Source: Methanobacteriota archaeon (GTDB lineage Archaea; JACRDV01). Taken from it: a stretch of 13,478 nucleotides of DNA. The DNA is taken from positions 1 through 13,478 of the forward strand of contig JACRDV010000047.1 of NCBI GenBank assembly GCA_024860865.1, written 5' to 3'. The notes beneath the pieces were generated by a model that was not told the DNA's origin, searched no databases, and saw only the letters and a list, made by a program, of their open reading frames with translations. Both the position numbers and the translations under genes were made by a program. Shown here piece by piece: positions 1 to 13,478 of this stretch (positions are counted from its first letter, which is position 1; the number at the start of each line of letters is the position of its first letter).

Positions 1-231
1 ATCGTGATTCGAGTAAAATATTTATTCGCTAATTCATAACTAATGTTTCAATATATTTTAAAAATTATTTATTGATGATACCTTGCCCCTTTCATCTATT
101 ATGGTTAACTGGAATTAAGTTAACTTTTTTTCATTTTTTTCTGTTATGCTATTCGCCATTTTACACCTTTATTGTTTGGGATGAACGATATTTTTTATTG
201 AACAAAAAGTTTTCTTATGAGAAATTTCAGG

Positions 232-333
232 CGCCCCAGTCGGGATTCGAACCCGAGTCGCAGGCTCGACAGGCCTGCATTCTAGGCTTGAACGTGCAAT
301 CCAAGACTTCCTAGGCCTCTAGACTACTGGGGC
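232..333 (-). tRNA. tRNA-Asp (anticodon GUC) with a 29-nt non-canonical intron in the D-arm (between positions 24/25)
   Basis: Minus-strand read: acceptor GCCCCAG/CTGGGGC, discriminator G, T-arm TCGGG-TTCGAAT-CCCGA, anticodon arm CAGGC-CTGTCGA-GCCTG. The gene is 102 nt. Removing 280..308 gives a 73-nt cloverleaf with D-stem GTCT/GGAT (G10:U25). CC but no full CCA is encoded. Confidence 0.9.
280..308 (-). other. tRNA-Asp intron (BHB-bounded, 29 nt)
   Basis: Central 4-bp helix CUAG/CUAG. 3-nt bulges GAA (5' strand) and AAU (3' strand). Inner helix G(U)CUUG/CAAGC. Outer helix of only 2 bp (GC/GC). Cutting after the 2nd bulge nucleotide on each strand gives the canonical cloverleaf. Confidence 0.75.
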
Positions 334-355
334 ACAAAATAAAGTAATTTGAGAT

Positions 356-363
356 AATTTAAA
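356..363 (-). promoter_or_regulatory. TATA box (TTTAAATT) at -30..-23 of tRNA-Asp
   Basis: Same octamer at the same distance as upstream of the 5S gene. Typical archaeal TATA spacing. Confidence 0.5.
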
Positions 364-366
364 AAC

Positions 367-699
367 CTATCGTGCCTTGGCCTTAACTCCTTTCACACGG
401 GGAGGTTTTGTGGTTAAAAGGGTTTTTAAGCCAGTCGCTTCTTTAACAAAAGAATTATACCGATTAATCGCATCTTTAAACATCTCTGGATTTACCCCTT
501 CAGTCTGAGTTTCAGTTTGGCAAAAAAGTTTCTCTTCTTGCACTTCTACCACAAGTTTTCTCAAAGCTCCATAATTTTCCATGACATTTTTTCCATCATC
601 TGTCTCGTAGATCTTTGAGTTTGGAAAGTATTTTTGAAGAAGGCCGGGGATTTCTCTTAAAACGCTTTTATAACCTTTCTTAAGAGAATAACCTTTCAT
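367..699 (-). CDS. hypothetical protein (110 aa, basic C-terminus)
   Basis: Intact ORF with protein-like composition, co-oriented between the tRNA-Asp and 5S genes. I recognise no family. Confidence 0.5.
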   Translation of the reverse strand: MKGYSLKKGYKSVLREIPGLLQKYFPNSKIYETDDGKNVMENYGALRKLVVEVQEEKLFCQTETQTEGVNPEMFKDAINRYNSFVKEATGLKTLLTTKPPRVKGVKAKAR

Positions 700-724
700 G
701 CAAAGCCCCGAAATAATAATTAGT

Positions 725-878
725 GGGCTGGCAGCTATCTAGGCTTCGCGTAGGCTCTCGCACTACACTACCACCTAGAACGTGGGCGGACTTAACTTCC
801 GGGATCAGAACGAGTCCGGGTCTAGCCCCGCCACTGTGGCCGTTCAAATCAATGAACTATGGCCGCCATACCCAGCCC
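725..878 (-). rRNA. 5S rRNA, 154 nt as encoded, with a 23-nt BHB-bounded insert near the 5' end
   Basis: Minus strand contains GGCGGCCAT...AGTGGCGGGGCTAGACCCGGACTCGTTCTGATCCCGGAAGTTAAGTCCGCCCACGTTCTAGGTGG...GCCTAGATAGCTGCCAGCCC. The conserved CCCGGAAGTTAAG core is present. Terminal helix is GGGCTGG/CCAGCCC plus GGCGGC/GCTGCC. Confidence 0.92.
836..858 (-). other. putative intron or insertion within the 5S rRNA (AGTTCATTGATTTGAACGGCCAC)
   Basis: 4-bp helix GGCC(861..864)/GGCC(838..841), flanked on opposite strands by 3-nt bulges AUA and ACA. Then a 5-bp helix GUUCA/UGAAC with a 6-nt loop. Excision restores the canonical GGCGGCCAU-AGUGGCGGGG. Confidence 0.5.
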
Positions 879-900
879 ATTTAAAGGTTAAAAGTTGTTT

Positions 901-908
901 AATTTAAA
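901..908 (-). promoter_or_regulatory. TATA box (TTTAAATT) at -30..-23 of the 5S rRNA
   Basis: AT-rich upstream region. Octamer and spacing are identical to the tRNA-Asp promoter. Confidence 0.5.
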
Positions 909-940
909 TTTTTCTTTAGTCAATTTCAGTATCAAATAAG

Positions 941-1256
941 TGGTCCCGGCAGTCGGATTTTCATTCAAGAGGTATTAAGCTATTAATCCTGCTAATGTAT
1001 TTCACTCTTGTTCGCAGCTTTCTTTTGATATGTACACATTTCTTAAAATTTTAGAAATGCTTTTATGGCGATTTCATGCTTGACACGAACTCTATTTGCC
1101 TCCGGATACTTGCCCTTTCGCGTTCCTTTGCACCAATATAATATGGTTCCAATTGATCCCAGTTCTTCTTCATCATTTATGATTTGCCTCTTGAAATTTG
1201 AACCGACGACCAAGCGGTCTACAGCCGCCCGCTCTGCCAGGCTGAGCTATGCCGGG
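941..1256 (-). tRNA. tRNA-Tyr (anticodon GUA) with a 239-nt intron in the T-loop (59/60); CCA encoded
   Basis: 5' exon 1197..1256: CCCGGCA-TA-GCTC-AGCCTGGCA-GAGC-G-GGCGG-CTGTAGA-CCGCT-TGGTC-GTCGG-TTCAAA. 3' exon 941..957: T-CCGAC-TGCCGGG-A-CCA. It has C1:G72 and A73, the archaeal/eukaryal Tyr identity set. Confidence 0.9.
958..1196 (-). other. tRNA-Tyr intron, 239 nt, canonical hBHBh' motif
   Basis: Outer helix h is GUCGG/CCGAC (the T-stem). Central helix H is UUCA/UGAA (4 bp). Both bulges are AAU (3 nt). Inner helix h' is UUCAAGAGG/CCUCUUGAA (9 bp). Cutting after the 2nd bulge nucleotide yields the T-loop UUCAAAU. Confidence 0.85.
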
Positions 1257-1282
1257 ATATTAATTATATTTAGAAGAAGCGC

Positions 1283-1289
1283 TTTTAAA
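1283..1289 (-). promoter_or_regulatory. TATA-like box (TTTAAAA) about -33..-27 of tRNA-Tyr
   Basis: AT-rich element at a plausible archaeal distance from the mature 5' end at 1256. Confidence 0.4.
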
Positions 1290-1339
1290 TTATTTTTGTT
1301 AACAGTTTTTTTATAAATCAGGACTTTTGGAGGATAATT

Positions 1340-1861
1340 TTGGAACTATTTGAAGCAATTAAAAACAGGCGCAGTATAAGGGCTTTTAAGGACAAACCAG
1401 TTCCTGAAGAAAAACTGATGAAAATTTTAGAGGCAGCTCGCTGGGCTCCCTCAGCCGGCAACCTCCAGGCTTGGGAATTTATTGTGGTTAAAGAGCAGAA
1501 GCTTAAGGAACAAGTTGCAACAGCCGCTTTATCCCAATGGTTTATCGCTGAGGCACCTGTAGCTGTTGTGGTATGTGCGAACCAAAACCGCTCTGCAAGG
1601 AGATATGGTGAGAGGGGAAGAGAGCTATACTCAATACAAGATGCGACCTTAGCAACGCAAAATATGATACTAGCAGCCCATGCAGAGGGATTAAGCTCTT
1701 GCATAGTAGGGGCTTTCTATGAAGAAGAAGTTAGAAGAGTCCTAAAAATCCCTGAAGGAGTGAGGCCAATAGCAATTATACCAATTGGATACCCTGGTGA
1801 AAGGCCAGAAGCACCAGAGAGATATGAGTTAAGCAAAGTTGTCCATCGCAACGGATACTAG
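1340..1861 (+). CDS. nitroreductase-family flavoprotein (173 aa)
   Basis: N-terminus MELFEAIKNRRSIRAF, then WAPSAGNLQAW and a C-terminal IPIGYP, typical of the nitroreductase fold. TTG start with GGAGG 6 nt upstream (1329..1333). Confidence 0.85.
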   Translation: MELFEAIKNRRSIRAFKDKPVPEEKLMKILEAARWAPSAGNLQAWEFIVVKEQKLKEQVATAALSQWFIAEAPVAVVVCANQNRSARRYGERGRELYSIQDATLATQNMILAAHAEGLSSCIVGAFYEEEVRRVLKIPEGVRPIAIIPIGYPGERPEAPERYELSKVVHRNGY

Positions 1862-2589
1862 GCTTGATAGGCCTCTTCGCCAGGAAATATTGCAATGCCT
1901 TCTGGAGTAATTTCAAATGGATATCTTCGCGTGCTGTGTTTTATCCCCCTCATCTTTAACACAATTAAGTTTCTCTTCAGTTCTGCTCCAATTTCACTCA
2001 AAGAAAAATTAACAATGCCGTGGCAAATAAACTCTTCAACTCCAAATTTGCTAATCCTTTGGCCATTTGCTTCCGTAGTCATTAAAGTTGTGCAACCAGT
2101 ATCCTCAAGTAGCGCCCCTAATCTTAAAAGCTCACGGCGCAAAGCGATTGGGGTGTCATACTGCAACATCAAAGCTGGTAGCGAGTCTACCACTATTCTT
2201 TTTGCATTTATTTTTTGAACAATATTGTCAATTGTTGTAATTAAAGAATCGACATCAGAAGGTTTAGTTATGATGTATTTTTCATTGCTTGGGACTCCTA
2301 GGCGTGCCGCTGAGGCATCAATAATTGCGAGCTTATTTTGCTCCTCCAGCTTCTTAAGATCCCAACCAAAATTGCTTATGAATCTTCGGATATCTTTTGG
2401 GCGCTCTTCTAAAGCAACAAAAATTCCAGGCTCTTTGAATTCGATGACTCCTTTATACAAGAATTGCACACAAAATATGCTCTTGCCAGTTCCAGTTCCT
2501 CCAGAGACCAAGATAATCGACCCTGCTGGGAAACCACCGCCTATTATAGTATCTAGGCCTAAAACTCCAGTTTTAGAACGATCGACCAC
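1858..2589 (-). CDS. single-domain KaiC/RecA-superfamily ATPase (243 aa)
   Basis: Walker A GGTGTGKS. Layout LGLDTIIGGGFPAGSIILVSG...IVVDS...LKMRG matches the KaiC-like family. GTG start preceded by AAGGAG. Its stop overlaps the nitroreductase stop (CTAG). Confidence 0.85.
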   Translation of the reverse strand: MVDRSKTGVLGLDTIIGGGFPAGSIILVSGGTGTGKSIFCVQFLYKGVIEFKEPGIFVALEERPKDIRRFISNFGWDLKKLEEQNKLAIIDASAARLGVPSNEKYIITKPSDVDSLITTIDNIVQKINAKRIVVDSLPALMLQYDTPIALRRELLRLGALLEDTGCTTLMTTEANGQRISKFGVEEFICHGIVNFSLSEIGAELKRNLIVLKMRGIKHSTRRYPFEITPEGIAIFPGEEAYQA

Positions 2590-2819
2590 TTAAATCTCCT
2601 TGAAATTTATTGTGATTAAAATCTACAACCGGTTTTTTATAATTTTTCATTTTATCTTCATAATTTAGGTTTGTTTGTTCTTTAAATCATTTAAAACGGA
2701 TAGAATTACCCCTTCGTTTACTACAATGTCTTACCTTTGTCAATAACCGCTAAGAAAGCCTATGCATAGTTTTTTATAAACTCAATATATTATTCTAAGA
2801 CTCACAGGAGTTTGAGCCA

Positions 2820-3929
2820 TTGCACCCAGCTGGTCTCGTGCGCACTGCAAAGGATGAAGGTTTTGCCTCCCTTGAAGGCAGAGTAGTTTTATCTGGCCTC
2901 TGTTATAGCTGTGGATTGTGTGTTGCAGTTTGTCCCGAAAATGTAATAGAAATGATTGTTGAAATGCCGACTTTAAAAGGGAACTGCACCCATTGTGGAG
3001 ACTGTTTTGTAGAATGTCCTAAAAGTTATCTTCCCATTAAAGAGATTCAAGAGAATTTATTTGGAGACACTCAATCCTTTGAACAATCTATTGGATATTA
3101 TCAAAAAATATTTAGCGCTCAAACCAAGCGAAAAAAAATTCTTGGTGTATCACAGTCTGGTGGAGTTGTAACAACTCTGCTAACTTCAGCTCTTGACCAG
3201 AACTTGATCAATGGAGCACTCGTAACTGCTTTGGAAGGGGAATGGGGACCTAAGCCCACAATCGCCAGAACCTATCCAAAATTGTTGGAATCTGCGCGCT
3301 CAAAATATACTGTGAATTCAATTCTAACGGCACTAAAAGAAGTTGGGGCAGAAGATGAAATTGCAGTAGTGGGATTACCTTGTCATGTTCAAGCGCTCAG
3401 AAAACTTCAAGTAAGTTCATCTTCGCCTAAGATTTTGAATCGAATAAAAATTTTAATTGGTCTTTTTTGCTCTTCTAGCTTCACTTCTTCATTTTTAGAA
3501 TATATTAGAAAGAAAAATAGCATAGAGTTATCTCAAATTAAAAAATTCGATATAAGCAAAGGCAATGTATACTTAACCGTTGGAGCCGAAAAAATTTGTT
3601 TTCCTTTGAAGGAAGTGAGCCCTTACAAACCAACAGGTTGTAGGCTTTGTTTCGATTTCACATCTGAGCTTGCAGATATTTCAGTAGGTTCAGAAGGAGC
3701 GCAAACAGATTGGTCAGCTGTTATAATAAGAACCGAAAAAGGTCTAGAATTTTTTGAGCAATGCCAAGATTGCTTTAAAATTTCTAATGAAGTCGACTTA
3801 GAGACTATAAAAAAGCGGGCAACGAAAAAGAAACTAAGTTTTCAAAAAGATGCGAATAAATTGATAAGCAAATCGCTCAACTTCCCATTAAAGACGCTTT
3901 TCGATTTTTCAAGGGAATTTAAATTTTAG
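2820..3929 (+). CDS. FrhB/FdhB-family (F420 hydrogenase/dehydrogenase beta-like) Fe-S flavoprotein with N-terminal 2x[4Fe-4S] domain
   Basis: CYSCGLCVAVCP and CTHCGDCFVECP, then SQSGGVVTTLL, GLPCHVQAL, GLFCSS and CRLCFDFTSELADISVG. TTG start with AGGAG 9 nt upstream, so the exact start is uncertain. Confidence 0.8.
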   Translation: MHPAGLVRTAKDEGFASLEGRVVLSGLCYSCGLCVAVCPENVIEMIVEMPTLKGNCTHCGDCFVECPKSYLPIKEIQENLFGDTQSFEQSIGYYQKIFSAQTKRKKILGVSQSGGVVTTLLTSALDQNLINGALVTALEGEWGPKPTIARTYPKLLESARSKYTVNSILTALKEVGAEDEIAVVGLPCHVQALRKLQVSSSSPKILNRIKILIGLFCSSSFTSSFLEYIRKKNSIELSQIKKFDISKGNVYLTVGAEKICFPLKEVSPYKPTGCRLCFDFTSELADISVGSEGAQTDWSAVIIRTEKGLEFFEQCQDCFKISNEVDLETIKKRATKKKLSFQKDANKLISKSLNFPLKTLFDFSREFKF

Positions 3930-3931
3930 GC

Positions 3932-3936
3932 AAAAA
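3932..3936 (-). terminator. oligo-T tract (TTTTT) directly after the mvhD stop; possible operon terminator
   Basis: Minus strand reads TAA-TTTTTG. Archaeal termination commonly uses T-runs. The gap to the convergent gene is only 7 nt. Confidence 0.35.
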
Positions 3937-4341
3937 TTATTTCTTTAGTGGGTTAGGGCCTATCTCAGTTATCTCTTCTGTAAACTCCTTAACAACACTC
4001 GCGAATTTTGCTCCTTCAGATGCAGAAACCCACTCTAACCTTAATCTTTCAGAGCCGAATCCAACTAATTCTAAAATTTGTTTTAAATCATTAATTCTCT
4101 TCTCAGCCTTCAGGTTTCCATCGCTGTAATGGCAATCACCCGGATGACAACCACAGACTAGAACTCCATCTGCACCTAACTCAAAGGCCTCAAGTATAAT
4201 AGCTGAGTCAACTCTGCCGCTGCACATCACTCGAATAACCCTTATTGAAGGGGGATATTGGAATCTACTAACGCCAGCTGTATCTGCCCCTCCGTATCCG
4301 CACCAGCTGCAGAGGAAGGTGACTATTTTTGGATATTTCAC
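3937..4341 (-). CDS. mvhD: MvhD-type [2Fe-2S] subunit, all-Cys version (134 aa)
   Basis: FLCSWCGYGGADTAG...RVMCSGRV...GVLVCGCHPGDCHY is the methyl-viologen-reducing hydrogenase delta subunit signature. GTG start 2 nt after the hdrA stop. Confidence 0.85.
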   Translation of the reverse strand: MKYPKIVTFLCSWCGYGGADTAGVSRFQYPPSIRVIRVMCSGRVDSAIILEAFELGADGVLVCGCHPGDCHYSDGNLKAEKRINDLKQILELVGFGSERLRLEWVSASEGAKFASVVKEFTEEITEIGPNPLKK

Positions 4342-4343
4342 AA

Positions 4344-7300
4344 TTATTCCTCTAAGAATGCCTTTACCATTGAGCGAATTTGAATCGTTTCAAATCCTTT
4401 CTGTGAAAGTGCACCAGTAGGACATGTTGGAACACAGCCACCACAACCTTTGCAGATTACCTCTTCAACGTCAGCTTTTGAAATACCAGGTTTAATTTCT
4501 TTAAGTTTTATAGCATTGAATGAACAAATTTTTACGCACTGGCCGCATCCGATACAGACATCGATGTCGACAAACGTTGTAAGAGCTTCAAGTTTAATTT
4601 TCCCTTTTGCCATCGGGACAATTGCTCTAGATGCAGCTCCGCATGCTTGTGAAACAGAATCTGTAATATCCTTTGGGCCTTGGGCACATCCGCATAAGTA
4701 AATTCCATCGGACATGAATTCAACTGGTCTTAACTTGGCATGTGCTTCTGCAAAAAAACCGTCCGGGCTTCTAGGAACTTTTAGTGTTTTAGATAATGTT
4801 TCGGCATCTTCGGTTGGAACCAGAGGAGTTGAAAGTATAATGTAATCAGCATCTAGTTCAATTTCTCGCCTTAACACGTTATCGAAAACAAGCACCTTGC
4901 CATCATTTACAGAGGGTGGTTTTTCCGGCTCGTATTTTAGGAAATTGACGCCTATTTCCTGTGTTTTTTCATAGTATTCTTCATGCTTCTTTCCAAAACT
5001 TTGGATATCTCGATAGCAGATAGAAACATCACAATTTGGATACATTTCCTTTATTGTTTGTGCATTTTTTAATGCAACTGCACAACAAACTCTAGAGCAG
5101 TAAGTCCTTCCATTTTCTTCGCGCGCCCCTACACATTGAATCATAACAATATTCTTAGGGTTCTTAAGTTCATGGTTAGCAAGCTTTTGTTCTAGTTCAA
5201 GTTGAGTCATAACATTTGGATGTTTACCATAACCAAACATACCATTCGGTTTGAATTCTTGAGAACCAGTTGCAACAACTATTGTTCCAACTTTAACTAA
5301 AATATCTTGGTCTTCTCTTGAAATTTTCACGTCGAAATTTCCGATATATCCAACTACTTCTTTAACTGTTGAAGAAGTTAAAAGCTCGATGTTATTGTGT
5401 TCCTTTACTTTTTTAATAATTGGCTCGAGAACATCCTTTGAGTATCCATTGGTCGGGAATACTTTATAGATTTCTTTTAACAATCCTCCTGGTTCGGATT
5501 TTTTATCCACCAAATAGACCTTAAATCCTTGGTCAGCTATGTTCAGTGCAGCCATCATACCTGAGATTCCAGCTCCAATTACAAGGGCAGAGGGTATAAC
5601 TGGAATTTCCTTTTCTTCTTGCGGCCTGAGTAATCTTGCTTTTGCAGCCGCCATTCTTAGCTGATCTTTTGCTCGTTCGGTTGCTTCTTGCGGCTCATGC
5701 GTGTGAACCCAAGAAGAGTGTTCTCGGATGTTTGCCATTTCAAAGAGATACGGATTTAATCCGCCTTCTTTTAGCGTTCCTCTGAACAATACTTCGTGAG
5801 TTCTTGGAGTGCAGGAGGCAACTACAACTCGATTTAGGTTATAATCATTAATTGCCTTCTTAATTTGAGTTTGAGCATCATCAGCACAAGCATACACGGT
5901 ATTAGTTGCATAAACAACATTTGGCAAAGATTTTGCGTGATTAACAACTTCAGGAATGTTAACAACGCCTGCTATGTTAGTTCCGCAATGACAGACAAAA
6001 ACTCCAATTCTCGGTTCTTCTTCTATAGTTACCAATTTTTCAAGTGGAAATATTTTCTCTTTAATTAAGGTACCTCTAGCTTCAGCAATCGGAATGACTG
6101 CTCTAGCTGCCGCCCCACTCCCCTGTGCGACAGAGTCCGGGATATCTTTAGGTCCTTGAGCAGTTCCGCAAATGTAGATGCCAGGTATTGCTGTATCCAT
6201 TGGAGCTGTTTTCAAGTCTTTTTCTTTAAAAAATCCGTTCTCATCGAGCTCAGTATTTAAAATTTGAGCTAGTTTTTCGGCATTATTTTGTTTGACTAAA
6301 CCACAAGAGAGAACAACCATATCGGCTTCAAATTTTTTGTATTCGCTTGTTACAGTATCAATATATTTTATTATGAGATTATTTGTTTTTGTATCCTCTT
6401 GTATATCGGATACTCTGGCACGAATGTAGTTTATTCCATATTCATCTCGAGCGCGCTGGACATATTCTTGAAATGCCTTTCCATATGCTCTGAGATCCAT
6501 AAAGAAAATTGTAATTTCTAAATTTCGATTGTGCTCTTTTGCAATTATTGCCTCCTTTGTTGCATACATGCAGCAGACTCTGGAGCAGTATGGATTTCCG
6601 ATTTTTTCATCTCTTGAGCCGACACATTGGATAAAAGCAATGTTTTTTGGCTCCTGACCGTCAGAAAACTTGATAACGTGACCCTGCGTGGGTCCACTTG
6701 CACTGAGTAACCTCTCAAATTCAAGCGAGGTGATTACATTTTTGTAAATTCCAAATTTATAGACAGATTTTTTAGCAGCATCAAAAACAGCATGGCCTGT
6801 TGAAACTATTATAGCTCCGACATTAATTTGGATCTCTTGTGGCTCTTGCTGGAAGTTAATCGCTTTTTTATCGCACACAAATTCACAGCTTCGACATTCG
6901 ATGCAAAAGTCCTTGTAAATTGTATAAACAGCTGGAACAGCTTGGGGAAATGGCAGCCCAATTACTTTTTGAGCTCCAATATTTGAGTCAAATTCATTCG
7001 GAATCAGCACCGGGCATTTCTCTGCGCATAAGCCGCAGCCATTGCAGGTCTTCTCATCGACATACCTTGGGTTTTTCTGGATTTTTATGCGGAAGTTGCC
7101 GACATGGCCTTTGACCTCCTTAACTTCAGCATAGGTTATTAGCTCGATGTTGGGGTGCCTTGCAACTTCTACCATTTTTGGAGCCAAAATACACATTGAG
7201 CAATCGTTTGTTGGGAAAGTCTTATCAAGCTGAGCCATTCCCCCTCCGATGCTTGGATTTTTTTCAACAAGGTAAACTTTGAGACCAGATTCAGCTAGAT

Positions 7301-7379
7301 CAAGGCTAGCTTGAATCCCAGAAACTCCTCCGCCAATGATTAATACAGCGCCAACATAATTCTTGGTCAATGTTCTCAA
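4344..7379 (-). CDS. hdrA: tandem HdrA-HdrA fusion protein (1011 aa), all-Cys
   Basis: Residues about 1-440: FAD domain (IIGGGVSG, FPTNDCSMCILAPKM, inserted CNGCGLCAEKCP/CIECRSCEFVC ferredoxin, YCSRVCC). Residues about 455-1011: second HdrA unit (VFVCHCGTNIAG N-domain, IGAGISG, YCSRVCC, C-terminal CIGCGQCVKIC/CKGCGGCVPTCP). The TTG start overlaps the upstream TGA stop (TTGA). Confidence 0.85.
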   Translation of the reverse strand: MRTLTKNYVGAVLIIGGGVSGIQASLDLAESGLKVYLVEKNPSIGGGMAQLDKTFPTNDCSMCILAPKMVEVARHPNIELITYAEVKEVKGHVGNFRIKIQKNPRYVDEKTCNGCGLCAEKCPVLIPNEFDSNIGAQKVIGLPFPQAVPAVYTIYKDFCIECRSCEFVCDKKAINFQQEPQEIQINVGAIIVSTGHAVFDAAKKSVYKFGIYKNVITSLEFERLLSASGPTQGHVIKFSDGQEPKNIAFIQCVGSRDEKIGNPYCSRVCCMYATKEAIIAKEHNRNLEITIFFMDLRAYGKAFQEYVQRARDEYGINYIRARVSDIQEDTKTNNLIIKYIDTVTSEYKKFEADMVVLSCGLVKQNNAEKLAQILNTELDENGFFKEKDLKTAPMDTAIPGIYICGTAQGPKDIPDSVAQGSGAAARAVIPIAEARGTLIKEKIFPLEKLVTIEEEPRIGVFVCHCGTNIAGVVNIPEVVNHAKSLPNVVYATNTVYACADDAQTQIKKAINDYNLNRVVVASCTPRTHEVLFRGTLKEGGLNPYLFEMANIREHSSWVHTHEPQEATERAKDQLRMAAAKARLLRPQEEKEIPVIPSALVIGAGISGMMAALNIADQGFKVYLVDKKSEPGGLLKEIYKVFPTNGYSKDVLEPIIKKVKEHNNIELLTSSTVKEVVGYIGNFDVKISREDQDILVKVGTIVVATGSQEFKPNGMFGYGKHPNVMTQLELEQKLANHELKNPKNIVMIQCVGAREENGRTYCSRVCCAVALKNAQTIKEMYPNCDVSICYRDIQSFGKKHEEYYEKTQEIGVNFLKYEPEKPPSVNDGKVLVFDNVLRREIELDADYIILSTPLVPTEDAETLSKTLKVPRSPDGFFAEAHAKLRPVEFMSDGIYLCGCAQGPKDITDSVSQACGAASRAIVPMAKGKIKLEALTTFVDIDVCIGCGQCVKICSFNAIKLKEIKPGISKADVEEVICKGCGGCVPTCPTGALSQKGFETIQIRSMVKAFLEE
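7036..7105. repeat. 70-nt block identical to 10091..10160 (copy 1, in tandem hdrA)
   Basis: Direct comparison shows cagccattgcaggtcttctcatcgacataccttgggtttttctggatttttatgcggaagttgccgacat in both paralogues. Confidence 0.95.
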
Positions 7380-8449
7380 CCTGATTTTTTAAGATTCCTT
7401 TGTGCTATTTGAAAGAGTGAACTTATTGGCAAACGGGGTGGGCACACGACATCGCAGGCTCCGCAGTTAGTACATGTTTCAGCTATGTGAAGTAAGCGAA
7501 TTAAATGAACTTGGGACTTATCTAAAGCCTTGCCTTCTTTCTTTAATATGCACAGCTTGCAAATACATAATGGGCAAGCCCTCACGCAAGCGAGACATTT
7601 AGTACATTTAGAGAAAAGCTTTCCATCCCACCAATATTTTAGTTTCTCACTATCGCTTAATTTTAAAAACTGCTCCTCAATTTCGCTTAAGATGTTTTCA
7701 GCTTGTCTTTGGATCTTATTTTTGAATTCATTGATAAAGTTAACAGCATTACCGTTTGGTTCAAATGAATATCCAGTATCTTCAAGTATTTTTTTAATGG
7801 AAGGATTCAAAACTTCAATAAAGAATTGAGAATTCGGCAATTGATAAATGAAAAGATCAGATCCACTCGAGGAAATCTTATCAAAGCAATGTTTGCAATT
7901 TGAACGAACTAGAACTCCTTTTTCTTCGAGTTCCTTAATTGAAAAATTTTTAGATTGGCCATCATCCAGTGTTAAGTGAAGGAATTCCTCATCAATTCGC
8001 TCGGACTTGATGGGTTTTTGTCCAATTATTTCTTCCAGTTTTTTAGCTGTTTTTACATTGATTGTTCCAAAACAGGATAATCCGACTATATAACCATTAA
8101 ATGAGTACCCTTTCTTCTTTAACTCATCAATTGCTTTGATATCGCAGGGCTTGGCAAACATCAAAAAATTTTTTGAATTTTTAATTGGTGTTAAATACAA
8201 ATACTTAGCCAAGTTCCCGTATAGTGATGGATAATAGCAATTAAAGGCAGAGACATTAAACTCAGATAATTTTTTCTCATCTTCAATTAGAATTGGTTTT
8301 ACTTCAAAATGAGACTTCTGTTTTTGAAAAATAACGGCACTATCAACTACTTTACTCTTTAAAGCGCTTTCAGCTAACTTTAAGATGAAATCATACAATT
8401 TTTCAGGGCGATCTAATTTTAGTTTAAGAACCTCTGGCAATAAAGCCAT
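7376..8449 (-). CDS. FrhB-like domain fused to an HdrC-like 2x[4Fe-4S] domain (357 aa)
   Basis: LAESALKSKVVDSAVI, AKPCDIKAI, GLSCFGT and CKHCFD parallel the FrhB motifs of the two neighbouring paralogues. The C-terminus has CTKCLACVRACP...CTNCGACDVVCP with the long spacer seen in HdrC-type proteins. Confidence 0.65.
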   Translation of the reverse strand: MALLPEVLKLKLDRPEKLYDFILKLAESALKSKVVDSAVIFQKQKSHFEVKPILIEDEKKLSEFNVSAFNCYYPSLYGNLAKYLYLTPIKNSKNFLMFAKPCDIKAIDELKKKGYSFNGYIVGLSCFGTINVKTAKKLEEIIGQKPIKSERIDEEFLHLTLDDGQSKNFSIKELEEKGVLVRSNCKHCFDKISSSGSDLFIYQLPNSQFFIEVLNPSIKKILEDTGYSFEPNGNAVNFINEFKNKIQRQAENILSEIEEQFLKLSDSEKLKYWWDGKLFSKCTKCLACVRACPLCICKLCILKKEGKALDKSQVHLIRLLHIAETCTNCGACDVVCPPRLPISSLFQIAQRNLKKSG

Positions 8450-8482
8450 CTCCTGCTTATGAAGCGAGTCGCAAGGAGGACC

Positions 8483-8899
8483 TTACGGCTTTCCCTCCGA
8501 GCTCACCCTCTTTAGAGGATTCTCACCAAGTTTTGAGAGTTTTTCAACTGCAGCATTGGCAGACTTCGCAAATTTGTCAGCATCCGCGGCAGAAAGGAGC
8601 AACACTTCAATCCGTTCGCCTAGGCCGATTGGAGCCAATATCTTTTTTGCAAGATCGACTTTTTGTTCCGCCAAAATGTTTCCATGTTTATAGTCGCAAT
8701 CGCCTTTTGTTCAGCCAATGACTAGAACTCCATCCATACCTTTTGTTAGAGCTCTAGCAATGTGGTTCACGCTTACTCTGCCTGCGCATGGGAATCTTAA
8801 GACTTTGAGCACAGCTGAGTATTGCTTTTTGACAGTACCAGCCAAGTCTGCTGCAGCATAACCTCATTTATAGCAAGCAAAAGCAACCATGTTGAGCAT
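8483..8899 (-). CDS. vhuD: VhuD/MvhD-like selenoprotein (138 aa) with two in-frame UGA (Sec12, Sec63)
   Basis: Reading through TGA at 8864..8866 and 8711..8713 gives MLNMVAFACYKUGYAAADLAG...GVLVIGUTKGDCDYKHGN. Both U align to Cys of the MvhD at 3937..4341 (FLCSWCGYGGADTAG; VLVCGCHPGDCHYSDGN). There are no other stops. ATG start with GGTGA 5 nt upstream. Confidence 0.85.
8711..8713 (-). other. UGA read as Sec63 of the VhuD-like protein
   Basis: Aligns to the second Cys of the CGC motif in the Cys paralogue. Confidence 0.8.
8864..8866 (-). other. UGA read as Sec12 of the VhuD-like protein
   Basis: Aligns to the Cys of the WCGYGG motif in the Cys paralogue. Confidence 0.8.
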
Positions 8900-8907
8900 T
8901 TTCTCAC

Positions 8908-10833
8908 CTATTGTGCCAAAGCATCAATTTGTGCATCAATTTGTGCATCTCTGTAGTATCGCAGAGTTATTGAGCTCGAAGGACAAACACCGGCACAAGA
9001 TCCACAGCCCTTACAAAGAATTTCGTCGACTACTGCCTTTTGGTTTTCAATTCTGATAGCATTGAAGGGGCAAGCATTTGCACAAAGTCCGCAGCCAACA
9101 CAGTTTTCTGTATCTACCAAAGCGCGAATGAGTTCAATTTCGACCTTACCTGCTATTAATGGATGTAAGGCAGTGACAGCAGCTGCTTGAGCTTGTGAAA
9201 CAGCATTAGCAATTGATTTTGGCCCAGCAGCGCACCCGCAGATAGAAACACCATCTATCCGTGTCTTAACTGGAGCCAATGCATAGTGGAACTCTTTAAA
9301 AAAGCCATATGAATCGATTTCAAGTCCAAGCATATTAGAAATTTCTCTTGCGCTCGGGTTCGAAAGCATAGCAGTTGATAGAACAACTAGATCTACTGTA
9401 TCATTGATTAATGTTTGGCGTAAAGTATCTTCGGCGTATATAGTCAGGCTCCTTGTTTCTGGGTCCTCTAGTATCTGGCCTATCTTACCCCGAACGAATT
9501 TAATGCCGAAGTCTTTTGAACGCATGAAGTATTCTTCGTTTAACTTTTCTTCTGCTCTAACATCGATATAGTAGATAGTGAGTTCGATCTCAGGATGATG
9601 TTGCTTGACGAGAGTTGCATTTTTTATTGCTACCATACAGCAAACAGTGGAGCAGTAAGGTTGAGAACGCAGATCTCTTGATCCGACGCACTGTATGAAG
9701 GCTATTTTCTTCACTTTTTTGCCGTCGGAAATCCTTACCAGTTCCCCTTCAGTCGGTCCGTTTGGGCTGAGAAGTCTTTCAAGTTCAAACTCTGTAATCA
9801 CATTGGGATAAGTGCCATATCCATAGTAACTTGGCTTATAAACCTCGAGTCCAGTAGCCACGATAATTGTTCCAATCTCGAGTTCGATCTCTTGTGGTTT
9901 TTGATTGAAGTCAATTGACTTTTTCTCGCAAACAAGTTCGCAACTTCGGCACTCTGTGCAAAATTCCTTTTCAATCGCATAGATTGCTGGAACTGCTTGA
10001 GAGAAAGGTAACCCAATTACCTTCCTTGCCCCTAGATTCGCATCGAATTCGTTTGGAATCAGCACTGGGCATTTCTCTGAACAAAGTCCACAGCCATTGC
10101 AGGTCTTCTCATCGACATACCTTGGGTTTTTCTGGATTTTTATGCGGAAGTTGCCGACATAACCGGTGATCTCTTTTACCTCGGCGTTTGTAATTAACTG
10201 AACATTTGGATGCTTTGACGTCTCCACCATTTTTGGAGCTAGAATTCACATTGCACAATCGTCAGTTGGAAAGATCCTGTCGTATCCTGCCATTCTTCCG
10301 CCTATGCTGGTTTTTTTCTCCACGAGGTAAACTTTGAATCCTCGGTTGGCAATATCGATGGCAGCTGTCATTCCAGCTATTCCTCCGCCGATAATTAGTG
10401 CTGTAGGTGTTACTGGGACTTCCTTTATTGGCACCTCTTCTAAATTTTTGGCCCTAGCGATCCCGGCCTTGACCAAAGAAATTGCTTTATCAGTTGCTTC
10501 CTTCGGTGTCTCTCTGTGCACAAATGAACAATGTTCCCGCAAGTTTACCATTTCAAAGAAATATTGGCTCAACCCAGCGCGCTTGAGAGCATTGCGGAAT
10601 GTTATTTCGTGCATTTTAGGGGTACAAGAAGCAACCACAACTCGATTTAGTCCCTGTTCCTTGATGTCTTTGATAATACCGTCCTGAGAAGGATCTGCGC
10701 ACATAAAGGTCTCACTTCTAGCCACCGTTACACTTGGAATCGATTTAACTGAGTTCATAACTTGCTCGACGTTCACTATACTGCCAATGTTAACTCCTCA
10801 TTTGCAGATGTAAACTCCCACTTTGGGTTCCAT
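8908..10833 (-). CDS. hdrA: HdrA (heterodisulfide reductase subunit A-type FAD/Fe-S protein), selenoprotein with two in-frame UGA (Sec12, Sec196), 641 aa
   Basis: Joins track ORFs 8908..10230 and 10246..10776 with 10777..10833. MEPKVGVYICKUGVNIGS aligns to EPRIGVFVCHCGTNIAG, and FPTDDCAMUILAPKMVE aligns to FPTNDCSMCILAPKMVE of the Cys paralogue. Full HdrA architecture: N-domain, FAD domain, inserted ferredoxin, C-terminal ferredoxin. ATG preceded by GGAGGTGGAGA. Confidence 0.88.
10091..10160. repeat. 70-nt block identical to 7036..7105 (copy 2, in Sec-hdrA)
   Basis: Direct comparison. Flanking sequence is diverged at most synonymous sites. Confidence 0.95.
10246..10248 (-). other. UGA read as Sec196 of HdrA
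   Basis: Aligns to the last Cys of DCSMC in the Cys paralogue. Confidence 0.85.
10798..10800 (-). other. UGA read as Sec12 of HdrA
   Basis: Aligns to the second Cys of the CHCG motif in the N-terminal Fe-S domain of the Cys paralogue. Confidence 0.8.
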
Positions 10834-10843
10834 TCTCCACCTC

Positions 10844-11896
10844 CTATTTGCTTGCCTTCTTCTTCGAAGCTGTTTTGTTGAGTTCATCTAAATTGACTTG
10901 ATCTGAGACTTCAATTAAGCCAGCTTTCTTAACTTCGTTGATTAATTCTGCACCCTTTTTAGAGCGTATGACTAAAGTCGACCAACGGTCTGGTGAACCC
11001 ACACTTCCAACTGATACATCAGCTAACTCTGCTGTAAAATCGGTGCACTTATGACAAGCATTTACTACACAGTCCATAAATTCTCTAACTTTTTTCTCAT
11101 GTACTCCTTCCTTTGTAGCGAAAATAAATTTGCCTTTTGTAATATTGGCTTTGATAAGTTTGTCAAAATCAATGTTAAACAAGTTTTTGACCTTAGTTCG
11201 TAATTTTTCATAAACAAAATTTTCATAACAGAATAGACCGATTGTTGTGATATCAATTCCATCGAACTTCTTGAAGAAATTTAACTGCAAATTTCTTGAA
11301 CCGCTAATTTGGCAACCCGTTCCAACCAGTATCATTTTTTTAAGTTTTTGTTCCATGATTGCTTTTCCAAGCACTTTGACCACCGGAGAGTTTGTGTATT
11401 TCGAGCCAGCAGAAGGAAGAAGCTGCTCCAAAGAAGTTGCTACATATGATTTTGGTCGCCAAGGTTCAACCCCATCTTTGCCAGTAACTATGGCTCCATC
11501 TACTAGTTTATTTTGAAGCGCATGAGCCAAAATCGTGGTTACGATACCGCCATCTTGTGAAATGTTCCCAATTTCAGAGCGCGTAGTTCGTGCGGCAGCA
11601 ATTTTAATGAATTTTCCGACCTGCTCACTTTTTGTACCTTCTAAGAAATTTTTCTCGATAGTATCGGTTGGGGTCTTTACCTTTGGGCAATTCTCGTAAC
11701 ACATACCATCGATTTCGCACTGAATTGCACCCACTTTAATTGTGCAATCTTTTACTAAGATTGGGTCATCGTAATTGATATCAATTCTATTACAAAGAGC
11801 AGAGCAGGTTCCACATCTGGAGCAAAGATTTTGGTCAATTATTTTTTTCTTTAACTCTTCATATCCAAGACTTTTTTTCATCAATGGAACTAGCAA
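10844..11896 (-). CDS. FrhB/FdhB-family Fe-S flavoprotein (about 345-350 aa)
   Basis: CSRCGTCSALC, SQDGGIVTTILAHAL, GTGCQISG, GLFCYEN and CHKCTDFTAELADVSVGS. The track start is TTG at 11896, abutting the upstream stop. An ATG at 11881 (MKKSLGY) is an equally plausible start. Confidence 0.8.
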   Translation of the reverse strand: MLVPLMKKSLGYEELKKKIIDQNLCSRCGTCSALCNRIDINYDDPILVKDCTIKVGAIQCEIDGMCYENCPKVKTPTDTIEKNFLEGTKSEQVGKFIKIAAARTTRSEIGNISQDGGIVTTILAHALQNKLVDGAIVTGKDGVEPWRPKSYVATSLEQLLPSAGSKYTNSPVVKVLGKAIMEQKLKKMILVGTGCQISGSRNLQLNFFKKFDGIDITTIGLFCYENFVYEKLRTKVKNLFNIDFDKLIKANITKGKFIFATKEGVHEKKVREFMDCVVNACHKCTDFTAELADVSVGSVGSPDRWSTLVIRSKKGAELINEVKKAGLIEVSDQVNLDELNKTASKKKASK

Positions 11897-12997
11897 TTAC
11901 CTCAACCCCTCAAAGTGGCTTGAAATAAAGCTGGTTAGATCTTGGACCTTTAAATTAGTATTTTTCATGGCTTCTTCGCTCAAAAGGCAGTTTAAGTGAA
12001 TGTTACACTTTGGACAAGGCACTATCAGGCTTTCGACTTTGGCTTTTCTAGCGTCGTTAATTTTTTGAGTTCTAATCAGCTTTGAATTTTCATCGCAGTT
12101 CATCCAAGCGCTCACACCGCAACACAATGAGTTTTCCCTCCTTCTCATTATTTCAGTGAAGTTAGTTCCTGCTATTGCTTTTATAATTTCTCTTGGAGAA
12201 TCATATACATTCAAGTGCCGGCCAAGTCTGCAAGAGTCATGATAACCAATTTTTATTTCAGATGGCTTAAACCGAAGATTTGGGAAATGTTTCTCTAGAA
12301 ACTCGGATATAAACAAGACTTCAATATTAAAATCAAATTTTTCATAATCAATTTTCAGGGTTCTATAGCATTCTGCGCAAGTCGTTATAATTTTTTTAAC
12401 TCCGCTAGCTTTTATCATTTCAATATTCTGTTTAGCAAGATTTTCAAATATTTGATATTCCCCGCGCCAAAAAGCATCATGACCACAGCATTTTGTTCTT
12501 AAAAGAACAGGTTCAATTCCAAGTTTGTTTAAAATTGAGAGGGCGTCTTGCACAATCTTCTTTCCATCAAAACCAATGTCTTTAAAAAATATATCTAAAT
12601 AAGGCAAACATCCGATAAAATATCCTATATCATTATTTTCGCTAGTTTTGTAACCCGAAGGCAGCCATATTTTCAATCGTGGCCAAATTTTATTTGACAC
12701 CATTATTTTATCTAAAAAATGGAAAAATCCTTTATGAGCGAAACAAAAAGGGTCTTCTTTTAGACCAGCTCGTTCTTCACGAACAGCCTCGGGTAAGTTG
12801 ATCTGCATTGGACAATTGGTATAGCAAGCTGCACAAGTTAAACACTGTTTTAAAAAATCTTTCGATATAGTATAACCTATGCTCGTGCCGTATACTGCTA
12901 TCCTAGGCGAAAATAATTTGAGGTCAGTAAAAAGCGGGCAGTTTCCTGAACAAACTCCGCACTGAGCGCATGTATTTGGGTTATATTTAATTGTCAT
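11897..12997 (-). CDS. hdrD: HdrD-like protein: HdrC-type 2x[4Fe-4S] domain fused to two CCG (HdrB-type) cysteine-rich domains (366 aa)
   Basis: CAQCGVCSGNCP...CLTCAACYTNCP, then the CCG motifs KCCGHD and LCCGVS with CAEC/CPKC. First gene of the operon, with no SD, so probably leaderless. Confidence 0.8.
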   Translation of the reverse strand: MTIKYNPNTCAQCGVCSGNCPLFTDLKLFSPRIAVYGTSIGYTISKDFLKQCLTCAACYTNCPMQINLPEAVREERAGLKEDPFCFAHKGFFHFLDKIMVSNKIWPRLKIWLPSGYKTSENNDIGYFIGCLPYLDIFFKDIGFDGKKIVQDALSILNKLGIEPVLLRTKCCGHDAFWRGEYQIFENLAKQNIEMIKASGVKKIITTCAECYRTLKIDYEKFDFNIEVLFISEFLEKHFPNLRFKPSEIKIGYHDSCRLGRHLNVYDSPREIIKAIAGTNFTEIMRRRENSLCCGVSAWMNCDENSKLIRTQKINDARKAKVESLIVPCPKCNIHLNCLLSEEAMKNTNLKVQDLTSFISSHFEGLR

Positions 12998-13022
12998 GAT
13001 TAATCATTGACAAATCTATTCT

Positions 13023-13035
13023 AAATATATAAAAA
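13023..13035 (-). promoter_or_regulatory. candidate operon promoter (TTTTTATATATTT) about 29-36 nt upstream of the hdrD-like ATG
   Basis: Strong TATA-like element. The spacing implies a transcription start a few nt before the ATG (short leader or leaderless). Confidence 0.45.
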
Positions 13036-13147
13036 TGTTTTTGCGACTATTTAGTATATTTGGAGGGATTCTGAGCCTTTATATTTTGTTTATATTATGT
13101 CTACTATGGTTCTGTTGCATTTTCGGGACTTGAAAAATAATTTTTTC

Positions 13148-13478
13148 TCATCTGCCCAAGCCTTGCTCAAGGCTTAATGTAACTTCTGGGCTTAGGCTCG
13201 GCGGATTAGAGTTCATTGATCCCCCGTTCCGCTTCAACACTGCATTTGCCCAGCTATCTGGAGCGAACCGCACTCCTTCATCTTGGGTTTTTAACAAATT
13301 GATTGCAGCATTAAGCTGCCTGTCTATTAATCCACACTTGGGGCAGCTTGCAAGGTGTACATTCGAGTATTCCAAATTTGACCCACATATCGTGCACCTT
13401 TGCGAAGTCCCCTTTGGGTTTACTTCGATTATTTTGGCTCCTTCCCAGAGAGCTTTATACTTTATAAAATTTTGAAGC
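13148..13478 (-). mobile_element. tnpB: TnpB-like (IS200/IS605 OrfB family) protein, C-terminal 109 aa only (5' part outside the window)
   Basis: The frame is open to the window edge: LQNFIKYKALWEGAKIIEVNPKGTSQRCTICGSNLEYSNVHLASCPKCGLIDRQLNAAINLL. This gives the CxxC...CxxC zinc ribbon plus the xNAAxN RuvC-III region. No transposon ends are identified. Confidence 0.8.

Follow-up and report, generated by a model that had tools for sequence, protein, structure and literature searches.

A 5S rRNA gene of an archaeon placed in the Methanobacteriota is interrupted in loop A by 23 nucleotides that are probably a relaxed bulge-helix-bulge (BHB) mini-intron, cut from the transcript of a functional gene by the splicing endonuclease EndA, with religation of the exons. 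The gene lies near the left end of contig JACRDV010000047.1 (assembly GCA_024860865.1), whose 13,478 nucleotides were analysed in full and are referred to below as the window. A syntenic 5S gene from a relative reads straight through the site in question and carries a different small insert of its own further along, which is likewise bounded by a BHB. Cleavage, ligation and the enzymes involved are what we infer from these sequences.

A putative BHB intron in loop A

Read on the minus strand from 878 to 725, the gene runs GGGCUGGGUAUGGCGGCCAU(AGUUCAUUGAUUUGAACGGCCAC)AGUGGCGGGG..., where the 23 nt in parentheses occupy 858..836. The layout of the motif is h1-H1(4)-bulge(3)-h'1 ... h'2-H2(4)-bulge(3)-h2, with a cut after the second nucleotide of each bulge (Table 1). 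As required of a BHB, there are two 3-nt bulges on opposite strands with 4 bp between them (GGCC/GGCC). The inner helix h', which belongs to the insert, has 5 bp; the outer helix h consists of one C:G and one G:U pair and competes with helix II, so that the motif is a relaxed BHB. A first-pass annotation, made from the letters of the window, had described the insert with this sequence and position, the central GGCC/GGCC helix, the AUA and ACA bulges and a GUUCA/UGAAC hairpin closed by a 6-nt loop, and all of these elements are present as described. Its warning that the outer helix would extend to just 2 bp also proved correct.

Table 1. Coordinates of the 5S rRNA gene, its putative intron and the flanking tRNA genes in the window
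Feature	Position	Strand	Basis or remark
Putative BHB intron AGUUCAUUGAUUUGAACGGCCAC, 23 nt, in loop A	836..858	-	Missing in the syntenic L002 5S gene; in-register BHB found by script
BHB central helix, exon strand H1, GGCC	861..864	-	Shares 3 nt with the 5' strand of helix I
BHB central helix, intron strand H2, GGCC	838..841	-	Pairs with H1, 4 bp
Bulge 1, AU/A	858..860	-	Predicted 5' cut U859/A858; register calibrated on tRNA-Tyr
Bulge 2, AC/A	835..837	-	Predicted 3' cut C836/A835
Intron hairpin h', 5 bp	842..857	-	GUUCA 857..853, loop UUGAUU 852..847, UGAAC 846..842
Outer exon-exon helix h, 2 bp only	C865:G834 and G866:U833	-	
5S rRNA gene (pre-5S)	about 879..724	-	Rfam RF00001 match, spliced fold and covariation with L002
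Helix I extension, 5 bp	UGGGU 874..870 with GCCCA 728..724	-	Within pre-5S
Exon 1, UGGGCUGGGUAUGGCGGCCAU	859..879	-	Aligns with the 5' end of the L002 5S gene, which has no insert there (GUAUAGCGGCCAUAG)
Helix I 5' strand, UGGCGGC	868..862	-	In exon 1, which also holds the start of loop A
Exon 2: remaining loop A, helices II-V, helix I 3' strand	724..835	-	Rfam and shared fold
TATA-like box AUUUAAAUUAA	899..909	-	Lies about 21-31 nt before the first G of the gene; kept at equal distance in L002
tRNA-Tyr(GUA) gene, with 239-nt intron 1196..958 at about 59/60	941..1256	-	Called by ARAGORN only after intron removal
tRNA-Asp(GUC) gene, with 29-nt D-arm intron 308..280 at about 24/25	230..333	-	Called by ARAGORN only after intron removal

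In the predicted ensemble of the unspliced pre-5S RNA, the GGCC/GGCC helix forms with a probability of 0.99 and is stacked on helix I in an alternative register (GGGCUGG/CCAGCCC plus UGGC/GCUG). Helices II-V are predicted to stay intact in this RNA. The insert helix ties up the GGC of the helix I strand together with conserved residues of loop A, and helix I is pushed into the other register. Excision of the insert gives the junction GGCGGCCAU-AGUGGCGGGG, and exact removal of the 23 nt yields an RNA that takes up the canonical 5S rRNA fold. The sequence across this junction, GGCCAUAGUGG (GGCCAU/AGUGG), fits the Rfam consensus ggcCAUAgcgg and is the same as the uninterrupted sequence of the relative. 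The claim in the first-pass annotation that removal restores a canonical 5S sequence is thus confirmed from two sides, by a syntenic gene and by the family consensus.

The 5S rRNA gene and its promoter

Rfam family RF00001 matches the window at 847..727 with 64.5 bits, against a gathering threshold of 38, and the match spans the full 120-position model. Its start at 847 lies inside the insert, and two positions of helix I are mispaired in it. The cause of this start is that the last nucleotides of the insert (CGGCCACAGU) mimic those of exon 1 (CGGCCAUAGU). Exon 1 gives a helix I of 7 bp with GCUGCCA at 735..729 (-11.9 kcal/mol, or -19.8 kcal/mol with the extension), whereas helix I built from the look-alike within the insert, where the Rfam match starts, has 4 bp (-4.1 kcal/mol).

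Archaeal TATA boxes have an expected position relative to the start of transcription, and it is on this basis that we read AUUUAAAUUAA as a promoter box. Its distance from the gene is conserved in the relative, which suggests that transcription probably starts just before exon 1 and hence upstream of the 23-nt insert. A T-rich run follows the 5S gene and is conserved in both the window and the relative.

The insert closes with a repeat of the last nucleotides of exon 1, and the central helices (GGCC in the 5S gene, CUAG in the tRNA-Asp gene) are palindromic. An origin of the insert by tandem duplication was considered and is not supported, as exon 1 and the insert show no significant similarity outside the BHB core (p = 0.03-0.28).

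Flanking tRNA genes and the cleavage register

The left end of the window holds, all on the minus strand, a tRNA-Tyr gene, the 5S rRNA gene, a gene for a DUF5611 protein (699..367) and a tRNA-Asp gene. Beyond these are genes for a nitroreductase, a KaiC-like ATPase and redox proteins of the Frh/Hdr/Mvh type. The proteins of the window are deposited at NCBI as MCS4541226.1 and others. The HdrA-like protein has best non-self matches of no more than 56% identity, to sequences under a mixture of Asgard, Bathyarchaeia, Hydrothermarchaeota and "Euryarchaeota" names, and the matches of the nitroreductase at 60-65% identity bear mostly Thermoproteota names.

No tRNA is called by ARAGORN in the raw window. 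When the BHB inserts are removed in the shared register, both tRNA-Tyr(GUA) and tRNA-Asp(GUC) are called, in agreement with the first-pass annotation, which had derived both mature tRNAs by the cut that it applied to the 5S gene. The tRNA-Tyr motif is a strict hBHBh', with UUCA/UGAA as central helix, AA/U for both bulges, an inner helix h' of 9 bp and the 5-bp T stem as outer helix h. It served as the internal calibrator of the cut register, that is, after the second nucleotide of each bulge. A search of positions 1..1400 with Rfam at a permissive threshold returned no match within the tRNA-Tyr intron.

The tRNA-Asp motif is weak. Its central helix is CUAG/CUAG, and both h and h' have 2 bp, which makes it weaker than the BHB of the 5S gene; the Rfam match to this tRNA is limited to model positions 10-63. 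Because tRNA-Asp depends on such a motif, the organism must be able to process BHBs no better than the one in its 5S gene.

A syntenic relative with an insert at another site

The DUF5611 neighbour has just two homologues among 5.8 billion proteins, namely itself and a 72%-identical protein encoded on a 2.5-kb ENA contig (L002, sample ERZ4756919). This contig is syntenic with the window on both sides of the 5S gene, with a nitroreductase gene (72% identical product), next a 5S gene and after it the DUF5611 gene (72% identical product). Its 5S gene scores 50.9 bits with Rfam. At the site that is interrupted in the window it reads GCGGCCAUAGUGGCGGGG without a break (GUAUAGCGGCCAUAGUGGCGGGG), which is the very junction predicted for the window on removal of the 23 nt.

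Further along the gene of the relative, the Rfam alignment skips about 24 nt. Here, in helix III, lies an insert of 20 nt of its own, with the arrangement CCUG-GAA-CAGCU-UUU-AGCUG-CAGG-AAA-GUU (h = 3, H = 4, h' = 5). Cleavage in the register used for the window takes out 20 nt and leaves CCUGGA/AGUUAAG, restoring the conserved CCUGGAAGUUAAG. At the corresponding place the window reads CCCGGAAGUUAAG, and the Rfam consensus is CggAAguUAAG. The BHB fold of this second insert is a minority conformer in its predicted ensemble (p = 0.25). Each insert is thus missing from the other gene, a sporadic presence as judged on a single relative. That two small inserts should differ in sequence and in site and yet each be bounded by an in-register BHB argues for the behaviour of introns and not of expansion segments.

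Once spliced, the two RNAs share the canonical three-way-junction 5S fold of 45 pairs, with 10 compensatory double changes between them and no broken pair. One of the compensatory pairs falls in helix I (G-C to A-U) and two fall upstream of the insert, in the 5 bp by which helix I is extended. These changes argue that both genes are under structural selection and that exon 1 is part of the RNA.

The same insert, letter for letter, occurs in two independent Logan assemblies, L003 (ERR3478701, with SNPs in the flanks) and L004 (SRR12113407). Since these come from other sequencing runs, the insert is not an assembly artefact. Strain L003 has a one-sided change of U to C in the helix I extension, which turns a U:G pair into C:G.

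Scans of genome and metagenome contigs with an exact 19-mer shared by the two genes (AGTTAAGTCCGCCCACGTT) gave no further close 5S gene among the matches listed. Those listed for genome contigs were a Methanoperedens fragment, a Thermoplasmata MAG, a member of the Methanonatronarchaeales and a chance bacterial match, all distant or irrelevant; among those listed for metagenome contigs was one Thermoplasmata-like contig. The contigs that encode nitroreductase homologues of at most 65% identity showed neither synteny nor a 5S gene. The inserts of roughly 105 nt in two other 5S genes (L007 and L009) have no in-register BHB borders.

Significance of the register

Short BHB-like motifs of the quality seen in the 5S insert (h of at least 2, h' of at least 5, length 14-40) number 15 on the two strands of the window, compared with 11.5 in shuffled sequence. 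When introns of up to 400 nt are allowed, there are about 1000 relaxed BHB motifs per strand. Rarity of the motif was accordingly dropped as an argument, its frequency being that of shuffles, and an in-register test was used instead. In this test, random or shuffled inserts of the same length were placed at the same site, and both BHB cuts had to hit the borders defined by homology. At the site in the window such inserts are in register at a rate of 1e-3 (h of at least 2, h' of at least 3), or 1.5e-4 at the quality observed. For the helix III site of the relative, the corresponding rates are 0.5-0.8e-3 and 7e-5.

What is significant is therefore not the motif itself; it is that both cut sites fall exactly on insert borders that were set independently by homology. 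The in-register BHBs at the two sites are two independent events. As for the BHB intron put forward in the first-pass annotation, its structural statements hold, with the correction that the motif is not statistically unusual and only its register is; the intron reading gains support from a relative that is without the insert and has an in-register one of its own elsewhere. Among the points that count against splicing are an outer helix of 2 bp, one of them G:U, that must compete with helix II; the chance frequency of the motif; the existence of a single informative relative; the minority status of the BHB fold in that relative; and the known cases of insertions retained in 5S rRNA, together with the predicted ability of the unspliced RNA to keep helices II-V.

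Alternative explanations

Retention of the 23 nt in the mature RNA as an expansion segment seems unlikely to us. On this reading the insert would persist as an extra hairpin that turns the three-way junction at loop A into a four-way junction. Precedents exist, since 5S rRNAs that retain insertions of 13-109 nt are on record (PMC7812874), and a second report describes the large insert of Halococcus morrhuae 5S rRNA, at a site of its own, as accommodated in a four-way junction (PMC7530397). The unspliced RNA is, moreover, predicted to keep not only helices II-V but also helix I, in its alternative register. Several observations speak against retention. The relative does without the insert and has a different one elsewhere, and retention leaves unexplained why both inserts should be bounded by in-register BHBs. 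The insert helix also occupies three nucleotides of the helix I strand along with conserved residues of loop A, and the second insert site lies within the conserved CCUGGAAGUUAAG region. An expansion segment would be looked for at a lineage-conserved, sterically free site; the insert in loop A is absent from the relative, whose own insert lies in helix III. The only archaeal site reported to tolerate insertion is 104.1-105 (PMC7812874).

Cleavage at the same two borders, with the exons left unjoined, would give a 5S rRNA in two pieces, a 5' fragment of roughly 21 nt and a body of roughly 112 nt, joined by base pairing in the extended helix I of 12 bp. This arrangement resembles the fragmented rRNAs that bacteria produce when intervening sequences are excised. 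It draws on the same BHB evidence as splicing, and at -19.8 kcal/mol the extended helix I could indeed hold the fragments. Archaeal exons cut by EndA are normally ligated, however, and the insert of the relative lies in the middle of the molecule, where the fragments would be held less simply. We regard a two-piece 5S rRNA as distinctly improbable.

Still less probable, in our view, is that nothing is spliced and that the mature 5' end lies inside the insert, at 847 (UUGAACGGCCACAG...), the part upstream being a leader or decayed partial duplicate that is removed by end trimming. This reading has in its favour that the full Rfam model aligns to 847..727 at a score above gathering and that the insert ends by repeating the last nucleotides of exon 1. 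But it would leave a helix I of 4 bp in place of the 7-12 bp available with exon 1. It is exon 1, and not the look-alike, that aligns to the 5' end of the relative's gene and whose pairing with the 3' end covaries, including five extra pairs upstream. The TATA-like box conserved in both genomes lies about 26 nt upstream of exon 1, and the insert of the relative is again left without explanation.

That the gene is a decaying pseudogene with a chance insertion, with a normal 5S gene elsewhere, is hardly credible: the genome is represented by one contig and so may hold other 5S copies, but ten compensatory pair changes with no broken pair separate the window from its relative, the synteny, promoter-like box and T-rich 3' flank are conserved, and the sequence is identical in independent samples.

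A proposed splicing course

We consider splicing the probable fate of the insert, and the following course would account for the sequences. Transcription of the pre-5S RNA would begin at about 879, ahead of the insert, under the gene's own TATA-like promoter. In the precursor, the GGCC at the end of exon 1 would pair with the GGCC at the end of the intron, flanked by the AUA and ACA bulges, and the intron hairpin would serve as inner helix. The 2-bp outer helix is probably aided by stacking on the alternative register of helix I. EndA would then cut after the second nucleotide of each bulge, at U859/A858 and C836/A835. An RtcB-type ligase would join the exons to give ...GGCGGCCAU-AGUGGCGGGG... 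and would probably also circularise the 23-mer. The GGC of exon 1, set free by these steps, would complete the canonical helix I of 7 bp (12 bp with the extension).

Relaxed BHBs are known to be cut only by endonucleases of broad specificity, and tRNA introns at non-canonical positions are associated with heterotetrameric or epsilon-2 endonucleases. Because the outer helix of the 5S motif is weak and the tRNA introns lie at the non-canonical positions of about 24/25 and 59/60, the organism would be expected to need an EndA of broad specificity.

On balance, if with some reserve, we favour a wider reading of these genes: that a deep-branching and barely sampled archaeal lineage splices BHB mini-introns from its 5S rRNA, that close relatives have them at different positions (here loop A and helix III), and that these are the first 5S introns in any domain.

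Relation to known systems and implications

Introns removed by the archaeal tRNA-splicing endonuclease are known from tRNA genes, from 16S and 23S rRNA genes and from a few mRNAs. To our knowledge, 5S rRNA is considered intron-free in all domains, and archaeal 5S maturation is thought to be independent of EndA. Among the papers that could be searched on EndA substrates, archaeal rRNA introns, rRNA circularisation and circular RNAs, and in the survey of 5S insertions, we met with no description of an intron in 5S rRNA, a result that is provisional, the coverage of the literature being incomplete; the first-pass annotation was likewise aware of none. The window and its relative thus probably offer the first examples of an intron in 5S rRNA.

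The nearest counterparts are the BHB introns of archaeal 16S and 23S rRNA genes, for instance in the Thermoproteales (PMC4496867, PMC6125680). Like these, the 5S inserts interrupt an rRNA gene, have exon-intron borders formed by a BHB and vary in presence and position among relatives, and EndA cleavage followed by ligation is presumed in both cases. The 5S inserts differ in their host gene, in their tiny size (23 and 20 nt) and lack of an ORF, in their marginal outer helix and in the competition of the BHB with helix I. The motif and the presumed machinery are those of the known BHB system; the novelty lies in a 5S host gene, in inserts this small and in a BHB that competes with a core helix.

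A second comparison is with tRNA introns at non-canonical positions, whose relaxed BHBs (HBh') are processed by broad-specificity EndA of the heterotetrameric or epsilon-2 type. The 5S insert resembles them in size range (about 15-30 nt), relaxed geometry and register, and two such introns flank the 5S gene in the tRNA-Asp and tRNA-Tyr genes. Unlike them, it sits in an rRNA; it would presumably share their enzymatic pathway.

Expansion segments of 5S rRNA form a third class, exemplified by the 108-nt insert of Halococcus morrhuae and surveyed by Stepanov and Fox in 2021 (PMC7812874). According to that survey, the archaeal 5S insertions known are confined to the Halobacteriales, share a single site (104.1-105) and stay in the ribosome (PMC7812874). 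The first-pass annotation had also mentioned large 5S insertions in some haloarchaea. Like expansion segments, the present inserts add nucleotides to an otherwise canonical 5S gene. They differ in their site (loop A, or helix III in the relative), in not being conserved between relatives and in having in-register BHB borders. The authors of the survey themselves warn that inserts seen in genomic 5S sequences could be excised (PMC7812874).

Finally, EndA has a part in rRNA maturation through BHBs that flank a whole rRNA and release it, a route that 5S rRNA is stated not to use. In contrast, the BHB of the 5S insert is internal and would remove the insert, so that the use of EndA in rRNA maturation is the common point.

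If the insert is spliced, several practical consequences follow. Splicing would explain why standard tools mis-annotate this region, with the Rfam match anchored inside the intron and both tRNAs missed by ARAGORN, and 5S "expansion segments" known from genomics only would need to be checked for BHB borders. The substrate range of EndA and RtcB would extend to a third rRNA. 5S genes would then gain or lose EndA-dependent introns within short spans of evolutionary time, and two intron positions in close relatives would make a compact system in which to follow such gain and loss. The competition between an exon-intron helix and the mature fold could also be studied in this pair of genes. Each of the two introns would hide a stretch of a core helix up to its removal, so that splicing could serve as a checkpoint in the folding or assembly of 5S rRNA.

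Exon-intron repeats and the long tRNA-Tyr intron

The 3' end of exon 1 is repeated at the 3' end of the intron in both the tRNA-Asp gene (230..333, minus strand) and the 5S gene (exon 1 plus putative intron, 836..879, minus strand), as GCCUAG.AA in the former and CGGCCAYAGU in the latter, and the central helices of both bulge-helix-bulge (BHB) motifs are palindromic (CUAG and GGCC, respectively). As a result, the Rfam matches of both genes are anchored at the copy inside the intron; ARAGORN detects no tRNA. An origin by tandem duplication was tested and gained no statistical support. The tRNA-Tyr intron (958..1196, minus strand), at position ~59/60, is unusually long at 239 nt. It includes a C-box-like motif, AUGAUGA, as well as an ORF of 37 codons (MMKKNWDQLEPYYIGAKERERASIRRQIEFVSSMKSP), and it matched no Rfam family, even at E<=1.

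Inserts and fragments in other 5S genes

In the Thermoplasmata-type 5S genes of two further contigs, L007 and L009, the 3' strand of helix V is interrupted by an insert of ~105 nt, bordered by GGGAAGC before and AUGGAAC-GCUGUC after. The true 3' strand of helix I, which covaries between the two genes, lies ~110 nt past the end of the Rfam match. The insert site resembles the Halococcus-type site 104.1-105, reported so far from Halobacteriales only (PMC7812874). An in-register BHB was sought at the borders of both inserts and none was found. The isolated 5S half in Methanoperedens is directly preceded by a small ORF and lies ~600 nt from an intact 5S gene.

Features in the window and on other contigs
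Feature	Location	Strand	Source or remark
Thermoplasmata-type 5S gene with insert	L007 ~4137..4362	+	GTDB MAG, DASQXV010000158
Thermoplasmata-type 5S gene with insert	L009 ~40..275	-	JGI contig
Isolated 3' half of 5S gene	L005 4380..4445	-	Methanoperedens MAG
Intact 5S gene of rRNA operon	L005 5061..5182		Methanoperedens MAG
Nitroreductase gene	window 1340..1861	+
128-aa ORF	window 1318..1704	-	antisense to nitroreductase gene
Redox gene cluster with KaiC-like ATPase	window 1858..12997

Protein genes and lineage

Besides the ATPase, the redox cluster encodes three FrhB/FdhB-like proteins, MvhD, ferredoxin and CCG-domain (HdrB/C-like) proteins, and a fused HdrA-like protein of 1011 aa. Among 5.8 billion proteins, the top non-self match of the latter reaches no more than 56% identity, which implies very poor sampling of the lineage and makes its NCBI label, 'Euryarchaeota', uncertain. 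The 128-aa ORF, which matches nothing in Pfam, is most likely spurious.

Two registers of 5S helix I

Helix I of the window 5S rRNA (859..879 with 724..735, minus strand) can form in two mutually exclusive registers. One, GGGCUGG/CCAGCCC plus UGGC/GCUG, can coexist with the precursor's BHB; the other, UGGGU-A-UGGCGGC/GCUGCCA-GCCCA, is that formed once the putative intron is removed. This change of register may represent a conformational switch coupled to splicing.

Follow-up and report, generated by a model that had tools for sequence, protein, structure and literature searches.

An archaeal tRNA-Tyr(GUA) gene with a predicted 239-nt bulge-helix-bulge intron between tRNA positions 59 and 60

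A tRNA-Tyr(GUA) gene made up of an exon, an intron and a second exon was found on the minus strand (1256 to 941) of the window, that is, the whole 13,478-nt stretch of DNA that was analysed. Judging from its sequence, this is very probably a working gene that would be transcribed as a single precursor and carry one protein-spliced intron of the bulge-helix-bulge (BHB) type, 239 nt in length, at tRNA position 59/60. The location that the initial annotation had proposed for the tRNA-Tyr (941-1256) was exact, and the strand is the minus strand. The gene consists of the following parts:

1256 to 1197, minus strand: 5′ exon of tRNA-Tyr, 60 nt, tRNA positions 1-59, with a weak match to the Rfam tRNA model (17.8 bits)
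1196 to 958, minus strand: predicted BHB-type intron between tRNA positions 59 and 60, 239 nt, AT-rich
957 to 941, minus strand: 3′ exon of tRNA-Tyr, 17 nt, encoded CCA included

The 5′ exon contains the 5′ strand of the acceptor stem, the D arm, the anticodon arm, the variable loop, the 5′ strand of the T stem and the T-loop residues U54 to A59, and residue 60 of the gene corresponds to tRNA position 59 because the D loop holds one additional nucleotide. The 3′ exon supplies U60, the 3′ strands of the T stem (CCGAC) and of the acceptor stem (UGCCGGG), the discriminator A73 and the encoded CCA. Together they give a cloverleaf with an acceptor stem of 7 bp, a D stem of 4 bp, an anticodon stem of 5 bp and a T stem of 5 bp (GUCGG/CCGAC). 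When the cloverleaf and the BHB were listed pair by pair, all 34 pairs were standard, with a single G-U appearing in the anticodon stem. Moreover, the tRNA-Tyr presents C1-G72 together with A73, a combination that we take to fit archaeal tRNA-Tyr identity. The G+C content of the intron was 35%, compared to 66% in the exons and 39% in the window.

The junction between the exons and the intron has the form of a strict hBHBh′ motif, in which 5 bp, an AAU bulge, 4 bp, a second AAU bulge and 9 bp follow one another, all the pairs of the BHB being Watson-Crick. The published definition of hBHBh′ is that of two 3-nt bulges on either side of a 4-bp helix (PMC4090602). In particular, the central helix pairs the T-loop residues U54 to A57 (UUCA) with UGAA of the intron, and the outer h′ helix is formed by UUCAAGAGG/CCUCUUGAA. 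The geometry is the same as that of a canonical intron at 37/38, with the T arm taking the place of the anticodon arm. Its elements are located as follows (a slash between the last bulge nucleotides marks the predicted cut):

1187 to 1195, minus strand: 5′ arm of the h′ helix, UUCAAGAGG, inverted repeat I3 with 964-972, 9 of 9 positions complementary, the same in the related contig L001
964 to 972, minus strand: 3′ arm of the h′ helix, CCUCUUGAA, found in the pair list and as an inverted repeat, the same in L001
1196 to 1202, minus strand: 5′ splice region, UUCA (T-loop 54-57) and then the bulge A58 A59 / U, from the pair list
957 to 963, minus strand: 3′ splice region, UGAA and then the bulge A A / U60, from the pair list

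The 9-bp helix and the acceptor stem were found independently by an inverted-repeat search of the window, and the pattern of the 3′ exon occurred once in the window versus 0.01 times expected from shuffles. A single 239-nt intron at 59/60 with these helices and a textbook hBHBh′ motif had been described in the initial annotation, and both were borne out by the pair list and the inverted repeats. At the level of sequence, every feature by which an archaeal BHB tRNA intron is recognised was present, and in these terms the intron is one. By the canonical BHB rule, the cut would fall after A59. Furthermore, splicing the gene in silico at the bulge sites produced a complete cloverleaf with the T-loop UUCAAAU. 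The minimum free energy structure of the precursor predicted with ViennaRNA contained the T stem and the 9-bp helix and left the AU-rich 4-bp central helix open. Its energy was −86.1 kcal/mol versus −81.2 kcal/mol with the cloverleaf and the BHB imposed, that is, a cost of about 5 kcal/mol.

Regarding the detection of the gene by standard tools, ARAGORN reported a tRNA-Tyr(gta) of 77 nt when the 239 nt were taken out; its scans of the window and of the unspliced gene returned no tRNA. With the Rfam tRNA model, a sub-threshold match of 17.8 bits was obtained, restricted to the 5′ exon. The tRNA-Tyr gene is overlooked by both, so that the genomes of such lineages would seem to be without tRNA-Tyr, an apparent absence that distorts the annotation of MAGs and the measures of completeness based on the tRNA complement.

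The tRNA-Tyr gene belongs to a cluster of small RNA genes on the same strand, which also comprises a 5S rRNA gene, an ORF of the DUF5611 family and a tRNA-Asp(GUC) gene:

847 to 727, minus strand: 5S rRNA (64.5 bits)
699 to 367, minus strand: DUF5611 ORF
336 to ~232, minus strand: tRNA-Asp(GUC), Rfam match covering model positions 10 to 63 only

The tRNA-Asp(GUC) gene has an insertion of ~29 nt in the D arm, and it was called by ARAGORN once 27-31 nt were taken out there; it represents a second non-canonical interruption in the window besides that of tRNA-Tyr. Boxes of the TTTAAA type precede both the tRNA-Asp and the 5S genes. Upstream of tRNA-Tyr, in divergent orientation, appears a nitroreductase gene, after which come a KaiC-like ATPase gene and a large cluster of the Hdr/MvhD/FrhB type. 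Beyond two related contigs, L001 and L002, the relatives of the nitroreductase reached at most 65% identity and came from Bathyarchaeia, Thermoproteota, Methanomethylicota and Njordarchaeales. The HdrA-like protein (1011 aa) had a best non-self identity of 56%, with match names mixing Asgard and Bathyarchaeia, DUF5611 was found in two clusters only among 5.8 billion proteins, and an exact look-up of the KaiC-like protein returned nothing on record. An archaeal origin follows from the best matches of the neighbouring proteins, which are archaeal, and from the Hdr/Mvh/Frh gene content; on these sequence matches, the host is an uncultivated archaeon whose close relatives have not been sequenced.

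The two related contigs recovered were L001 (Logan ERR3478701) and L002 (ENA ERZ4756919), whose nitroreductases were 98% and 72% identical to the copy in the window, respectively, the DUF5611 of L002 also showing 72% identity. L001 carries the same tRNA-Tyr gene with a homologous intron at 59/60, which has a length of 253 nt. The window and L001 were compared through an alignment of the whole locus, the intron being known in these two sequences only (~94% identical). The exons were identical at 77 of the 77 nucleotides (60/60 in the 5′ exon and 17/17 in the 3′ exon), the 5S rRNA was identical as well, and the intron nucleotides that form the BHB were unchanged. The interior of the intron had accumulated 14 substitutions and 7 indel events, the highest indel density in the locus. 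Substitution identity was 94% in the intron and 94-95% in the intergenic segments 848-940 and 2590-2819, and at this divergence of ~6% the probability of finding 77 unchanged sites is about 0.94^77 = 0.009. The exons thus appear to be under purifying selection, since they remained identical despite a neutral divergence of ~6%, and their identity at such intron and intergenic divergence argues against a decaying pseudogene. Apart from its ends, the intron does not seem to be visibly under selection, its drift resembling that of intergenic DNA. Constraint would be limited to the ~25 intron nucleotides that build the BHB, with the remainder drifting like intergenic DNA.

The same comparison bears on the reading that the gene has been disrupted by a mobile or foreign segment, similar to a MITE and bounded by 9-bp terminal inverted repeats, which was inserted in the T-loop and leaves the locus unspliced. 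The insertion does have the appearance of such a segment, as it is 239-253 bp long, AT-rich, flanked by 9-bp terminal inverted repeats and rapidly evolving by indels, and one of its sense frames has a gene-like codon usage (12.4 bits) that might go back to foreign coding sequence. However, 77 identical exon nucleotides out of 77 at ~6% neutral divergence are not what an unspliced locus would be expected to show, the junction, instead of being a simple target-site duplication, forms a complete BHB, for which an additional UGAA is required at the 3′ end of the intron, and the locus lies at the syntenic tRNA-Tyr position. Moreover, no second copy was found in the window, in the fetched loci or in viral, plasmid or metagenome collections. 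A disrupted gene of this kind is very unlikely. It should be noted that a mobile origin as such is compatible with the spliced intron, the true rival being the 'not spliced' part only. Integration of an element that duplicated its att sites was also considered and rejected, as the sequences flanking the insertion share no repeated piece of the tRNA.

The tRNA-Tyr gene of L002 is syntenic and divergent from the nitroreductase gene, and its T arm runs without interruption at 59/60. It harbours insertions of 19 nt in the D loop and of ~18 nt after G37 (37/38). Among the three orthologous loci, two have one long intron at 59/60 and one has two short introns elsewhere, and the same tRNA gene has thus swapped intron sets within a small clade. 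The 59/60 intron is confined to this lineage, where it was probably acquired, within a group of fast tRNA intron turnover; with three loci compared, the pattern may formally also reflect a loss in L002. No tRNA-Tyr was found beside the nitroreductases of 62-65% identity on contigs L003, L004 and L086-L088.

As for transcription, a TATA-like box at the usual distance was found upstream of the 5′ exon only, and it presumably serves as promoter for the entire pre-tRNA:

1283 to 1290, minus strand: TATA-like box ATTTAAAA, at −34 to −27 relative to tRNA position 1 (27-34 nt ahead of it)

The initial annotation had seen in this arrangement a possible intermediate between intron-containing and split tRNA genes, i.e. 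a gene split in cis whose exons would each have a promoter and be transcribed separately, to be joined in trans by means of the 9-bp helix. Such a helix adjoining the BHB is indeed like the leader/trailer duplex of split tRNAs (PMC4090602), the Tyr-GUA gene of Thermofilum pendens is rearranged at exactly 59/60, in that case as a permuted gene (PMC3218864), and one TATA-like string (TTTTAAGA at 1048) appears in the AT-rich intron. Nevertheless, T runs on the RNA-sense strand of the intron do not exceed four nucleotides, so that there is no T5 run to end a transcript of the 5′ half, and its sole TATA-like string is not conserved, TTTTAAGA being replaced by TTTTCAGG in L001. Furthermore, the exons lie on the same strand, in normal order and 239 nt apart, for which read-through is the simplest reading, and the L002 orthologue has no break at 59/60. 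The marks of a split tRNA, that is, independent units with their own promoters and a terminator for the 5′ half, were absent at the sequence level, and a gene split in cis is highly improbable. Because the L002 orthologue lacks the break, the 59/60 arrangement is lineage-specific, derived and probably recent, and not a relic. The T. pendens case indicates that tRNA-Tyr tolerates BHB-mediated rearrangement at 59/60, which does not make an intermediate of the present gene. Of the earlier interpretation, then, the tRNA-Tyr, the hBHBh′ intron at 59/60 and a length beyond the documented range were retained, and the split-gene intermediate was abandoned.

Under the preferred reading of a gene spliced from a single transcript, one precursor of ~320 nt would be made from the ATTTAAAA box, in which the T stem, the UUCA/UGAA helix and the 9-bp helix internal to the intron would frame the two AAU bulges. 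EndA would cleave each bulge after its second nucleotide (AA/U), and an RtcB-type ligase would seal A59 to U60, giving a 77-nt tRNA with the T-loop UUCAAAU and the predicted spliced junction ...GGUUCAAA/UCCGAC.... The freed intron would probably be circular, with the predicted back-splice junction ...UGAAAA/UUUCAAGAGG.... Given such a strict motif, the junction should be acceptable to archaeal EndA of any type, whatever its position; the genes of the splicing endonuclease (EndA) and of the RtcB ligase were both absent from the 13.5-kb window.

The content of the intron was analysed in terms of RNA families, ORFs and relatives. A permissive Rfam scan of window positions 1-1400 (E ≤ 10) detected no group I or group II intron and no credible family in the intron. 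A self-splicing intron of either group would have in its favour the size of ~240 nt only, group I introns of bacterial tRNA genes being similar in size. Against it, besides the lack of an Rfam match in that scan, the intron is located in the T-loop and not in the anticodon loop, its flanks are a perfect BHB, and its 35% G+C content and weak fold (z = −1.9 versus mononucleotide shuffles) make a ribozyme core unlikely, so that self-splicing is hardly conceivable here. A box C/D sRNA was rejected too, the Rfam C/D match being noise (16 bits, E = 3.8); a C-like AUGAUGA is present, but it reads AAUAAUGA in L001, and no CUGA D box was seen on reading the intron. Two other features of the intron were located:

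1037 to 1059, minus strand: hairpin formed by a near-perfect palindrome at mid-intron, inverted repeat I1, kept in L001 with a change from U-A to U-G
1176 to 1063, minus strand: ORF of 37 codons, MMKKNWDQLEPYYIGAKERERASIRRQIEFVSSMKSP, from translation, open in L001 too

The 37-codon ORF was the only one open in both the window and L001, and it raises the possibility of a functional payload, namely a micro-protein of 37-38 aa, with either the precursor or the excised and possibly circular intron as its message. The stop codon is shared, and the indels between the two sequences were of 3 and 9 nt within the ORF, which keeps the frame, versus 1, 1, 3, 1 and 2 nt outside it, a weak hint of coding constraint that chance would give about once in nine. 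In addition, of the three clean codon substitutions, two leave the amino acid unchanged when read in this frame, compared to none in the frame of the opposite strand. The first ATG is preceded at 10 nt by a GAGG, and GGAG or GAGG also stands ahead of several genes in the window. However, this putative SD falls within the 9-bp BHB helix and its spacing is 13 nt in L001, and substitution identity in the ORF (95.5%) was not clearly above that of the remaining intron (93.1%). ORFs of at least 37 aa appeared in 14% of the dinucleotide shuffles on the sense strand and in 31% on either strand. Moreover, the codon-usage score of the ORF was −0.6, as opposed to 13.4 ± 5.3 for pieces of equal length taken from window genes, and ~20% of the non-coding windows matched or exceeded it. 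The peptide had no real homologue in a HMMER search of 1.84 billion representative proteins, where two matches were dismissed as low-complexity repeat proteins, nor any match in Pfam or PHROGs, and an exact look-up of the product yielded no recorded gene. The ORF is probably fortuitous, and a micro-protein is quite unlikely.

Two longer ORFs were discarded. The one of 83 aa on the plus strand (1065 to 1316) is closed in L001, with all three of its substitutions being non-synonymous. The sense ORF of 56 aa (1213 to 1043), which starts in the exon, has two stops in L001 and was rejected as a present-day gene; its codon usage is gene-like (12.4 bits, a value reached by 1.4% of the non-coding windows), and the frame is at most a possible remnant of foreign coding sequence.

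Relatives of the intron were searched for in several collections. No copy of the intron or the peptide was found in the IMG/VR viral contigs, using peptide patterns and an 18-mer, and both were unmatched in the phage and plasmid collections. Neither of them appeared in the 84 GTDB loci with nitroreductase homologues. A match in a JGI metagenome (L085) was rejected as a chance occurrence of PYYIGAKERE inside an unrelated protein of 350 aa, with no other match there. A second copy of the intron was absent from the window, from any fetched locus and from any other tRNA gene, and as no similar intron was found in other tRNA genes, there is no evidence here for transposition between tRNA genes. Overall, the sequence of the extra length of the intron gave no sign of function. 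That the intron encodes a peptide of 37-38 aa made after its excision, or else is freshly captured mobile or coding DNA, is unlikely. If true, the former would make this the first BHB intron of a tRNA gene to code for a protein and the latter would show the birth of BHB introns, and an intron ORF or a mobile origin, once confirmed, would raise the interest of the case considerably.

The length of the intron was set against the published range. Archaeal tRNA introns are reported to measure 11-129 nt, with medians of 12-25 nt (PMC4090602), another review giving 'less than 100 nt' (PMC4033280), and a long example is the 121-nt intron of the A. pernix tRNA-Asp (PMC4307357). In the Atabeyarchaeia, whose genomes are the intron-richest reported, 92-95% of the tRNA genes are interrupted, and the largest single intron among the excerpted rows of its Supplementary Data 4 has ~116 nt (PMC11291895). 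The figure of ~100-120 nt that the initial annotation had given for long archaeal tRNA introns agrees with the range of 11-129 nt (PMC4090602). In the same source, 59/60 is listed as a non-canonical archaeal intron site and the BHB is described as independent of position (PMC4090602), in agreement with the earlier statement that this site was a known one. No report of a BHB tRNA intron longer than 200 nt was found in the open-access literature searched. Length is the sole unusual feature of the intron as read from its sequence and amounts to about twice the documented upper limit, without a record being claimable. The mechanism is already known, as the archaeal endonuclease recognises the BHB at any site; what the 239-nt case would add, by roughly doubling the documented maximum, is that intron length is not tightly bounded by the splicing machinery. 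Furthermore, the tRNA-Tyr orthologues offer a compact natural case of rapid intron turnover, which bears on models of intron gain.

Among the known systems, the closest are the archaeal non-canonical BHB introns of Thermoproteales, Nitrososphaerota and Atabeyarchaeia/Freyarchaeia. The present intron is like them in its strict BHB and in having 59/60 on the list of sites, and also in that neighbouring and orthologous tRNA genes are interrupted too, with intron sets differing between orthologues; it is unlike them in its length (239 nt here and 253 nt in L001). In archaeal rRNA genes, such as those for the 16S and 23S rRNA of Thermoproteales, BHB introns are hundreds of nucleotides long and are processed by the same endonuclease. 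The long ones usually encode LAGLIDADG homing endonucleases, and some have no ORF. Compared to them, the host here is a tRNA gene, and no LAGLIDADG ORF was found in a Pfam search.

The permuted tRNA-Tyr(GUA) of T. pendens shares with the present gene the tRNA species and a BHB junction at 59/60 (PMC3218864), and CCA is encoded here as it is in the T. pendens genes. Permuted tRNA genes begin with the 3′ half, which a linker of 1-7 nt connects to the 5′ half, whereas here the 3′ half is not upstream and the exons appear in normal order on the minus strand. This normal exon order with an intron sets the present gene apart from both the T. pendens examples (Tyr(GUA) and iMet) and those of Cyanidioschyzon merolae. 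With respect to the split tRNAs of Nanoarchaeum equitans, Caldivirga and Staphylothermus, the likeness lies in a helix next to the BHB that keeps the halves joined until EndA cleaves them (PMC4090602). Their halves are separate units with their own promoters and often far apart, as opposed to a distance of 239 nt on one strand. Finally, the tRNA-Trp intron of Euryarchaeota is likewise a BHB intron longer than usual, but it has a median of 65 nt, lies at 37/38 and harbours a C/D guide RNA that is conserved (PMC4090602), in contrast to the intron of 239 nt at 59/60 described here, in which no such C/D RNA was recognised.

The 5' exon of the interrupted tRNA-Tyr(GUA) gene and its intron contain two overlapping features:

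1043-1213, minus strand: 56-aa ORF, starting inside the 5' exon of tRNA-Tyr and extending into the intron
1037-1059: near-perfect palindrome with 11-nt arms (CATTTCTTAAA/TTTTAGAAATG), in the middle of the intron

The codon usage of the 56-aa ORF was gene-like, scoring 12.4 bits over 37 codons, and just 1.4% of non-coding windows score as high. The reading frame is possibly a remnant of coding DNA that gave rise to the tRNA-Tyr intron. In L001, the contig related to the window at 98% that carries the same intron, the ORF was found to be interrupted by two stops within a 9-nt insertion. The stop codon of the frame is covered by the palindrome. L001 retains the palindrome, differing by one inserted nucleotide and by a U-G in place of a U-A pair. 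When read on the plus strand, the palindrome is followed by CTTTTAT, which gives it a terminator-like appearance.

Two further RNA genes were found on the same strand:

727-847, minus strand: 5S rRNA gene (64.5 bits)
232-336, minus strand: tRNA-Asp(GUC), its D arm interrupted by about 29 additional nt (about 283-311)

The 5S rRNA gene lies immediately 3' of tRNA-Tyr, its L001 copy being 100% identical, and no 16S or 23S genes adjoin it within the window. As for tRNA-Asp, the alignment to the Rfam model was confined to positions 10-63, and the D-arm insertion is best read as a candidate intron of the bulge-helix-bulge (BHB) type at 24/25, with CUAG/CUAG as the central helix and GAA and AAU as the bulges. 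Its removal would leave a D stem GUCU/GGAU and a loop holding G18G19, the splice sites being only approximate, since ARAGORN accepts the tRNA with any removal of 27-31 nt.

Further genes of the window are:

2820-12997: dense cluster of HdrA-like, MvhD, FrhB-like (three copies), ferredoxin-domain and HdrB/CCG-domain genes
10246-10776, minus strand: 176-aa ORF with a Rossmann FAD/NAD-binding motif (residues 126-169)

The HdrA-like protein (1011 aa, two FAD/NAD domains) had no relative above 56% identity among 5.8 billion proteins, and this ceiling indicates a deeply branching, poorly sampled host lineage. The 176-aa ORF carries only the N-terminal Rossmann FAD/NAD-binding motif, placed at its C-terminal end; truncation or splitting of an HdrA-type gene may explain this, as may a mis-called start.

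Finally, the syntenic gene was considered in L002, a contig related to the window at 72%:

L002 1255-1368, minus strand: tRNA-Tyr

About 0.9 kb of AT-rich DNA without a called gene lies 3' of it (about 369-1255), and a 5S rRNA-DUF5611 block (2025-2524) lies across the nitroreductase gene from tRNA-Tyr, in inverted orientation compared to the window. In the L002 tRNA-Tyr the T arm is uninterrupted, and insertions occur in the D loop (19 nt) and after G37 (about 18 nt). As these insertions differ from the single intron of tRNA-Tyr in the window, the intron sets of one gene vary within a small clade.

Follow-up and report, generated by a model that had tools for sequence, protein, structure and literature searches.

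The hdrA-vhuD gene pair in the stretch of DNA analysed here, a contig of 13,478 nucleotides that is referred to as the window, carries four in-frame TGA codons. Nucleotides 8510..8450 of the minus strand are probably a single SECIS module of this gene pair, which would serve all four UGA codons of the transcript. This reading is drawn from the position of the element and its stability, a layout like that of the Methanocaldococcus element L164, an HMM match together with the reverse search, the second hairpin, the third-position G/C content (GC3) of the overlapped codons, the absence of a competing candidate and the published sharing of one SECIS by two genes in Asgard archaea. The arrangement is already known in archaea, and the window element is most likely a divergent example of it. 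Which of its motifs and which pairing register are functional is held with less certainty than its identity as a SECIS.

Selenocysteine codons in a compact operon

The genes from the HdrD/TfrB-like gene to the Cys-type mvhD form a tightly packed string on the minus strand (Table 1), in which hdrA and vhuD contain two in-frame TGA codons each (10800..10798 and 10248..10246 in hdrA; 8866..8864 and 8713..8711 in vhuD). In alignments, all four TGA codons lie opposite conserved Cys residues of the Cys paralogues encoded in the same window (ICK*G against VCHCG, CAM*ILAPK against CSMCILAPK, CYK*GY against CSWCGY and IG*TKGDC against CGCHPGDC), and the same four positions are also TGA in Asgard and Methanococcales homologues. 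Sec at both hdrA positions is common to many Asgard loci.

The hdrA stop codon (8910..8908) is separated from the vhuD start by 8 nt, the vhuD stop is followed after 33 nt by the next ATG, and the last gene, the Cys-type mvhD, has only 7 nt between its end and a convergent gene. With gaps of this size any 3' SECIS must overlap coding sequence. The four Sec codons, the gaps of 8 and 33 nt and the need for coding overlap had all been put forward in a first-pass annotation of this DNA, and the coordinates and alignments confirm them. No SECIS of its own was found for hdrA, which ends 8 nt ahead of vhuD. The FrhB-like gene at 8449..7376 shows that the mRNA runs on past the proposed SECIS, and the order hdrA-vhuD-frhB-like also occurs in six related loci (L166-L171).

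Table 1. Genes and proposed RNA elements of the hdrA-vhuD region, in window coordinates
Feature	Position	Strand	Basis or detail
HdrD/TfrB-like gene	12997..11897	minus	
FrhB-like gene, first copy	11896..10844	minus	
hdrA, two Sec codons	10833..8908	minus	translation and alignment to Cys/Sec homologues
vhuD/mvhD, two Sec codons	8899..8483	minus	ATG 8899, stop TAA 8485..8483
Second FrhB-like gene	8449..7376	minus	ATG 8449, or TTG 8440 per NCBI record
Fused HdrA2-like gene, 1011 aa	7379..4344	minus	
Cys-type mvhD	4341..3937	minus	
Proposed SECIS module (hairpin 1 and hairpin 2)	8510..8450	minus	
Hairpin 1	8510..8466	minus	sequence; full-length alignment by covariance model R3; HMM; layout as L163-L165
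Hairpin 2	8464..8450	minus	CUUC 8464..8461, loop AUAAGCA 8460..8454, GGAG 8453..8450

The downstream FrhB-like protein is identical to NCBI MCS4541232.1, the record of which is labelled 'Euryarchaeota archaeon'. The same locus was recovered from two independent public assemblies, L081 (SRR12113407, 99.86% identical) and L162 (ERR3478701, 98.7% identical, with zero substitutions in 8932..8399). Both assemblies match the window without any change across vhuD, including its two TGA codons, and across the element, which shows that neither those TGA codons nor the element can be put down to errors of assembly. Close relatives were sought with the VhuD tail, an HdrA fragment and the FrhB-like protein and by genome and metagenome scans; these searches found just the two near-identical contigs, all other matches being at most 54% identical. 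The only relatives that keep the element are thus 98.7 to 99.9% identical to it and carry no covariation information. Beyond them, the best HdrA matches (50 to 54% identical) were from Asgard MAGs, Methanococcales and metagenome contigs, and the best match of the downstream FrhB-like gene outside this species was 31% identical. This VhuD and HdrA were absent from the Asgard selenoprotein supplement.

Structure and stability of the proposed module

Hairpin 1 starts with a C-stem of 3 bp (GAG 8510..8508 with CUC 8468..8466), followed by a 3-nt bulge (GGU 8507..8505) and a GUGA core (8506..8503) opposite GA (8470..8469), in which 8504..8503 and 8470..8469 are placed to form tandem G.A/A.G pairs. 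Above the core are a helix of 10 pairs (G8502-C8471, then C8501..G8493 with G8472..U8480), an A-rich bulge, AAA(G), at 8492..8489 and a ministem of CC (8488..8487) with GG (8482..8481) that is closed by a GUAA loop (8486..8483). The apical region, including the ministem, is 14 nt long. The core starts at -21 nt relative to the vhuD stop, so that the C-terminal residues RVSSEGKP and the UAA stop itself, which lies in the apical loop, are encoded within the proposed SECIS. The sequence of hairpin 1 is fully compatible with the parts of a kink-turn (a canonical stem, a 3-nt bulge, tandem sheared G.A/A.G pairs and a non-canonical stem), with G-C and A-U at the C-stem positions, yet energy rules favour a register that pairs those bases. 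Two further features count against a SECIS: two of the helix pairs are non-standard (U8500.U8473 and C8499.U8474), and the unpaired A that should oppose the bulge is missing, since U8480 pairs with G8493 (or G8489).

Hairpin 2 starts four bases after the 3' GA of hairpin 1, and its 3' arm is also the Shine-Dalgarno-like sequence of the next gene. RNAfold predicted a hairpin at this distance from the 3' GA in each of the 29 related loci, a pattern to which the window copy conforms. Its loop is near-identical in L165 (CCUCC-UAAGCA-GGAGG) and L170 (CCCU-AUAAGCG-AGGG), and the stem differences from both preserve pairing. Of all parts of the region, hairpin 2 provides the clearest link to known vhuD SECIS modules.

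The segment 8510..8461 folds at -24.1 kcal/mol and is the most stable of 1840 sliding 50-nt windows across the operon (~9 kb; mean -6.55, sd 3.33), with the next unrelated window at -18.4. The last eight sense codons of vhuD, which the element overlaps, have G or C at the third position in seven cases, compared to a proportion of 0.37 in the rest of the gene (binomial ~0.005, own estimate). This indicates selection on the RNA. The Cys paralogue of vhuD ends in ...NPLKK and the Sec protein adds RVSSEGKP, a genuine extension as the first-pass annotation had remarked, and read-through into the element explains this tail.

Two separate hairpins had originally been offered as alternative SECIS candidates on this strand, (a) GA-AUCCUC-UAAA-GAGGGU-GA at 8522..8503 and (b) GGAGG-GAAA-GCC-GUAA-GGU-CCUCC at 8498..8475, the loop of the latter containing the UAA stop. 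The two sequences are present as described, but they are better regarded as parts of one element, to which (a) contributes its 3' GA (8504..8503) as the 5' side of the GUGA...GA core. Candidate (b) was retained and extends down to G8502-C8471, while the second hairpin at 8464..8450 had been missed. The description of (b) as resembling a Methanococcus-type SECIS without the 3' unpaired A was borne out.

Similarity to known SECIS elements

Comparison sets were rebuilt from fetched loci and consisted of 25 Asgard-type elements and, for Methanococcales, three hdrA and three vhuD elements. An HMM of the vhuD modules of three Methanococcales loci (both hairpins, with the window left out) gave 8512..8448(-) as the best match of the window, at near full length, with 7.3 bits and an E value of 0.079 (next match, 3.5); this score was reached by 8 of 300 dinucleotide shuffles anywhere in 27 kb. 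The match sits exactly where a vhuD SECIS is expected, and the same HMM gave similar scores for bona fide Asgard elements (L087, 8.9 bits; L001, 7.7 bits). In the reverse search, the window element was compared with 1.18 Mb of loci by nhmmer and the single match was the vhuD SECIS of L165.

Covariance models of 18 (R1) and 25 (R2) Asgard hdrA/vhuD SECIS elements detected nothing credible anywhere; R1 gave no match at E values up to 10 and R2 scored the candidate at -0.3 bits, which counts against a SECIS. The failure of both models places the element outside the canonical type I profile. A third model (R3) was built from two Methanococcales vhuD elements; when the hdrA and vhuD elements of Methanococcales were aligned together for a larger model, MAFFT misaligned the 3' halves. 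R3 aligned hairpin 1 at full length in the proposed register with 8.9 bits and an E value of 1.4, at rank 3 and thus at noise level, and the genuine hdrA SECIS of L164 scored the same 8.9 bits. The two higher-ranked R3 matches were rejected, 13435..13395 because it lies within tnpB-like coding sequence (...EVNPKGTSQRCTICG...) with a fold z-score of 0.1 and 6244..6214 because it has no core. The sole match of an HMM of Methanococcales hdrA SECIS elements (13175..13146) was likewise rejected; it lies upstream of the operon, where the tnpB-like gene ends.

No SECIS family of Rfam was detected at the gathering score in the whole window or at E values up to 10 in 3700..11000 and 8400..8600, and the eukaryotic and bacterial SECIS models (RF00031, RF01988-RF01991) gave no match at the gathering score or at E values up to 10. 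This agrees with the earlier impression that the region has no clean consensus match, as no standard SECIS covariance model detects it. The published type I, type II and eaSECIS descriptors were discarded as evidence because they are far too permissive, producing 15 to 16 matches anchored at [AG]UGA on the minus strand. The element satisfies the type II descriptor, but this descriptor matches at 311 minus-strand starts and is almost uninformative. Matches starting at the Sec codons themselves (10801 and 8867) each contain two mismatches; they are weak and were put down to chance. A well-scoring SECIS elsewhere had been named in the first-pass annotation as an observation that would tell against its proposal, and none that was credible was found in the window by Rfam, the three covariance models or the hdrA-SECIS HMM.

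The vhuD SECIS of Methanococcales and Methanopyrus is a hybrid in which a GAA_A motif stands above an AUGA...GAC/AAC base and a short extra stem (Mariotti 2016, fig. 4B, PMC4989117). Parts of both motifs are present in the window, with the basal helix, AAA(g) bulge, two C-G pairs and GUAA loop of the eaSECIS (GAA_A) form and the hybrid base of the Methanococcales vhuD type, GAG-ggU-GA ... GA-CUC. The L164 element reads, from 5' to 3', AUGA, G, helix UUCUCUCGG, GAA, CCC, GAAA, GGG, A, helix CCGAGAGAA, C, AAC; the window element reads GUGA, G, helix CUCGGAGGG, AAAg, CC, GUAA, GG, no opposing base, helix UCCUCCUUG, C, GAC. Apart from the opposing A, the order and spacing of every part agree with the three Methanococcales vhuD elements (L163, L164 and L165), the shared layout being a basal stem, RUGA, N.N, 9 bp, an A-rich 5' bulge, two to three GC pairs, a loop of 4-5 nt, 9 bp and GAC. 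The second hairpin of these modules has a very similar loop (UAAGCA), and they are the best sequence-profile match to the window. However, the window core is GUGA rather than AUGA, its bulge is AAAg rather than GAA and so has one extra g, the opposing A is absent and the helix has two pyrimidine mismatches. The Methanococcales elements also lie in the 3' UTR at a distance of ~20 nt while that of the window is inside coding sequence, and the window element must serve hdrA as well, which in Methanococcales has its own SECIS.

In Asgard archaea hdrA and vhuD are always neighbours, and a single SECIS immediately 3' of vhuD serves both genes; it acts over ~2 kb and may extend into coding sequence (PMC4989117, PMC11227280). 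The same single element at the vhuD 3' end for both genes, at ~2 kb, is what is proposed for the window, and the suggestion in the first-pass annotation that one element may have to serve two cistrons matches this published arrangement. The Asgard SECIS ('lokiSECIS', eSECIS-like) combines AUGA and GA with a 9-bp stem and an A-rich loop of 11 nt, and standard SECIS models do not detect it (PMC4989117, PMC11227280). In the 25 Asgard-type elements, 92.9% of the cells of the 9-bp helix were paired and the two helices together had 102 double changes, a number reached by none of 500 shuffles. The pair adjoining the 3' GA was formed in all 25, which is classical kink-turn geometry with a 3-nt bulge. 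The Asgard form and the window element have in common a core of kink-turn-like sequence, a 3-nt bulge, a short C-stem and 9-10 bp from the core to the A run. Coding overlap is possible in the Asgard form, the type II ministem and the GUGA_GA core are known minor variants (the latter listed in PMC11227280), and hdrA has a Sec at position 12 there also. In contrast to the Asgard form, the window element is GC-rich and has a 14-nt apical region with a ministem, not an 11-nt AAAAA..AG loop; compared with Asgard type I, its stem is of the right length but has U.U and C.U, and it fits only the looser type II descriptor. The SECIS core of 24 related Sec-vhuD loci starts at -15 to +27 nt from the vhuD stop, and the overlap of -21 nt in the window is deeper than in any of them.

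Two further loci, L170 and L171 (JGI Ga0315309_1000973, Logan SRR9661788), resemble the window in having a coding 5' arm, the vhuD stop UAA in a 14-nt apical loop, the same hdrA-vhuD-frhB-like gene order and a hairpin 2 loop (AUAAGCG) at the same 4-nt offset. They differ from it in that the core is the canonical AUGA, the loop begins GUAAACC without a ministem, the spacer before the next gene is ~100 nt and HdrA is only ~53% identical. These loci provide a precedent for a 5' arm made of coding sequence and for a stop within the apical loop, combined in them with a canonical AUGA...GA element. The eukaryotic type II SECIS (RF00031) shares the RUGA...GA quartet, a ministem capped by a small loop and, above the helix, 5' unpaired A's, but the window helix is shorter and a 201-nt scan gave no Rfam match even at E values up to 10. 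In structure, the element is intermediate between the vhuD hybrid of Methanococcales and the form found in Asgard archaea.

Alternative readings and implications

If 8510..8450 is the SECIS module of this gene pair, it would be transcribed within one polycistronic mRNA. The folded element would recruit the archaeal Sec-specific elongation factor with Sec-tRNA(Sec), either directly or via a kink-turn-binding protein, and the UGA codons 207, 360, 1742 and 2294 nt upstream would then be read as Sec. Action at this distance is proposed by analogy with the published Asgard arrangement. No SBP2 homologue was found in the Asgard genomes examined (Mariotti 2016, PMC4989117; Sun 2021, PMC9723677), and archaea do not encode SBP2 according to Sun 2021 (PMC9723677). 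With the last seven or eight vhuD codons forming the 5' arm and the stop in the apical loop, a terminating ribosome would melt the element briefly, after which it would refold.

The proposed working form is not the one favoured by nearest-neighbour energies. These give -22.3 to -23.7 kcal/mol for a fully Watson-Crick register, in which GUGAG pairs with CUCGC and UCG with CGA so that the GUGA and GA bases are paired, compared to -16.4 kcal/mol for the kink-turn register, a difference that counts against the SECIS. The fully paired register is less likely as the working form because its complementarity has no counterpart in homologues and conflicts with hairpin 2. A more radical reading would take the fully paired hairpin (8508..8462) as an intercistronic structure that acts in mRNA stability, processing or translation of the FrhB-like gene, with the real SECIS elsewhere or of an unrecognised kind. 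Consistent with this, the paired register has a stability advantage of 6 to 7 kcal/mol and pair probabilities close to 0.999, a CCUCC tract and the 3' arm of hairpin 2 are complementary to or identical with Shine-Dalgarno-like sequences by the next start, and four Sec-hdrA loci (L082, L095, L105 and L149) also have no recognisable AUGA...GA, so that other SECIS types may exist. It is nevertheless quite improbable, as the extra complementarity is specific to the window and absent from every homologous module, known vhuD SECIS modules have the same position, layout and hairpin 2, and a very compact operon offers no other candidate. It is very improbable indeed that hairpin (a) (8522..8503) acts by itself as a small SECIS closed by a kink-turn. 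It does have GA/GA flanks and an A-rich loop, and its CCUC/GAGG part forms in the minimum-energy fold, but with a 6-bp stem and a loop of 4 nt it fits none of the published models, which need an upper stem of at least 7 bp and a loop of at least 8 nt (PMC4989117, PMC11227280), and it has no counterpart in the 29 related loci. It also falls in the conserved NPLK codons (encoding N P L K R V) and is in competition with the hairpin 1 C-stem, and its 3' GA is better explained as the hairpin 1 core.

Two other readings accept the element as a SECIS and concern its type and its host. In one, which is unlikely, it is of methanogen type, with the A-rich bulge, GC clamp and small loop, which make up the kink-turn-like GAA_A motif of Methanococcus, as the functional parts and GUGA...GA as an inherited vhuD-specific decoration. 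The NCBI label of the contig is Euryarchaeota, and Methanococcales profiles find the element while Asgard profiles do not. In M. maripaludis the AAA variant of GAA is natural and functional, the two A's are the only invariant bases, and a CC/GG clamp with a 4-nt loop is the minimal configuration described (PMC11881835). However, a change of the opposing bulged A to C or U abolished function in the same species, so a strictly Methanococcus-type SECIS without this A is expected to be inactive (PMC11881835), and the published eaSECIS descriptor does not match the element on the minus strand. The genetic arrangement also argues against it, because Sec at hdrA position 12 and one SECIS for hdrA and vhuD were both found, among the loci compared, only in those labelled as Asgard (Promethearchaeota, Helarchaeota and similar) and in a small number of untitled metagenome contigs, whereas in each of the three Methanococcales loci hdrA has a SECIS to itself. 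The other reading, which is doubtful, follows the NCBI label in placing the host outside Asgard, Methanococcales and Methanopyrales. The SECIS would then be a living intermediate that has kept the GC ministem and A-bulge of methanogens, has lost the opposing A, relies on a eukaryote-like basal kink-turn and serves two cistrons as in Asgard archaea. Under this scenario the fully paired register could make it a two-state element, the availability of which is tied to termination in the loop.

A shared SECIS module at 8510..8450 bears on the proposed path for the origin of the eukaryotic SECIS, which begins with a vhuD-type element of archaea and reaches eukaryotes by way of the Asgard form, and in which lateral transfer between Asgard archaea and methanogens is debated. 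The element unites both ends of this path, combining the methanogen ministem and A-bulge with a kink-turn-like base, a proposed two-gene signal and a deep coding overlap. It comes from a very poorly sampled lineage and gives a concrete form that is testable in the existing M. maripaludis reporter system. It also shows that genuine elements can escape SECIS tools whose search begins only 30 nt before the stop codon or relies on AT-rich Asgard profiles. Should the host truly lie outside both the Asgard archaea and the class I methanogens, selenocysteine would be more widely distributed among archaea than is known at present.

A second hairpin and an enclosing stem beside the SECIS

A predicted second hairpin lay directly 3' of the SECIS in all 29 hdrA/vhuD elements examined (comparison loci L001–L170, including L163–L165 from Methanococcales), beginning 2–4 nt past the 3' GA/AA of the core. 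Its stem comprised 4–7 bp, with AAGC or GCA frequent in the loop, and a U-run frequently followed. In many loci, long-range pairing of CCGA(A) with UUCGG formed a stem around both hairpins; in Methanocaldococcus (L164) that stem took the form GCCGGAGA...UCUCCGGC. This suggests a three-way-junction module common to Asgard archaea and Methanococcales.

Divergent elements and spurious matches

No recognisable AUGA...GA element was found 3' of the Sec-containing hdrA in L082 (1561..1660), L095 (4390..4520 and 4909..4990), L105 or L149, some of which also carry a Sec-vhuD. L082 nevertheless retained a hairpin resembling the second one, GAGA-UUAAGCG-UCUC, and L095 contained a GC-rich 7-bp hairpin. 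Additional SECIS variants may exist. A SECIS-like element of an Asgard hdrA (L021, ~5440..5480) has AGGA in place of AUGA in its 5' core; its stem is 9 bp long, its loop reads AGAAAUGCUAG and a GA follows on the 3' side.

When three G-C/C-G pairs in a row were required, the eaSECIS descriptor matched the window only once, on the plus strand, and no selenoprotein gene of that strand lies close by. The match probably arises as a by-product of the GCG-ACU-CGC mini-hairpin. Matches of the SECIS models within the TnpB-like region were rejected as false. That gene has a hairpin, AGCCUUGAGCAAGGCU, at its extreme end, and the hdr operon's AT-rich promoter region follows it directly.

Coordinates of features in the window
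Feature	Position	Strand	Remarks
tRNA-Asp(GUC)-like gene	236..332	-	Next to 5S rRNA, 727..847 (-)
String of Sec-type and Cys-type pairs	3937..10833	-	
Second hairpin	8450..8464	-	
eaSECIS-descriptor match	8456..8478	+	CUUAU-GAA-GCG-AGU-CGC-A-AGGAG; antisense to spacer 3' of vhuD
TnpB-like (IS605 OrfB-type) gene, C-terminal part	13148..13478	-	Motif EVNPKGTSQRCTICG...CPKCG...DRQLNAAINL

Gene content around the operon

The tRNA-Asp(GUC)-like gene gave only a partial match in Rfam and was not found by ARAGORN. Its acceptor, anticodon and T arms are good, and the ~30 surplus bases in the D-arm region are probably a non-canonical intron.

The Sec-type hdrA–vhuD and Cys-type HdrA2-like/mvhD pairs lie in one gene string, with an FrhB-like gene between them. 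Should one transcript cover both pairs, a failure of Sec decoding would not stop the Cys versions from being made.
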